A stretch of 29,332 bases of DNA from an uncultured Pseudomonadales bacterium (GTDB lineage: Bacteria > Patescibacteriota > Microgenomatia > UBA1400 > CAYNFZ01): NCBI GenBank assembly GCA_964396725.1, contig CAYNFZ010000002.1, positions 1-29,332 on the forward strand. The letters run 5' to 3'. Under the pieces are notes generated by a model. That model did no database searches. It was not told where the DNA came from and worked only from the letters and a program-made list of their open reading frames with translations. Numbering within the stretch: position 1 is the first letter of the stretch; the number at the start of each line of letters is the position of its first letter. Below, one piece after another: positions 1 through 29,332 of this stretch. The translations under genes were made by a program, and so were the position numbers.

Positions 1-2
1 AT

Positions 3-440
3 TTAGGCCTGTTTTTTGGCGGCAGGCTTGAGACGAGAGAAGTCTTGTTCTAAGTATTTTTTAAGTTTGGTGAGTTGTTTGGTGGGGAGTTTTTTGTCTT
101 TTTTAATTTGAGATACGGCTTTGGTTACAGCTTTTTGATATTTGGCTTTGTCGATGTCGGCAATGGTACCTTTGAGATCAGTGAGGTTGGAGATTAAATG
201 ATCTTTGGCCTCTTGATATGTGGATTGGGCTTTGGTGGTGTGTTTGCCGAAAATGGCTTTGATTTTTTCTCGTTCTTCTGGGTCGGTAAGTAGGTCTTTG
301 AGTTGTTCAGCCTGGGAAGTGAGTGCCTTTTTGTGTTGCCTTCTAGTTTTGTCGGGAACAAAGAGACTGACAAGGTAGCCAATAATGGCACCGAGGAGGA
401 CGGCGACACCAAAAAATGAACCTGATTTTTTTGTGGACAT
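3..440 (-). CDS. YtxH-like (general stress / gas-vesicle-like) protein
   Basis: Complete 145-aa ORF. An N-terminal Gly-rich hydrophobic helix (FFGVAVLLGAIIGYLVSLFVP) followed by a Lys-rich helical region is the YtxH-domain pattern. Confidence 0.6.
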   Translation of the reverse strand: MSTKKSGSFFGVAVLLGAIIGYLVSLFVPDKTRRQHKKALTSQAEQLKDLLTDPEEREKIKAIFGKHTTKAQSTYQEAKDHLISNLTDLKGTIADIDKAKYQKAVTKAVSQIKKDKKLPTKQLTKLKKYLEQDFSRLKPAAKKQA

Positions 441-470
441 GGGATTGTTTGATATTTAGTAAGTGAAGTG

Positions 471-499
471 ATTATATAAGATTTGATTTAGATTGATAA
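471..499 (-). promoter_or_regulatory. Putative sigma70 promoter for the YtxH-like gene
   Basis: Minus strand TTATCA (499-494), 17-nt spacer, TATAAT (476-471). Confidence 0.4.
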
Positions 500-538
500 G
501 TAGCTCTTAAAATATAAATGGAAGAGAAAAATGGGAAG

Positions 539-649
539 TTAGGAGAAGAACTGGGAAGAAATTCTGGAGAGGATGATAACTGTGGCTAAGATGGTGAGAA
601 GGGTAAAGAGAGTAAATTCGAACCAGGAAAAGGAATTTTTTTTTGTCAT
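539..649 (-). CDS. 36-aa small membrane peptide with a class III (prepilin-like) signal pattern; not in the ORF track
   Basis: Hand-translated as MTKKNSFSWFEFTLFTLLTILATVIILSRISSQFFS*. The ATG lies 2 nt after the gltX TGA. Basic N-terminus, S|F-x-x-x-E, then a hydrophobic helix. Confidence 0.45.
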   Translation of the reverse strand: MTKKNSFSWFEFTLFTLLTILATVIILSRISSQFFS

Positions 650-651
650 GA

Positions 652-2094
652 TCACTCGACTAGGTTGACGGTACTAGATAAGGCTTGTTGGAGGCGGGTG
701 AGGGTAGTGGTCTTGCCTAGGAAAGTTAAGGTTTCAAATAAGGGTGGAGTTGTAGCTTTTCCGGTGACGCTAAGACGGATCATCATGAAGTATTGGCTTT
801 TGTGCCAGTTTTTTTGTTCTTGAAGCTGGCGTATGGCGGATTCGATGTGGGGAGAGGTCCAGGAAGAAAGTGATTTTAAGGATTTGATGGTGGTTTCGAG
901 TTGGTGATGAACTTCGGGAGCGGTGGATTTTTTGAGAAGGAGGTCTGGATGTGGAAGTTGATAATCGGAGATGAAGCTGGTGAGATGGGTAAAATCTGAG
1001 AGTTTGGTGAGACGATCTTGGATAAGAGGGACGACTTGGGAGAGTTTGTGGGAAGGGAATCCAGAAGGAAGATAAGGTTTGAGGCGTTGAGTAAGTTCTT
1101 TAGGGGAGAGCTTTCTAATGTACTGGCCGTTGTACCAGTCGAGTTTGTCGAGATCGACGACGGGTCCCTGGATGTGCATGTCTTTCCAATCGAAGTGGTG
1201 GATTAATTCTTGAAGGGAGAAGATCTCTTGACCTTTGGGGTGGTTCCAAACTCTGGTGGCTAAAAAGTTGAGAGTGGCTTCGGGTATGTAACCTTGGTCA
1301 CGGTACCAAGAGACAGAAGCATGGCCGTGGCGTTTGGAGAGCTTGGAATGGTCGGGATTACGAAGAAGGGGAGTGTGGATGAACTGGGGTAGTTTCCAGC
1401 CAAAGAAACGATAGAGGAGGATGTGTTTAGGGGTGGAACTGATCCATTCTTCGCCGCGGACAACGTGGCTGATGTTCATTAGGTGATCGTCGACAACGAC
1501 GGCTAAGTGGTAGGTGGGAAAGCCGTCGGATTTGAGGACAACTTGATCGTCGACGGTGTTACTGTCGAAATTGATCTGACCACGAATGAGATCAGTGAAG
1601 GTGATGGTTTGATTGGAGGGGACATGGAGACGGACGACATGTGGTTGGGTTTGGGCTCGGAGGGCAGATTCTTTGGGGTCGAGGTGGAGGCAGTGTTGGT
1701 CATACATGGGAGGTTTGCCGACTTGTTGCATTTCTTGTCTGACTTGGGTTAATCGTTCGGGGGAGCAGAAGCAGTAATAGGCATGGCCTTGGTCGATGAG
1801 GGTTTGGGCGTGTTGCTGGTAAATTTCGAGGCGCTGGGATTGGCGATAAGGACCAAAGTCGCCACCGTAGACAGGACCTTCGTCGGGAGTGAGCTGGAAC
1901 CATTCTAATGCTTGGTAGATAGCAGATTCGGCATCTGCAACAAGGCGAGTTTGGTCGGTGTCTTCGATACGGATAAGGAATTGTCCCGAATGTTTATGAG
2001 CGAAGACATAGTCAAAGAGAGCTTGGAAGACGGTGCCGATATGAGGCATGCCGGTGGGCGAAGGGGCGATACGAGTGCGAATTGTGGAGGACAT
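652..2094 (-). CDS. gltX: Glutamate--tRNA ligase
   Basis: RTRIAPSPTG, HIGT (HIGH motif), LRIEDTD-like segment, CFCS, VVDDHLMNISHVVRGEEW, KLSKR (KMSKS motif) and a C-terminal anticodon domain (SPPLFE-like TPPLFE). Confidence 0.98.
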   Translation of the reverse strand: MSSTIRTRIAPSPTGMPHIGTVFQALFDYVFAHKHSGQFLIRIEDTDQTRLVADAESAIYQALEWFQLTPDEGPVYGGDFGPYRQSQRLEIYQQHAQTLIDQGHAYYCFCSPERLTQVRQEMQQVGKPPMYDQHCLHLDPKESALRAQTQPHVVRLHVPSNQTITFTDLIRGQINFDSNTVDDQVVLKSDGFPTYHLAVVVDDHLMNISHVVRGEEWISSTPKHILLYRFFGWKLPQFIHTPLLRNPDHSKLSKRHGHASVSWYRDQGYIPEATLNFLATRVWNHPKGQEIFSLQELIHHFDWKDMHIQGPVVDLDKLDWYNGQYIRKLSPKELTQRLKPYLPSGFPSHKLSQVVPLIQDRLTKLSDFTHLTSFISDYQLPHPDLLLKKSTAPEVHHQLETTIKSLKSLSSWTSPHIESAIRQLQEQKNWHKSQYFMMIRLSVTGKATTPPLFETLTFLGKTTTLTRLQQALSSTVNLVE

Positions 2095-2300
2095 GGAGAG
2101 GGTGAATTTAATTTGTTCTAGCTTGCTTGGTATAGATAATTTGAATTGGCGCTGGATATGAAAATCCGGCTGGGTAAATTACGTTTGCTACATGATTGCG
2201 GATGGCGATGATAAATTTTAAGGGCGATGTTGTCCCGCTACCAAATCTTGGATTTGCGGAGCTTGCGCAGTAACAGAAACTTGAGTATTTTGTTAGAGAC

Positions 2301-2369
2301 TTATTGGTTGTATTTTCGTGTTTCTAGACGGGGTTGCGGAATGATATTAAAAATATTAATGGTTGTCAT
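2301..2369 (-). CDS. Possible leaderless 22-aa uORF at the start of the gltX transcript
   Basis: MTTINIFNIIPQPRLETRKYNQ*. The ATG is 7 nt after a -10 hexamer, i.e. at the expected TSS. Could be chance. Confidence 0.3.
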   Translation of the reverse strand: MTTINIFNIIPQPRLETRKYNQ

Positions 2370-2372
2370 CCC

Positions 2373-2402
2373 TTGCATTCTACCAGGCGTGAAAGATATA
2401 CT
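2373..2402 (+). promoter_or_regulatory. Putative sigma70 promoter, overlapping the divergent one, giving a leaderless mRNA
   Basis: TTGCAT (2373-2378), 18 nt, TATACT (2397-2402), then 6 nt to the ATG at 2409. Confidence 0.55.
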
Positions 2403-2405
2403 CAA
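2377..2405 (-). promoter_or_regulatory. Putative sigma70 promoter pointing toward gltX
   Basis: Minus strand TTGAGT (2405-2400), 17 nt, then TAGAAT (2382-2377) preceded by TGG (extended -10). Confidence 0.6.
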
Positions 2406-2408
2406 CGC

Positions 2409-3524
2409 ATGGCAACGTTGACTGAAGTGGCGCAAGTGGCGAAAAGAGGAGTGCTGGCGAGTGTGGTGTTGGTGGTGAGTTTGGTGGTAGGAAGAATTTT
2501 GTGGACCTATGGATTGTTACTTTATAAAAGTTTGAATCCGCCACCTTGTCCGACGGCTACAGCTCGATTTGGGTTATTGCCACGGATAATATTTCCAGAA
2601 TCAGGAGAAGAGTTGAGTTATCAGTTGGAAACTCCCAATGGAAAGGTGGAAAGTTTTGGTCCAAATGCGAGAGTGTATTTTGTGAGTTCAAAGAGATCGA
2701 ATTTGTTGGCATTGGATCGGGTAAAAAGCCAGGCTCAGGCTTTGGGTTTTTTGCATGAACCGGAGAGGGTGTCGGAAACGGTGTATCGGTGGGATAAAAG
2801 TGACCCATTGCCAGCAAGATTGGAGATGAATATTATCACGGGGAGTTTTCAGATGGATGTGGCTTGGGAGACGGATCCGGGGTTTTTGCAGAATAAGTTG
2901 TTGCCGGATGAAGAGCAAGCGGTGAGAGATGTAAAGACGTTTTTGAAACGACCCGGTTTGTTGAAAGATGATTTGGAAAGTGGGGAGAGTGTAACTACGG
3001 TGTTGGGTTATAAAGGGGGAGAGTTTATTAGAGCAGTGAGTTTGTCGGAGGCGGATTTTGTGATGGTGGATTTGTTCAGGGCGCCTTTGGTGATCGAAAC
3101 GCCTGAAGAAGCGACTCCGGAACAATTGCGGTGTATGGATAAGCAGGGAAGCGGAAAGGTGATACCGGCTGAACCTGGAAAAGGATTGGCACGAGTGTTA
3201 GTGTCTGGGTCACGAGATCAGGGAGAACGATATGTGTCGGCGGAATATAGATACACACAAGTGGAGTATGAACAGTACGAGACTTACCCGATTATTAGTG
3301 GATTGGAGGCTTGGAAGAAATTACAGGCTGGCGAAGGATTTGTGGCGGAGAAACCCAATTCAGGGACGGCGATGGTGAGAAGGGTGGATTTGGGATACTA
3401 TGATGCTTTGGATGGGTCAAATTATTTACAACCGATATATATATTTACGGGAGATGATTTTATGGGATATGTGCCGGCAGTGAAAACGGAGTATTTACAG
3501 CAAGAGGGAAGTGGTGGGAAGTGA
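2409..3524 (+). CDS. Membrane-anchored hypothetical protein (Microgenomates-type)
   Basis: Long ORF. Start reassigned from the track's 2334 to the ATG at 2409 (MATLTEVAQVAKRG...), which follows a -10 box. N-terminal TM helix, Pro-rich linker, C-terminal YLQPIYIF...YVPAV. No catalytic motif recognised. Confidence 0.8.
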   Translation: MATLTEVAQVAKRGVLASVVLVVSLVVGRILWTYGLLLYKSLNPPPCPTATARFGLLPRIIFPESGEELSYQLETPNGKVESFGPNARVYFVSSKRSNLLALDRVKSQAQALGFLHEPERVSETVYRWDKSDPLPARLEMNIITGSFQMDVAWETDPGFLQNKLLPDEEQAVRDVKTFLKRPGLLKDDLESGESVTTVLGYKGGEFIRAVSLSEADFVMVDLFRAPLVIETPEEATPEQLRCMDKQGSGKVIPAEPGKGLARVLVSGSRDQGERYVSAEYRYTQVEYEQYETYPIISGLEAWKKLQAGEGFVAEKPNSGTAMVRRVDLGYYDALDGSNYLQPIYIFTGDDFMGYVPAVKTEYLQQEGSGGK

Positions 3525-4532
3525 AGAGAGGGTGAGGGTGATTTCTTCTGGAATGAGCCAGCGATGATTGGCAAAAGTCCATTCGATCAGTTGAGATGAT
3601 TCTTGGAAGCGATCTTTACTGGCTAAGACTACGGTGATGATTTGGTGGTTATCGCGGGTAGTGCTAGTGATGAGGCATTCGCCGGCATTTTCGGTCCAGC
3701 CGGTTTTGACGCCGTTGACTCCTGTGAGAGAACCAAGGAGTTCGTTGGTGGAAACGAGATGGTGGGTGTAGTGATTATCGAGGCTGTTGAGGGTGATGGA
3801 AGGGGTGGAGACAATGTGAGAGAAGACTGGGTGGGAAAGGGCGTATTGAGTCAGAAGAGCAAGGTTTTTGGCGGTACTGACATGGCCGGGAGATTCGACT
3901 CCAGAGACGTTTTTGAATTGGGTGTTGGTAAGGTGAAGAGTATGAGCTTTCTGGTTCATGGCATCAATAAAGCCTAGGTATCCGTCATGGGGATAGGAAA
4001 GGGCGAGGGCGAGGGCGGCGTCGTTTCCAGAGGCAACCAGAGTACCGTAGAGGAGATCTTCAACGGTAAGTCGTTCGCCGCGGGTGAGTTTCATGGTATG
4101 GCCGATAGTGCGTTCTTCTTCGGTGATAGTGATGACTTGATCTAGAGGGTATGTGTCGAGGGCGACCAAGGCAGTCATAATCTTAGTGGTGGAAGCGGGG
4201 AGAAGTGGTTGGTTGATGTTTTTCTGGAAAAGAATAGTGGATGAGGAGACATCGAACACAATAGCAGAGAGACTGGTTAGCGATGGGGGTTGGATGAGGG
4301 AGTGGTTGATGGGAATGGAAGGTGAAGAAGGCAGAAGGGTGGGAGGAGGGGTTTGAGGAGTGGGGGTAGGTTGGGCGGTTTGGGAGGAAGAGGCTTGATG
4401 GATCATGGTAATGATCAAGATAATAAAGGCGATGAGAAGGTATAGACTCAGACTTAGTTGGAGAAAAGGGAATGGCGAAGTTGGAGACTTGGAAGAGGGT
4501 TTGGACGATGATGTAGTTTTTGTTTGAGCCAT
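3495..4532 (-). CDS. D-alanyl-D-alanine carboxypeptidase (peptidase S11)
   Basis: Penicillin-binding motifs SxxK (ASTTKIMT), SxN (SGNDAA) and KTG (VKTGWTENAG). N-terminal TM anchor and PT-rich linker. The 3' end overlaps the convergent gene by 30 nt. Confidence 0.93.
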   Translation of the reverse strand: MAQTKTTSSSKPSSKSPTSPFPFLQLSLSLYLLIAFIILIITMIHQASSSQTAQPTPTPQTPPPTLLPSSPSIPINHSLIQPPSLTSLSAIVFDVSSSTILFQKNINQPLLPASTTKIMTALVALDTYPLDQVITITEEERTIGHTMKLTRGERLTVEDLLYGTLVASGNDAALALALSYPHDGYLGFIDAMNQKAHTLHLTNTQFKNVSGVESPGHVSTAKNLALLTQYALSHPVFSHIVSTPSITLNSLDNHYTHHLVSTNELLGSLTGVNGVKTGWTENAGECLITSTTRDNHQIITVVLASKDRFQESSQLIEWTFANHRWLIPEEITLTLSSLPTTSLLL

Positions 4533-4582
4533 GACAAAGTTGCTGTTTGGAGGTGTTATTAGTTATAGCATGAGTGAGCGGA

Positions 4583-6418
4583 TTATTTGGAGAAGCTGCC
4601 GGTTTGAGGTTGTTCGGCGCGAAGATAGTCGGAGAGAGACATGGAGATGGTGTGATCGTGTACGCCGGGGTTGAAGTTGATGGTGGTTTGTTGAGTCAAG
4701 GCTTTGTCTATGAAGGTGGGGAGATTAAAAAGAGATCCGAATGGGGGAACGGCTCCGATTTTAACTCCAATTGTTTGTTCGACTTCTTCAGGTGAAGCCA
4801 GGCGGAGGTCGTGAATGTGGTGGAGTTGTTTTAATGCTTTTGTATCGACTTTGGTGGCGGCGGAGACGACCACAAGAATGGGGGATTTATCGGCGATCAT
4901 GACTAAGGCCTTGGCTCCGGTGGCAAGACTAGCGCCACGAACACGAGCGGCTTCCTCAGAGGTATGGACTGGTTGGTGAGAAGTAAGAGAGTAGGGGATG
5001 TTCAAGGAGTCGAGTTTGGATTTGAGTTGATCGAGGACGGAGCCGGAGGATGGGGTTTGATTGAGAGAGATGCCGAGTTCTAAGAGTTGAGCGGGATCGA
5101 GAACTGAGGGTGCATCCATGACGGAGGTACGGCCACGACCTGTTTGGGGAAAAGCTTGGACTTCGCGAATGTATTCTTCTCCTAGATGAGCCATGAGTAA
5201 TCGTTCGAAGCCATGGGCACAACCGCCGTGGGGTGGAGTGCCGAAGGAGAAGGCGTCGAGCATGTGGCCAAATTTTTGGTCGATTTGGCGATCTTGGTAA
5301 CCCATGATTTGGAAGACACTACGGAGAACTTCGGGCTTGTGGGCGCGGATACTGCCACCAGCAACCTCGAGACCGTTGCATACGAGGTCGTATTGGTTGG
5401 TAATAATTTGATCGATGTTTTGTTGGTTGAGGAGCCAATCGAGGTGGTCGTTTATGGGTTGAGAGAAGGGGTTGTGGGTGAAGGTCCAAGATCCGTTTTC
5501 GGTTTTTTCGAAGAACGGAAAATCGATAACCCAAGCGAAAGAAAGAGTGCCGGCTTGTTTTTCTGTTTCGGTTCTCAAGTCGAATTTGTCAGCACCGTAT
5601 TTTTCCATGGCTTGTTGGTAGGTAACGACGGGGAAGGGAGTGGAGGCAATATTGGCATCAATTTGTTGACAAGCATGAATGATCATTTGTTCGATGAGGT
5701 TCATGACATCTTCTCGAGAAACGAAACTCATTTCCAGGTCGATTTGGGTGTGCTCAAAGGCGCGATCGGCACGGGGATCTTCATCTCGTAAACAACGGGC
5801 AACCTGGAAATAGCGTTCGAAACCAGCGGTCATGAGTAATTGTTTGTATTGTTGAGGGCTTTGAGGAAGAGCGAAGAATTTACCGGGTTGAAGTCGACTG
5901 GGGACAACAAAGTCGCGTGAACCCTCGGGGGTAGATTTGGTAAGTATAGGAGTTTCGATTTCGGTGAAATTTTGGGAGAAGAGATATTCACGAGCGGCTT
6001 TGATGTAAGCGGAGCGAAGTTTGATGTTTTTTTGGAGGCGTGGTCGACGTAGATCGAGGTAACGGTGTTTAAGTCTGATTTCTTCGTTAATATCGAGTCC
6101 GTCGGTATCTTTGGGGATGGGGAGGGGGGCTGAGGGGTTAAGGATAGAAAGGTGGGTGGCGACTAACTCAACTGTACCGGTAGCCATGTCAGGGTTGGTC
6201 ATGGACTTGGGGCGCAGGTTGATTTTTCCGATAACTTCGACGACGTCTTCTTGGGAGGCTTTGGTGTCTTTGGTGGTGACAACTTGGAGGATGCCAGAGC
6301 GATCTCTGATGTCGAGAAAAACGATTTTACCGTGATCGCGTCTGGTGTTGACCCAACCTTTGATAGTAACTGACTCGCCTACTTTGGCTGGCGTGTCGGT
6401 GATGAGTGTGCGATTCAT
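4583..6418 (-). CDS. aspS: Aspartate--tRNA ligase (compact) fused to a C-terminal YbaK/ProX (INS-superfamily) domain
   Basis: OB fold (GWVNTRRDHGKIVFLDIRDRSG), LKHRYLDLRR, motif 1, LPQSPQQYKQLLM, motif 2 (CLRDEDPRADR), motif 3 (PPHGGCAHGFERL). The last ~155 aa show H..V.T.EEAA...GAKAL...GAVPPFG...FNPG, the YbaK/ProX pattern. Confidence 0.97.
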   Translation of the reverse strand: MNRTLITDTPAKVGESVTIKGWVNTRRDHGKIVFLDIRDRSGILQVVTTKDTKASQEDVVEVIGKINLRPKSMTNPDMATGTVELVATHLSILNPSAPLPIPKDTDGLDINEEIRLKHRYLDLRRPRLQKNIKLRSAYIKAAREYLFSQNFTEIETPILTKSTPEGSRDFVVPSRLQPGKFFALPQSPQQYKQLLMTAGFERYFQVARCLRDEDPRADRAFEHTQIDLEMSFVSREDVMNLIEQMIIHACQQIDANIASTPFPVVTYQQAMEKYGADKFDLRTETEKQAGTLSFAWVIDFPFFEKTENGSWTFTHNPFSQPINDHLDWLLNQQNIDQIITNQYDLVCNGLEVAGGSIRAHKPEVLRSVFQIMGYQDRQIDQKFGHMLDAFSFGTPPHGGCAHGFERLLMAHLGEEYIREVQAFPQTGRGRTSVMDAPSVLDPAQLLELGISLNQTPSSGSVLDQLKSKLDSLNIPYSLTSHQPVHTSEEAARVRGASLATGAKALVMIADKSPILVVVSAATKVDTKALKQLHHIHDLRLASPEEVEQTIGVKIGAVPPFGSLFNLPTFIDKALTQQTTINFNPGVHDHTISMSLSDYLRAEQPQTGSFSK

Positions 6419-6421
6419 GAT

Positions 6422-6614
6422 GAGCCCTTAATAATTGGTTGATAAACAAAAAGGTGCCACCTGATTGAAGGGTCTCTTGATAATAAGAGACGGTGCCACC
6501 TTGTAATACTTGTTCCTGCTGTGACGGGCTTACCCGGCCTGGTTTGGTGCGATGACTTCTCCCAAGCAGCGTACCTAGATTAAGGTCGTCCAGTGTCAAT
6601 GGACTGATGACGCT
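6422..6614 (-). ncRNA. T-box riboswitch (Asp), ultrashort Stem I, probably translational
   Basis: Antiterminator AAGG-UGGCACC-GUCUCUU(AUUAUC)AAGAGAC-CCUU (6502-6468). Stem IIA CGGG(UAAG)CCCG with an F-box-like CCGUCA. Stem II GCUUGG/CCAGGC. Stem I GUCCA(UUGACAC)UGGAC with GAC at 6597-6595. Directly upstream of aspS. Confidence 0.85.
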
Positions 6615-6629
6615 TTTGTAATTGAAATG

Positions 6630-6658
6630 ATTTTATCCAGACTAGGCTTTGTGGTCAA
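6630..6658 (-). promoter_or_regulatory. sigma70 promoter for the T-box/aspS transcript
   Basis: Minus strand TTGACC (6658-6653), 17 nt, TAAAAT (6635-6630). The predicted TSS falls about 10 nt before T-box Stem I. Confidence 0.75.
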
Positions 6659-6676
6659 GGTGAGATAAATGTGGAT

Positions 6677-6705
6677 TTGACAGATCCATGTTAGCTGGTT
6701 ACAAT
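6677..6705 (+). promoter_or_regulatory. sigma70 promoter for the leader/orphan transcript
   Basis: TTGACA (6677-6682), 17 nt, TACAAT (6700-6705); near consensus. Confidence 0.8.
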
Positions 6706-6728
6706 GAGGGGCGGAAATTGAGGAAGCT

Positions 6729-6803
6729 ATGAATAATTGGCACTACACCATGATTAACCTTTCGCTTCAAGTCGGAAATGACTTGAGGAGGTTGGTGGTG
6801 TAA
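6729..6803 (+). CDS. Putative attenuator leader peptide, 24 aa
   Basis: MNNWHYTMINLSLQVGNDLRRLVV*, with a GAGGA SD at 6720-6724. It overlaps mutually exclusive hairpins. Confidence 0.6.
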   Translation: MNNWHYTMINLSLQVGNDLRRLVV

Positions 6804-6827
6804 AAGCGCCCCAGAAAGCAAGAAGCC

Positions 6828-6855
6828 AACCTCCTAAGCAAGCGGAGGTTTTTTT
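6828..6855 (+). terminator. Intrinsic terminator (attenuator) before the orphan gene
   Basis: AACCUCC (6828-6834) pairs with GGAGGUU (6844-6850); run of 7 T at 6849-6855. It lies between the promoter and the CDS. Confidence 0.85.
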
Positions 6856-6865
6856 GTGAGGAAGT

Positions 6866-7417
6866 ATGAACACATGTGAGAGTGAAAATAGAAAAGTGGA
6901 GCGGCGGAAAGTGCCGGAGGTGGTACGTGAGGTGGAACCGGCGTTGGTGACAATGATTGATCAGAAACAACATGTATTGGATTGTCTTGATAATAATAAG
7001 GAGGCGATAAGGTGTATGGGAATGGAAACGGTGGATCGATTGGAGGAACAGAATTTTATGGGGATGCAGATGACATTGTTTGGTAAAGGGATTGAGGTTA
7101 TGGAGTGGGTGAAGTTGAGGGATAATAAGGAAAAACAGAGGCGGTTGGTTGAAGTGGGATTGTTGATAGGAAGTTATGCTTGCTTGATATTGAAAAATGA
7201 ACTAAGGTTTTTGCTTGATGATGCGTGCTTGCTTCGAGCTGGAGGGGAATTGAGTGAGTATACGAGAAATAAGGTGAATGAAATGGAAATATGGCGAGAA
7301 CAAGTTAATGGTAATGGTAGATTCGAGGATGATCTGGACGCGATGGTGCGACGAGCTAGAGAATGGTTGAGATCTAGAGGTTTAGAATTGGATGGTGAGT
7401 GGGATGATTTTAGGTAG
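6866..7417 (+). CDS. Hypothetical protein, 183 aa
   Basis: ORF with a GAGGA SD (6858-6862) that fills the gap before the convergent recJ. Looks helical; no family recognised. Confidence 0.75.
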   Translation: MNTCESENRKVERRKVPEVVREVEPALVTMIDQKQHVLDCLDNNKEAIRCMGMETVDRLEEQNFMGMQMTLFGKGIEVMEWVKLRDNKEKQRRLVEVGLLIGSYACLILKNELRFLLDDACLLRAGGELSEYTRNKVNEMEIWREQVNGNGRFEDDLDAMVRRAREWLRSRGLELDGEWDDFR

Positions 7418-7426
7418 AAAAGTAGT

Positions 7427-9091
7427 CTATGAGGAAGGTTTGATGTCTTTGAGGTGAAGTTGGAGGCTGGTGTTGTCGTTCCAGGTGTTTTGATCGAGAG
7501 TGAAGGCAAATTGGAGATCTTGGCCTATCTGGATTTGGTTATAGAAATGGGCGAGGTTGAAGCCAATGGCGTCGAAGGGCTCTGGGTGAGCGGATGAGGT
7601 GAGTTGAAGTTTGAGGTGGTCGGATGATTTGCCGATAACACGAGAATGGACGAGTTGGGCAGTAGTGGCAAAAACGGGACGAGGATTGCCAATGCCAAAA
7701 GGTTGGAATTGATCGATTTGGTGGTAGAGTTTGAAACTGAGTTGGTTTAGATCGAGACTAAGATCGATGGATAGGGTGGGGAGAAGAAGGGATTTATCGA
7801 TGTGGGAAAGAGAGGCTTGGATGAGAGAGTCAGTGAAGGGAGAGATATTGGTGGTTTCGAGAGAGAAGCCTGCGGCTCCTGGATGGCCACCAGCGTTGAT
7901 GAGGAAGTGTTGGTGGGTACGGATGAAATCGATGATGTTGACGCCGGAAATAGAACGGGCTGAGGCCTTGGAGATTTTGGTACCGCGACTGATGACAATG
8001 GAAGGTTTGTGGTATTTCTCGGTGAGCTTGCCGGCAATGAGACCGATGATGCCTTCATGGAAATCTGGATGGTCAATGATGATGATGTGGCTTTGTTGAA
8101 GAACGGGAGAAGACTGGTAGATGGTGTCGGCTTGGATGATAAATTGGGCGGTGAGATCCTGGCGGGTGTGGTTGGTGTTGGTGAGAGTTTGGGCAAGCTG
8201 GAGGGCTCGGGATGGGTCGGTGGTGCAGAGCAGGCGAAGAGCATCGAGACCGTGCTTAAGGCGTCCCATGGCGTTGATGCGGGGGCCAATGACGAAGCCG
8301 ATGTGGTATGTGGAGAGTGTGGTAAGTTCGGAAATTTCGGCAGATTCTTTTAGAGCTACGAGTCCAGGACGTTTAGTAGTAGCGAGGGCTTGGAGTCCGT
8401 ATTTTGCGAAAGAACGATTGACACCGGTCATGGGCATGAGGTCGGCGATGGTGGCAATTCCAACGAGATCGATTGATTCGGGAAGTGAGGATGCGGGGAA
8501 TTGGGTGCTCAGGTGTTTGGAAAATATCCAAGCAACGGCGGCACCGCAAATATCCAAACTGTGAATAATAGAGATGGCTTTGGGTTTTGTGGAAGAGGGT
8601 TGGTGATGGTCAGTGATGATGAGATCGACTTTTTGGTTTGCGAGAAATTCGGCGGCTTGGTTGGCAACGATACCGTTATCAACGGTGATGACTAGACTTG
8701 GCTGATAGGTGGCGATGACTTGCTGGAGACCCTTGATGGATAAACCGTAGCCGTGTTTTTCTCGATGGGGAATAAAGGGATGTGCGGAAAATCCAGCGTG
8801 ATGAAGAGTTTCCCAAAGAATCGCGGTGGCGCAGATACCGTCGGCGTCGTAATCTCCAAAGATGACGATGGTTTCTTGGTTGACGTGGGCTTGTTGGAGT
8901 CTTTTGGTGGCAAGGTTGAGTGACTTGGCGGTGATGCCCACTTGGCAAGGTGTAAGTTCCGCGGGAGGAGTAGAGTGAAGAAATGAAGCAACTTGGTCTT
9001 TGGTGGTTTGGCCGCGAGCTTTGAGTAGGGCTTTGATGATGTCAGTGGAGGAAGCTTTGGGTTTGAGGGATGATTTGAAATGCCAGTTCAT
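7427..9091 (-). CDS. recJ: Single-stranded-DNA-specific exonuclease RecJ
   Basis: DHH motifs GDYDADG, TVDNG, TDHH, ATIAD, GPRINAMGRL, GGHPGAAG; FQPFGIGNPRP; C-terminal OB fold. Confidence 0.96.
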   Translation of the reverse strand: MNWHFKSSLKPKASSTDIIKALLKARGQTTKDQVASFLHSTPPAELTPCQVGITAKSLNLATKRLQQAHVNQETIVIFGDYDADGICATAILWETLHHAGFSAHPFIPHREKHGYGLSIKGLQQVIATYQPSLVITVDNGIVANQAAEFLANQKVDLIITDHHQPSSTKPKAISIIHSLDICGAAVAWIFSKHLSTQFPASSLPESIDLVGIATIADLMPMTGVNRSFAKYGLQALATTKRPGLVALKESAEISELTTLSTYHIGFVIGPRINAMGRLKHGLDALRLLCTTDPSRALQLAQTLTNTNHTRQDLTAQFIIQADTIYQSSPVLQQSHIIIIDHPDFHEGIIGLIAGKLTEKYHKPSIVISRGTKISKASARSISGVNIIDFIRTHQHFLINAGGHPGAAGFSLETTNISPFTDSLIQASLSHIDKSLLLPTLSIDLSLDLNQLSFKLYHQIDQFQPFGIGNPRPVFATTAQLVHSRVIGKSSDHLKLQLTSSAHPEPFDAIGFNLAHFYNQIQIGQDLQFAFTLDQNTWNDNTSLQLHLKDIKPSS

Positions 9092-9147
9092 GGAAGTCCA
9101 GGTGGAAAAGAATAAGTTGGTGATGGTGGTATCATAAGCATACTATC

Positions 9148-10587
9148 ATGCCACAGGTCGCGATCCCGAAACCGGTTAAATTTGTGTTAGATCAGCTGGA
9201 ATCCAATGGATTTGAGGTTTATGTGGTTGGGGGTGCAGTGCGGGATGTGCTGCTGGGAAACGAGAATGTGTTGGATTGGGATGTAACAACGAATGCGACT
9301 CCTGAAGAAGTAATGCCGCTTTTTGGTGAGAGTTTTTATGATAATGCGTTTGGGACGGTGATGGTGGCGGTAAAACATGTGGCCGAACAAATGGAGGTGG
9401 AGAATGTGTGGGAGGATTTGGAAGTGTTGGATATTACTACATTTCGAACAGAGTCGGGTTATGGTGATAGGAGACGGCCAGATAAGGTGGAGTGGGGTGA
9501 GAGTTTGGAAGAAGATCTGCAGCGGCGAGATTTCACGGTTAATGCAATGGCGTTAAAAATTCAAAATGCAAATCTCAAAGAGCAAAATGATATTGAAAAA
9601 ATCAAAAATGTTCATGTTGAAGCGGAAATAATTGATCTGTATGAGGGGTTGAAAGATTTGGGTGATAAGGTGATAAGGGCTGTGGGAGATGCTGGAGAAC
9701 GATTTGAAGAAGATGCTTTGCGGATGATGAGGGCGATAAGGATTGGGGCGCGGATGGGATTTATAATTGAAAAGAAAACCTTGGAAGCAATTCGCGAAAA
9801 AGCACCTTTAATACAGGAGATTAGTTGGGAACGGATTCGGGATGAGTTGATGAAGATCTTGGCAAGTGATTATCCGGCTGATGGAATCATGCTGATGCAC
9901 GCGGCTGGATTGTTGGAATTTATACTGCCGGAAGTGCTAGAAACGGAGAAGGTAGAACAAGGCGGGCATCACATTTATGATGTGTGGAAACATAGTATCG
10001 AAAGTTTACGAGAATGTCCCAGCCGGGACCCGATAGTGAGATTGGCAACACTACTTCACGATGTGGGGAAACCGCGAACGATGAGGAAGCAGGGTCCGAG
10101 GGGAGTAACTTTTTATGGACACGAGGTAGTGGGGGCGCGGATGGTAAAGGTGATTGCGGATAGACTACGGTTGTCGAAAAAAGAGAAAGAAAAGTTGTTT
10201 ACTCTGGTACGATGGCATATGTTTGTGTATGCACCGGAGATGACGGATGCGGCTATTCGGCGATTTATTCGGAGAGTGGGTAGAGAAAATATCAATGACA
10301 TGATGATGCTACGAATTGGGGATAGAAAAGGTGGTGGGTCGAGAGCGACGAGTTGGAGGTTACGAGAGTTACAGAAACGGATTGGGGAGAATTTGTACAC
10401 GCCGATGAGTGTGAGGGATTTGGTGATTGGAGGGAATGAGGTGATGGAGATGTTGAAGATAAAACCAGGTCCTATGGTGGGAATGATTTTGGAGAAAATG
10501 TTTACGGAGGTGATGGAAGGTAATCTTGAAAACGAGAAAACGGTACTGCTTACAAGAGCGAAAGAAATTTTTGTAGAAGAGACGTGA
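9148..10587 (+). CDS. cca: CCA tRNA nucleotidyltransferase (class II) with HD domain
   Basis: VGGAVRD, DWD, RTESGY..RRP, RRDFTVNAMA, EDALRMMRA, ERIRDEL, and the HD motif LLHDVGK. Confidence 0.92.
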   Translation: MPQVAIPKPVKFVLDQLESNGFEVYVVGGAVRDVLLGNENVLDWDVTTNATPEEVMPLFGESFYDNAFGTVMVAVKHVAEQMEVENVWEDLEVLDITTFRTESGYGDRRRPDKVEWGESLEEDLQRRDFTVNAMALKIQNANLKEQNDIEKIKNVHVEAEIIDLYEGLKDLGDKVIRAVGDAGERFEEDALRMMRAIRIGARMGFIIEKKTLEAIREKAPLIQEISWERIRDELMKILASDYPADGIMLMHAAGLLEFILPEVLETEKVEQGGHHIYDVWKHSIESLRECPSRDPIVRLATLLHDVGKPRTMRKQGPRGVTFYGHEVVGARMVKVIADRLRLSKKEKEKLFTLVRWHMFVYAPEMTDAAIRRFIRRVGRENINDMMMLRIGDRKGGGSRATSWRLRELQKRIGENLYTPMSVRDLVIGGNEVMEMLKIKPGPMVGMILEKMFTEVMEGNLENEKTVLLTRAKEIFVEET

Positions 10588-11570
10588 TGCAACATGACTT
10601 GGATAAGAAGACTGTGGCTGAATTAATTACTGGTAAGATTCCTAAGTTTCAACCGGAGGCGCAAGTTGGTCGGGTACTGGAGATACTAACTGAAAATGCA
10701 AATCAATTTGATGAAGTTGAGTATGTAGTAGTGGTTGATAAGCAGGACAGGTTTGTAGGGATGGTGGATATTAAGCAAGTAATGAGCGCAAAGAAAGCAA
10801 CAGAAATACAGGGGCTAATTAGAAAACGTAATCAAGTTTGGGCGCACTTGCACAACCATCCTGAGACTGTGGCGTATCTGGCAATTAAGAATGATGTTGA
10901 AGCAGTTCCGATAGTGGACAAAGAGAATAAGTTTTTGGGTGTAATAAGTGCAGAAGTGATTCATTCAATCTTGTATCACGAATTACGGCATGACATGCTC
11001 CAGTTGGCGGGGGTACGCCATCAGAGACGAAACATTGATAATGTGCTGGATATATCTATTTGCCGGTCGTTACTTCATAGAAGTCCGTGGTTGTTGATTG
11101 GACTTGTGGGAGGGTTGTTTACAGCGAGGGTTATTGGATTCTTTGAAAGTACTTTAGAAAAAAACTTAATACTGGCATCTTTTATTCCACTGATTGTGTA
11201 TATGTCCGATGCGGTGGGGACCCAAATGGAAGCATTTGTGATCCGAGACCTAGCGATCGATCCAAAATTGAATTTTATGAAGTATTTTGTAAAACAATTC
11301 AGGGTAGTGTTGATAATGGGAGTAGCCTTTGCTGGCTTGTTGTTTTTACTTTCTGTGGGGCTATATAGAGAGTTGAGGATTGCAATAGTGTTAGCTTTGG
11401 CTCTTGGTGGTGCGATATTGTCGTCGGTGATAACGGGGATGGTTGTGCCTTATATTTTTGGAAAGCTGAAGCTAGACCCGGCTAATGCTAGCGGGCCAAT
11501 TGCTACTATCATTCAAGATCTGATAAGTGTGGTGATTTATTTTTCAATTGCACAAGCGTTACTGCTTTGA
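10587..11570 (+). CDS. mgtE: MgtE-family magnesium transporter (CBS pair plus TM domain, no N-domain)
   Basis: CBS repeats, R.PWLLIGL, FIPLIVYMSDAVGTQ, and DPANASGPIATIIQD with the conserved TM5 Asp. The ATG overlaps the cca TGA (TGATG). Confidence 0.88.
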   Translation: MQHDLDKKTVAELITGKIPKFQPEAQVGRVLEILTENANQFDEVEYVVVVDKQDRFVGMVDIKQVMSAKKATEIQGLIRKRNQVWAHLHNHPETVAYLAIKNDVEAVPIVDKENKFLGVISAEVIHSILYHELRHDMLQLAGVRHQRRNIDNVLDISICRSLLHRSPWLLIGLVGGLFTARVIGFFESTLEKNLILASFIPLIVYMSDAVGTQMEAFVIRDLAIDPKLNFMKYFVKQFRVVLIMGVAFAGLLFLLSVGLYRELRIAIVLALALGGAILSSVITGMVVPYIFGKLKLDPANASGPIATIIQDLISVVIYFSIAQALLL

Positions 11571-11582
11571 CTGATGGATTGA

Positions 11583-12521
11583 TTACAACCAGCGCTTGAG
11601 TTTGAAGACAATGGCCATGACTAGGGCGATGATACACATCCACATGACGGTAATGAAAAATCCAAGAGGATGGAAACTGATGGGGATGTATTTGAAGTTC
11701 ATGCCAAAGATACCACTAATTAGGGTCAGCGGTAAGAGGATGACGGAAAAGATGGTGAGGATTTTGATGACTTCGTTGGTGCGAAAAGTGACCAGAGACT
11801 CGAAAGTTTTGACGAGGCCTTCGAGGTGATCCATGTCTGATTCGAGTTCAAAGGTAAAGGAGTTGATGGCTTCGAGGATTTTATTCCAGTCGGAGGCGTA
11901 GGTTTTGTCGAGATTGACGAGAGGACTTTCTTTGCCGCGATAGGAATCGAAGATGCGAGATTGACGTTCGAGAGCATTGTGAGCGATGATTTGATTGTAG
12001 CGAGTGACAGAGATAGTTTCGACAAATTTTTTAGCGAGGCGTTTTTCGAAGACTTCTTTATGGAGACGATCGATGATAATGCCTTGTTCGTCAATGTGTT
12101 TTTCAAGTTCGCCGAAGATTTCTAGCATCAAACGGGTGAAGAGACCGGCTGGGCCGGTTTTGAAACGGGACTCGGCATTGGAACTGGAATCTTTGGTGGA
12201 TTCGAAGAATTGATTGAGAGCGTAGATGTTGCCACGGCTTTCGACGGTAACTAGGACGGTTTTGGTAATAAAGACATTGAGTTCGGACACGGAAAAGTTA
12301 GCAGAATTTTTAGGCAAAAAGGGGATATGAAAGATGAAGCTGGTGTAACTGGAAGTGATATTGATTTTGGGGCGGGGAGTTTTTTGGAGTTTACAACTGG
12401 ATAGGGTTTCGTGGCTGAAGTTAAATTTTTGAGAGAGAAATTGAACGTCTTTGTCGGTGAGACATCTGTCGAAATGGTACCGGTGGTACTGGCCGTGTTT
12501 GAGGGACAGGTAGTTGGGCAT
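11583..12521 (-). CDS. CorA-family divalent cation transporter
   Basis: NEVIKILTIFSVILLPLTLISGIFGMNF (GMN signature) and two C-terminal TM helices. Confidence 0.88.
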   Translation of the reverse strand: MPNYLSLKHGQYHRYHFDRCLTDKDVQFLSQKFNFSHETLSSCKLQKTPRPKINITSSYTSFIFHIPFLPKNSANFSVSELNVFITKTVLVTVESRGNIYALNQFFESTKDSSSNAESRFKTGPAGLFTRLMLEIFGELEKHIDEQGIIIDRLHKEVFEKRLAKKFVETISVTRYNQIIAHNALERQSRIFDSYRGKESPLVNLDKTYASDWNKILEAINSFTFELESDMDHLEGLVKTFESLVTFRTNEVIKILTIFSVILLPLTLISGIFGMNFKYIPISFHPLGFFITVMWMCIIALVMAIVFKLKRWL

Positions 12522-12527
12522 GTGAAT

Positions 12528-12536
12528 AGTATAGCA
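12528..12536 (-). promoter_or_regulatory. Extended -10 promoter, leaderless CorA mRNA
   Basis: TGCTATACT followed by 6 nt and then the ATG at 12521. Confidence 0.55.
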
Positions 12537-12654
12537 AGGAAACGAATCGAGCGAAAAGAAGCTGAAGTTGCCGGTTGTGAGAAGAGTTGATATTTTTTAG
12601 AGAATAAGAAGCGGATTGGTCTTTTGATCGTGTGACTGGCTCAGAGCAAATAGG

Positions 12655-13542
12655 TTAGTGTTGACTTTTTTTGTTGATGTAAGTCTCCCAAACTACCAAG
12701 AGGGGTGCGGCAGTAAAAGTTGAGCTGTAGGTGCCGGTGATGGTGCCGATGAGGAGGGCGAGAATGAAGAATCTGATGGAGTCACCACCCAGGAGGAAAA
12801 GCGAGGTAAGCATGAAGATGATGGTCATGGAGTTGTTGACTGAGCGAGCTAAAGTTTCGGCAATGGCTTTGTTGACGATGGAGGCAAAATCAGCTTTGGA
12901 ATGGCGGTGGAGGGTTTCGCGGATGCGATCATAGACAACGATGGTGTCGTGAACAGAGAAGGAGAGAATGGTGAGAACCGCGGTGACGAAGAGGGTGTCG
13001 ACTTGAATGTGGTAAAGATGACCCAAGATGGAAAAACTGCCGACGACGATAAGGGTATCGTGGAACATGGCGGCTACGGCGCAGACTCCGTATTTTAATT
13101 CTTTGAATTGGTAGGCGACGTAGATCAAGATAGCAATAGCGGCGAGAAGGATGGCAATGGTGGTTTTTTTGACGAGTTCGGCTCCGAGCGTAGGGCCGAC
13201 GGTTTCGAAGCGAATTTCTTCGACTGAACCAAGCTCTTGGCCGATGGATGCTTGGATGGTTTGATTGGTAGCGGGGTCGAGGGGGGCGGTGCGGATTAAG
13301 TAAGTATCGCCGGTGAATTGAACGGAGGAGATGTCGGTGATGGGAGAGATGGTGTCGGTGATGAGTTGGTCAGAGAGATTAGTCCCTTGATGGGGAGTGA
13401 TGTTGAGTTCAAGGAGGGAACCACCGGTAAAGTCGATGGCAGGCTGGAGACCATAGCGGAGGAGAGAGTAGATGCTGGGAATGATGACCAGAGCGGAGAG
13501 GGTAAAGTAGACTGGGGAGTATTTGATGAAGTTTGGGGACAT
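12655..13542 (-). CDS. secF: Protein translocase subunit SecF
   Basis: IDFTGGS, ETVGPTLGAEL, HDTLI, SFSVHDTIVVYDRIRE, RSVNNSMT. Start reassigned from the track's 13680 to the ATG at 13542 to avoid overlap with secD. Confidence 0.96.
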   Translation of the reverse strand: MSPNFIKYSPVYFTLSALVIIPSIYSLLRYGLQPAIDFTGGSLLELNITPHQGTNLSDQLITDTISPITDISSVQFTGDTYLIRTAPLDPATNQTIQASIGQELGSVEEIRFETVGPTLGAELVKKTTIAILLAAIAILIYVAYQFKELKYGVCAVAAMFHDTLIVVGSFSILGHLYHIQVDTLFVTAVLTILSFSVHDTIVVYDRIRETLHRHSKADFASIVNKAIAETLARSVNNSMTIIFMLTSLFLLGGDSIRFFILALLIGTITGTYSSTFTAAPLLVVWETYINKKSQH

Positions 13543-13582
13543 GGTATTAATGAGGAATGAGGAAGAAATAAGAAATAATGAA

Positions 13583-14953
13583 TTATTGGTGTGGTTGATA
13601 AAAGAGGCGGATGAGGGTACGAGTAACGATGATGCCGGTGAAGAGGCTGATGGCGATACCCAGAGCCAAAGTGAGAGCAAAACCGCGGACTAAACCTGAG
13701 GTGTTCAAGAATGTCCAGTTGAAGGGATTGAAAAGAATAAAGCAGATAGTGAGGGTGGCGATGTTAGCATCTTTGATGGAATCCCAAGCTCTACCGAATC
13801 CGAGTTCGATGGCGGTGGACCAAGGTTTACCGCTTCGTTGTTCTTCTTTGGTGCGTTCGAAGATGAGAATGTTGGAGTCAACGGCCATGCCAACTGAGAG
13901 AATAAAGCCCGCTAATCCTGGAAGGGTGAGGGTGACGCCAAGGAGCTTGTATAAGGCTAAAGTGATGATACCGTAAACGATGAGGGCCAGATCGGCGAGG
14001 AAACCGAGGCGGCTGTAGTAGAGAATCATAAAGCACATGACGATGACTAATCCGAGAAAGCCAGCTTGGAGGCTTTTGGTGACGGATTCTTGACCTAGGG
14101 TAGCACCGACGTTGTTTTGACCAATGACTTGGATGGGAACAGGAAGGGCACCGGCGTTTAATTGAATGCTTAGATTTTTGGCGTCCTCGGTGGTAAATTG
14201 ACCGGAAATCACGGCTTCACCAGAGGTGATTTCGGCTTGAACGGTGGGAATGGTGATAGGAGCGCCATCGAGGAAAATAGCCACTGGTTGACCGAGGTTT
14301 CTTTTGGTGATGTCGGCGAAGAGTTTGGAGCCTTCGGGGCTAAAGATTAAGCCCACCACGGGTGAACCAGTTTGGGGATCGAACTGGACCGAGGCTTTTT
14401 TGAGGTGTTGGCCGGTGAGATCGGTGGGAATAAAAGAATTAATGAGTTGAGCGGCTGAAGGGGTGGCGGTAAGGGGAAGAAGATTAGGATCGGGCTCACG
14501 GAAATCTAGTTGGGCGGTTTGGCCTATAAGATCAATGGCTTGGGTAACATCTTGAATGCCGGGAAGCTCGACGATGATGCGATAAGTGTCAGCAGAAGGA
14601 TCGACGCTGGTTTGGATAATGGGTTCGGAGACGCCAAAAAGGTCAATACGGCGAGAAATGATTTCGCGGGAACTTTCGAGAGCATCGGTTCTGTCTTGAT
14701 TGGGGATATCGGACATATTGGCATCAAGTACTAGGTGAGTACCGCCTTGTAGATCGAGTCCGAGTTTGATTTGCGGGTCAAAAGTGAGGTGACGGCCGAA
14801 TAGATGGAAGTCTGGGGTAAGTTTGGTGACGGTTTGATTGATTTGAAGCGGACCTTGATGAAGGTTTATGTGGAGGGACGATGGCAGGGCGATGTATAGA
14901 GAGATGAGGGTAGTGATGAGAATAAAGATGAACAGTTTTTGGGGAGTAAGCAT
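13583..14953 (-). CDS. secD: Protein translocase subunit SecD
   Basis: KLGLDLQGG, RRIDLFGVSEP, ELPG, LNAGALP, VGATLG, GMAVDSNILIFER, DANIAT, GFALTL. Confidence 0.97.
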   Translation of the reverse strand: MLTPQKLFIFILITTLISLYIALPSSLHINLHQGPLQINQTVTKLTPDFHLFGRHLTFDPQIKLGLDLQGGTHLVLDANMSDIPNQDRTDALESSREIISRRIDLFGVSEPIIQTSVDPSADTYRIIVELPGIQDVTQAIDLIGQTAQLDFREPDPNLLPLTATPSAAQLINSFIPTDLTGQHLKKASVQFDPQTGSPVVGLIFSPEGSKLFADITKRNLGQPVAIFLDGAPITIPTVQAEITSGEAVISGQFTTEDAKNLSIQLNAGALPVPIQVIGQNNVGATLGQESVTKSLQAGFLGLVIVMCFMILYYSRLGFLADLALIVYGIITLALYKLLGVTLTLPGLAGFILSVGMAVDSNILIFERTKEEQRSGKPWSTAIELGFGRAWDSIKDANIATLTICFILFNPFNWTFLNTSGLVRGFALTLALGIAISLFTGIIVTRTLIRLFYQPHQ

Positions 14954-14994
14954 AGAGACTCAAAAATAAGTGGATGAGGTGTAGATCGATGAAG

Positions 14995-15165
14995 TTATTG
15001 TATCAGGGGAAGTTGGCGCATGGATTTGAAGTTGGCAGTGAGACGACCTTTTTGGGGATCGGTCTTGACTACAACTTCATCGCCGAGCTTGATGCCGATT
15101 TTACGGGCAAATTTGGCCGGAATGGTAATGGCCAGAGAATTGCCGGTTTGAACGATTTTGGACAT
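14995..15165 (-). CDS. AbrB/MazE/SpoVT-family DNA-binding protein, 56 aa; not in the ORF track
   Basis: Hand-translated as MSKIVQTGNSLAITIPAKFARKIGIKLGDEVVVKTDPQKGRLTANFKSMRQLPLIQ*. GNSL.ITIP....K.GI..GDEV is the swapped-hairpin signature. Confidence 0.85.
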   Translation of the reverse strand: MSKIVQTGNSLAITIPAKFARKIGIKLGDEVVVKTDPQKGRLTANFKSMRQLPLIQ

Positions 15166-15179
15166 AAATGATTAATGTT

Positions 15180-15800
15180 CTATTGTGGTGGAAGTTGAGG
15201 GTTGGTGTCTCTGGGTTTTTGGCTAACCATATCTTCTTCGTTGCCGACGATCATAATGCGAGAACTGGCGAGAATGTTGAGGAGAAAAGGGTCGCGGCGA
15301 TCTTTGCGAAATTGAAATTCTTCTTGAGTCATAACAGTATAGTTGATTTCGGTTTTACGAGTGGTTTCTTCTTTTCTGATTAAACCAGATAGTTCAGGGA
15401 TGACTACGGTGCCAACGACCAGGAGATCGACTTCGTTGGGGTCGCGATCGAGGTGGTGAACGAATTTACCGGAAAACATGATGTATTTGATTTTGCCGAT
15501 TTTGTTTTTATTTTTCCTAATAGCGGCACCAAGACCAGTGGTTTTGGCGACAAGAGAAAGAAGTTCGAGATAGAAATCGTAACTTTTGTTAGGGTAGTAG
15601 TAGAGACGGTTGCCGCGAGATTCGCTTTTGATGAAGCTAATACTTTCGAGACGCTTGAGCTCACGGCGAACAGCATTGATCTCCTCACCAGTGATGCGAG
15701 TGAGTTGACGAACGTAGTACATCTCGGTGGGGTCTGAGAGGAAAGTTTTGAGAAGTTTGACGCGGACTCTGGAAACCATGAAATCTTGAAGGCCAGCCAT
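15180..15800 (-). CDS. Winged-HTH (ArsR-like) protein with a C-terminal nucleotidyltransferase-like domain
   Basis: SRVRVKLL...YVRQLTRITGEEINAVRRELKRLE...RGNRLYY (wHTH), then FSG...EVDLLVVG...EINYTVM (degenerate NTase fold). AAGGA SD. Confidence 0.78.
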   Translation of the reverse strand: MAGLQDFMVSRVRVKLLKTFLSDPTEMYYVRQLTRITGEEINAVRRELKRLESISFIKSESRGNRLYYYPNKSYDFYLELLSLVAKTTGLGAAIRKNKNKIGKIKYIMFSGKFVHHLDRDPNEVDLLVVGTVVIPELSGLIRKEETTRKTEINYTVMTQEEFQFRKDRRDPFLLNILASSRIMIVGNEEDMVSQKPRDTNPQLPPQ

Positions 15801-16013
15801 GGTTAGTATTCCTTTCCGGCAGGGAACTGGTAAATATCTTTATGACTCTATACCCGAAATATACCATAAAATCAATATTTTGTACTCAATTTGGGTGAAA
15901 ATGTTGATGAGGGGAGGGAGTGTAGGAAGTAGAAAAAGCAGGAAAGGTAGTACGAGTAGAGGCGGCAAAGGGAGAAAATAAGAAGCTCAAGTGAAGGGGA
16001 CTATAATATGGGG

Positions 16014-17213
16014 CTAGTAGTTGATGTCGGTGGAGGTGTCGACGATGGAGATCCAGATTTTTCCGGGAACAAAAGTGATATGGTTACCTTCGGTGTCGGT
16101 GAAGATGGTTCTGGCGGTACGACTTTTTTTATTCCAATTGGCTTCAATAACTTTGCCTTGTTGGAATACAAGAGCGTCTCCTTGGCTGATGGTGTCGTAG
16201 AGGAGATGTTTGAGGTCATCGATGCCGCTGGTTTCTTTGGTGAAGAGGATGACGAGGTTTTTAACGGCAATTTGTTGGTCGGTGTTTAAGTCAGTGTGGG
16301 GAGCACCTGCAGTGAAGCGAGAGTAATTCATTGAATCGGCTTGATATTGCCATTTAGCGGCGAATTGGTTGTAACCCTCCCAGAATTGGTATTCGATGGT
16401 GGTGGCGGAATTGCCTGAGGTGGGTTCGTTTGCGGATTTAAATTCCCACGGAGTGAAACCGTCGATCCAGTCTTCGCCGTCAGGGTCGGTGTTGGTCCAG
16501 TGGCGTTGAGCTGCGAGTTTCCAGAGCTGTTGGGTACTGGTGGTGAGGGTGTGTTCGGTGGCGAGGGAGACGTTGGGACCAAGCCGACCAGTGTCCCGCC
16601 AAAAAACGGGTTTGCCGATGCTCATGTGGTCAATGTCGTTTTCGAGGCGCCAACCGTAACTGGCGATTTGTTCGATGGCTTGGGCGCGTTTGTCGGTTTT
16701 ACAGGGACCAAAGGAACCGTTTTCGTATTTTTCGGCGCTACAGTTGGCGCCACCGGCGTGGACGTAGATGGGGTAGTTGTATTCTGAGGCCCAGTCGACA
16801 AAGTAGGTACGGGCGCTGCGGACAGGGGCAATATTGTAGTCTTGATCAATGGCGTCACAGTAAAAAAGTCCCATAAATCGGGTGACTCCCCCTTCGGCGA
16901 TAGCTTCGTAAACGATGTCGGCGGTGGTAATCCCTGATTGAGGCCTGGCTTCGACATGGTTGTTAATCATGACGGCCAAAGGTCGGCGCGGTTCCCAGGC
17001 TTCACGTTCGGTAACGGTGAAAAGTTCCCCATTGAGAGGGCAAACTTCGGTGCGAGGAGCTTCGGGGTCGATATTGAGACCATCCCCAGAATTTTGGGTT
17101 GAGGTATCGGTGGGAACGGTGGAGGGTTGGAGGTAGCTAAAGGTAGCAAAGGAAACTCCAGTGGAAAGGAAATATAGAAAGATGGAGGGAAGAACAGTTT
17201 TTATTTGTTTCAT
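16014..17213 (-). CDS. DUF3048 (YerB-like) exported protein
   Basis: PLAVMINNH..ARPQSG...ADIVYEAIAEGGVTRF, PVRSAR.YF, HAGG, and C-terminal GKIWI. N-terminal signal/anchor. Confidence 0.85.
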   Translation of the reverse strand: MKQIKTVLPSIFLYFLSTGVSFATFSYLQPSTVPTDTSTQNSGDGLNIDPEAPRTEVCPLNGELFTVTEREAWEPRRPLAVMINNHVEARPQSGITTADIVYEAIAEGGVTRFMGLFYCDAIDQDYNIAPVRSARTYFVDWASEYNYPIYVHAGGANCSAEKYENGSFGPCKTDKRAQAIEQIASYGWRLENDIDHMSIGKPVFWRDTGRLGPNVSLATEHTLTTSTQQLWKLAAQRHWTNTDPDGEDWIDGFTPWEFKSANEPTSGNSATTIEYQFWEGYNQFAAKWQYQADSMNYSRFTAGAPHTDLNTDQQIAVKNLVILFTKETSGIDDLKHLLYDTISQGDALVFQQGKVIEANWNKKSRTARTIFTDTEGNHITFVPGKIWISIVDTSTDINY

Positions 17214-17692
17214 TTTTTAGAACTCCATTTTTTTGCTTGTTTGATACATTCAGATTCTTCTTTGGATAATGGGTTTTTGTCTTTGGGGTGGCCGTTTTTT
17301 ATTTCTTTGGTGTAGATACGAGTTTGGTCTCGGGCGTGAAGCGAGGTTAAAAGAATACCATTGTCTTGTTGGTCAAGTAAACAGAGACAGAAACTTTGGT
17401 CGCCACCAGTGTTACCAAAAGGGTTGTAGCGAATGAAACCAATTTTTTGGATGTAGGTTTTGAGAGCTTTATTGGTGTCGCGCAGAGTATCACGGAAATC
17501 GTCGAGATCGCCTTCGATAGACTGGATATCTTTTTTGAGACTAATTAGGACTTGGGCAAAATCCTTTTTGTCGATACCGGAGGTGAGTCGTTTGTAGGTT
17601 TGGTAGGCACGGATGAGAAGACAAGTGATAATTGTTAGCCAAATAGCAAGAAGGGAAAGGGAAATGATCACGACTTGAGGTGGAATAGACAT
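17210..17692 (-). CDS. DUF4446-family protein
   Basis: N-terminal TM helix, coiled coil, KIGFIRYNPFGNTGGDQSF.L.LLD...NGI.LTSLH.R..TRIY.K...LS.EE. Overlaps the next gene by 4 nt. Confidence 0.85.
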   Translation of the reverse strand: MSIPPQVVIISLSLLAIWLTIITCLLIRAYQTYKRLTSGIDKKDFAQVLISLKKDIQSIEGDLDDFRDTLRDTNKALKTYIQKIGFIRYNPFGNTGGDQSFCLCLLDQQDNGILLTSLHARDQTRIYTKEIKNGHPKDKNPLSKEESECIKQAKKWSSKK

Positions 17693-17700
17693 ATTTTATG

Positions 17701-17742
17701 ATTCTAGCCGCTGTTGATCATGGAAGCAAGATAGGATAGACT
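17701..17742. promoter_or_regulatory. Overlapping divergent sigma70 promoters
   Basis: Plus strand: TTGATC (17714-17719), 17 nt, TAGACT (17737-17742). Minus strand: TTGCTT (17729-17724), 17 nt, TAGAAT (17706-17701), 8 nt before the ATG at 17692. Confidence 0.65.
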
Positions 17743-17768
17743 GCGGGCATTGTTTGGAGGTAGCAAAA

Positions 17769-18059
17769 ATGGCAAGAAAAAAAACGAGAAAACAAAAGAA
17801 AGCTGTAGCTGTACGACGAATGCATAAAAAGCTTGATATGACTGCTAATGTCAAGGCTGATGCTGGGAAACTAACGTATAATTTGGAGGGAATTGAGTTG
17901 GAGACGAGAAGTAGGAAAGCACGACTGGAAAAGAAGAAAGAGGAAGAAAATTTATTCGATTATGATCCAGGATTATTAATGGCGGATATTCGAAAAACGG
18001 TGATTTTGTCGATGGTGGTGTTTGGAATGCAGATTGGGTTGTGGTGGTATCTCCAGTAA
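17769..18059 (+). CDS. Small basic tail-anchored membrane protein, 96 aa
   Basis: ATG at 17769 with GGAGG 8 nt upstream. K/R-rich N-terminus and a single C-terminal TM helix. Confidence 0.7.
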   Translation: MARKKTRKQKKAVAVRRMHKKLDMTANVKADAGKLTYNLEGIELETRSRKARLEKKKEEENLFDYDPGLLMADIRKTVILSMVVFGMQIGLWWYLQ

Positions 18060-18158
18060 AATGAAGTGAGAAATGAGAATATATGATGATTGAGGCGAGA
18101 ATGTTTGATATTTTGAAATTTTTGATAAATATGAGGAGAGGGGAATAATAAGGAACTG

Positions 18159-19364
18159 ATGAAAGATTATCGGCCGAATAAAGAGATTCTGAAAAAGTAT
18201 GCCCAAGTTTTGGTGGATTTTGCGCTGAATTCAGGATGTGGGGTGAAGAAAGGAGAAGTGGTGCAGTGTTTGGTGCCGGATGTGGCCAAGCCGCTGATGG
18301 TTTATCTTCAGGAAGCAATTTTAAAGGCTGGAGGCCAGCCGATGATGCGGATGTTGCCAACGGGATTGGAGAAATCATTTTATGAGTTGGCTAATGATGA
18401 ACAGTTAACTTTTTTCCCGAAGAAATATTTGAAAGAACGAGTGGCGTTGGTGGATCATTCGGTGGGAATCTTGGCAGAGCATGACTTATATGAGTTGGCA
18501 GAGACCGATCCGGGAAAGATAATGAAGGCGGCAGAGGCGAAAAGGAAATACAAAGAGTGGCGAGATGAGAAGGAGTATGCGGGAAAGTTTACTTGGACAC
18601 TGGCTATGTATGGAACAGGGGCAATGGCCCAGGAAGCGGGAATGAGTTTGAGGGGGTATTGGGATCAAATCATTCGGGCGTGTTTTTTGGACAAGGAAAA
18701 TCCGATTGGTGAGTGGAAAAAAATTATGGCAATGCAGGAGAAGATAAAGCGCAAGTTGAACAAACTTCCTGTAAGGCGACTGCATGTAACAGGGAAGAAT
18801 GTAGATCTGTGGCTGACTTTGGGAGAAAAGCGGCAATGGGTGGGGGGAAGTGGGAGAAATATCCCATCGTTTGAGATTTTCACCAGTCCGGATTGGCGAG
18901 GGACTGAGGGAATAATATATTTTAATCAACCATTGTATCGATATGGGAATATTGTTCGGGGAGCAAGACTAGAGTTTGTGAAGGGGAAAGTGGTGAAGGC
19001 GAGTGCTGAGACTGGAGGGAAGTTACTAAAACAGATTGTGGAGAGGCCGGAAGCGGATCGAGTGGGAGAGTTTTCGCTGACTGATGCGCGGATGTCGAGA
19101 ATCACGAAGTTTATGGCCAATACTTTGTATGACGAAAATATGGGCGGGAAATATGGAAATACGCATATTGCGGTGGGGATGAGTTATAAGGATGCATACG
19201 CTGGTGATCCGAGAAAGGTAGGTAAGTTTGAATGGAAGCAGTTGGGGTTTAATTGGTCGGCGGAACATACGGATATTATTAGTACTGAAGATCGGGTGGT
19301 GACGGCAGAGTTAGTGGATGAGAGAAAAACAGTGATTTATAAAAAAGGTCAGTTTGTGGTGTAG
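18159..19364 (+). CDS. Aminopeptidase, M29 family (AmpS/AmpT/PepS-like)
   Basis: NIPSFEIFTSP, GEFSL, LYDENMGG..NTHIAVG.SY, and N.SAEHTD (metal-ligand E/H/D pattern). Confidence 0.95.
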   Translation: MKDYRPNKEILKKYAQVLVDFALNSGCGVKKGEVVQCLVPDVAKPLMVYLQEAILKAGGQPMMRMLPTGLEKSFYELANDEQLTFFPKKYLKERVALVDHSVGILAEHDLYELAETDPGKIMKAAEAKRKYKEWRDEKEYAGKFTWTLAMYGTGAMAQEAGMSLRGYWDQIIRACFLDKENPIGEWKKIMAMQEKIKRKLNKLPVRRLHVTGKNVDLWLTLGEKRQWVGGSGRNIPSFEIFTSPDWRGTEGIIYFNQPLYRYGNIVRGARLEFVKGKVVKASAETGGKLLKQIVERPEADRVGEFSLTDARMSRITKFMANTLYDENMGGKYGNTHIAVGMSYKDAYAGDPRKVGKFEWKQLGFNWSAEHTDIISTEDRVVTAELVDERKTVIYKKGQFVV

Positions 19365-19366
19365 CG

Positions 19367-19969
19367 ATGAAACAACCAATTGAGTTTGTGTATTTTGATA
19401 TTGGTGGGGTGTTGGTGGATCTGAATGGTTTGTGGAGAGATTTTTTTAATCTAAGCTCACTGGAGTTAAGTAAAGCTAGGGAAGAGTTTGCAAAGTATGA
19501 TTTATTGGCCTGTAGGGGAGAGCTGACTGTAGATGAGATAAGAGAAATGTATCGAATTAAGTTGGATATTGAGATTGAAGATGTGGAGAATTATTTTGTG
19601 GAGAGGTTTATAAAACGTGAGAAGATGGATAAGTTGGTGAAAAAAGTGGCTTCCAAGTATCGTGTGGGGTTATTGTCAAATATTTGGGGAAATTTATTCC
19701 AGATGTTACAGGATCGAGATTTAATTCCTGATGTTGATTATGAGTGTGTGGTGTTGTCGAATCTGGTAAAGGAGACTAAACCTAACGAAGGAATTTATAG
19801 AATAGCTGCGGAAAGAGTGAATTGTGAAGGGGAGAAAATTTTGCTTGTAGATGATGTGGATGAAAATGTAGCAGGGGCGAGAAAGATGGGATGGAGAGGG
19901 GTGGAGTTTGGAACAGATCGGGTAGAGGAATCAATGAAGCGGATTGAAGAAGAGTTGAAGATTATTTGA
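19367..19969 (+). CDS. HAD-superfamily phosphatase (subfamily IA, YihX-like)
   Basis: Motif I FDIGGVL, motif II LLSN, motif III KP..GIY, motif IV LVDDVDENVAGA..MG. Confidence 0.9.
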   Translation: MKQPIEFVYFDIGGVLVDLNGLWRDFFNLSSLELSKAREEFAKYDLLACRGELTVDEIREMYRIKLDIEIEDVENYFVERFIKREKMDKLVKKVASKYRVGLLSNIWGNLFQMLQDRDLIPDVDYECVVLSNLVKETKPNEGIYRIAAERVNCEGEKILLVDDVDENVAGARKMGWRGVEFGTDRVEESMKRIEEELKII

Positions 19970-20546
19970 GAAGGGCTTTGGCTTGGTGGAAAGCTTGGGC
20001 GCGGTGGGAGATTTGGTTTTTGAATTTGAGACCGAGTTGGGCGAAGGTTTTGCCGTTTCCTTGTGCGGGGATGAAGACCGGATCGTAGCCGAAGCCGGTG
20101 GTGCCCAGTGGTTTGGTGGAGATGTGGCCTTTGACAATGCCTTGGGTGGTTTGGACTTGACCGGATTTGGGATCGTAGATAGCAGCAACACAAGTGAAAC
20201 GAGCGGTTCTGTGGGAGTGGGGAATTTTTTCGAGAAGTTTGAGGAGTTTGTCGATACGATCTTGGTCGTCTTGGCCGAAACGCTTGGATTCGACTCCAGG
20301 TTTGCCTCCTAGAGCATCGACTTCGAGGCCGGAATCGTCGGCGATGGTGAGCAGGCCGGATTTGTCACCGTAGGTTTTGGCTTTGATGATGGCGTTATCA
20401 CGAAAGGTTTTGCCGACTTCTTCGGCTTCGAAGGAGGAATCAATAGGTGATTGGGAAAGAGAGACAATCTGGTAATCAAGAGAAGAGAAGCTTTTCTTGA
20501 TTTCACGAAGTTTGCCAGGATTGGTGGTGGCGGCGAGGATTTTCAT
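19962..20546 (-). CDS. rdgB: Non-canonical purine NTP pyrophosphatase (RdgB/HAM1)
   Basis: ATTNPGKLRE, EEVGKTFRDNA..KA, ADDSGLEVDALGGKPGVES, GFGYDPVF, KNQISHR. Start reassigned to MKILAAT at 20546. Confidence 0.95.
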   Translation of the reverse strand: MKILAATTNPGKLREIKKSFSSLDYQIVSLSQSPIDSSFEAEEVGKTFRDNAIIKAKTYGDKSGLLTIADDSGLEVDALGGKPGVESKRFGQDDQDRIDKLLKLLEKIPHSHRTARFTCVAAIYDPKSGQVQTTQGIVKGHISTKPLGTTGFGYDPVFIPAQGNGKTFAQLGLKFKNQISHRAQAFHQAKALLK

Positions 20547-20624
20547 ATTTAATCCGATGATTCGAATGCAATTAGATGAACTTGAATGGTGGAATTGTAT
20601 TAGAAGCGGTGAAATTATACACAA

Positions 20625-20960
20625 TCAGTGAGTGAGGAGGCCGAGAAAGGAGGAAACGAGAGATAGGACGATGGATCCTAAGATGGCGGGAAGGAGGCCT
20701 TCGAGTGTAAAACCTGGAGTAATATAGGCAGCTCCCCAAAGGAGAAATACATTTAAGACGAGAGCGAATAGGCCCAGGGTGATGAAGGTGATGGGGAGGG
20801 TGATGATTTTGAGGACAGGCTTGATAAAAGTGTTGATGATGCCGATAACAACAGCGGCTATAAGAGCGGTTTTTAAGTCTTGAATGATAAAGCCGGGGAT
20901 GAGATAAGCTGTAATGAGCAGCGAGGCTGCGTTGACAACTATGGATCCAAGAAGTTTCAT
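20625..20960 (-). CDS. Phage holin family (YvlD-like, 4-TM) membrane protein
   Basis: NAASLLITAYLIPG, N.FIKPVLKIITLP...TLGLF.LVLN, the family signature. Confidence 0.88.
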   Translation of the reverse strand: MKLLGSIVVNAASLLITAYLIPGFIIQDLKTALIAAVVIGIINTFIKPVLKIITLPITFITLGLFALVLNVFLLWGAAYITPGFTLEGLLPAILGSIVLSLVSSFLGLLTH

Positions 20961-21010
20961 AGATGTCTATGATAATAGTAATTTAAAACGACTTCAAGAA
21001 AAGGAGGGTT

Positions 21011-21256
21011 ATGACAGATGATGGAGACAAGACATTTGGTGATGATGTGGATGAAGCGAAGAAAGAGCCCCCAGAGAAACAGGATGAGGAGGCTTTTTCG
21101 GGAGAGATGGCGGCGCTGGAGAGCGATGATGATGTGGATGAGGTGGGAGAGGTATATGGGGTGGAATATAAAGATATGGAAGAGTTGAATGTAGCACGCA
21201 AGGTAGCAGTGGAAACAGAGCCAGAACCACCCACGGAAGATAAACCGGCTGATTAA
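21011..21256 (+). CDS. Highly acidic 81-aa protein, DUF6335-like C-terminal motif
   Basis: Strong SD (AAGGAGG). About 30 of 81 residues are D/E. DDVDEVGEVYGVEYKDMEEL resembles, from memory, the DUF6335 motif. Confidence 0.65.
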   Translation: MTDDGDKTFGDDVDEAKKEPPEKQDEEAFSGEMAALESDDDVDEVGEVYGVEYKDMEELNVARKVAVETEPEPPTEDKPAD

Positions 21257-22284
21257 GGAGTCGGAGAAGTAAGGTGGAGGCGGAAGAAGGAAAGGTCGCG
21301 GGAGACGACGGTGTTCCAGTTGGGCTGGAGATTGTGGTCGGCGTTGGGGTAGGTGTAGTAGGTGACGTCTAGTAACGGTTGATCCTGATCGTCGGTGAGA
21401 TCGGTTAATGTCTGGGCTAATTCGTCGGACCACTGGAGGGGAACGGCGTCGTCTTGGCCGCCTTGGTGAATTTGGATGGGAGCGGTGATTTGGTCGAAGT
21501 AACTGTGTATAGAGAAGAGATCAGTGTCGTAGTCTTGTTCGAATTCGGCGAGGGATTTTCTGAGCGCTTTGCCGTGGTCATCGAATTCGTCGGTGTAGTA
21601 GAGGATGTTGTAGGGGAAAGGTTTGCTAACTGGTGCCCAGAGAGTAGTGGGGTAGGGCTGACCGGTGATTTCGAGAACTGAGAGGGCAATTTGGCCGCCG
21701 TTGCTGTGACCCCAGAGGAAGATATTGTGAGGATCGATGTAATCTAGAGTTTTGACGGATTCAATAAGAGTGATGACGGTGACTGGTTTTTGAAGACGAG
21801 CGGCATAAGTGTTGATGTCGGCTGGATCTGAATCACCGTAACCGGCGAAATCGGGAGCAAGGGTGATGAAACCATTACGAGCAAAAACGGCGGCGGCGTT
21901 TTGGGTACCAACTCCGGTCTGGTAGATTTCAGGATCGATGAAACCGCGAAGCATGATGACTACCGGGGTGATGGTATCGGCGTAATCTTGGGGAAGATTG
22001 ATTTGGCCAGTGATGTGTTTACCTTCGGAGATGAAAGTAAATTGGTAGGCGGTGAATTGGGGTTGTTTGTCGATGATACCGATGATTTCGATAGGACTGG
22101 GGGAGATGGTGTGGGTGGCGAGGTTGTCGAAAGTGTATTCGTCTAGGGGGGTAGGTTTGGCTTTTTGATCGGTAAGGGGAGAAGTGATGGAAGGTCGAGG
22201 GGAGGATCGAAAGTACCAGATAGAAATACCAACTATACCAAGGAGGCTGAAGAAAGCGAACAAAAGAAAAAGTTGTTTGAGCAC
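21253..22284 (-). CDS. Membrane-anchored alpha/beta hydrolase (S9-like)
   Basis: APDFAGYGDS, nucleophile elbow WGHSNGG, GGQDDAV (Asp) and ADHN (His). N-terminal TM helix; GTG start. Confidence 0.88.
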   Translation of the reverse strand: MLKQLFLLFAFFSLLGIVGISIWYFRSSPRPSITSPLTDQKAKPTPLDEYTFDNLATHTISPSPIEIIGIIDKQPQFTAYQFTFISEGKHITGQINLPQDYADTITPVVIMLRGFIDPEIYQTGVGTQNAAAVFARNGFITLAPDFAGYGDSDPADINTYAARLQKPVTVITLIESVKTLDYIDPHNIFLWGHSNGGQIALSVLEITGQPYPTTLWAPVSKPFPYNILYYTDEFDDHGKALRKSLAEFEQDYDTDLFSIHSYFDQITAPIQIHQGGQDDAVPLQWSDELAQTLTDLTDDQDQPLLDVTYYTYPNADHNLQPNWNTVVSRDLSFFRLHLTSPTP

Positions 22285-22394
22285 TCTAGCTATATGTAGC
22301 TGTTAATGAGGTGCAGGAAGGAGCGGGTTTATTTTAGCAAGAGAAACAAGATAAAGCGGCCGAAGTTACTAGCAGTTGGTATACTAAAAGGTTA

Positions 22395-22946
22395 ATGGAG
22401 TACCATACACTGGAGTTGTGCGGATTAAGGCGGGAGTTGCCACTGGTGTATGTGGCGAAGAAAACTCGACTGGCACAGTGGTCGATGCTGGGAGATGTAG
22501 AGCTGGTGGATAAATTGGCTGATGAGTTGGAAAAGATTTTGAAACAATTTAAGTTTGAGTATTTGGTAGCTCCTGAAGTCAGGGTGTTGCCCTTGGTGCA
22601 TGGAATAGCTTTAAGGTTGGGTCAAAAAACATTTGTAGTTTGTCGAAGATCGGTTAAACCCTATATGGTTGATCCGGTAATACTTAAACCACTGCCCCAC
22701 TTTCCCAAACATGTGGCGCAAATGGTGATTGATGGTAGAGATGTTAAGTTGGTAGAGGGGAGGCGGGTGGTGGTGATTGATGATGTGGTATCAACGGGGG
22801 TAACGATGAGGATGATGACAAAATTGATGGAGAAAGTAGGGGCGAAAGTGGTGAAGTTGGTGGGGGTGATTAAGCAAGGAAAGCAGTTTGATGATTTGGC
22901 AGAAATGATAAATCTGGGAGAGTTACCGATTTTTAAAGATGTGTGA
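22395..22946 (+). CDS. Type I phosphoribosyltransferase (adenine PRTase-like)
   Basis: PRPP-binding loop VVVIDDVVSTGVTM. N-terminal LCGLRRELPL pattern of APRT-like proteins. Extended -10 TGGTATACT at 22377-22385. Confidence 0.88.
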   Translation: MEYHTLELCGLRRELPLVYVAKKTRLAQWSMLGDVELVDKLADELEKILKQFKFEYLVAPEVRVLPLVHGIALRLGQKTFVVCRRSVKPYMVDPVILKPLPHFPKHVAQMVIDGRDVKLVEGRRVVVIDDVVSTGVTMRMMTKLMEKVGAKVVKLVGVIKQGKQFDDLAEMINLGELPIFKDV

Positions 22947-22953
22947 GTGTGGC

Positions 22954-22982
22954 TTGACTTTCGGGGATATAAGCGTCAAAGT
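22954..22982 (+). promoter_or_regulatory. Weak putative sigma70 promoter for the nucleosidase/BMP operon
   Basis: TTGACT (22954-22959), 17 nt, CAAAGT (22977-22982). The -10 deviates at its first base. Confidence 0.4.
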
Positions 22983-23026
22983 GAATGGGTAACAGGTAAA
23001 TACCTCTTTCCTGGAGAGGAAAATAA

Positions 23027-23077
23027 ATGAATAACAGGAAAAATATTTTGGTTTGTGTTGTATTTGTGACCCGCTAG
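23027..23077 (+). CDS. Putative leader peptide, 16 aa
   Basis: MNNRKNILVCVVFVTR*, with a GGAGAGGA SD upstream. The stop codon lies in the loop of the terminator hairpin. Confidence 0.5.
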   Translation: MNNRKNILVCVVFVTR

Positions 23078-23090
23078 AGGCGGGTTTTTT
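23068..23090 (+). terminator. Intrinsic terminator in the 5' leader of the nucleosidase gene
   Basis: GACCCGC-UAGAG-GCGGGU followed by U-tract (T run 23085-23090). Confidence 0.85.
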
Positions 23091-23228
23091 GATGGGAAGA
23101 GGAGTACTTTAACAAGTCAAGCTAAGGATGGGTACTGGCTTGCTTGGGGGCGATGAGACCAGGATATGATCGTGGTCTTTTTGCCCCGAAGCAAGAATGG
23201 TTGGGGCTTAGTTCATGGGAGGTTAACC

Positions 23229-24173
23229 ATGAAACGCTTTGCTTACGGTGTGTGGATTTTGGTTGTAGTGGCGATGCTGACATTAGCATCGGTGGGAGGC
23301 GTAGTGTTGAGTCAGGAAAGTCGGCTGCTGGACGACACGCCGCGGTTGGCAGTGATAAGCGCTTTCGATTCTGAATTGCAGTTACTGCTAGCTGAAGCTG
23401 AGATTGATGAAGTTCATACCCTCTATGGAGTGTCGTACCACGTAGGGCGCCTTCGAGGGAATGATGTGGTGATGTTTTTGTCGGGCGTGAGCATGGTCAA
23501 CGCAGCGATGACAACCGAGCGGGCGCTGAATAATTTCAACGTGGATCGGATTCTGTTTTCTGGCATCGCCGGAGGGGTGAATCCGGAGCTGAATATCGGG
23601 GATGTGGTGATTCCGGTTCAGTATGGCCAGTATTTGGAAGCGTACTTTGCTCGGGAGATTGAGGGAGAATTTATGCCTCCCGTGTGGTGGACTCCGGAAT
23701 TTCCAAACTACGGGATGATGTTCCCCAGCTCGGTGAGCGTGATTGATCTGGAAGCTGAGGCCCCCAACACTTACCAAGAGCAGTTCTGGTTCCCGGTGGA
23801 CGAAGAGATGTACGAGGTAGCCTCTTCGTTGGATGTGGATTTGGATCAATGCACGGCAGATGGGGTGTGCTTGAGTGTCGATCCGGTCCTGGTGGTGGGT
23901 GGTAACGGGGTTTCCGGCCAGGCGTTCGTAGATAATGCCGAGTTCCGGGAATTTACCTTTAACACTTTTGGGGCCAATGTGCTGGAGATGGAAACGGCCG
24001 CGATTGCCCAAGTGGCGGCTTCTCATGGGATTCCATACCTGGCAGTCAGGTCACTAAGTGACCTGGCAGGTGGAGGTGAGGGGGAGAATGAGATCGGCAC
24101 CTTTTTCCAACTGGCCTCGGATAACTCGGCAAAAGTATTGCTGGCCTTTTTGGAGGCCTGGTCGGAAATGTAA
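23229..24173 (+). CDS. Exported MTA/SAH nucleosidase-like protein (PNP_UDP_1 family)
   Basis: AVISAFDSEL, SGVSMVNAA, FSGIAGG, IGDVVIP, GVSGQAF, EMETAAIAQV, RSLSDLAG. Sec signal MKRFAYGVWILVVVAMLTLA. Start reassigned to 23229 (GGAGG SD). Confidence 0.88.
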   Translation: MKRFAYGVWILVVVAMLTLASVGGVVLSQESRLLDDTPRLAVISAFDSELQLLLAEAEIDEVHTLYGVSYHVGRLRGNDVVMFLSGVSMVNAAMTTERALNNFNVDRILFSGIAGGVNPELNIGDVVIPVQYGQYLEAYFAREIEGEFMPPVWWTPEFPNYGMMFPSSVSVIDLEAEAPNTYQEQFWFPVDEEMYEVASSLDVDLDQCTADGVCLSVDPVLVVGGNGVSGQAFVDNAEFREFTFNTFGANVLEMETAAIAQVAASHGIPYLAVRSLSDLAGGGEGENEIGTFFQLASDNSAKVLLAFLEAWSEM

Positions 24174-24180
24174 ATCCGAG

Positions 24181-24212
24181 AGAGTTGGGGCAGAAGTATT
24201 TGTTCCAACTCT
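24181..24212 (+). other. Intercistronic stem-loop
   Basis: AGAGUUGG (24181-24188) pairs with CCAACUCU (24205-24212), extended by GGCAGA/UUUGUU wobble pairs. No U-tract follows. Confidence 0.5.
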
Positions 24213-24251
24213 AGATTCTTTCGTATCTGAATGAACGAAATGGAGAATGAG

Positions 24252-25469
24252 ATGAAACGCAACTGGTGGACTGTAGTTGTTTTGGTGGCAGTGATTATGT
24301 CTGCCATGGGGGTAATGGCCCAAACGGATGAGTTTGTGTTTGGGGTGGTGTTGGTTGGTCCGCGCAATGATCATGGCTGGAGTGAGGCGCATTTCGTGGC
24401 GGGTGAGTATGTGGAAGAACTGGTTGAAGATACTCGCATGGTCTTTTTTGAAAGCCTAAACCCAGCGGATGCTCCGGAAACCACACTGGAGCAGGTGGTG
24501 GAAGAAATGATTGCGGAAGGAGCGCAACTGATCTTTACTACCTCGGATGAATTTGAAGAAGACACGCTGGCGGTGGCTGAGAAGTATCCTGAAGTGCTGT
24601 TTGTGAATATTTCAGGGGATGATGCCCTAACTGGTGAAGCTCCCGAAAACCTGAGTAACTTGATGGGAGCGATGGAATGGGGCAAAGAGATCGCCGGATG
24701 TGCTGCGGCCTTGGCCACTGAAACTGGGAAGATCGGCTATTTAGGACCGCTGATTAACTTCGAGACCCGGCGATTGGCTTCGAGTGCGTATCTGGGAGCC
24801 CGCTACTGCTACGAGAATTACCGGGGGTTGGATCCGGATGAGCTGGAATTCACAGTAACCTGGATTGGGTTCTGGTTTAACATCCCCGGCTTTACCCTGG
24901 ATCCAACTGAGGAGACCCAGCGTTTCTATGACCAAGGAACGGATGTGGTGATTAGTGGCATTGATACCACTGAAGCCCTGGTGGTCGCGGGGCAACGGGC
25001 CGAAGAAGGTGATGCTGTCTGGGCCGTCCCCTATGATTTCGAAGGAGCCTGTGGCGAAGCTCCTGATATTTGCTTGGGTGTCCCCTACTTTAACTGGGGG
25101 CCTGGATATACGCGTCTGGTGGAAGATGCTATGTCTGGAGACTGGGAGCAGAGTTGGGTTTGGGATACGCCCGACTGGGATGGCCTGACAGATAACGATA
25201 AGACTGCTGTAGGCTGGTTCAGCGGGGGTGGCTTGGACGAAGAGCAGCTATCCCAGATTGACGAGTTCATCTCTTTCCTGGCCGAGCAAGACTCTGGGAA
25301 TATCGTCCCGGAAACTCTTGATGATTTTGGTTTGGGCTTGTGGGTTGGGCCGCTGAACCTTCAAGATGGAACCGTGCTGGCTGAGGAGGGGGAAGTGGTG
25401 TCGGCGCGCGACGTCTGGTATCTGCCGCAGTTACTGGCGGGTATGACGGGTGATAGTTCGGCACAGTAA
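24252..25469 (+). CDS. BMP-family (PnrA/TmpC-like) purine-nucleoside-binding protein
   Basis: VLVGPRNDHGWSEAH, LIFTTS, KYP.V.F...SG, GKIGYLGP, WIGFWF.P, DVV...IDT. Sec signal with no lipobox Cys. Start reassigned to 24252 (GGAG SD). Confidence 0.92.
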   Translation: MKRNWWTVVVLVAVIMSAMGVMAQTDEFVFGVVLVGPRNDHGWSEAHFVAGEYVEELVEDTRMVFFESLNPADAPETTLEQVVEEMIAEGAQLIFTTSDEFEEDTLAVAEKYPEVLFVNISGDDALTGEAPENLSNLMGAMEWGKEIAGCAAALATETGKIGYLGPLINFETRRLASSAYLGARYCYENYRGLDPDELEFTVTWIGFWFNIPGFTLDPTEETQRFYDQGTDVVISGIDTTEALVVAGQRAEEGDAVWAVPYDFEGACGEAPDICLGVPYFNWGPGYTRLVEDAMSGDWEQSWVWDTPDWDGLTDNDKTAVGWFSGGGLDEEQLSQIDEFISFLAEQDSGNIVPETLDDFGLGLWVGPLNLQDGTVLAEEGEVVSARDVWYLPQLLAGMTGDSSAQ

Positions 25470-25489
25470 TAAGCTTGATGATAAATAAC

Positions 25490-25547
25490 GGGGAGAGACA
25501 GCTGAGTCTGGCAACAGGCTTATGACTTGGTTTCTCCCCTTTTTCTT
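25490..25547 (+). terminator. Terminator-like long hairpin after the BMP gene
   Basis: GGGGAGAGAC (25490-25499) pairs with GUUUCUCCCC (25530-25539), inner CUG(GCAA)CAG GNRA hairpin, then UUUUUCUU. Confidence 0.7.
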
Positions 25548-25569
25548 GGAGTGAAGGTGGTGGGGTACA

Positions 25570-27081
25570 ATGATGGGAATGAAAAAGATATTGAGTGGGA
25601 GGGAAAAGTGGGGATGGATACTGCTGGTGATTGTAGGTTGGTGGTTGGTGACGGTGCCGGTGACGGATGCGGATCTGGGGTGGCATTTGATGACGGGGAA
25701 GTATGTGTGGCAGATGAAGGCGATACCTAGAGTTGATGTGTTTTCGTATAGTTTGCCGGGCCATTCATGGGTGGTACATTCGTGGTTTTATGATGTGATT
25801 TTGTGGGGTATGTATAGTCTTGGGGGAATGTGGGGAGTGGCAACTTTTCTTGAGTGGTTGGTGGTTGGGGCGGTGGGAGTGATGTATTTGATTGCACGAG
25901 AGTTGGTGAGGGATAAGTGGGTGGCTCTTTTGGTTTTGATAATGGTACCGGCAATGATGGAGTTTGTGGGTTTGCGAAATCACGGGGTGACTTTGCTGGG
26001 GCTGACGGTGGTATCGTGGTTGTTTGTAAGGAATCAAGAATCGAACAAAAAAGAAAAGTCTTGGAACGCATGGCTGAGGGAAAGTGGGTATTGGATACTG
26101 TTGCCGACGTTTTGGCTGTGGGCAAATATGCATGCTGGAGTGGTGATGGGTTGGGGATGGTATGGAATGTGGATAGTGACGGAGATGATGGTGTGCTGGT
26201 GGAAAGAAAAGCGAGTGAAGTGGTGGGAGGTGAAGCGAAAGCTGGGGGTGGGAGTGGTTTTGATGGGAGTGAGTTTGGTGAATCCATATGGTGTGAATAT
26301 TGTGCGGTTTGCGCAGAGTTTGGCTGCGAGTCAAGCTAGTAAGTTGTACAACCAAGACTGGTTGCCGTTGTTGTCGAGCCGATTGCCGAGGGAAACGATT
26401 GGGTTGCGCTGGGGACTGGTATTGATGGTGTTATTGGTGGTGATGGCGGTGAAGGAAAAATGGAGAGAGAGAATATTGGTATTGGCGAGTCTAGGAATGG
26501 CGTTGCTCTCCGTGCGGTATAGTTTGTTGGTGTTGGTGGGATTGTTGCCGATGATTCCCGTTGTAGTAGAGGAAATGCTAGATAAAGTAAGGTGGGTAGC
26601 GAAGGAAAAGCGGAGAGGGTGGTTGGTGTTGGGAATACTCACGGTTTTGGTGGGAGGAAATATGGATGGAGTAAAAAGAGGAATGTGTGCAGCGGGATCG
26701 AACGAATGTTTGGCTAGGGAGGGAAGTTTTCCATTGGGGGCAGTTGAGTATTTGAAAAAGATGGGGGGGGAGTTGGAAATTGTGAATCATTATACCTGGG
26801 GAGGATATTTGATGTGGCAATTACCCCGAGCTAAGGTGTTTATCGATGGGCGGATGGACAACTTCGAGGTGGATGGAAGAGCGTGGATCGAAGTGTTTGC
26901 GGATATTGAGTCGATGCGGCCAGGTTGGGAAAAGTGGCTGGAAATGAAGGGTGGAAACGTGGTGTTGATACCGAGTGATTGGTCATTGGGGAAAGTTTTA
27001 GTCGATAGTGGAGAATGGGGGGTGGGATATGAAGATAAAATAAGTGTGGTACTGGTGAAAAATGAGGTGGTAGATGATTGA
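25570..27081 (+). CDS. Polytopic membrane protein, GT-C-fold glycosyltransferase-like
   Basis: TDADLGWHL.TG in the first outer loop, W..HSW.YD, LWANMHAG, VNPYG, HYTWGGYL.W, VFIDGR.D. About 11 or more TM segments. Confidence 0.7.
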   Translation: MMGMKKILSGREKWGWILLVIVGWWLVTVPVTDADLGWHLMTGKYVWQMKAIPRVDVFSYSLPGHSWVVHSWFYDVILWGMYSLGGMWGVATFLEWLVVGAVGVMYLIARELVRDKWVALLVLIMVPAMMEFVGLRNHGVTLLGLTVVSWLFVRNQESNKKEKSWNAWLRESGYWILLPTFWLWANMHAGVVMGWGWYGMWIVTEMMVCWWKEKRVKWWEVKRKLGVGVVLMGVSLVNPYGVNIVRFAQSLAASQASKLYNQDWLPLLSSRLPRETIGLRWGLVLMVLLVVMAVKEKWRERILVLASLGMALLSVRYSLLVLVGLLPMIPVVVEEMLDKVRWVAKEKRRGWLVLGILTVLVGGNMDGVKRGMCAAGSNECLAREGSFPLGAVEYLKKMGGELEIVNHYTWGGYLMWQLPRAKVFIDGRMDNFEVDGRAWIEVFADIESMRPGWEKWLEMKGGNVVLIPSDWSLGKVLVDSGEWGVGYEDKISVVLVKNEVVDD

Positions 27082-29008
27082 TAAGCTGTTGCTAGCCGGG
27101 GTGGGAGTAGGGTTGTGGATGATGGGAGGTTGGTGGTGGAGTCAGCTGTGGACTAAGGGAATGAAAAGTGTAACGGGTTGGGAGAAGTGGGGTTGGGGGT
27201 TAGTGTGGTCCTTTTTGGGTCTGCCGTGGTTGGTATATATGATGCAGCAATTGGTAGGACTTAGAATTGGAGAGGCGACAGTGTGGGTAATAATGATTAG
27301 TTGGAGTGGGGTGGCGGGTTTGATGGTGAAAATGCAGGGTGGTGAGGTGGTGCCGAGAGTAGGATGGAGGAAATGGAGATGGTTGGAGATGGCGGCGTTG
27401 GGTATAGTGGTGGTGTTTGGAGTGATGGCGGTGATGAAGGTGTGGGTAGAGAATAGGCCCTTGGTGGGAGCCGATAGTGGCTTTTATTTGGAAAAGAGTG
27501 CGGAGGTGGTAAGAACGGGAGAGGTAAGGGGGGGGTTTGATAGGAGTGTAGTGCTAGTCATGCCGGTGGTGATGTCTATACTGATGGCCGTGTCGGTGGA
27601 AGCTGGGCTGAAATGGATGATAGTGGTAGAAGTGGTGATGTTGGGGGTGATGGTGAGGATGGTGACAAAGAGGGTGATAGAGGAAAAGTGGGCGGTGGTG
27701 GCGATGTTGCTGGCTTTGGTGTCGTGGGGTCTGTGGCGGATGAGTTGGGATTTGCATGCAATGATGTGGGGAATAATGGGGCAACTGATGGTGGTGTGGT
27801 GGTTGTTGGTGGGCTTGAAGGAACCAAAGAAATGGCGGTGGGTACTGATGATGACTGGTTGGTTTGGAGGAGTGCTGTTTAATCTTCATGGAATCGTAGC
27901 TTTTAGTAGTGTGTTGGTTTGGGTGAGTTTGGCGGTCTGGCTAGGTTGGCAGACAAGATCAAGGTGGTGGGGGCGGTGGAGGCGAGTTGGAGGTGGGTTG
28001 GTGCTGGTGAGCGTGATGTATGTGGTGGCGGGTTACCCCCTAGTATGGAAGGGTTGGGAGTCGGCGGTGCAGGGAGTGGTGTGGCCGTTGAAACAGAAGT
28101 TTGGGCGAGTAGCAGACGTGGAAAAGAAGAGTGAGGCGGTGGTAGCGGCCACGAGTGGGGCGAAGGTGGAGATACAAGCAGCTGGTTTTGAGGGTTTGGG
28201 ACAAGAAAAAAAAAGTTGGAATTGGGCAGATTTTCCGCTGAAAAAGAGAGAGTTTTTGAATCAATACCATTGGAGCTGGTTGGTGGTGGTGGGGTGGGGT
28301 TTACTGATGGTAAGGAAGGGTGTGGATAAGAAGTGGGTGAAGAAAGTGGAAGCAGGAAGTGTGGTTTTGATTGGATTGGTGACTTTTTTGTTGACTCAAC
28401 AAGAGTTTTTAGGCTTGAGATGGTATAGCGCTAGATTTGTGATGATGTTATTACCGTGGTTGGTGATAATAGTTGGAGTGGGGCTGGCGGGGATAGAAAA
28501 ACAGTGGAGAAGGAAACGATTGAAGAGGTGGCGATGGTGGATGGCGATATTGGTGGCTGGACTGGTGATGGCTGAGTGGCGGGTGACGAGTGAGTTTTTG
28601 AAGGGATACAGAGCTACTATCGATGATGGTGAGTACGAATTTTACGGGCAAATTGGTGAGATTGTGGATGGGGAAGCACCTGTTTATGTGGCGAGTACGC
28701 AGCCGAGGTGGGCACCGGGATTGAATCCTAATGTGAATGTGGAGGTGGTGCGAGCGGATGCGATGTGTCAAGAAAGAAGTGTGAGAGACAAGATCGGAGA
28801 GGAGAGGTGGAATTTGGGTAGGGCGTTTTGGCAAGGCACCGACGAGATGGTGTCGGTGGCGATACTGGATGAATTGAGTGGAGGTGGAGATTATTTTGTG
28901 GTAGCGGATGGGAGAAGTCAGTGTGTGAAGGTAGAGTTGTTTGAAGGGGAGGAGTATGTGGTGTTGAATCGATACGGCGAGTTGGTGTTGGTGAAGAGAG
29001 TTAGATGA
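27074..29008 (+). CDS. Polytopic membrane protein, probable GT-C-like
   Basis: Many TM helices, a GADSGFYL acidic loop motif and a soluble C-terminal domain. Overlaps the upstream gene by 8 nt. Confidence 0.6.
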   Translation: MIDKLLLAGVGVGLWMMGGWWWSQLWTKGMKSVTGWEKWGWGLVWSFLGLPWLVYMMQQLVGLRIGEATVWVIMISWSGVAGLMVKMQGGEVVPRVGWRKWRWLEMAALGIVVVFGVMAVMKVWVENRPLVGADSGFYLEKSAEVVRTGEVRGGFDRSVVLVMPVVMSILMAVSVEAGLKWMIVVEVVMLGVMVRMVTKRVIEEKWAVVAMLLALVSWGLWRMSWDLHAMMWGIMGQLMVVWWLLVGLKEPKKWRWVLMMTGWFGGVLFNLHGIVAFSSVLVWVSLAVWLGWQTRSRWWGRWRRVGGGLVLVSVMYVVAGYPLVWKGWESAVQGVVWPLKQKFGRVADVEKKSEAVVAATSGAKVEIQAAGFEGLGQEKKSWNWADFPLKKREFLNQYHWSWLVVVGWGLLMVRKGVDKKWVKKVEAGSVVLIGLVTFLLTQQEFLGLRWYSARFVMMLLPWLVIIVGVGLAGIEKQWRRKRLKRWRWWMAILVAGLVMAEWRVTSEFLKGYRATIDDGEYEFYGQIGEIVDGEAPVYVASTQPRWAPGLNPNVNVEVVRADAMCQERSVRDKIGEERWNLGRAFWQGTDEMVSVAILDELSGGGDYFVVADGRSQCVKVELFEGEEYVVLNRYGELVLVKRVR

Positions 29009-29028
29009 GGAGAGAATGAGCGGGTAAT

Positions 29029-29331
29029 TTATTCTTGATTCTGAGGGCGGTATTGAAGGGCTTCGGCCAAGTGCATGGTTTTGATGATGGAAGAATTGGC
29101 AAGATCGGCGATGGTACGGGAGAGTTTGATGACTTTGTAGTAGGAGCGGGCAGAAAGGTTCATGGTGGAAGTGGCTTGGGCTAGAAGAGCCTGGGCTTGT
29201 TTTTCGAGGGGACAGAAGCGTTTGAGTTGGCGAGAAGTGAGTTCGGCGTTACAAGTGGTGTGAGAGCGGTGGAAGCGGAGCTGTTGTAAATGGCGGGCTT
29301 TCTGGACTCTTTGTTTGATGGATGAAGATGA
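29029..29331 (-). CDS. comM: ComM/YifB Mg-chelatase-like ATPase, C-terminal fragment (5' part outside the window); not in the ORF track
   Basis: Hand-translated as ...SIKQRVQKARHLQQLRF...CNAELTSRQLKRFC...LSARSYYKVIKLSRTIADL...HLAEALQYRPQNQE*. Confidence 0.9.
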   Translation of the reverse strand, partial: SSSSIKQRVQKARHLQQLRFHRSHTTCNAELTSRQLKRFCPLEKQAQALLAQATSTMNLSARSYYKVIKLSRTIADLANSSIIKTMHLAEALQYRPQNQE

Positions 29332-29332
29332 T

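What the first reader, a model, noticed from the sequence alone, without database searches (positions are those of the whole stretch)
4583..5050. AspRS carries a C-terminal YbaK/ProX (INS-superfamily) editing-type domain
Seen: after class II motif 3 the ORF continues in frame for about 155 aa with H..V.TSEEAA, GAKAL (the conserved Lys position of YbaK/ProXp deacylases), GAVPPFG (GxxxP loop) and FNPG. Established: INS-superfamily domains are cis-editing inserts of ProRS or free trans-editing deacylases (YbaK for Cys-tRNAPro, ProXp-ala, ProXp-x, ProXp-ST), and bacterial AspRS normally has no such domain. Inference: either AspRS gained proofreading (for example against Glu, Asn, D-Asp or other non-cognate amino acids scavenged from a host), or a trans-editing factor rides on AspRS and so comes under Asp T-box control.
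Basis: partly seen in the sequence, partly recalled or inferred. Interest (0 to 1): 0.75.

Follow-up and report, generated by a model that had tools for sequence, protein, structure and literature searches.

The report
AspRS fused to tRNA proofreading domain
An ultra-small (Patescibacteria/CPR) bacterium makes its aspartyl-tRNA synthetase as one protein with a YeaK/ProX-type tRNA-deacylase domain that is the separate next gene in many relatives, which hints at an unstudied proofreading step for an enzyme not known to proofread.

Summary
ORF 4583..6418 (-) encodes 611 aa: a bacterial-type AspRS without the GAD insertion, a ~30-aa linker, and a full PF04073 (INS-superfamily) deacylase domain (E 1.8e-29) that keeps the catalytic Lys (K503) and the GXXXP loop (G555-P559). 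Contigs from three salt-marsh runs cross the junction without indels, so it is not an assembly artefact.

The domain is not YbaK proper. Its nearest characterised relative is E. coli YeaK/ProXp-ST1 (35% identity, full length). Its nearest solved structure by sequence is Legionella lpg1207 (3OP6).

In a 401-genome phylum sample I inspected 69 loci with this family. In 28 the deacylase is a separate gene just downstream of aspS, and in 8 it is fused. The partner can be any of three AspRS backbones, and DPANN archaea carry aspS-edit-asnS. In other lineages the same gene is fused to its other neighbour (an S11 carboxypeptidase), and a paralogue is fused to class II LysRS.

No residue is specific to the aspS-linked copies. 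The substrate is unknown.

I found no paper describing this architecture. This scan has reported the same fusion before on other genomes (e1-688347, e1-873548, e1-1326002, e1-1048404) and the LysRS version (e1-1196709).

The parts
4583..6418 (-). Whole fused gene aspS::edit (611 codons plus stop at 4583-4585)
   Evidence: ORF list and translation; NCBIfam bacterial aspS NF001750 590.7 bits against a cut-off of 443
6140..6370 (-). AspRS anticodon-binding OB fold (residues 17-93)
   Evidence: Pfam PF01336, E 1.9e-13
5141..6088 (-). Class IIb catalytic core (residues 111-426), contiguous, no GAD insertion domain
   Evidence: Pfam PF00152, E 1.5e-109, one stretch covering profile positions 1-307 of 308; no PF02938 hit; same coordinates
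5051..5140 (-). AspRS C-terminal tail and ~30-aa linker (residues 427-456); this is the junction of the two ancestral genes
   Evidence: Alignment A1; first 10 residues of the domain model have pLDDT 58; contigs bridge it without indels
4586..5050 (-). INS-superfamily (YeaK/ProXp-ST-like, lpg1207-like) aminoacyl-tRNA deacylase domain (residues 457-611)
   Evidence: Pfam PF04073, E 1.8e-29; AF2 model pLDDT 93; Foldseek TM 0.73-0.86 to 2CX5, 3OP6, 1DBU and 2DXA; 35% identity to E. coli YeaK
4910..4912 (-). Codon of K503, the superfamily's catalytic/aa-tRNA-stabilising lysine
   Evidence: Invariant in 89 family members and 100% in all groups; role taken from PMC11286415
4742..4756 (-). GXXXP loop G555-A-V-P-P559
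   Evidence: G555 and P559 invariant in alignment A4; role taken from PMC11286415
3495..4532 (-). Downstream neighbour: S11 D-Ala-D-Ala carboxypeptidase, 50 nt after the fusion gene; part of the conserved block recJ-aspS-edit-S11
   Evidence: Pfam PF00768, E 2.1e-53; synteny; no terminator-like site between the genes
6419..6660 (-). Leader of the fused gene: promoter-like TTGACC-17-TAAAAT (6658-6630) and two GGTGGCACC motifs

Best explanation
Shown: this is a genuine, conserved fusion protein. It is a GAD-less bacterial-type AspRS whose C-terminus carries, on a ~30-aa flexible linker, an intact INS-superfamily aminoacyl-tRNA deacylase of the YeaK/ProXp-ST-like (lpg1207-like) clade. The fusion arose by merging aspS with the gene directly downstream of it. 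The aspS-deacylase pair is conserved across CPR bacteria and occurs in DPANN archaea. Inferred: the domain is catalytically active and acts as a tethered post-transfer proofreader coupled to AspRS. After the synthetic site releases the acceptor end, the CCA end of a mis-acylated tRNA (tRNAAsp or a near relative) is sampled by the deacylase pocket. There the conserved Lys and GXXXP loop position the ester for hydrolysis. By analogy with YeaK, the rejected residue is most likely a small non-cognate amino acid such as Ser or Thr. Tethering supplies the tRNA selectivity that free INS-family enzymes lack and limits promiscuous deacylation.
For: Architecture and integrity. Active-site conservation: K503, G555 and P559 are invariant in 89 sequences, and H481, T486, K503, G555, P559-G561, D571, N583-G585 are >=83% conserved in 71 aspS-linked copies. 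Fold: pLDDT 93, TM 0.73-0.86 to solved INS members. Closest characterised enzyme: YeaK, 35% over 161 aa. Linkage: of the 69 loci inspected (from 109 of 401 phylum genomes with a match), 8 are fused to aspS and 28 have aspS immediately upstream. The partner can be a GAD-less bacterial, GAD-containing bacterial or archaeal-type aspS. DPANN archaea carry aspS-edit-asnS. The AspRS tree needs at least 3 fused/split changes. A paralogous YeaK-like domain is fused to another class IIb enzyme, LysRS, in 6 protein clusters, and Ser/Thr-tRNALys is a stated ProXp-ST substrate (PMC11295145). Precedent for synthetase-conferred specificity: the YbaK-ProRS-tRNA ternary complex, and MCP3 in the T. brucei MSC (PMC11286415).
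Against: No mis-acylation by AspRS is known (my own knowledge). No column distinguishes aspS-linked copies from unlinked free-standing ones in Planctomycetota and Chloroflexota, so there is no sign of a specificity tuned to AspRS. Outside CPR/DPANN the three free-standing homologues I checked (labelled Planctomycetes, Verrucomicrobia and one unlabelled) are not next to aspS. In one CPR genus the same gene is fused to its other neighbour, a membrane-anchored S11 peptidase. So neighbour capture can happen without an obvious functional logic. The whole recJ-aspS-edit-S11-gltX block is syntenic in CPR, which could explain both adjacency and in-place aspS replacement without selection for coupling. 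Thirty of the 69 CPR loci are unlinked. This genome's ThrRS and AlaRS keep their own editing domains, and DTD is present.
Confidence: 0.45

Rival explanations
1. Hitch-hiking general trans-editor. The domain is an ordinary member of a widespread free-standing ProXp-ST-like family that clears Ser/Thr (or another small amino acid) from many tRNAs. Its position next to aspS is inherited CPR synteny. The fusion is a tolerated stop-codon loss between tightly packed genes, and AspRS serves at most as a dimeric scaffold.
For: All conserved positions are identical in linked and unlinked copies. The gene also fuses to the S11 peptidase on its other side. Split and fused states interleave on the AspRS tree. 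The three free-standing homologues outside CPR that I checked are unlinked to aspS. ProXp-ST1/ST2 have broad tRNA specificity (PMC11295145).
Against: Linkage to aspS holds across three unrelated AspRS backbones and across the bacteria/archaea divide. In the six fused LysRS clusters a paralogue sits on a second class IIb synthetase. Fused forms persist across deep CPR lineages (Gottesmanbacteria, Wirthbacteria, Dojkabacteria).
Confidence: 0.33
2. Asx gatekeeper. The deacylase hydrolyses Asp-tRNAAsn (or another Asp/Asn cross-charging product) made by a relaxed AspRS, where transamidation cannot rescue it.
For: DPANN genomes carry aspS-edit-asnS. They show only a GatE-type amidotransferase hit (631-632-aa frames) and no GatB-sized one. 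Archaeal-type AspRSs score above cut-off on NCBIfam's aspartate-tRNA(Asn) ligase model.
Against: The Woesearchaeota AspRS has Lys at the position of T. kodakarensis K85 and lacks the His/Pro signature that I recall for non-discriminating enzymes (the signature is from my own knowledge). The window's genome has both AsnRS and GatCAB, which would convert Asp-tRNAAsn anyway. The active site is the same as in free-standing copies of phyla with no aspS link. No conserved basic residue specific to linked copies was found for a carboxylate side chain.
Confidence: 0.08
3. Non-catalytic appendage. The domain serves only as an extra tRNA-binding or chaperone module, for example compensating for the missing GAD domain.
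For: This AspRS lacks the GAD insertion. Appended tRNA-binding domains are common in synthetases (general knowledge).
Against: The catalytic Lys and GXXXP loop are invariant. Fusions also exist on GAD-containing AspRS (P0204, 744 aa). The same protein is free-standing in most genomes.
Confidence: 0.07
4. Assembly or sequencing artefact that joins two genes.
For: Many relatives have two genes that abut or overlap.
Against: Contigs from three runs cross the junction with no indel. Dozens of independent fused orthologues align through the linker.
Confidence: 0.02

Closest known systems
E. coli YeaK (ProXp-ST1/ProXp-y), free-standing Ser/Thr-tRNA deacylase of the INS superfamily
   Same: 35% identity over the full 161-aa domain (E 2e-22). 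It is the top Swiss-Prot structural match. Shared GAKAL lysine motif, G..PPF loop and FNAG motif.
   Different: YeaK is a single-domain protein. It differs at family-conserved positions (K for T486, S for G561). The window's domain is covalently joined to AspRS.
Legionella pneumophila lpg1207 (PDB 3OP6), uncharacterised INS-family protein
   Same: Best PDB sequence match (66.6 bits, E 2.4e-17). 30-32% identity and TM 0.73-0.86. Shares the PPFG and FNAGxH motifs.
   Different: It is free-standing and has no known function. Whether this clade equals ProXp-ST2 or one of the uncharacterised ProXp-8/-9 clusters could not be settled, because no named reference sequences were available.
INS editing domain of bacterial ProRS, and N-terminal ProXp-ala-ProRS fusions of protists
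   Same: An INS-superfamily deacylase built into a class II synthetase polypeptide, using the conserved Lys and GXXXP loop (PMC11295145, PMC11286415).
   Different: The partner is ProRS, not AspRS. INS is inserted between motifs 2 and 3, or appended at the N-terminus, whereas here it is C-terminal. The substrate there is Ala-tRNAPro. This genome's own ProRS already has an INS domain.
YbaK (Cys-tRNAPro deacylase) working in a ternary complex with ProRS and tRNAPro
   Same: A trans-editor with poor tRNA selectivity gains specificity by associating with a synthetase (PMC11286415). The fusion here would make that association permanent.
   Different: Sequence membership fails: TIGR00011 scores 48.7 against a cut-off of 153.25, NF007951 scores 22.8 against 243, and identity to E. 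coli YbaK is 24% over 83 aa.
LysRS-YeaK-like fusions of CPR bacteria
   Same: A class IIb synthetase with a C-terminal INS-family domain on a linker. The two domains are 33% identical.
   Different: The partner is class II LysRS. That domain is closer to YeaK (42% over 114 aa) and forms its own clade (97* support).

Membership tests
INS superfamily (Pfam PF04073, YbaK/ProX fold) | Profile match above the curated cut-off | tested here: met
   102.8 bits against 25.5, E 1.8e-29, profile positions 1-122 of 123
INS superfamily (Pfam PF04073, YbaK/ProX fold) | YbaK-type alpha/beta fold | tested here: met
   AF2 pLDDT 93 and pTM 0.87. Foldseek probability 1.00 and TM 0.73-0.86 to 2CX5, 3OP6, 1VKI, 1DBU and 2DXA.
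INS superfamily (Pfam PF04073, YbaK/ProX fold) | Strictly conserved lysine and GXXXP loop (PMC11286415) | tested here: met
   K503 and G555-P559 are invariant in 89 family members and in all groups
INS superfamily (Pfam PF04073, YbaK/ProX fold) | Aminoacyl-tRNA deacylase activity | not testable with these tools
   Needs an enzyme assay
YbaK proper (Cys-tRNAPro deacylase) | NCBIfam equivalog score above cut-off | tested here: not met
   TIGR00011 48.7 against 153.25; NF007951 22.8 against 243. 24% identity over 83 aa to E. coli YbaK.
ProXp-ala | Family-conserved H23, K50, R80, H130 (C. crescentus numbering, PMC11286415) | tested here: not met
   Mapped through the HMMER alignment to 5VXB, assuming a +3 chain offset. 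H23 corresponds to H481 (kept) and R80 to R539 (kept here, below 75% in the family). K50 corresponds to A509 and H130 to N583 (both not kept). Score is only 36 bits.
ProXp-ST1 (YeaK) | Orthology to E. coli YeaK | tested here: inconclusive
   35% identity over the full length, and YeaK falls at the edge of or inside the family in poorly supported trees. But it differs at conserved positions 486 and 561. No ProXp-ST2 or ProXp-x reference sequence was available for a decisive tree.
Bacterial-type AspRS | Equivalog models above cut-off | tested here: met
   NF001750 590.7 against 443; TIGR00459 528.8 against 373.85. Best PDB matches are bacterial AspRSs.
Bacterial-type AspRS | GAD insertion domain between motifs 2 and 3 | tested here: not met
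   No PF02938 hit, and the core is contiguous at 111-426. Relatives such as P0204 do have it.
Synthetase with a cis-editing domain | Editing domain in the same polypeptide as the synthetic site | tested here: met
   Single ORF; contigs bridge the junction
Synthetase with a cis-editing domain | The domain hydrolyses products mis-made by its own synthetic site | not testable with these tools
   Needs mischarging and deacylation assays

The most novel reading that the evidence does not exclude
Class IIb synthetases (AspRS, and LysRS in sister lineages) of CPR bacteria and DPANN archaea need post-transfer proofreading. The widespread, functionally unassigned lpg1207/YeaK-like deacylase family would be their dedicated editor, free, operon-linked or fused. 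That would add AspRS to the seven synthetase families known to edit and would give one of the orphan INS clusters a function.
Probability: 0.3. Interest if true: 0.8.

Novelty: new variant of a known kind. Interest (0 to 1): 0.6.

Why it matters
Reviews count seven synthetase families with editing domains and describe free INS-superfamily members as single-domain proteins (PMC11295145). As far as I know, AspRS is not one of the seven. An AspRS, and in sister lineages a LysRS, permanently joined to an apparently active deacylase would be a natural experiment: it would say that class IIb synthetases make errors worth correcting in organisms that scavenge amino acids from hosts. The conserved aspS-deacylase pair gives a concrete, testable partner for an INS clade without an assigned function. 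It also gives a ready-made system (fused, split and unlinked forms) for asking how tethering shapes the tRNA specificity of promiscuous trans-editors.

Tried and rejected
- Complex prediction, AspRS core (1-445) against the domain (455-611): no verdict (score 0.08). This is not evidence either way.
- tRNA discriminator check: ARAGORN finds 35 tRNAs in the assembly but no tRNA-Asp or tRNA-Asn, so acceptor-stem reasoning was impossible.
- Rfam: no T-box or any other family in the window at gathering score, or in the leader at E<=10.
- RNA evidence: no RNA holder listed.
- First related-loci run with the 16-sequence alignment failed for lack of a conserved stretch. I repeated it with 7 sequences.
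- Liu et al. 2015 (PMC4434731) is not held. I found no paper naming PDB 3OP6. So I could not decide whether the clade is ProXp-ST2.
- I first took PDB 2DXA for YeaK; its molecule name and scores show it is E. coli YbaK.
- D-Asp idea (the domain replaces DTD): made less likely because DTD is present.
- Idea that the domain compensates for lost ThrRS/AlaRS editing: made less likely because both keep tRNA_SAD editing domains.
- Search for specificity-determining residues unique to aspS-linked copies: none found.
- The domain trees are poorly resolved, so I draw no conclusion on the number of fusion events from them. I used the AspRS tree instead.
Full report
WHAT IS THERE

The window has one uninterrupted ORF at 4583..6418 on the minus strand, 611 aa. 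Pfam splits it into three parts:
- an anticodon-binding OB fold (residues 17-93);
- a contiguous class IIb catalytic core (111-426, E 1.5e-109);
- a complete tRNA_edit/PF04073 domain (481-600, E 1.8e-29).

NCBIfam calls the N-terminal 430 residues a bacterial aspartate-tRNA ligase above cut-off (590.7 against 443). There is no GAD insertion domain.

Contigs assembled separately from three salt-marsh metagenome runs cross the junction with no difference and no gap. So the fusion is not an assembly accident, although one of these runs may be the source of the assembly.

WHAT KIND OF DOMAIN

An AlphaFold2 model built on 89 family members has mean pLDDT 93. It superposes on solved INS-superfamily proteins at TM 0.73-0.86: T. 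thermophilus ProX 2CX5, Legionella lpg1207 3OP6, H. influenzae YbaK 1DBU and E. coli YbaK 2DXA.

All characterised INS members use a conserved lysine and a GXXXP loop (PMC11286415). Here these are K503 and G555-P559. They are invariant in 89 sequences and in every subgroup I compared.

By sequence the domain is not YbaK:
- TIGR00011 scores 48.7 against a cut-off of 153.
- Identity to E. coli YbaK is 24% over 83 aa.

It is not ProXp-ala either. Its score to 5VXB is 36 bits, and the H130 and K50 equivalents are Asn and Ala.

Its best solved relative by sequence is the uncharacterised lpg1207 (66.6 bits). Its best characterised relative is E. coli YeaK/ProXp-ST1, at 35% identity over the whole domain (E 2e-22; top Swiss-Prot structural hit).

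I could not obtain named ProXp-ST2, ProXp-x or ProXp-7/8/9 sequences. The clade is therefore assigned only as 'YeaK/lpg1207-like'.

WHERE IT COMES FROM

The domain belongs to a large family of free-standing proteins of about 155 aa, 40-50% identical to it. Members occur in Planctomycetota, Chloroflexota, Betaproteobacteria, CPR and DPANN.

I searched an even sample of 401 genomes of the window's phylum. 109 have a match at E<=1e-10. I inspected the 69 best loci:

| State of the deacylase gene | Loci |
|---|---|
| Fused to aspS | 8 |
| aspS immediately upstream, same strand, often overlapping | 28 |
| Fused to the downstream S11 carboxypeptidase | 2 |
| Fused to a class II LysRS | 1 |
| Unlinked | 30 |

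The block recJ - aspS(-)edit - S11 peptidase - conserved hypothetical - gltX seen in the window recurs in several places:
- Candidatus Gottesmanbacteria;
- 'Patescibacteria group' MAGs;
- many MAGs labelled 'uncultured Gammaproteobacteria', which share this synteny and are probably mislabelled.

A Candidatus Wirthbacteria contig carries the fused gene, but the other block genes were not detected in its locus.

So the window's gene is aspS merged with its operon neighbour.

HOW GENERAL THE ASPS LINK IS

The linked or fused aspS can be of three kinds:
- GAD-less bacterial type (41 loci, 26 fused);
- archaeal type (19 loci, 9 fused);
- full bacterial type with GAD (8 loci, 1 fused; also P0204, 744 aa).

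On an AspRS tree the archaeal-type and bacterial-type clades each contain fused members. At least three fused/split changes are needed, and at least two are forced by well-supported branches.

Within single CPR families the deacylase domains are each other's closest relatives, while the upstream aspS is archaeal-type in one genome and bacterial-type in another. Examples are G039 against G249, and G272 against G030. So aspS has been replaced in place.

Two archaeal MAGs, one labelled Woesearchaeota and one labelled Methanosarcinales (which I take for a DPANN-like genome from its cassette and its kinship to the Woesearchaeota copy), carry aspS-edit-asnS. Their only amidotransferase hit is GatE-sized, with no GatB-sized frame.

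Outside CPR/DPANN I checked three free-standing homologues (one labelled Planctomycetes, one Verrucomicrobia, one unlabelled). None is near aspS.

WHAT THIS SAYS ABOUT FUNCTION

Shown:
- The fold and catalytic motifs are intact.
- The fusion is conserved.
- Linkage to aspS recurs.

Inferred: the domain is an active aminoacyl-tRNA deacylase working with AspRS.

Three arguments support functional coupling:
- The link holds across three AspRS backbones and both prokaryotic domains.
- A paralogous YeaK-like domain is fused to LysRS, another class IIb enzyme, in six protein clusters. Ser/Thr-tRNALys is a stated substrate of ProXp-ST enzymes (PMC11295145).
- INS trans-editors are known to borrow tRNA specificity from a synthetase: the YbaK-ProRS-tRNA complex, and MCP3 in the trypanosome MSC.

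Four arguments count against it:
- No alignment column separates aspS-linked from unlinked copies, so the chemistry is probably that of the whole family.
- The same gene has also fused to the unrelated S11 peptidase. That product is a real single ORF with a transmembrane segment between the domains. Neighbour capture can therefore be function-blind.
- Conserved CPR synteny could by itself explain both adjacency and in-place aspS replacement.
- As far as I know, AspRS has no documented mischarging.

In this genome ThrRS and AlaRS keep their editing domains, and DTD, AsnRS and GatCAB are present. ProRS has its own INS domain, and there is no other PF04073 protein.

My odds:
- 0.45 for an AspRS-coupled tethered proofreader, most likely removing a small amino acid such as Ser or Thr;
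- 0.33 for a hitch-hiking general trans-editor;
- 0.08 for an Asp-tRNAAsn gatekeeper. This is weakened because the Woesearchaeota AspRS keeps the K85-type residue of discriminating enzymes, and because GatCAB is present here;
- 0.07 for a non-catalytic tRNA-binding role;
- 0.02 for an artefact.

NOVELTY

Public records name these proteins simply 'aspartate-tRNA ligase'. Full-text searches for AspRS with YbaK, for fusion, and for CPR synthetase editing found no description. A 2024 review states that seven synthetase families edit and that free INS members are single-domain proteins. I therefore rate the finding as a new variant of a known kind.

This scan has already reported the same architecture on other genomes, and the LysRS version too. 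Those notes agree with what I found independently.

- the split-gene operon origin and how common each state is;
- the S11 counter-example;
- the absence of linkage-specific residues;
- contig-level confirmation of the junction.

Rfam did not reproduce the T-box.

Noticed in passing
whole window and whole genome (G000, 162 contigs): Extreme strand asymmetry. GC skew is +0.24 to +0.70 in every 1-kb bin of the window, whatever the gene orientation. |GC skew| exceeds 0.2 in 160 of 162 contigs, typically about 0.4, with AT skew near 0. Proteins on the C-rich coding strand, including this AspRS, look enriched in P/H/Q/T/S, and those on the G-rich strand in G/E/V/K/R. I have no explanation.
   Followed up: partly
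L158:2519-4498 (-) (genome G360); proteins P0287-P0293: A class II LysRS (NF001756, 578 bits) with a C-terminal YeaK-like PF04073 domain in one 660-aa frame. Six protein clusters show this architecture. The domain is 42% identical to E. coli YeaK over 114 aa. The scan noted this earlier (e1-1196709).
   Followed up: partly
L037:1423-3042 (+), L038:475-2001 (-), protein P0225: In one CPR genus the deacylase gene is fused to its downstream neighbour instead. The order is cytoplasmic PF04073 domain, charged linker, one transmembrane helix, S11 D-Ala-D-Ala carboxypeptidase.
   Followed up: partly
L066:1188-4285, L108:1176-5458: MAGs labelled Woesearchaeota and Methanosarcinales carry aspS(archaeal type)-deacylase-asnS in a row. 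Their genomes show only a GatE-sized amidotransferase hit, with no GatB-sized frame.
   Followed up: partly
L004 (G000:C56:262-4191): In the window's own genome asnS sits between gatA and gatB (gatA-asnS-gatB), an unusual arrangement.
   Followed up: no
proteins P0137, P0139, P0166; G288:C3:6404-7312: Proteins made of two or three tandem PF04073 domains (448, 491 and 303 aa) form their own clade (98* support). One phylum genome has two copies of the domain in a single 784-aa frame.
   Followed up: no
L052, L054, L056, L059, L063, L067, L068, L079, L085, L088, L090, L091, L094, L096, L105, L120 and others: Many MAG contigs titled 'uncultured Gammaproteobacteria/Pseudomonadales' (TPA assemblies) carry the CPR block recJ-aspS::edit-S11-hyp-gltX. 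In the AspRS tree they group with Gottesmanbacteria. The taxonomic labels are probably wrong.
   Followed up: no
window 2334-3524 (+): A 396-aa protein with no Pfam hit is conserved next to the S11 gene in many of the CPR loci inspected. It is convergent with the S11 gene and overlaps its 3' end by 30 nt.
   Followed up: no
window 6419-6660 (-): The aspS leader has a promoter-like site and two GGTGGCACC motifs, the second followed by a T-run. Rfam reports no T-box.
   Followed up: partly
genome G000: ARAGORN finds only 35 tRNA genes and none for Asp, Asn, Gln or Met, in an assembly rated 97.6% complete.
   Followed up: no

Follow-up and report, generated by a model that had tools for sequence, protein, structure and literature searches.

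A reduced T-box riboswitch is predicted to control aspS in Patescibacteria

Judged from its sequence elements and their conservation, the leader of the aspartate--tRNA ligase gene (aspS) in a tiny-genome bacterium of the Patescibacteria (CPR) appears to be a genuine but reduced T-box riboswitch. We consider it probable that this leader senses tRNA-Asp, that it belongs to a reduced type common in Patescibacteria and that it controls aspS by transcription attenuation. This reading draws on the elements in the leader itself, on their conservation and covariation among relatives, on the fixation of a specifier codon, on base G73 of tRNA-Asp in relatives and on folding energetics. The design is common to the leader in the window (the whole stretch of 29,332 nt of DNA that was analysed) and 43 related Patescibacteria aspS leaders. 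All features of the leader described below lie on the minus strand, and their coordinates are given in the direction of transcription.

The regulated gene, its host and the family of leaders

The gene downstream of the leader (6418-4583) is aspS, as the initial annotation had it, and encodes an aspartate--tRNA ligase with a C-terminal YbaK-like domain. The ORF reaches 590.7 bits with the NCBIfam model for aspartate--tRNA ligase, and its Pfam domains are tRNA-synt_2, tRNA_anti-codon (the OB domain) and tRNA_edit. The start codon (6418-6416) and an AAGGG resembling a Shine-Dalgarno (SD) sequence (6429-6425) fall within 6432-6416, 3' of the putative terminator. The host genome is 1.3-Mb in size, in an assembly of 162 contigs, and its placement in the Patescibacteria agrees with the relatives of its AspRS, all of which come from Patescibacteria/CPR MAGs. 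A minus-strand reading of 6300-6760 recovered every element of the leader that had been listed in the initial annotation, each at the position given there. The annotation had also stated that no T-box reports were known for this lineage; consistent with this, a full-text literature search turned up no paper that connects T-boxes to Patescibacteria, CPR or Saccharibacteria.

A search of the region with Rfam RF00230, to which the initial annotation had looked for confirmation, gave no match in the window, either at the gathering score (93 bits) or at E<=10. Elsewhere in the host genome the same model gave three sub-threshold full-length matches of 38, 32 and 28 bits (range 27.7-38), which sit upstream of argS and two class I synthetase genes. 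The window leader shares with these three the block CCGGGUAAGCCCGU.A.AGCAGGA and the T-box motif AGGUGG(U/C)ACC. We attribute the failure of RF00230 to match the window to the absence of Stem III from its leader and to a 5' domain that is even shorter than those of the genome's other three leaders. The shared core and motif, together with helices that covary over 44 aspS leaders, bear out the identification of the leader as a T-box. The only matches that Rfam did return across the window were weak ones of C/D-box snoRNA-like type on the opposite strand, which we regard as due to chance.

A BLASTN search with the leader found the conserved core in 78 of the order's 201 genomes, frequently more than once in a genome; of 29 loci retrieved from these other genomes, 10 had aspS directly downstream. 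We also located aspS in 125 of the 201 genomes and took 80 upstream regions regardless of whether a leader was present; a covariance model built from 14 aspS leaders matched 24 of these 80. With the window and the loci found earlier, this gave 44 leaders in all. By these counts the element appears to be patchy but widespread on aspS in the order, and it is also found in other CPR groups, for example in Nomurabacteria and Saccharibacteria MAGs.

Promoter, specifier hairpin and core of the leader

A sigma-70-type promoter, TTGACC-17-TAAAAT (10/12 match), lies at 6658-6630, and transcription probably starts near 6623. In 74% of the 43 related leaders, compared with 8% of control windows, a sigma-70-like site of at least 9/12 precedes Stem I by no more than 70 nt, and the -10 box of related leaders ends about 12-38 nt before the hairpin region. 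A look-up of RNA sequencing runs for 5900-6900 returned none. Because the promoter is conserved just 5' of Stem I, transcription would begin upstream of the specifier, as the initial annotation had assumed.

The Stem I domain (6614-6568) comprises 47 nt in total, and both the MFE fold of the window and the folds of relatives arrange it as a three-way junction. A base helix, P1 (AGCGU 6614-6610 / ACGCU 6572-6568), encloses the specifier hairpin and a small second hairpin, P1b (ACCU 6586-6583 / AGGU 6576-6573). The specifier hairpin (6604-6588), which is defined by an ungapped alignment and by covariation, consists of 5 bp (GUCCA 6604-6600 / UGGAC 6592-6588) and a 7-nt loop, UUGACAC 6599-6593. 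The Asp codon GAC (6597-6595) lies in this apical loop and is followed by a conserved A6594. Stem I is ultrashort and without an elbow-binding distal platform, in agreement with the first description of the leader. That description had lengthened Stem I by a GUC[AUCA]...GAC pairing and had mentioned the AGCGU/ACGCU three-way junction as a caveat; the comparison backs the caveat, and we rejected the extension in favour of the covarying base helix 6614-6610/6572-6568. In relatives the base helix differs in sequence and the layout is the same (AUCCU/AGGAU, ACCU/AGGU, AACGU/ACGUU and CAGCUC/GAGCUG in single-sequence folds): a base helix around the specifier hairpin, often a second small hairpin, and then the Stem II hairpin. 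In many relatives the specifier hairpin is flanked by UGA at its 5' end and by GA at its 3' end, which resembles a K-turn; in the window the 5' flank reads CA, and its K-turn motif is probably degenerate.

The Stem I hairpin measures 4-6 bp across related leaders. In an ungapped 21-column alignment of 21 Stem I sequences, the loop A, C and A are invariant and the G is present in 19 of 21. Paired stem cells amount to 86.7% in this alignment compared with 58% in shuffled controls, all five pairs (5/5) show compensatory changes, and pairing was much lower when the partner strand was slid as a control. The corresponding alignment of all 44 leaders was fitted to the covariance model and leans towards it, a bias of which the ungapped test and the slid controls are free; in it 97% of the cells are paired compared with 76% after shuffling, and 12 of 16 pairs carry compensatory changes. 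These covarying pairs are distributed over Stem I (5/5), the antiterminator helices A1 (3/4) and A2 (3/3 modelled) and Stem IIA (1/4, the rest being invariant).

Automatic reading of the loop codon in the 44 leaders yielded GAC in 37 (followed by A in 32 and by G in 5) and AAC in 3, and left 4 unread. Among the unread leaders, inspection by eye found a GUGACG hairpin in L204 and AUAACA in L057, and L030 is cut by the contig end; with the by-eye readings included, about 38 of the 44 leaders carry GAC and 3-4 carry AAC. The comparison of aspS upstream regions, which the initial annotation had put forward as a check, thus found covarying helices and an apical-loop GAC that is fixed over relatives, with AAC as its sole replacement. 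These are precisely the two codons that would be sensible for an AspRS, which supports the reading of the loop as the specifier. The AspRS of many bacteria charges tRNA-Asn as well. The host genome encodes its own asnS (438.9 bits, above the cut-off), which fits an Asp specifier there. An asnS above the cut-off is absent from all five relatives compared, of which three have AAC and two GAC, and a simple correlation between an AAC specifier and the loss of asnS was discarded.

The bulge of the antiterminator would offer a further point of contact with the tRNA. The initial annotation had proposed that its UGGC reads G73 of tRNA-Asp, and the bases seen in the order fit this: G73 is present in 25 of the 25 tRNA-Asp(GUC) genes examined, and the C of UGGC is its complement. 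Seven relatives with G73 have a UGGU bulge, which leaves a G-U wobble, and the match between bulge and discriminator appears to be common, not strict. ARAGORN, run on the whole genome with default settings, found no tRNA-Asp of the host in the 162-contig assembly. A low-stringency 'tRNA-Asp' at window positions 1113-1195 was dismissed as coding-looking sequence.

Stem II (6567-6537) was assigned from sequence and MFE and pairs GCUUGG 6567-6562 with CCAGGC 6542-6537 around a 19-nt loop. The AGUA S-turn motif is absent from this loop (6561-6543); the relatives L185, L169 and L009 show AAGAAC...AGUAGAAC in Stem II, and the hairpin at the Stem II position in relatives mostly has an 8-nt purine-rich loop. 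The core that follows (6536-6503), which is delimited by a near-invariant alignment and by the genome's RF00230 matches, contains Stem IIA, an F-box-like CCGUCA, the string AGCAGGA..AAGU and a 5-nt linker. The IIA hairpin CGGG(UAAG)CCCG occupies 6536-6525 and is followed by UCACAGCAGGA. Its closing C-G pair is U-A in 2 leaders (one compensatory pair), and in the putative IIB pairing the loop position N and GCN' co-vary partly only. A Stem III hairpin is absent from the 26 nt between IIA and the bulge, in which the AAGU purine stretch is kept; this spacing is 26-30 nt in 25 of 33 leaders.

Antiterminator, terminator and the mode of control

The antiterminator (6502-6468), which is supported by folding energy and by covariation, is built of A1 (AAGG 6502-6499 / CCUU 6471-6468), the 7-nt T-box bulge UGGCACC (6498-6492) and A2 (GUCUCUU 6491-6485 / AAGAGAC 6478-6472), with AUUAUC as its loop. 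Its folding energy alone is -8.8 kcal/mol. The bulge reads UGGCACC in 32 of the 44 leaders and UGGUACC in 7. The A2 pair beside the bulge is G-C, instead of the G-U wobble that has been described as a steric sensor (PMC7583486).

A second GGUGGCACC copy at 6461-6453, together with a U-run, provides a much stronger alternative fold that the initial annotation had overlooked. In this fold (6502-6444), the T-box strand AAGGUG.CACC 6502-6492 pairs with the downstream copy GGUG.CACCUU 6461-6451 over 10 bp around one G-G mismatch, A2 stays folded inside, and U5-G-U3 follows at 6452-6444. It is the MFE fold of the nascent RNA, at -22.7 kcal/mol compared with -8.8 for the antiterminator. The putative terminator has a 10-nt internal loop in addition to the G-G mismatch, its U-tract is only 5 long ahead of the G, and the U-run ends 29 nt before the aspS start codon. 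A simple terminator scan did not flag the leader, and the sites that it returned window-wide were no more than in shuffled sequences, a result that is uninformative both ways; we ascribe the miss to the nested hairpin with its internal loop. The idea that the second GGUGGCACC copy is a second T-box was rejected, as no A1/A2 helices come after it.

A U-run of at least 5 U no more than 110 nt from the antiterminator is present in 39 of the 44 leaders, compared with 32% of control windows, and the predicted hairpin of those 39 ends 0-2 nt before the U-run. In the remaining five leaders the U-runs are interrupted or the alignments truncated. The U-run precedes the SD in all, and the distance from its end to the start codon is 14-222 nt (median 40). 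The canonical terminator is built of the 3' strands of A1 and A2 (PMC7583486), a design seen in the MFE folds of 26 of the 39 leaders with a U-run; in the other 13, window included, it is the A1/bulge strand that supplies the 5' strand of the outermost helix. Like the window, its closest relative L144 pairs GGCACCU with AGGUGUC ahead of U7, and another T-box of the host genome, L003, pairs GGUACC with GGUACC ahead of U6. In the A1/bulge-strand design the 3' strand of the terminator would be a direct competitor of the tRNA 3' end for pairing with the bulge.

From these features we infer tRNA binding, sensing of charging and termination of the following kind. Transcription would begin near 6623, and the anticodon GUC of tRNA-Asp would pair with GAC 6597-6595 in the apical loop of the 5-bp hairpin on the three-way junction, while Stem II and the IIA element probably help to hold the anticodon arm. 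If the tRNA is uncharged, its 3' GCCA would pair with UGGC 6498-6495 and stabilise the weak antiterminator, and RNA polymerase would read through into aspS. With a charged tRNA, or with none, the T-box strand would instead be captured by the downstream copy GGUGGCACCUU (6461-6451), giving the nested hairpin followed by U5-G-U3, and transcription would end about 25-30 nt ahead of the start codon.

The initial annotation had instead assigned the leader to translational control, with 6476-6464 pairing to 6432-6422 and thereby hiding the SD when uncharged tRNA is lacking, in which case the hairpin and U-run would be incidental. This 11-bp complementarity, with two bulges, does exist; the duplex with the SD is predicted at -11.1 kcal/mol and has a z of -2.35 relative to shuffles of the SD region. 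The known T-boxes with a short Stem I act mostly on translation (PMC10482949, PMC7583486), and the predicted ensemble of the full-length leader leaves the SD bases 6427-6423 mostly paired. In that ensemble, however, the partner of the SD is the IIA strand and not the antiterminator strand. Moreover, the sequestrator helix alone reaches -7.0 kcal/mol, and the best fold that contains it -13.1 compared with -22.7 for the terminator fold. Five base pairs of the complementarity arise automatically, because the A1 helix AAGG/CCUU resembles an SD/anti-SD pair, and across the family the 3' strand of the antiterminator shows no conserved complementarity to the SD region (median z 0.02, with z < -2 in only 4 of 44 leaders), whereas the hairpin with its U-run stands between switch and SD in relatives, at variable distance. 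We therefore regard a purely translational switch as very improbable. Since the hairpin and U-run are conserved between switch and SD and the SD pairing is not, the conserved mechanism appears to be transcription attenuation.

Two further accounts were weighed. Attenuation could be the main control, with transcripts that escape it also masking their SD in this genome only, through the helix proposed in the initial annotation or through the IIA strand. Both alternative SD pairings are present in the window, whose z of -2.35 places it among the only 4 of 44 leaders with such complementarity; nothing demands the extra layer, though, the terminator fold leaves the SD free, and even the closest relative, L144, has not conserved the SD pairing, its start region being without AAGGG. 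We consider such dual control unlikely. The leader might also be a decayed relic that has kept the motifs of a T-box and lost tRNA binding, acting as a constitutive attenuator or as a stabilising 5' structure. The lack of an Rfam match would fit decay, as would the missing platform, S-turn and Stem III, parts that have been called essential (PMC7583486). The reduced design, however, is kept with compensatory changes over many families of the order, and the fixed codon and UGGC bulge and the 26-30 nt from IIA to bulge in 25 of 33 leaders speak against a relic, in which GAC or AAC together with UGGN would not be expected to hold under such wide divergence. A relic is thus extremely unlikely, and we retain transcription attenuation by a tRNA-responsive leader as the preferred reading.

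Relation to known T-box classes and significance

The closest counterparts in the literature are the short-Stem-I ileS T-boxes of Actinobacteria, which are called 'class III' in one review (PMC10482949) and 'class II, translational' in TBDB (PMC7778990). Class III, exemplified by N. farcinica ileS, is defined by its dependence on Stem II and by a short Stem I that has no platform and carries its specifier in an apical loop of 5-6 nt; classes III and IV 'mostly' regulate translation (PMC10482949). In its tRNA-reading half the window leader appears to resemble class III. With the ileS T-boxes of Mycobacterium tuberculosis and Nocardia farcinica it has in common a short Stem I without the double T-loop platform that binds the elbow, an apical-loop specifier followed by a purine, a Stem II and putative IIA/B element directly next to it, and a UGGN bulge in the discriminator. 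It differs from them in serving Asp and aspS in Patescibacteria, as opposed to Ile and ileS in Actinobacteria, in its loop of 7 nt as opposed to 5-6 nt and in its three-way junction with an extra hairpin. The window also has no recognisable AGUA S-turn, whereas in the actinobacterial leaders GAA...AGUA clamps the codon-anticodon pairing, and it is without Stem III. Finally, the predicted off-state is a terminator hairpin with a U-run in the window and an SD sequestrator in the actinobacterial leaders.

Leaders of aspS with a GAC specifier occur in Firmicutes. TBDB lists Asp among the T-box specifiers (PMC7778990). The window resembles canonical class I leaders (RF00230; B. subtilis tyrS type) in the predicted tRNA-dependent choice between antiterminator and terminator and in having a synthetase gene as target; GAC followed by a purine (in Asp leaders), the F-box/IIA element and a UGGN bulge that would match the discriminator base are further points in common. 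Unlike them, it is without the long Stem I, the internal specifier loop, the distal platform and Stem III, and its K-turn appears degenerate (CA for GA on the 5' side), whereas relatives keep UGA...GA. The two also differ in terminator design: in the window the 5' strand is the T-box strand and A2 is kept, whereas the canonical form uses the 3' strands of A1 and A2 (PMC7583486). The glyQS-type T-boxes ('class II' in PMC10482949) are likewise natural reduced T-boxes with a terminator, reduced in the reverse manner: glyQS retains the long Stem I with its platform and Stem III and is without Stem II, whereas the window retains Stem II and IIA.

One review maintains that transcriptional T-boxes generally depend on a long Stem I platform and treats Stem III as indispensable; in its account the platform lets the RNA capture tRNA in time, ahead of the polymerase's arrival at the terminator, and Stem III belongs to the sensor of charging (PMC7583486). 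For short-Stem-I T-boxes with a terminator, our literature search found only general reviews (PMC10482949, PMC7583486, PMC7778990). The leader thus combines a known principle with known parts, and the combination and the lineage are undescribed in the literature found. A broader proposal, on which we judge the evidence to be evenly balanced, is that Patescibacteria possess a minimal class of co-transcriptional T-box of their own, which works without elbow platform, S-turn or Stem III, and that in a recurrent subtype, which includes the window, the terminator 3' strand competes with the tRNA 3' end for the bulge strand while A2 remains folded.

If this proposal is true, parts that have been held indispensable for kinetic control and for the sensing of charging would be dispensable in nature, and this leader, which spans approximately 170 nt between the base of Stem I and the last base of the U-tract, would constitute a natural minimal transcriptional T-box, some relatives being shorter still. 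Because the family is conserved and covaries over an order of Patescibacteria, the requirements for platform and Stem III become directly testable on a small natural RNA that has neither and yet appears to be wired to a terminator. Standard annotation, by Rfam and by the TBDB class II (translational) model, which is applied only to Actinobacteria and to class I matches with a truncated Stem I (PMC7778990), would miss synthetase regulation of this kind in a large uncultivated branch of the bacteria. For the organism itself, the finding would mean that the expression of aspS is tied to the charging of tRNA-Asp even in a genome of 1.3-Mb.

T-box leaders and neighboring loci in the same genome

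Three further T-box leaders were found in the same genome as the window (L001, 640-822; L002, 605-768; L003, 1501-1678; all minus strand), scoring 27.7-38 bits, under the Rfam threshold. The genes downstream are a class I synthetase fragment, argS and a second class I synthetase, and all three leaders contain a terminal hairpin, with T-box bulge bases in its 5' strand, followed by U6. No T-box motif was found upstream of the genome's asnS (locus L230). At this asnS locus (L230 1000-1435, contig C56 of the window's own genome G000), the sequence directly upstream resembles the C-terminal portion of an amidase/GatA-type gene.

Within the window, a near-consensus divergent promoter, TTGACA-17-TACAAT (11/12 match), lies at 6677-6705 on the plus strand and faces a 183-aa ORF (6866-7417, plus strand), for which Pfam returned zero matches.

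C-terminal domain of AspRS

The C-terminal 130 aa of the aspS product contain a YbaK/ProX-type tRNA_edit domain (PF04073; Pfam, E = 1.8e-29, residues 481-600; window 4583-5050, minus strand), and the PF00152 (tRNA-synt_2) match is unbroken over residues 111-426. Because the aspS open frames of the order fall into two length classes, ~460-500 aa and ~620-660 aa, the tRNA_edit fusion is confined to part of the genomes.

Compact leaders and a possible pairing downstream of IIA

The aspS T-boxes of loci L024 (1471-1563), L017 (1490-1580) and L010 (1488-1598) are extremely short: Stem I through the complete antiterminator takes up only ~91-111 nt. Stem II is not recognizable in L024 and L017, where just GAGUUGGAAC or CAGUUGGAAC separates Stem I from the conserved IIA hairpin. 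In alignment A2, which covers the IIA/F-box core, position 3 of the IIA UANG loop and the central N of the GCNGG further downstream co-change in some lineages: the two bases are G and C, respectively, in L016 and L069, and A and U in L012 and L052; in most A2 sequences, A faces A at these positions. This co-change may hint at the IIB pseudoknot pairing.

Bulge and specifier variants of aspS leaders

Seven aspS leaders carry a UGGU bulge: L150, L159, L177 and L214, all of family f8, together with L013, L152 and L157. As tRNA-Asp has G73 in two f8 genomes, the discriminator contact with such a bulge would be a G-U wobble.

The specifier loop reads AAC (Asn) in place of GAC in the aspS leaders L016 (genome G199), L157 (G152), L191 (G154) and L057. 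Among five genomes checked, asnS above the family cut-off was found in none of the three with AAC and in neither of the two with GAC; thus, no simple rule linking the specifier to asnS emerged. An AAC specifier upstream of aspS would suit a non-discriminating AspRS.

Follow-up and report, generated by a model that had tools for sequence, protein, structure and literature searches.

Introduction

The enterobacterial leader attenuators trpL, hisL, pheL, thrL and pheM-pheST are built from a promoter-proximal short open reading frame (ORF), four segments that form mutually exclusive helices (1:2, 2:3 and 3:4) and a terminator followed by a U-run, and the position of the ORF's stop codon lets a terminating ribosome mask segment 2. 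In Firmicutes, the bmrB-bmrCD, vmlR and lmo0919 leaders are attenuators with an upstream ORF (uORF) that sense translation stress or antibiotics; their uORF is short and lacks a codon run, a slowed ribosome leads to read-through of the terminator, and the gene under control can be recognised as a resistance gene (ABC-F or efflux). Our literature search found no paper on leader-peptide attenuation in Patescibacteria.

Here we analysed a short leader that lies divergent from aspS and that, as judged from sequence comparison, is a member of a conserved family in Microgenomates-type Patescibacteria. The family has in common with the enterobacterial attenuators the promoter-proximal ORF, the three competing helices, the terminator with its U-run and the placement of the stop codon. 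In contrast to them, it has no regulatory codon run, the leader analysed here matches no Rfam leader family, the members are mostly near-leaderless, the 3′ arm of the terminator doubles as the Shine-Dalgarno (SD) sequence of the next start, and the cargo is an orphan gene that changes from genome to genome. It resembles the Firmicutes leaders in its runless short uORF and in the expected response to a slowed ribosome, whereas its cargo lacks a recognisable domain. The mechanism is thus a classical one; the family, the host lineage and the cargo pattern are absent from the literature that we searched.

Results

Organization of the leader

The window, by which we mean the whole stretch of 29,332 nucleotides that was analysed, is one entire contig of a 1.31-Mb genome that is 97.6% complete. 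The leader and aspS diverge from back-to-back promoters, and the leader heads toward the 3′ end of recJ. An earlier note on this DNA had read the region as a complete trp-style attenuator in front of an orphan gene. When we re-read the sequence, all elements of that description were found at the positions given for them, and the leader SD is present as described, one base to the left of where the text had implied. The features of the locus are as follows.

6630-6658, minus strand: divergent promoter of aspS (TTGACC, 17 nt, TAAAAT), listed for context and outside the switch
6677-6705, plus strand: sigma-70-type promoter (TTGACA at 6677-6682, 17-nt spacer, TACAAT at 6700-6705; 11 of 12 matches)
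6720-6726, plus strand: leader SD, GAGGAAG
6729-6803, plus strand: leader ORF of 24 codons, MNNWHY...RRLVV (ATG at 6729, stop UAA at 6801-6803)
6744-6773, plus strand: segment 1, 5′ strand of the anti-antiterminator, codons 6-15
6780-6802, plus strand: segment 2, AGG AGG UUG GUG GUG, ending at the stop codon; pairs with segment 1 or segment 3
6744-6750/6796-6802, 6756-6761/6788-6793 (one G-U pair) and 6767-6773/6780-6786, plus strand: helix 1:2
6787-6795/6826-6834, plus strand: helix 2:3, 9 bp; 11 bp in RNAfold (6786-6796/6825-6835)
6825-6835, plus strand: segment 3, the 5′ strand common to the antiterminator (with 6786-6796) and the terminator
6828-6855, plus strand: intrinsic terminator (stem 6828-6834/6844-6850, 7 bp; 9-nt loop; -9.3 kcal/mol; U7 at 6849-6855)
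6856-6879, plus strand: mini-ORF of 7 codons, GUG...UGA, with the GGAGG of segment 4 as its SD; overlaps the start of the orphan gene
6866-7417, plus strand: orphan cargo gene, 183 aa, with its own SD GAGGAAG at 6858-6864

Transcription probably begins near 6712, and a TTGACA-type promoter occupies the same position in the homologs described below. Here the -10 box is separated from the ATG by 23 nt, and the 5′ UTR, counted from that presumed start, measures about 17 nt and is the longest in the family; this copy is also the one with a clear canonical SD. Most homologs lack an SD and place their ATG 8-16 nt past the -10 box. To judge by these distances, most family members appear to be near-leaderless, and the homologs without an SD would need near-leaderless initiation. 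The codon usage of the leader ORF itself is uninformative, with a margin near zero. The ribosome-binding site of the mini-ORF, formed by the segment 4 GGAGG, U7 and then GUG, had been missed by the earlier note.

The 183-aa cargo ORF appears to be coding: its coding-potential margin of +0.27 per codon puts it about 50 log units ahead of the next frame. It lies only 10 nt beyond the U-tract (U-tract to ATG), and therefore has no promoter of its own. No homolog was found in 60 relatives, 5.8 billion proteins, 1.84 billion cluster representatives or the ESM atlas, and searches of Pfam, PADLOC and PHROG gave no match. A single-sequence AF2 model reached a pLDDT of 42, too poor for a fold search. 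With no domain, the cargo is neither a biosynthetic operon nor the synthetase of a matching amino acid.

Several further observations concern the surroundings of the leader. GC skew is extreme in this genome, with a median absolute value per contig of 0.45 over the whole genome and 0.42 over the window (1-29332), and the two strands use near-opposite codon sets (GTG 76 versus 1.8 per thousand; CTC 1.6 versus 62); loci from genomes of the same family have values of 0.17-0.34, and other families mostly about 0.1 or less, with single loci up to 0.24. AspRS (window 4583-6418, minus strand) carries a C-terminal tRNA_edit domain of the YbaK/ProX type (PF04073, E = 1.8e-29). The leader of aspS (window 6419-6630, minus strand, about 210 nt) contains GGUGGCACC twice; the two copies pair as a terminator-like hairpin followed by U5, and an Rfam T-box match was absent from it even at E up to 10. 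Other Rfam matches on the aspS side at E up to 10 were limited to a weak C/D-box snoRNA, which we regard as noise. Another short leader ORF occurs at window 23027-23090; it has 16 codons, an MNN start and an SD, and its UAG stop lies inside the terminator loop, a different geometry in which translation would open the terminator. We dropped the idea of an "MNN-leader class", as SD-ATGAAYAAY occurs in only three short ORFs genome-wide, of 42 ATGAAYAAY words, which is too few. Contigs from four salt-marsh and aquatic runs listed no natural variants within the species; one short contig from these runs (X2, 6753-6955) has a single-letter difference. None of the runs listed was of RNA.

Competing folds of the leader RNA

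All the helices that had been claimed for this leader were recovered, namely 1:2 with its three parts, 2:3 with 9 bp, and the 7-bp terminator stem with its U7; RNAfold lengthens helix 2:3 to 11 bp. A simple terminator scan with a loop limit of 8 missed the terminator because its loop is 9 nt. In nascent RNA that reaches 6812, segments 1 and 2 form a long hairpin (-31.9 kcal/mol). The fold of the leader gave z values of -3.7 and -4.1, and 0 of 200 dinucleotide shuffles folded as well. Since GGAGGUU occurs in both segment 2 and segment 4, segment 4 has segment 1 as an alternative partner (6756-6767/6840-6850); owing to this pairing, which the earlier note had also overlooked, the full leader at equilibrium adopts a three-way junction in which 2:3 is formed. 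Two states are available at near-equal energy, namely the extended 1:2 hairpin (-31.9 kcal/mol) plus the terminator (-9.3 kcal/mol), and P1 plus 2:3 plus 1:4 (-41.4 kcal/mol). Among the 97 hairpin-plus-U-run terminators of the genome, an upstream perfect complement of at least 9 nt overlapping the 5′ arm was present in only two, at this locus and in the leader of a hisS operon on contig C38. Rfam gave no match at the gathering score anywhere in the window, and none on the leader strand at E up to 10 (6300-7000).

We then modelled the effect of a ribosome by masking a 30-nt footprint on nascent RNA ending at 6836. Without a ribosome, the probability of 1:2 was 0.80 and that of 2:3 was 0.08, which predicts termination. 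With the A site on any of codons 1-15, P(1:2) fell to 0.02 or less and P(2:3) rose to at least 0.97, which predicts read-through, whereas from codon 17 to the stop P(2:3) was 0 and P(1:2) ranged from 0 to 0.49, again predicting termination. Among the 12 homologs modelled in the same manner, a ribosome on the last ~8 codons or on the stop abolished 2:3 in all 12, and this was the sole invariant. Ribosome-free RNA favoured 1:2 in just four of these genomes, among them the present one; the remaining 8 are predicted to antiterminate, so that the 1:2 "superattenuation" arm is not a feature of the family. The invariance of masking at the last codons suggests that the conserved logic is simple: fast translation to the end leads to termination, and a delayed ribosome leads to read-through. 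In this copy, the strong 1:2 hairpin occurs together with an SD, in a genome of extreme GC skew.

A family of leaders with changing cargo

A unit of promoter, 16-32-codon ORF and terminator with a competing antiterminator lies divergent from aspS in at least 15 related genomes. It is present at 12 of 30 aspS loci of relatives and at 3 of 10 further loci, and more copies occur in several Gottesmanbacteria-type genomes of the public collection. According to public records, the relatives are Microgenomates-type Patescibacteria (Roizman-, Gottesman-, Beckwith- and Curtissbacteria). The far side of the locus was inspected in the window and in the genome G009, which contains a positional ortholog flanked by aspS and recJ, with a TTGACA-type promoter, a 24-codon ORF and a terminator. 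Its antiterminator has one base inserted in each strand in a compensatory manner (GGAGGUUGG/CCAACCUCC in the window versus GAGGUUUGGU/ACCAAACCUC in G009).

When the leader DNA was compared with the 60 relatives, only short matches were obtained, and those in the terminator region proved to be units of promoter, short ORF and terminator; the matches in L004, L007 and L018 lie within coding sequence and were rejected as chance. An alignment of 12 members (A1) has in common the promoter, the ATG, a CA(N)-YU(N)-AYY block, a GGAGGUU(U)GGUGGUGUAA/G block and an AACCUCC...GGAGGUUUUUUU terminator. The second of these blocks corresponds to segment 2 and is kept in several homologs, and the terminator type likewise recurs among them. 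The succession GGAGG, U-run and then AUG or GUG is found in 6 of the 12 homologs, and in two genomes (G001 and G059) that AUG is the start of the cargo gene.

The ORFs downstream are mutually unrelated orphans in every genome, even within the family. An all-against-all BLASTP comparison of the cargo ORFs gave nothing below E = 0.05, and for the cargoes of the homologs no noteworthy match came from Pfam, PADLOC or PHROG. The word "orphan", which the earlier note had used, thus suits the downstream gene, for which there is no homolog, and does not suit the leader, which has a family. A cargo that varies in this way is odd for a dedicated regulator.

A similar element was seen outside the relatives, in an unrelated low-GC metagenome contig (Ga0233423_10006927; L025:395-520, minus strand), which carries an identical triad of GGAGGUUGG, CCAACCUCC and GGAGGUUUU. 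There, the triad follows a promoter and a 14-codon ORF that ends in the loop of the first hairpin, precedes a 78-aa orphan and folds with z = -4.5.

Conservation of the reading frame and covariation of the helices

Between the promoter-proximal ATG and segment 2, the leader frame contains 0 stops in 247 codons across 15 homologs, whereas 15 and 24 stops interrupt the other two frames, each over 238 codons. Multiplying the per-genome shuffle probabilities for upkeep of the ORF gives about 1e-6, a figure that is somewhat optimistic because the scan from which the ORFs were taken required an ORF near the terminator. Relative to the end of segment 2, the stop codon falls at -3 to +9 nt in 9 of 12 genomes; the other three have it shortly ahead of segment 2. 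The earlier note had held that loss of the ORF alongside conserved hairpins would speak for a different kind of switch; instead, the ORF stays open in the 15 positional homologs and its stop tracks segment 2.

In the MAFFT alignment A2 the helices were displaced in several rows, and we therefore assessed covariation by duplex energies, permuting cognate against non-cognate strands. All 12 genomes folded can form helix 2:3, with duplex energies of -15 to -25 kcal/mol. Cognate pairs of segments 2 and 3 gave a mean of -18.2 kcal/mol versus -13.0 kcal/mol for non-cognate pairs; none of 20000 permutations reached the cognate mean, and the cognate duplex always ranked 1st to 4th of 15. Three genomes (G032, G038 and G026) display a three-way change, in which CCUCC is replaced by CCCCGC(C)/CCCCCG and the GGAGG of both segments 2 and 4 by GCGGGG/GGGGG, and G060 has a G-U intermediate in 2:3. 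Helices 2:3 and 3:4, for which covariation among homologous leaders had been proposed as a check, thus both covary, as seen in the cognate test and the three-way changes. Each of the two also has private base pairs, and 2:3 is therefore not a mere shadow of 3:4.

Leaders of the same build before hisS and thrS

The second terminator with an upstream complement belongs to a leader on contig C38 of the same genome (L026:1718-1879, minus strand). It has a near-consensus promoter (TTGACA-16-TATACT), a 26-codon ORF encoding N-H-H-H-N, an antiterminator CGGAGGUUGU/ACAACCUCCG and a terminator with U7, and the ORF stops where the outer 1:2 helix ends. The operon that follows comprises a GNAT-like gene, an AstE/AspA-like gene and hisS, and directly upstream of this leader is a TrpR/YerC-like gene. 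HHH leaders with terminators stand before hisS operons in five genomes (this genome, G006, G015, G020 and G023), and no triple-run ORF with a terminator was found on the opposite strand upstream of hisS. G041 (L011) has a TTTT leader, which is followed by a 61-aa ORF and thrS. The hisS leaders of G006 and C38 and the thrS leader of G041 have 24 and 26 codons, and the hisS leader of G015 has 16. These ORFs start 8-11 nt past the -10 box, from which near-leaderless initiation seems normal in the lineage.

The hisS and thrS leaders have the same build as the leader of the window, with a promoter directly upstream and a near-identical core (GGAGGUUG, CAACCUCC, GGAGGUUUUUUU). Their signal is evident from HHH or TTTT and the matching synthetase, whereas the window leader has neither such a run nor a matching cargo. 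Since the His and Thr runs precede hisS and thrS in the same Patescibacteria order, the sequences indicate that ribosome-mediated attenuation is in use in the lineage.

Some further leaders were noted in passing. Of the same build are a YYY leader before a 348-aa gene and an M20 peptidase (L002, G016) and a Y-H-W-W-Y leader before a class I/II aminotransferase (L015, G015). An element on contig C54 of this genome (L028:1590-1710) has a 21-codon ORF with an SD, rich in aromatic residues (F-W-F-Y-Y-F), which spans a decayed copy of the terminator hairpin that follows; no promoter was found for it, and only small ORFs lie downstream.

What the leader may sense

In segment 1 of the 24-codon ORF, codons for a single amino acid form neither a run nor a cluster, and so the sequence does not name the signal. 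The earlier note had singled out the N-N-W-H-Y block as the stall-sensitive codons. As a specific sensor this block is not supported, since the mask model makes any stall on codons 2-15 equivalent, and since the family has in common only a loose x-[H/Q]-[L/F/Y]-[T/I] motif together with an enrichment of Asn, Ile, Gln and Trp. In the control zones of the 15 leaders, Asn accounts for 11.0% of residues, 3.4-fold more than in the other frames, and is present in 15 of 15; Ile is enriched 2.3-fold, Gln 2.4-fold and Trp 4.7-fold, and Pro is absent (0 versus 8.2% in the other frames). The motif keeps a consistent frame with variation at third positions and overlaps the RNA pairing strands. The absence of Pro, the loose motif and the third-position variation hint at constraint on the peptide, as expected of arrest leaders of the TnaC, SecM and ErmCL type, whose own sequence is conserved and needed for stalling. 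On the other hand, non-synonymous changes in the leader (8) outnumber synonymous ones (3) between the close pair G026/G038, and part of the common motif may be a by-product of the constraints of RNA pairing.

It had further been supposed that the organism probably cannot make amino acids, and the genome agrees with this: no match to HisA/F or TrpA was found in it, and GatB is present, which suggests that the organism probably relies on imported amino acids and on tRNA-dependent amidation. Altogether, the most likely signal is slow decoding, through a shortage of charged tRNA or general translation stress, instead of a codon run for a single amino acid; a sensor weighted toward Asn and Gln, or an arrest peptide, is possible. 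Asn- and Gln-tRNA are the products of the route formed by AspRS and GatCAB. It is tempting to speculate, though we consider it doubtful, that a dedicated sensor (an arrest peptide or a reader of Asn/Gln-tRNA) gates a conserved "slot" at the aspS side for lineage-specific, fast-evolving stress genes. If true, such a contingency locus, with a conserved regulator and a variable cargo, would be of an undescribed kind.

Discussion

The most plausible reading of this locus, and one that we hold with good though not full confidence from sequence analysis, is that of a ribosome-mediated transcription attenuator that depends on its leader ORF. The trp-style interpretation of the earlier note is thereby supported, chiefly through comparative evidence that was unavailable to it. 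We propose that transcription begins near 6712 and that a ribosome loads at the SD and ATG (6720-6731). Provided that translation of the leader keeps time with the polymerase, a ribosome that proceeds quickly to codons 16-24 or the stop would cover segment 2, allowing 3:4 to pair and the polymerase to terminate at U7 near 6855. A ribosome held anywhere on codons 2-15 would instead cover segment 1, so that 2:3 pairs, no terminator is formed and the polymerase reads through into the orphan gene. During such read-through, the freed GGAGG of segment 4 could act as the SD of the 7-codon mini-ORF that overlaps the start of the orphan gene. As this GGAGG is an SD, the terminator hairpin would also hide it, and a second layer of control through GGAGG, U-run and AUG/GUG is likely. 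If no ribosome loads, 1:2 would fold in this copy and transcription would terminate.

The same elements could be read in other ways. The switch may be real but set by an RNA-binding protein, uncharged tRNA or a small ligand, with the short ORF incidental. Most homologs lack an SD, the codon-usage margin of the leader ORF is near zero, the full leader settles into a stable three-way junction and the adjoining aspS leader resembles an RNA-sensed switch, all of which would suit a device that works without a ribosome. We nevertheless consider it quite improbable: Rfam gave no match on the leader strand at E up to 10, the ORF is open in 15 homologs while stops accumulate in the other frames, and its stop codon tracks segment 2. 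In addition, an SD arises exactly in the copy with the long 5′ UTR, and the His and Thr runs of the sister leaders indicate that promoter-proximal ORFs are read in this lineage. A mere chance arrangement of sequence rich in GGAGG and CCUCC, in a very G-rich strand, deserves mention because GGAGG-like words are frequent on such a strand and a 24-codon ORF taken alone stays open with a probability of about 0.2. Against a z of -4, the rarity of such a complement (only 2 of 97 genome terminators), and conservation and covariation across genomes, we attach next to no probability to this; the comparative data effectively refute it.

Another view divides the locus into unrelated parts, namely a stand-alone gene for a small RNA or small protein that ends in a constitutive terminator, followed by unrelated ORFs of fast turnover, with 2:3 as the relic of a tandem duplication of the terminator hairpin. 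It would account for cargo that is non-homologous in every genome, even within the family, and for the likeness of segment 2 to segment 4, with an upstream hairpin that looks like a decayed terminator copy in C38, C54 and L025; in addition, pairing of segment 4 with segment 1 can close a helix immediately 5′ of the U-tract. However, 2:3 extends past the part that it has in common with 3:4 and the private parts covary too. The succession of GGAGG, U-run and AUG ties the terminator arm to a downstream start in 6 of 12 genomes, and directly to the cargo in 2, while the cargo in the window begins 10 nt after the U-tract and has no promoter of its own. We therefore regard separate genes as unlikely, and retain ribosome-mediated attenuation as the preferred reading.

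Gene regulation in Patescibacteria (CPR) is almost unstudied, and the locus would place an old mechanism in a new lineage. Together with the hisS and thrS leaders, it suggests textbook coupling of transcription to translation in these reduced, auxotrophic cells. The variant described here is unusual in that the regulator persists from family to family and the gene under its control is a different one each time. The switch is compact and directly testable, either in a heterologous host or in a cell-free system, and it offers a handle on the purpose of orphan CPR genes, as the condition that slows translation of the leader would be the condition in which those genes are needed.

Follow-up and report, generated by a model that had tools for sequence, protein, structure and literature searches.

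We report that, in a 29,332-nucleotide stretch of DNA (the window) from a member of the Patescibacteria (CPR), a native phosphoribosyltransferase (PRTase) gene and its conserved leader are followed by an Anaerolineae-like island of approximately 2.3 kb that encodes two predicted exported proteins, an MTAN-like nucleosidase and a BMP-family binding protein. On balance we consider it rather probable that this locus serves purine-base scavenging in a host lacking a de novo purine pathway.

Organization of the locus

The locus (22395-25547, + strand) comprises, in order:

22395..22946, + strand: PRTase, annotated adenine phosphoribosyltransferase, native, PRK07322 subfamily (NF005592, 168.6 bits)
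22947..23093, + strand: conserved leader with motif, covarying hairpin, short ORF and intrinsic terminator (comparison with relatives)
23135..23200, + strand: long, imperfectly paired hairpin 5' of the nucleosidase gene (folding z-score)
23229..24173, + strand: predicted exported MTAN-like purine nucleosidase, 314 aa (PF01048, 7e-44; TIGR01704)
24181..24212, + strand: hairpin between the nucleosidase and BMP genes (14-pair stem)
24252..25469 (alternative start 24231), + strand: predicted exported orphan BMP-family binding protein, 405 aa (PF02608)
25490..25547, + strand: terminator at the end of the nucleosidase-BMP pair (stem and U-tract)

This is the gene order given in the original prediction, and the terminator proposed to close the pair is present at 25490-25547 (-32 kcal/mol, z -3.25), where a U-tract comes after a long stem rich in G and C (25490-25539). 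No permease or ATPase gene was seen adjoining the pair when the neighbourhood was inspected, again in keeping with that prediction. The region 23090-23232 folds at -60.6 kcal/mol (z -6.66; 0/200 shuffles equally good), and no second copy of the 23135-23200 hairpin was found elsewhere in the genome. The intergenic hairpin lies in a second structured region (24170-24255; -25.7 kcal/mol, z -3.45) and, since no strong U-tract follows its stem, probably acts in mRNA stability or as a partial stop.

The PRTase and its leader

The PRTase matches PF00156 (1.3e-13) and scores above the cut-off of 143 bits for the NCBIfam 'adenine phosphoribosyltransferase' subfamily NF005592. Its third-position GC skew (0.83) is in line with native genes, and its closest named homologs are from Gottesmanbacteria, Woesebacteria and Patescibacteria (59-62% identity; metagenome matches up to 70%). 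The family is present in 33 of 400 genomes of the class, with purF, pyrG/prs, guaA/xpt, nucleosidases or BMPs as neighbours. The leader carries the motif AACAG(C)GTAAATA (22991-23002), a hairpin (23003-23019) whose pairing is kept among relatives despite changes on both strands of the stem, a short ORF (23027-23077) and an intrinsic terminator (23068-23090); no matching Rfam family was found. Because this terminator and the conserved leader intervene, the PRTase gene and the nucleosidase-BMP pair do not form a simple single transcription unit. The PRTase with a matching leader is also present in G025 (followed by a nucleosidase), L107 and L122 (followed by purF) and L115 (contig end), and a new observation is that this cassette also heads de novo purine (purF) operons in relatives.

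The predicted exported nucleosidase

In addition to PF01048, the nucleosidase matches the MTA/SAH nucleosidase family TIGR01704 (85.1 bits, cut-off 73.8), with a best match to MTAN crystal structures at E 1.8e-22. Glu12, Met173-Glu174 and Ser196-Asp197 of E. coli MTAN correspond to E49, M254-E255 and S277-D278, all of which are invariant. The score against the MTAN equivalog NF004079 is under the cut-off (138.8, cut-off 169) and there is an insertion of ~45 residues relative to solved MTANs, so the substrate range may differ. A ribosome-binding site, GGGAGG, is located 7 nt upstream of the ATG.

Signal peptides were judged from sequence features and alignment to homologs. Both the nucleosidase and the BMP protein begin with MKR followed by a hydrophobic stretch of 19-24 residues, with no Cys and no lipobox, and every aligned homolog has a signal peptide; the Sec-signal features and high acidity that had been noted are present. 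Proteins lacking a lipobox might be released instead of held at the surface. The pI is 4.05 for both, with net charges of the mature forms of -33 and -61, and this extreme acidity is a family trait because the Anaerolineae homologs are equally acidic. The export signal features agree with the earlier view of an exported nucleosidase. Such a protein is no oddity: exported MTAN-like enzymes form a large family, and in Anaerolineae and Comamonadaceae they are encoded at the start of BMP-ABC operons.

The BMP-family protein

Of two in-frame ATG codons, 24231 would give 412 aa and 24252 would give 405 aa; the latter is preceded by GGAG and fits the 405-aa length of an identical product in the protein collection (P0001). 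The PF02608 match (1.3e-9) is confined to the N-terminal half. The predicted structure (pLDDT 92.9) is closest in fold to 3s99, a Brucella melitensis lipoprotein (TM 0.90), and AtzT of Pseudomonas sp. ADP (0.88), compared with 0.70-0.76 for the nucleoside binders PnrA/BmpD, and 3s99 (E 7e-21) and AtzT are also its only sequence matches in the PDB. Both are periplasmic purine-base binders: 3s99 holds adenine, while AtzT binds guanine (110 nM) and adenine (2.5 uM) but not GTP (PMC6834077). Manual residue mapping indicates that the window protein retains both stacking aromatics (the aromatic sandwich) and the Ser, Glu and Asp residues that contact the ligand, whereas the AtzT contact Asn218 is replaced by Gly; identity is just 22-24% and the window protein is ~50 residues longer. 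We therefore infer, as a new point, that its place is in the branch of purine-base binders, represented by 3s99 (adenine) and AtzT (guanine), and not among the nucleoside binders. Of the two kinds of ligand in the original prediction, bases or nucleosides, it would bind the bases.

Horizontal acquisition from Anaerolineae-like Chloroflexota

The best homologs of the nucleosidase are 65-73% identical, the named ones being from Anaerolineae/Thermoflexus, and in the tree it falls within a starred clade with these. Placing it in a clade with nucleosidases of CPR members of the same order was rejected by the AU test (p=1e-9). For the BMP protein the best homologs are 72-78% identical; it is sister to the 78% identical P0002 (97, starred), nested in an Anaerolineae clade (99, starred), and genes on the contig coding for P0002 are arranged as in a named Anaerolineae genome. 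Five CPR-type BMPs form their own clade (100, starred) far from it, and identity to the two that were compared (from G008 and G025) is 25-30%. The proposed resemblance of the N-terminus to Anaerolineae proteins was confirmed, as the homologs from Anaerolineae have the consensus 'AQxDEFVFG...'.

Together with the third-position skew described below, these sequence comparisons give good support to the proposal that both genes were horizontally acquired from Anaerolineae-like Chloroflexota. The closest relatives of the two genes sit in different operon types, and a single transfer of both is therefore not implied.

Base composition and residence in the genome

The base counts that drew attention to the island were exact (15 G and 15 C in 24841-24900; 28 G and 2 C in 27601-27660). 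The loss of skew is real and sharp at third codon positions, where GC skew is 0.31 for the nucleosidase and 0.24 for the BMP gene (lowest 3-5% of 727 ORFs genome-wide) compared with 0.80-0.87 for six native neighbour genes on either strand, but it is modest on bulk composition, the value for the island (0.255) being at the 8.5th percentile of 2.3-kb windows genome-wide. The donor relatives have values between -0.12 and -0.22 at third positions. From 25500 on, GC skew is back to 0.58-0.70.

The two genes reside in this genome. Polarised changes on this genome's branch mostly remove C from the + strand (for the BMP gene, C>T 36, C>G 15 and C>A 8 vs T>C 4, G>C 1 and A>C 3), while those on sister branches are balanced, which argues that the pair has changed within this genome and did not arise as an assembly chimera. 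An Anaerolineae fragment wrongly joined to a CPR contig during assembly or binning might be suspected from the low sequencing depth (~3-7x) and the short Logan contigs, with 23051-23061 bridged by no single contig among those listed. We judge such an artefact to be very improbable: the branch spectrum fits the host strand bias in the correct orientation, the signal-peptide regions and flanks grade into the native skew, and the order PRTase, leader, nucleosidase, BMP is found in G025 as well. Moreover, in Logan contigs from four salt-marsh runs the island and flanks are equal in depth, with no loose ends or alternative joins, and two of the four runs have contigs that span the right junction.

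Both genes are under purifying selection, with pN 0.24 vs pS 0.84 for the nucleosidase and 0.14 vs 0.74 for the BMP gene, and with 40/40 and 83/83 family-invariant residues retained, respectively. If the pair were a functionless leftover from an Anaerolineae ABC operon that had been cut short, captured by chance, now decaying and heading for loss, this would account for the presence of only the first two of five donor-operon genes, the failure to find a cognate permease and the lack of any trace of the donor-operon ATPase gene downstream. This explanation is nevertheless decidedly improbable, considering that synonymous sites are close to saturation yet pN is low, that the ORFs are intact under heavy C>T pressure, which makes stop codons, that each gene has a separate ribosome-binding site and a terminator ends the pair, and that permease-less BMPs and nucleosidase-BMP fusions recur in no fewer than eight further CPR genomes.

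Recurrent modules in Patescibacteria

The predicted link to the PRTase is reinforced by recurrent synteny, which we add as a new finding: a PRTase gene followed by exported nucleosidase and/or BMP genes was identified at no fewer than 9 loci in CPR, including G025, and nucleosidase and BMP are fused into one protein in three genomes (G008, G447 and G286). In Anaerolineae, the gene order is nucleosidase-BMP-ATPase-permease-permease (L016-L018) or BMP-ATPase-permease-permease (L004, L006 and L098). Only the nucleosidase and BMP genes of the present genome are recent imports; the module itself is an old, patchy CPR theme.

Functional exported proteins with a role outside purine uptake were also considered. 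The BMP protein might be a sensor at the surface, comparable to Med of B. subtilis, or might bind another ligand, and the nucleosidase might, for example, act at the host surface to destroy toxic nucleosides or signals derived from MTA/SAH. The structural matches include Med (2hqb; TM 0.81), a lipoprotein of BMP fold with a regulatory role, AtzT shows that a ligand shift is possible in the BMP branch, and the BMP protein is without a transporter partner. We find this unlikely in view of the close and repeated association with a purine PRTase gene and likewise with prs, pyrG, guaA and xpt, the control of purF operons by the matching leader in relatives, the enzyme-binder fusions, and the conservation of purine-stacking and polar contact residues.

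Permeases and purine metabolism

The genome is 97.6% complete (162 contigs), and searches of it revealed neither a BMP-type ABC permease (PF02653) nor a permease of the NCS2 or NCS1 type. PF02653 was likewise not found in eight module-bearing CPR genomes (G008, G025, G286, G493, G461, G003, G029 and G610), and G447 has only a fragment below threshold; the module-bearing genomes searched are 91-100% complete. Using tblastn, purF/N/D/L/Q/P and pyrD/F/E were not found in this genome, while the N-terminus of Prs is present at a contig end.

These data bear on whether the pair was simply inherited vertically within CPR, as a system of the ordinary kind with permease genes elsewhere, i.e. a split ABC system. 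A PRTase gene followed by nucleosidase and/or BMP genes does occur in the same order and class, and with 162 contigs a gene could be missing. This reading is scarcely credible and already contradicted, by the AU test for the nucleosidase, by a BMP protein much closer to Anaerolineae-type than to CPR-type homologs, by third-position skew sharply unlike that of native genes, and by the failure to detect PF02653 above threshold here or in the eight other genomes.

Comparison with known systems

The exported MTANs of Borrelia, Bgp and MtnN, are thought to supply transportable adenine (PMC7557402). Like Borrelia burgdorferi, the present organism is an extreme auxotroph without purine synthesis and has an MTAN-type enzyme with a predicted signal peptide and conserved catalytic residues, as well as a purine-related BMP-family binder. 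Unlike the Borrelia lipoproteins BmpA-D, which bind nucleosides (BmpD-adenosine, 6shu), the window BMP protein is nearest to base binders and has no lipobox; the nucleosidase, with its insertion, belongs to a separate large environmental family, and the window genes are adjacent, fused in some CPR relatives, and horizontally acquired. The organisms carrying 3s99 and AtzT have ABC permeases, while none was found here. The Anaerolineae/Thermoflexus operons are the nearest relatives, sharing the nucleosidase-then-BMP order, type of signal peptide and acidity, but the window pair lacks the ATPase and both permeases, shows the host strand bias and lies behind a CPR PRTase and leader. With the CPR modules, fusions included, it shares the three functions, the PRTase family and the lack of an above-threshold permease; their BMPs, however, make up a divergent clade within CPR, most of them being lipoproteins or fused, whereas the window has two separate genes that came recently from Anaerolineae and whose products are non-lipidated.

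A model for purine-base scavenging

In the reading that we favour, the exported MTAN-type N-ribosyl hydrolase would cleave extracellular MTA, SAH, 5'-deoxyadenosine and perhaps adenosine, and the base released would be captured at the cell surface by the exported BMP protein, a member of the branch whose ligands are free purine bases (adenine or guanine). The base would then enter the cell without a cognate ABC permease and be trapped as nucleotide by the cytoplasmic PRTase and PRPP. In the donors, the pair would have been the front end of a nucleosidase-BMP-ATPase-permease-permease operon, of which the front end alone was kept here, and it may have replaced or joined an older CPR-type nucleosidase/BMP module adjoining the PRTase, often one fused protein. 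The host is one of the Patescibacteria (Microgenomates-type) without a de novo purine pathway, and the pair makes the question of nucleotide supply in such bacteria testable.

Organization of the locus

The gene order put forward in the original prediction (PRTase, leader, nucleosidase, BMP protein) is correct and all elements lie at the predicted positions, with the amendment that a terminator within the leader separates the PRTase gene from the nucleosidase-BMP pair.

Features of the locus
22395-22946, + strand: PRTase, NF005592 'adenine phosphoribosyltransferase' subfamily (PRK07322-type)
22947-23093, + strand: leader with motif AACAGCGTAATA, a hairpin and a short ORF running into a terminator
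23068-23090, + strand: terminator within the leader, between PRTase and the pair
23135-23200, + strand: long hairpin in the 5' region of the nucleosidase gene
23229-24173, + strand: nucleosidase, PNP_UDP_1/MTAN-like (PF01048, 7e-44; TIGR01704)
24252-25469, + strand: BMP protein (PF02608)

As anticipated, the pair is closed by a terminator, a strong hairpin with a U-tract. Folding of the region 23090-23232 gave -60.6 kcal/mol (z -6.66), and the very stable hairpin at 23135-23200 has no other copy in the genome. A sigma-70 promoter scan of positions 22000-25800 predicted no promoter; a TTGAC box downstream of the PRTase was considered and dropped, because in relatives it is partly the TGA stop codon.

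Foreign origin of the nucleosidase and BMP genes

The closest homologs are 72-78% identical for the BMP protein and 65-73% for the nucleosidase, and all named organisms among them are Anaerolineae or Thermoflexus. In the nucleosidase tree (78 rows) the protein belongs to a starred clade with Anaerolineae/Thermoflexus and the nucleosidases of three CPR genomes of the same order (G008, G003 and G025) are placed elsewhere; forcing these to group with it changes the log-likelihood by -131 units (AU p=1e-9). The BMP protein is sister to the homolog P0002 (97*), both lying within a 23-row Anaerolineae clade (99*), and the contig encoding P0002 has the order hrcA-grpE-dnaK-dnaJ ... thioredoxin followed by BMP-ATPase-permease-permease, matching a named Anaerolineae genome. 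Five CPR BMP proteins form their own distant clade (100*), and a sixth, from genome G493, falls inside a different Anaerolineae subclade. The separate subclades of the two proteins point to at least two independent Anaerolineae-to-CPR acquisitions beside this PRTase family.

The nucleosidase gene opens a nucleosidase-BMP-ATPase-permease-permease operon in three Anaerolineae loci (L016-L018), and in Comamonadaceae it lies upstream of the ATPase and permease genes. The window, in contrast, has only the front end of the Anaerolineae-type operon. DNA similarity to the donors ends at the gene ends, and searches for an ATPase-gene remnant downstream of the BMP gene (blastx/blastn) found nothing. No flanking repeats were detected, the flanking hairpins have no further copies in the genome and so give no evidence of a MITE or attachment site, and none of the eight ORFs scanned against Pfam (19962-29008) is an integrase. 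A literature search on purine gene transfer between CPR and Chloroflexi returned nothing specific.

That part of the locus was acquired horizontally from an Anaerolineae-like source, as first proposed, is well supported for both genes: the trees, the AU test and the strand bias described below agree, and neither gene branches with the same-order CPR copies or with the CPR BMP clade.

Residence in the genome, strand bias and selection

The window is the entire 29.3-kb contig C2 of a genome of 1.31 Mb (162 contigs, estimated completeness 97.6%). Over all 162 contigs the median absolute GC skew per contig is 0.45, an extreme G/C strand disparity that is already a published trait of the Microgenomates order UBA1400 (PMC7143001). 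We used this disparity as a marker of the residence time of DNA in the genome. The base counts first cited for the loss of skew are exact (15 G and 15 C in 24841-24900 vs 28 G and 2 C in 27601-27660); bulk GC skew of the island, at the 8.5th percentile, is a weak signal by itself, hence the need for third-codon-position skew. This is 0.80-0.87 in native genes on either coding strand (AT skew approximately 0), 0.31 in the nucleosidase, 0.24 in the BMP gene and -0.12 to -0.22 in donor relatives. The pair is thus about half-way between donor and native values and, genome-wide, ranks among the bottom 3-5% of 727 ORFs.

Substitutions polarised using the sister and outgroups show a net 51 C lost from the + strand in 102 changes on the BMP branch (C>T 36, C>G 15 and C>A 8 vs 8 reverse) and a net 63 C lost in 241 changes on the nucleosidase branch, with a balanced spectrum on the donor branches. 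This loss of C is the host bias in the right orientation, which argues that the island has long been replicated in this genome. The polarised C>T, C>G and C>A spectrum on the G-rich strand may also help explain the strand disparity itself.

An assembly artefact is ruled out by the same bias within the island. In Logan contigs of four separate salt-marsh runs the island has the same depth as its flanks, the right junction is bridged twice and no alternative joins are seen; at the left junction, positions 23051-23061 are spanned by no single listed contig, which at approximately 5x depth is a gap in coverage and not evidence of a break. Moreover, the order PRTase, leader, nucleosidase, BMP is shared by genome G025. 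That the island is genuinely part of this genome is therefore well supported. Purifying selection on both genes is clear, with pN of 0.14-0.24 vs pS of 0.74-0.84 and all family-invariant residues retained (83/83 in the BMP protein, 40/40 in the nucleosidase).

Other low-skew stretches or ORFs occur on contigs C8 (2000-8500), C13 (2500-13200), C68 (4500-7500) and C41 (4000-7000); these may include rRNA genes, highly conserved genes and further foreign islands.

The exported nucleosidase

The nucleosidase scores 85.1 bits against TIGR01704 (cut-off 73.8) and is matched by solved MTAN structures with E-values down to 1.8e-22. Against the NF004079 equivalog, which describes the canonical cytoplasmic enzyme of approximately 230 residues, it reaches 138.8 bits, below the cut-off of 169, and it has, besides its signal sequence, an inserted segment of approximately 45 residues with a conserved Cys pair; for these reasons we classify it as MTAN-like and not as the canonical enzyme. 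Residues E49, M254-E255 and S277-D278 are invariant in a 12-sequence alignment and line up with motifs of solved MTANs; we take them to be the equivalents of the E. coli MTAN catalytic residues Glu12, Met173-Glu174 and Ser196-Asp197. MTAN-type enzymes release adenine.

Both exported proteins start with MKR, and the long hydrophobic stretch that comes next is free of Cys, in agreement with the predicted non-lipidated signals. Their high acidity is also real (pI 4.05 for both), but it is nothing peculiar to them: the Anaerolineae homologs are equally acidic, making this a family trait. The genome has a single PNP_UDP_1 gene and a single Bmp gene, and exported nucleosidases are uncommon in the phylum, occurring in two of 400 sampled genomes in addition to the present one.

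The premise that MTA/SAH nucleosidases are normally cytoplasmic holds for the canonical form, and Borrelia literature treats exported MTANs as exceptional (PMC7557402). Judging from the operon positions in Anaerolineae and Comamonadaceae, the exported MTAN-like enzymes form a large family linked to ABC uptake of the BMP type and are not an oddity. Literature searches on exported or periplasmic nucleosidases gave nothing specific, and we found no study characterising this family.

The BMP protein and its likely ligand

The BMP protein scores 37.9 bits against PF02608 (cut-off 24.1), the match covering only profile positions 5-131, i.e. the N-terminal half. The predicted model (pLDDT 92.9) has top fold matches that are all of the BMP family. 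Its only sequence matches in the PDB are the Brucella lipoprotein structure 3s99 and the guanine/adenine binder AtzT of Pseudomonas sp. ADP (7e-21 and 2.5e-14), which Foldseek also recovers from the model with TM scores of 0.90 and 0.88, respectively (E 3e-23), vs 0.70-0.79 for the nucleoside binders PnrA, BmpD and Lbp (0.70-0.76 and E 1e-13 for PnrA/BmpD). The pocket of 3s99, the closest fold, contains adenine. AtzT has affinities of 110 nM for guanine and 2.5 uM for adenine and does not bind GTP (PMC6834077).

The AtzT ligand contacts compared were two stacking aromatics, Ser97, Glu165, Asn218 and Asn220 (AtzT numbering). In HMMER alignments mapped by eye, the BMP protein has W (HGWS), S (TTS), E (FET) and W (GFW) as equivalents, D at the Asn220 position, as in 3s99, and Gly in place of Asn218. 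In sequence and fold the protein is nearer the purine-base-binding branch (3s99/AtzT) than the nucleoside binders; unlike the nucleoside binding originally cited for BMP/PnrA proteins, this branch binds free purine bases.

The first 40 residues contain no Cys and hence no lipobox, unlike the CPR-type BMP relatives in G493, G461 and G447, which have lipoboxes. A complex prediction for the mature nucleosidase and BMP protein scored 0.00 and is counted neither for nor against an interaction.

BMP matches of approximately 700 residues, suspected of being nucleosidase-BMP fusions, turned out to be tandem BMP-BMP fusions. Such Anaerolineae-type proteins (650-720 residues, two binding domains per chain) are P0024, P0043, P0080, P0096, P0101, P0107, P0108, P0114, P0115 and P0117, and the gene for P0107 adjoins four PF02653 permease genes. 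By its gene table, P0122 has a putative BMP protein beside it.

The missing permease

BMP/PnrA binding proteins normally act together with a cognate ABC ATPase and two PF02653 permeases. The BMP protein is an orphan, as predicted from the absence of an adjacent permease: a profile search of the 97.6%-complete genome gave no match to the BMP-type permease family PF02653, which the same search recovered in 12 of 14 known genomes used as control, and neither NCS2 nor NCS1 permeases were found. PF02653 is likewise absent above threshold from the genomes carrying related modules (G008, G493, G461, G025, G447, G610 and G286). Orphan, selected and sometimes enzyme-fused BMP proteins in Patescibacteria imply an importer yet to be recognised or a non-transport role.

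Downstream of the pair (25570-29008) are two large native polytopic membrane proteins of 503 and 644 residues with a strand-bias-driven excess of G, V, W and M. They match no Pfam family at E<=0.1; as candidate novel importers they were set aside, a Pfam search at E<=1 giving nothing usable.

PRTase and the leader

The PRTase scores 168.6 bits against NF005592 (cut-off 143; residues 1-181 of 183 covered), and its nearest named homologs are from Gottesmanbacteria, Woesebacteria and Patescibacteria. Its occurrence is patchy (5/61 genomes of the order, 33/400 of the class), and its neighbours across genomes are purine-related in every case. De novo purine operons begin with it in loci L107, L121 and L122 and on the contig of P0250, a homolog 70% identical, where the upstream alpha/beta hydrolase (from the gene-table annotation) resembles that upstream in the window. 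A tblastn search of the window's genome did not find purF/N/D/L/Q/P or pyrD/F/E, and among 60 genomes of the order only one has PurL. PRPP should be available, since a contig end carries a Prs fragment.

The leader, approximately 150 nt directly after the PRTase gene, has a hairpin with compensatory changes and is kept in five genomes, with purF downstream in two and the exported nucleosidase in two.

Leader copies at compared loci
L013: 396-564
L107: 9553-9710
L122: 2044-2198
L115: 146-331 (- strand)

Rfam searches yielded no RNA family of any kind, tRNA included, in the whole window at the gathering threshold, and no riboswitch family in the leader and 11 related loci in E-value mode. We regard the leader as a candidate attenuator or riboswitch related to purines. 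In short, scavenging genes appear to fill a regulatory slot held by synthesis genes in some relatives.

Related modules in other Patescibacteria

Gene orders in other genomes and contigs
G008: prs-pyrG-PRTase-(nucleosidase-BMP fusion)-rplS
G493: pyrG-PRTase-BMP-rplS
G461: PRTase-BMP
G025: PRTase-nucleosidase-BMP
G447: PRTase-(nucleosidase-BMP fusion)-guaA-xpt
G610 and the Saccharibacteria-like contigs L045 and L096: PRTase, then exported scavenging gene(s)

A third nucleosidase-BMP fusion, with a Pro/Thr-rich linker, is encoded by G286. The fusion gene of G447 (L146, contig C24, 4756-6783, minus strand) is split by one in-frame TAG into a 152-residue N-terminal lipoprotein part and a 494-residue remainder; the gene may be a pseudogene or be read through, or the TAG may be a sequencing error.

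In G008 and G493 the module sits between pyrG and rplS, and on contig C37 of the window's genome (8507-10810) pyrG, rplS and yraN are directly adjacent; the chromosomal site thus varies among lineages. On L096 (3-75) and L045 (53-125) a tRNA gene is immediately upstream of the PRTase-nucleosidase pair, a possible integration hotspot. Rfam also places a tRNA gene on L082, away from the PRTase gene.

Discussion

Family, fold, fusions and synteny fit a coherent harvesting function, in which the nucleosidase would free adenine outside the cell, the BMP protein would capture the free purine base and the PRTase would trap it in the cytoplasm. We infer that the trio converges on a free purine base, most likely adenine, because MTAN-type enzymes release it, the PRTase subfamily is annotated as adenine PRTase and the BMP protein resembles base binders.

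A broader proposal, doubtful when all its parts are taken jointly, is a permease-less surface 'purine harvester' of Patescibacteria. Here, an exported nucleosidase and a base binder, fused in some lineages, would cooperate without an ABC transporter; import would follow a route yet to be named, pulled by the cytoplasmic PRTase; and the genes would occupy a slot behind a conserved purine-related leader, which in other lineages drives genes for de novo synthesis. This slot would have been refilled repeatedly with Anaerolineae genes, in this genome and in G493 at the least. The most interesting gap is the uptake step.

The locus represents a clean, datable inter-phylum transfer from Anaerolineae to CPR, with the strand bias as a built-in clock. 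As to possible hosts, the recurrent origin from Anaerolineae offers a lead and no more; if true, repeated refilling would suggest that these salt-marsh CPR cells have Anaerolineae as physical partners or hosts. To our knowledge, CPR/Patescibacteria lack nucleotide synthesis pathways and, mostly, recognisable transporters. Their nucleotide supply is a standing question, for which this locus offers a concrete three-part candidate, given weight by its phylum-wide recurrence, the enzyme-binder fusions, the consistent absence of the ABC permease on which such binders normally depend and a leader common to de novo purine operons in relatives.

Follow-up and report, generated by a model that had tools for sequence, protein, structure and literature searches.

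What occupies the 282 nt that separate an apt-like phosphoribosyltransferase (PRTase) gene from a nucleosidase gene in a Microgenomatia genome: the end of one transcript, or the regulated beginning of another? Both genes belong to contig 2 of a genome of 1.31 Mb with a completeness of 97.6%, and this contig, 29,332 nt in full and called the window here, was the stretch of DNA analysed. A previous sequence-only reading had described in this region a short ORF, a terminator, a competing antiterminator, further hairpins and a repeated TAACAGG, all of which are present at the positions reported for them, and had proposed either an attenuator that senses nucleotide pools or an unrecognised riboswitch or protein-binding leader.

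Region 22954-23092 is best explained as promoter plus 5′ leader for the nucleosidase and Bmp genes, and as one instance of a cis-regulatory RNA conserved among Microgenomatia-class Patescibacteria. We are highly confident that the element is a conserved structured RNA acting in cis. Patescibacteria have minimal genomes and are reliant on scavenged nucleotides, and gene regulation in them is almost unstudied. If the proposal developed below is true, it would show how the subset of these bacteria that retains purine synthesis or uptake genes times their expression.

The locus and its features

Coordinates of the leader and of the flanking genes are collected in Table 1. The intergenic region folds far more stably than its shuffles (z = −6.35). 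The nucleosidase encoded behind it is nearest to MTA/SAH nucleosidases among NCBIfam models, most of which it scores under the cutoff, and the genes at 23229-25469 are presumably those controlled by the leader.

Table 1. Leader elements and neighbouring genes, by position in the window
Feature	Position	Strand	Details
Apt-like phosphoribosyltransferase (PRTase)	22395-22946	+	NCBIfam NF005592, 168.6 bits (cutoff 143)
Candidate sigma-70-type promoter of the leader	22954-22982	+	TTGACT 22954-59, 17-nt spacer, CAAAGT 22977-82
Single-stranded 5′ segment	22990-23002	+	UAACAGGUAAAUA, consensus (A/U)ACAG-N3-AAUA; 5′ end of transcript
Hairpin P1	23003-07/23015-19	+	CCUCU/AGAGG, 5 bp, 7-nt loop UUCCUGG
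Pseudoknot P2	23008-13/23035-40	+	UUCCUG/CAGGAA, P1 loop with downstream strand
A-rich linker L3	23020-34	+	conserved AUA(U/A)GAAY, including leader AUG
Leader ORF	23027-23077	+	MNNRKNILVCVVFVTR*, 16 codons; AUG 23027-29 in L3, UAG 23075-77 in terminator loop
U/G-rich spacer within leader ORF	23044-23067	+	UAUUUUGGUUUGUGUUGUAUUUGUG; can pair with A-rich L3
Intrinsic terminator/attenuator	23068-23092	+	stem 23068-75/23079-86, core CCCGC/GCGGG, then UUUUUU
Exported PNP_UDP_1-family nucleosidase	23229-24173	+	Pfam PF01048 at 5.6e-44
Bmp/PnrA-like nucleoside-binding protein	24231-25469	+	Pfam PF02608 at 1.3e-9

Homologous leaders and their distribution

A DNA-level search with the 282-nt region in 40 relatives recovered the window only, and anchoring on the nucleosidase led mostly to loci of Chloroflexota and Proteobacteria that lack the motif. 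Most instances were reached through the PRTase, by way of contigs and species genomes: in many genomes the motif lies downstream of PRTase homologues with 44-70% identity, and the PRTase gene is a frequent neighbour on the upstream side that is not itself behind the motif. Since most instances came from this anchoring, the association between PRTase and motif is inflated. Searches with two covariance models, R1 and R2, both of which include the 5′ segment, matched the window site at 64 and 60 bits and homologous leaders at up to 68 bits; they added four copies that do not adjoin a PRTase gene (L139b, L162, L166 and L168), and in the first three of these no PRTase lies upstream.

In total, 29 instances were annotated, all in Microgenomatia-class Patescibacteria; the relatives, labelled Woesebacteria, Gottesmanbacteria or ‘Patescibacteria group’, all have genomes of about 1 Mb. 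R1 and R2 detected a single copy in this genome, and R1 gave one match in the window; another leader there, at 6677-6865, is not a copy of the motif. Covariance models found the motif in 5 of 151 genomes sampled from the class; among 151 genomes sampled across the phylum, the window's own genome was the only one with a match. Sequencing runs listed as containing the window sequence were all DNA runs, and four of them yielded only contigs identical to it. Four parts are common to the 29 leaders, namely the promoter, the 5′ CAG..AAUA segment, the hairpin P1 and the pseudoknot P2.

The leader has a candidate promoter of its own

In at least 22 of the 29 homologous leaders, the motif is preceded by a TTGAC-type −35 element that a 17-nt spacer separates from a −10-like hexamer, and the distance from the end of the hexamer to the conserved CAG is mostly 4-12 nt. 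A stricter consensus promoter scan of 22200-23400 called no promoter-like site, the candidate in the window included. From the position of this candidate, transcription of the leader is predicted to start at about 22988-22991. Because the leader has its own promoter, the PRTase would not be autoregulated by the motif.

These observations bear on the simplest account of the hairpin, in which it is just the ordinary terminator of the PRTase gene, the nucleosidase is transcribed from an independent promoter downstream, and the remainder is chance; the sequence-only reading had itself named this as the outcome that would overturn it. The geometry allows it, as the hairpin lies 120 nt past the PRTase stop codon with 138 nt left before the nucleosidase start. 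However, the module recurs with covariation at 29 loci whose upstream genes differ, a promoter lies between PRTase and motif, no promoter-like site was found by the stricter scan in 22200-23400, and elsewhere the same motif and terminator stand before purF. We regard this account as barely credible, and the earlier view that the region is a regulatory leader and more than a PRTase terminator is upheld by the purF modules and by the separate promoter.

Comparative evidence for an H-type pseudoknot

Within the 5′ segment, the CAG is invariant and the AAUA nearly so (alignments A1-A5). P1 varies in sequence with compensation and is 4-6 bp long across the leaders; stems annotated by hand in the 29 leaders include CCCUU/AAGGG, UCCCG/CGGGA and GUCUUG/CAAGAC. 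The two helices were assessed by different routes, P1 on a covariance-model alignment and P2 by an alignment-free permutation, because the MAFFT alignments A1 and A2 left both helices out of register. On the covariance-model alignment (A5, fitted to P1), 98.8% of P1 cells are paired and all five pairs have changed on both sides (17 sequences).

P2 joins the P1 loop to a strand behind the linker L3, which spans 13-20 nt between P1 and the P2 3′ strand in 23 of the 29 leaders. Its partners differ widely elsewhere (ACCGUU/AACGGU, UACCUUU/AAAGGUG, UUAUCC/GGAUAA, UUAAGCC/GGCUUAA and UGCCU/AGGCA). The summed complementarity of loop and tail reached 134 for cognate partners versus 105.3 ± 4.7 for permuted ones, and none of 100,000 permutations attained the cognate sum (24 non-redundant leaders); this test, like the other statistics given here, counts relatives as independent, with near-duplicates removed and deeper kinship remaining. 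When P1 and P2 were taken together on A5, 91.7% of cells were paired versus 74.7 ± 2.0 after shuffling (0 of 500), and the covariation score was 0.549 versus at most 0.144 when the partners were slid by 1-3 columns. Covariation is thus seen in both helices; therefore, as judged from these comparisons, the core of about 55 nt, with its 15-nt A-rich linker in the window, is an H-type pseudoknot. A helix between the 5′ segment and L3 was viewed by eye on A5, where too little variation is present.

The initiation signals of the leader ORF are embedded in this core. Its Shine–Dalgarno-like sequence GGAGAGG consists of the P1 3′ strand plus G13-G14, and codons 3-5 form the P2 3′ strand in the window. 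Across the terminator-type leaders, the AUG usually lies in the linker, 7-10 nt past the purine-rich P1 3′ strand.

The hairpins described earlier take a different place in the light of this fold. They constitute the nested minimum-free-energy (MFE) fold of the window sequence and are, as nested alternatives, about as stable as P1 and P2, but the comparative data favour the pseudoknot over a three-hairpin switch in that register. The proposed anti-antiterminator AGGU(AAAU)ACCU does exist (−2.4 kcal/mol), yet it overlaps the covarying P1 and is incompatible with it. The hairpin UUUCCU(GGAG)AGGAAA, thought to hide the Shine–Dalgarno sequence, also exists and the region containing that sequence recurs, but the pairing itself is a register confined to this one genome, alternative to that of the conserved P1. 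As for the TAACAGG repeat, it is present as described, and its two copies correspond to the ACAG of the 5′ segment and to the P2 3′ strand.

A leader ORF kept open to the terminator

The terminator stem has 8 pairs (5 G-C), a loop of 3 nt and six U at 23085-90, with a stability of −12.1 kcal/mol, and a terminator scan of 22200-23400 reported hairpin 23068-86 as the only terminator-like site. A (U)CCCGC...GCGGG(A)U6 stem returns in about half of the homologous leaders, and the CCCGC-core stem is unique among the 60 terminator-like hairpins of this genome.

As the sequence-only reading had stated, the stop codon of the 16-codon ORF falls in the terminator loop, and this geometry recurs: the stop codon lies within the terminator hairpin in five leaders (the window, L147, L130, L166 and L162). 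Among 25 terminator-type leaders, 23 have an AUG between P1 and the terminator, and in 19 of these 23 the frame of the first AUG remains open at least to within 13 nt of the stem and may enter or pass it. The two remaining frames each reach the terminator in 7 of 23, close to the 7.9 expected from shuffles (Poisson-binomial P about 5e-6 for the first-AUG frame; Fisher test against the other frames, 8e-5). In the non-redundant set, 15 of 19 first-AUG frames reach the terminator versus 6.8 expected (P 5.5e-5). A frame conserved open up to the terminator backs the proposal that termination is disturbed by a ribosome translating the short ORF. The frequent pairing of an aptamer candidate with an open leader ORF suggests that riboswitch control and ribosome-mediated attenuation are combined in a hybrid.

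The remaining terminator-type leaders set a limit to this interpretation. Two of them with very short spacers (L021 and L151) have no AUG ORF, and of the 23 first-AUG ORFs, 4 stop 14-54 nt short of the stem, so ribosome coupling cannot be the sole platform. The ORFs span 8-64 codons, with neither length nor sequence conserved beyond the part shared with the RNA motif, and no recurrent codon run, the sign of trp/his-type attenuation, was found in them.

The U-rich run noted before the terminator is real and is kept in the homologues: the spacers of 24 leaders average 46% U versus 26% in the genome. The spacer is a possible pause region for RNA polymerase. In the nested MFE fold of the window, it pairs with 23023-23040.

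No conserved antiterminator

The antiterminator proposed earlier, GGGUAACAGGUA/UAUUUGUGACCC (22987-98/23061-72), pairs at 11 of 12 positions in the window as claimed (two of them G-U). This much stands, but the pairing is not conserved. The duplex amounts to −12.9 kcal/mol in the window and mostly to −1 to −6 kcal/mol in the 24 other terminator-type leaders, and over all 25 such leaders cognate pairs were no better than non-cognate ones (P=0.50); as a conserved feature it was rejected, being specific to the window. Structure evaluation gave −8.5 kcal/mol with its GGG and +1.9 kcal/mol without. This GGG lies 5-7 nt past the −10 box and hence probably at or before the predicted start of transcription. 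Other upstream partners of the terminator 5′ arm were no better than shuffles in most leaders; the arm has a mild pairing tendency toward the P1 3′ strand.

The original model, either an RNA-only antiterminator switch or a pyrBI-type attenuator in which limiting NTP pauses the polymerase and no aptamer takes part, is quite improbable. Its pairings do exist and form the nested MFE fold, and the homologues retain, as in pyrBI, a U-rich spacer together with an ORF that extends to the terminator. Against this, its antiterminator is both unconserved and weaker than the terminator (−8.5 versus −12.1 kcal/mol), it loses its stability without a GGG that sits at or before the predicted start, and its AGGU/ACCU hairpin conflicts with the covarying P1. 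Pure pausing leaves unexplained both the covarying pseudoknot and the terminator-less guaB versions described below, and sensing of UTP is a poor fit to a purine regulon. Read-through aided by a ribosome is favoured, since no conserved RNA antiterminator could do the job instead.

One core before genes of purine metabolism

The genes behind the motif belong largely to one pathway. purF follows it in eight cases, seven of them annotated leaders (L141, L152, L153, L162, L166, L168 and L171) and one the P0006 contig, where the case is based on gene calls alone (a 155-nt PRTase-purF gap, with the motif unchecked). guaB follows in three (L154, L155 and L156), a Bmp nucleoside-binding protein in the window and L145, and a nucleosidase, directly or past 1-2 ORFs, in the window, L021, L128 and L130. 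Single copies precede an NMT1-like binding protein (L150), an unknown gene followed by purA-purB (L169) and an ABC ATPase-like start (L140).

Where purF follows, its start codon comes just 4-21 nt after the terminator stem. Owing to this short gap, purF would be transcribed by read-through only, and the hairpin is an attenuator. The guaB leaders have no terminator; instead, the P2 3′ strand overlaps the start codon (L155) or abuts it (L154 and L156). Folding must then block initiation, which points to OFF logic. The expression platforms thus comprise the terminator types, two leaders whose spacer is short and holds no ORF, and the guaB types, in which P2 meets the start codon. Several platforms on one core, all serving a single pathway, are what marks a riboswitch class.

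The same gene arrangements weigh on a further possibility, that the leader is a stand-alone transcript of about 100 nt, a trans-acting sRNA or the message of a functional micro-peptide, with the downstream genes expressed independently. An own promoter with a strong terminator and an ORF that is kept open would suit such a transcript, as would the resemblance among some leader peptides, for example those of L143 and L139b, which differ, by eye, mostly at third codon positions. But the variable length (8-64 codons) and sequence of the ORF outside the RNA motif, and the copies that have no ORF, do not fit a functional peptide; nor is there room for another promoter where the purF start codon comes a few nucleotides past the U-tract, and in the guaB versions the motif runs straight into the start of the gene. 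We consider a stand-alone transcript very improbable.

A protein instead of a small molecule?

A regulatory protein bound to the pseudoknot or to its conserved unpaired nucleotides, for example the apt-like PRTase acting in the manner of PyrR, might also control termination. PyrR is a PRTase-fold protein that acts as an RNA-binding attenuation factor, so that proteins of this fold are capable of such a role, and the motif usually adjoins a PRTase gene. Moreover, the hairpin region UCCUGGAGAGG of the window loosely resembles the PyrR-loop consensus. Nevertheless, the PRTase scores 21.5 bits with the PyrR model, far under its cutoff of 138, and falls in the apt subfamily NF005592; the PyrR binding-site family RF00515 was unmatched even at E≤10. 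The P1 loop sequence is unconserved and covaries with the downstream strand, which argues for RNA-RNA pairing rather than a loop recognised by protein. In addition, the copies of L162, L166 and L139b without PRTase upstream and the separate promoter, which takes the PRTase out of autoregulation, speak against a protein-binding leader, and we judge it unlikely. The small-molecule riboswitch is a moderately probable reading of the comparative data.

Proposed mechanism

We propose that the element is probably an unrecognised pseudoknot riboswitch that senses a purine; as a complete scheme, the mechanism stated here is our best explanation and has, in our estimate, slightly better than even chances of being right. 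The pseudoknot would serve as the aptamer for a purine-related ligand such as guanine, hypoxanthine, xanthine or a nucleotide, and the switch would be OFF with ligand. The ligand class (purine base or nucleotide) is drawn from the regulon only. The initiation region of the leader ORF would lie entirely within the pseudoknot, where P1 holds the Shine–Dalgarno sequence, the linker holds the AUG and P2 takes in codons 3-5. Upon ligand binding, the pseudoknot would be locked and the leader ORF left untranslated; hairpin 23068-86 could then form and transcription would end at 23090. When the ligand is absent, a ribosome would load and trail the polymerase across the U-rich spacer, where pausing may occur, until it covers codons 14-16 and the UAG, which make up the terminator's 5′ arm and its loop. 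Formation of the hairpin would thereby be blocked, and transcription would proceed into the nucleosidase and Bmp genes. A point against this mechanism is the position of the Shine–Dalgarno sequence itself, as P1 would have to open for translation.

Comparison with known regulatory RNAs

At gathering thresholds, no Rfam 15 family was matched by the window or by 20 homologous loci, which agrees with the earlier suggestion of an unrecognised riboswitch without a match to a known aptamer. At E≤10, the window (22850-23300) and L141 (4060-4260) gave only chance-level matches, such as those to SraG and, via the terminator, Trp_leader. No natural riboswitch in Patescibacteria and no purine pseudoknot riboswitch was found described in the full-text literature searched, which is not proof of novelty. 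What was found corresponds to the general marks of riboswitches: a covarying structure in 5′ leaders, and one core with several platforms serving one pathway. The element appears to be a good candidate for a novel class of riboswitch. More specifically, an undescribed class restricted to Microgenomatia, in which a pseudoknot of about 55 nt binds a metabolite of the purine pathway, the ribosome is the expression platform and the leader ORF is read into the terminator, has in our view somewhat less than an even chance of being correct.

A close structural counterpart is preQ1-I (RF00522), a very small H-type pseudoknot that binds a guanine-like base and acts through terminator and translational platforms. 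Both have a 5-bp P1 and a P2 in which the P1 loop pairs with a strand that follows an A-rich 3′ tail, and in both the Shine–Dalgarno or initiation region would be sequestered on folding, with terminator and translational platforms alike. However, the covariance model of preQ1-I did not match here, either at gathering or at E≤10. Our linker is 13-20 nt long and carries AUA(U/A)GAAY, whereas that of preQ1-I is A-rich and about 6-7 nt; an extra conserved CAG..AAUA segment lies at the 5′ end here; and purine genes take the place of queuosine genes.

With respect to the regulon, the element resembles the guanine and adenine riboswitches of Firmicutes, together with the variants Guanine-II and Xanthine-II (PMC9295807, PMC12445698), which likewise govern purine synthesis, salvage and transporter genes, and for which OFF logic is expected. 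Guanine-II and Xanthine-II are three-way junctions on a shared purine scaffold (PMC12445698). Unlike the purine riboswitch (RF00167), a three-way junction with loop-loop contact, the present element has a single hairpin plus pseudoknot, and RF00167 gave no match. The Fibro-purF motif, a three-stem junction known only from Fibrobacter and only before purF (PMC7668255), is comparable as an orphan riboswitch candidate that is rare, lineage-restricted and situated upstream of purF; it differs from our element in fold, as a pseudoknot is present here, and in regulon, which is broader here and includes other purine genes, and no Rfam match was obtained.

In the E. coli pyrBI and pyrE leaders, an ORF extends into or through the terminator behind a U-rich tract, and the ribosome suppresses the hairpin. 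The homologous leaders share the ORF to or through the terminator and the U-rich tract before it. In contrast to the UTP-dependent pausing of pyrBI and pyrE, a covarying pseudoknot appears to gate ribosome loading here, and the genes are those of purine metabolism. Suppression of intrinsic terminators by a ribosome close behind the polymerase is known from pyrBI and pyrE (see also PMC5021804). Attenuators of the trp/his type are unlike our leaders, which have neither a recurrent codon run nor a conserved antiterminator. PyrR binding-loop attenuators (RF00515) are similar in that a PRTase gene lies beside a terminator-containing leader, but RF00515 was not matched, the loop sequence varies and the PRTase is apt-like. 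A case in which a riboswitch acts through a small ORF is ppe2 of Mycobacterium tuberculosis, where a B12 riboswitch controls a uORF whose translation is needed for downstream expression (PMC11260477). That system works by termination-reinitiation, whereas the target proposed here is an intrinsic terminator; the two also differ in aptamer class.

As an aptamer candidate, the core is compact (about 55 nt) and supported by covariation, and the clear regulon narrows the search for its ligand. If the proposal is true, it would also supply the genetic toolbox of Patescibacteria with a naturally occurring ligand-responsive part.

The stretch behind the terminator may add another layer in the window. 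An extra hairpin at 23139-23195 with a stability of −41 kcal/mol lies between the terminator and the nucleosidase gene. Because of this hairpin and the 138-nt gap, a second control point downstream of 23090 is possible, and the gap may hold a second promoter, a processing site or a second step of control.

Terminator and downstream sequence

Roughly half of the homologous leaders in other genomes also have the CCCGC/GCGGG stem of the terminator, and in a whole-genome comparison it occurred once among the 60 terminator-like hairpins of the window's own genome (G000), namely at the window terminator itself. Because the stem is common in leaders of other genomes and unique within G000, the terminator seems either to have been passed down together with the rest of the module or to be constrained in its sequence.

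The sequence behind the terminator, UUUUUUG(U/A)UGG.., is alike across several genomes (corresponding place in leaders L143, L128, L146 and L139). A mini-ORF lies at this place in the window, and in purF leaders the matching position, right behind the U-tract, is occupied by the start codon of the gene, for which the terminator 3′ arm GCGGGA could be the candidate SD. The window may preserve a remnant of an earlier downstream gene, since displaced by the nucleosidase cassette. The labels on the best relatives of the nucleosidase, at 55–62% identity, are Chloroflexota/Anaerolineae and Proteobacteria; among 200 other genomes in the order, just 3 have the gene, a distribution and relationship consistent with horizontal acquisition.

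An extended, near-perfect hairpin was seen downstream of the attenuator and ahead of the nucleosidase start. Its inner part, with UUUUU directly behind it, resembles a second terminator; further copies of the hairpin were absent from the window's genome, except for a 14-nt chance match. Elsewhere in the window, a leader with an SD-AUGAAUAA start and a terminator was rejected as a copy of the pseudoknot motif; the two have an AUGAAU start in common, which in the motif is a piece of the conserved linker.

Coordinates of features in the window and in homologous loci
Feature	Locus	Position	Detail
Terminator stem	window	23068-23086	U-tract to 23090
Mini-ORF, 6 codons	window	23092-23112	AUG GGA AGA GGA GUA CUU UAA; immediately 3′ of U-tract
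Folded segment	window	23130-23200	−41 kcal/mol; covers extended hairpin
Extended hairpin	window	23139-23195	57 nt
Inner hairpin	window	23154-23179	
Nucleosidase gene	window	23229-24173 (+)	
Leader rejected as motif copy	window	6677-6865	
First motif copy	L139	4101-4156	
Second motif copy	L139	5288-5343	
Motif copy behind PRTase	L129 (G243 contig 33)	2130-2184	P1 and P2 present, no terminator
NMT1/THI5-like gene	L150	2342-3490	

Motif copies in other genomes

At L154, L155 and L156 (genomes G384, G365 and G343), a divergent motif subtype lacks a terminator and lies right at the start codon of guaB; it has UCAG-UACAAGA, a longer linker and in some cases an inserted hairpin. This subtype was missed by R1 and R2, the covariance models built from homologous leaders, and therefore the class is probably broader than the models indicate.

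Two motif copies share one contig at L139, the first upstream of the gene for a protein of 338 aa that contains a sigma-70 region-4/HTH domain and the second upstream of small ORFs and an IMPDH/GMP-reductase-like gene, and this arrangement may be a regulatory cascade. Genome G243 carries the L129 copy, followed by several SD-AUG-stop mini-ORFs, and a second, complete copy upstream of purF (L166). Downstream of the L150 copy, an NMT1/THI5-like binding protein is encoded; this gene family is also associated with the xanthine (NMT1 motif) riboswitch, and its presence may be a hint at the ligand.
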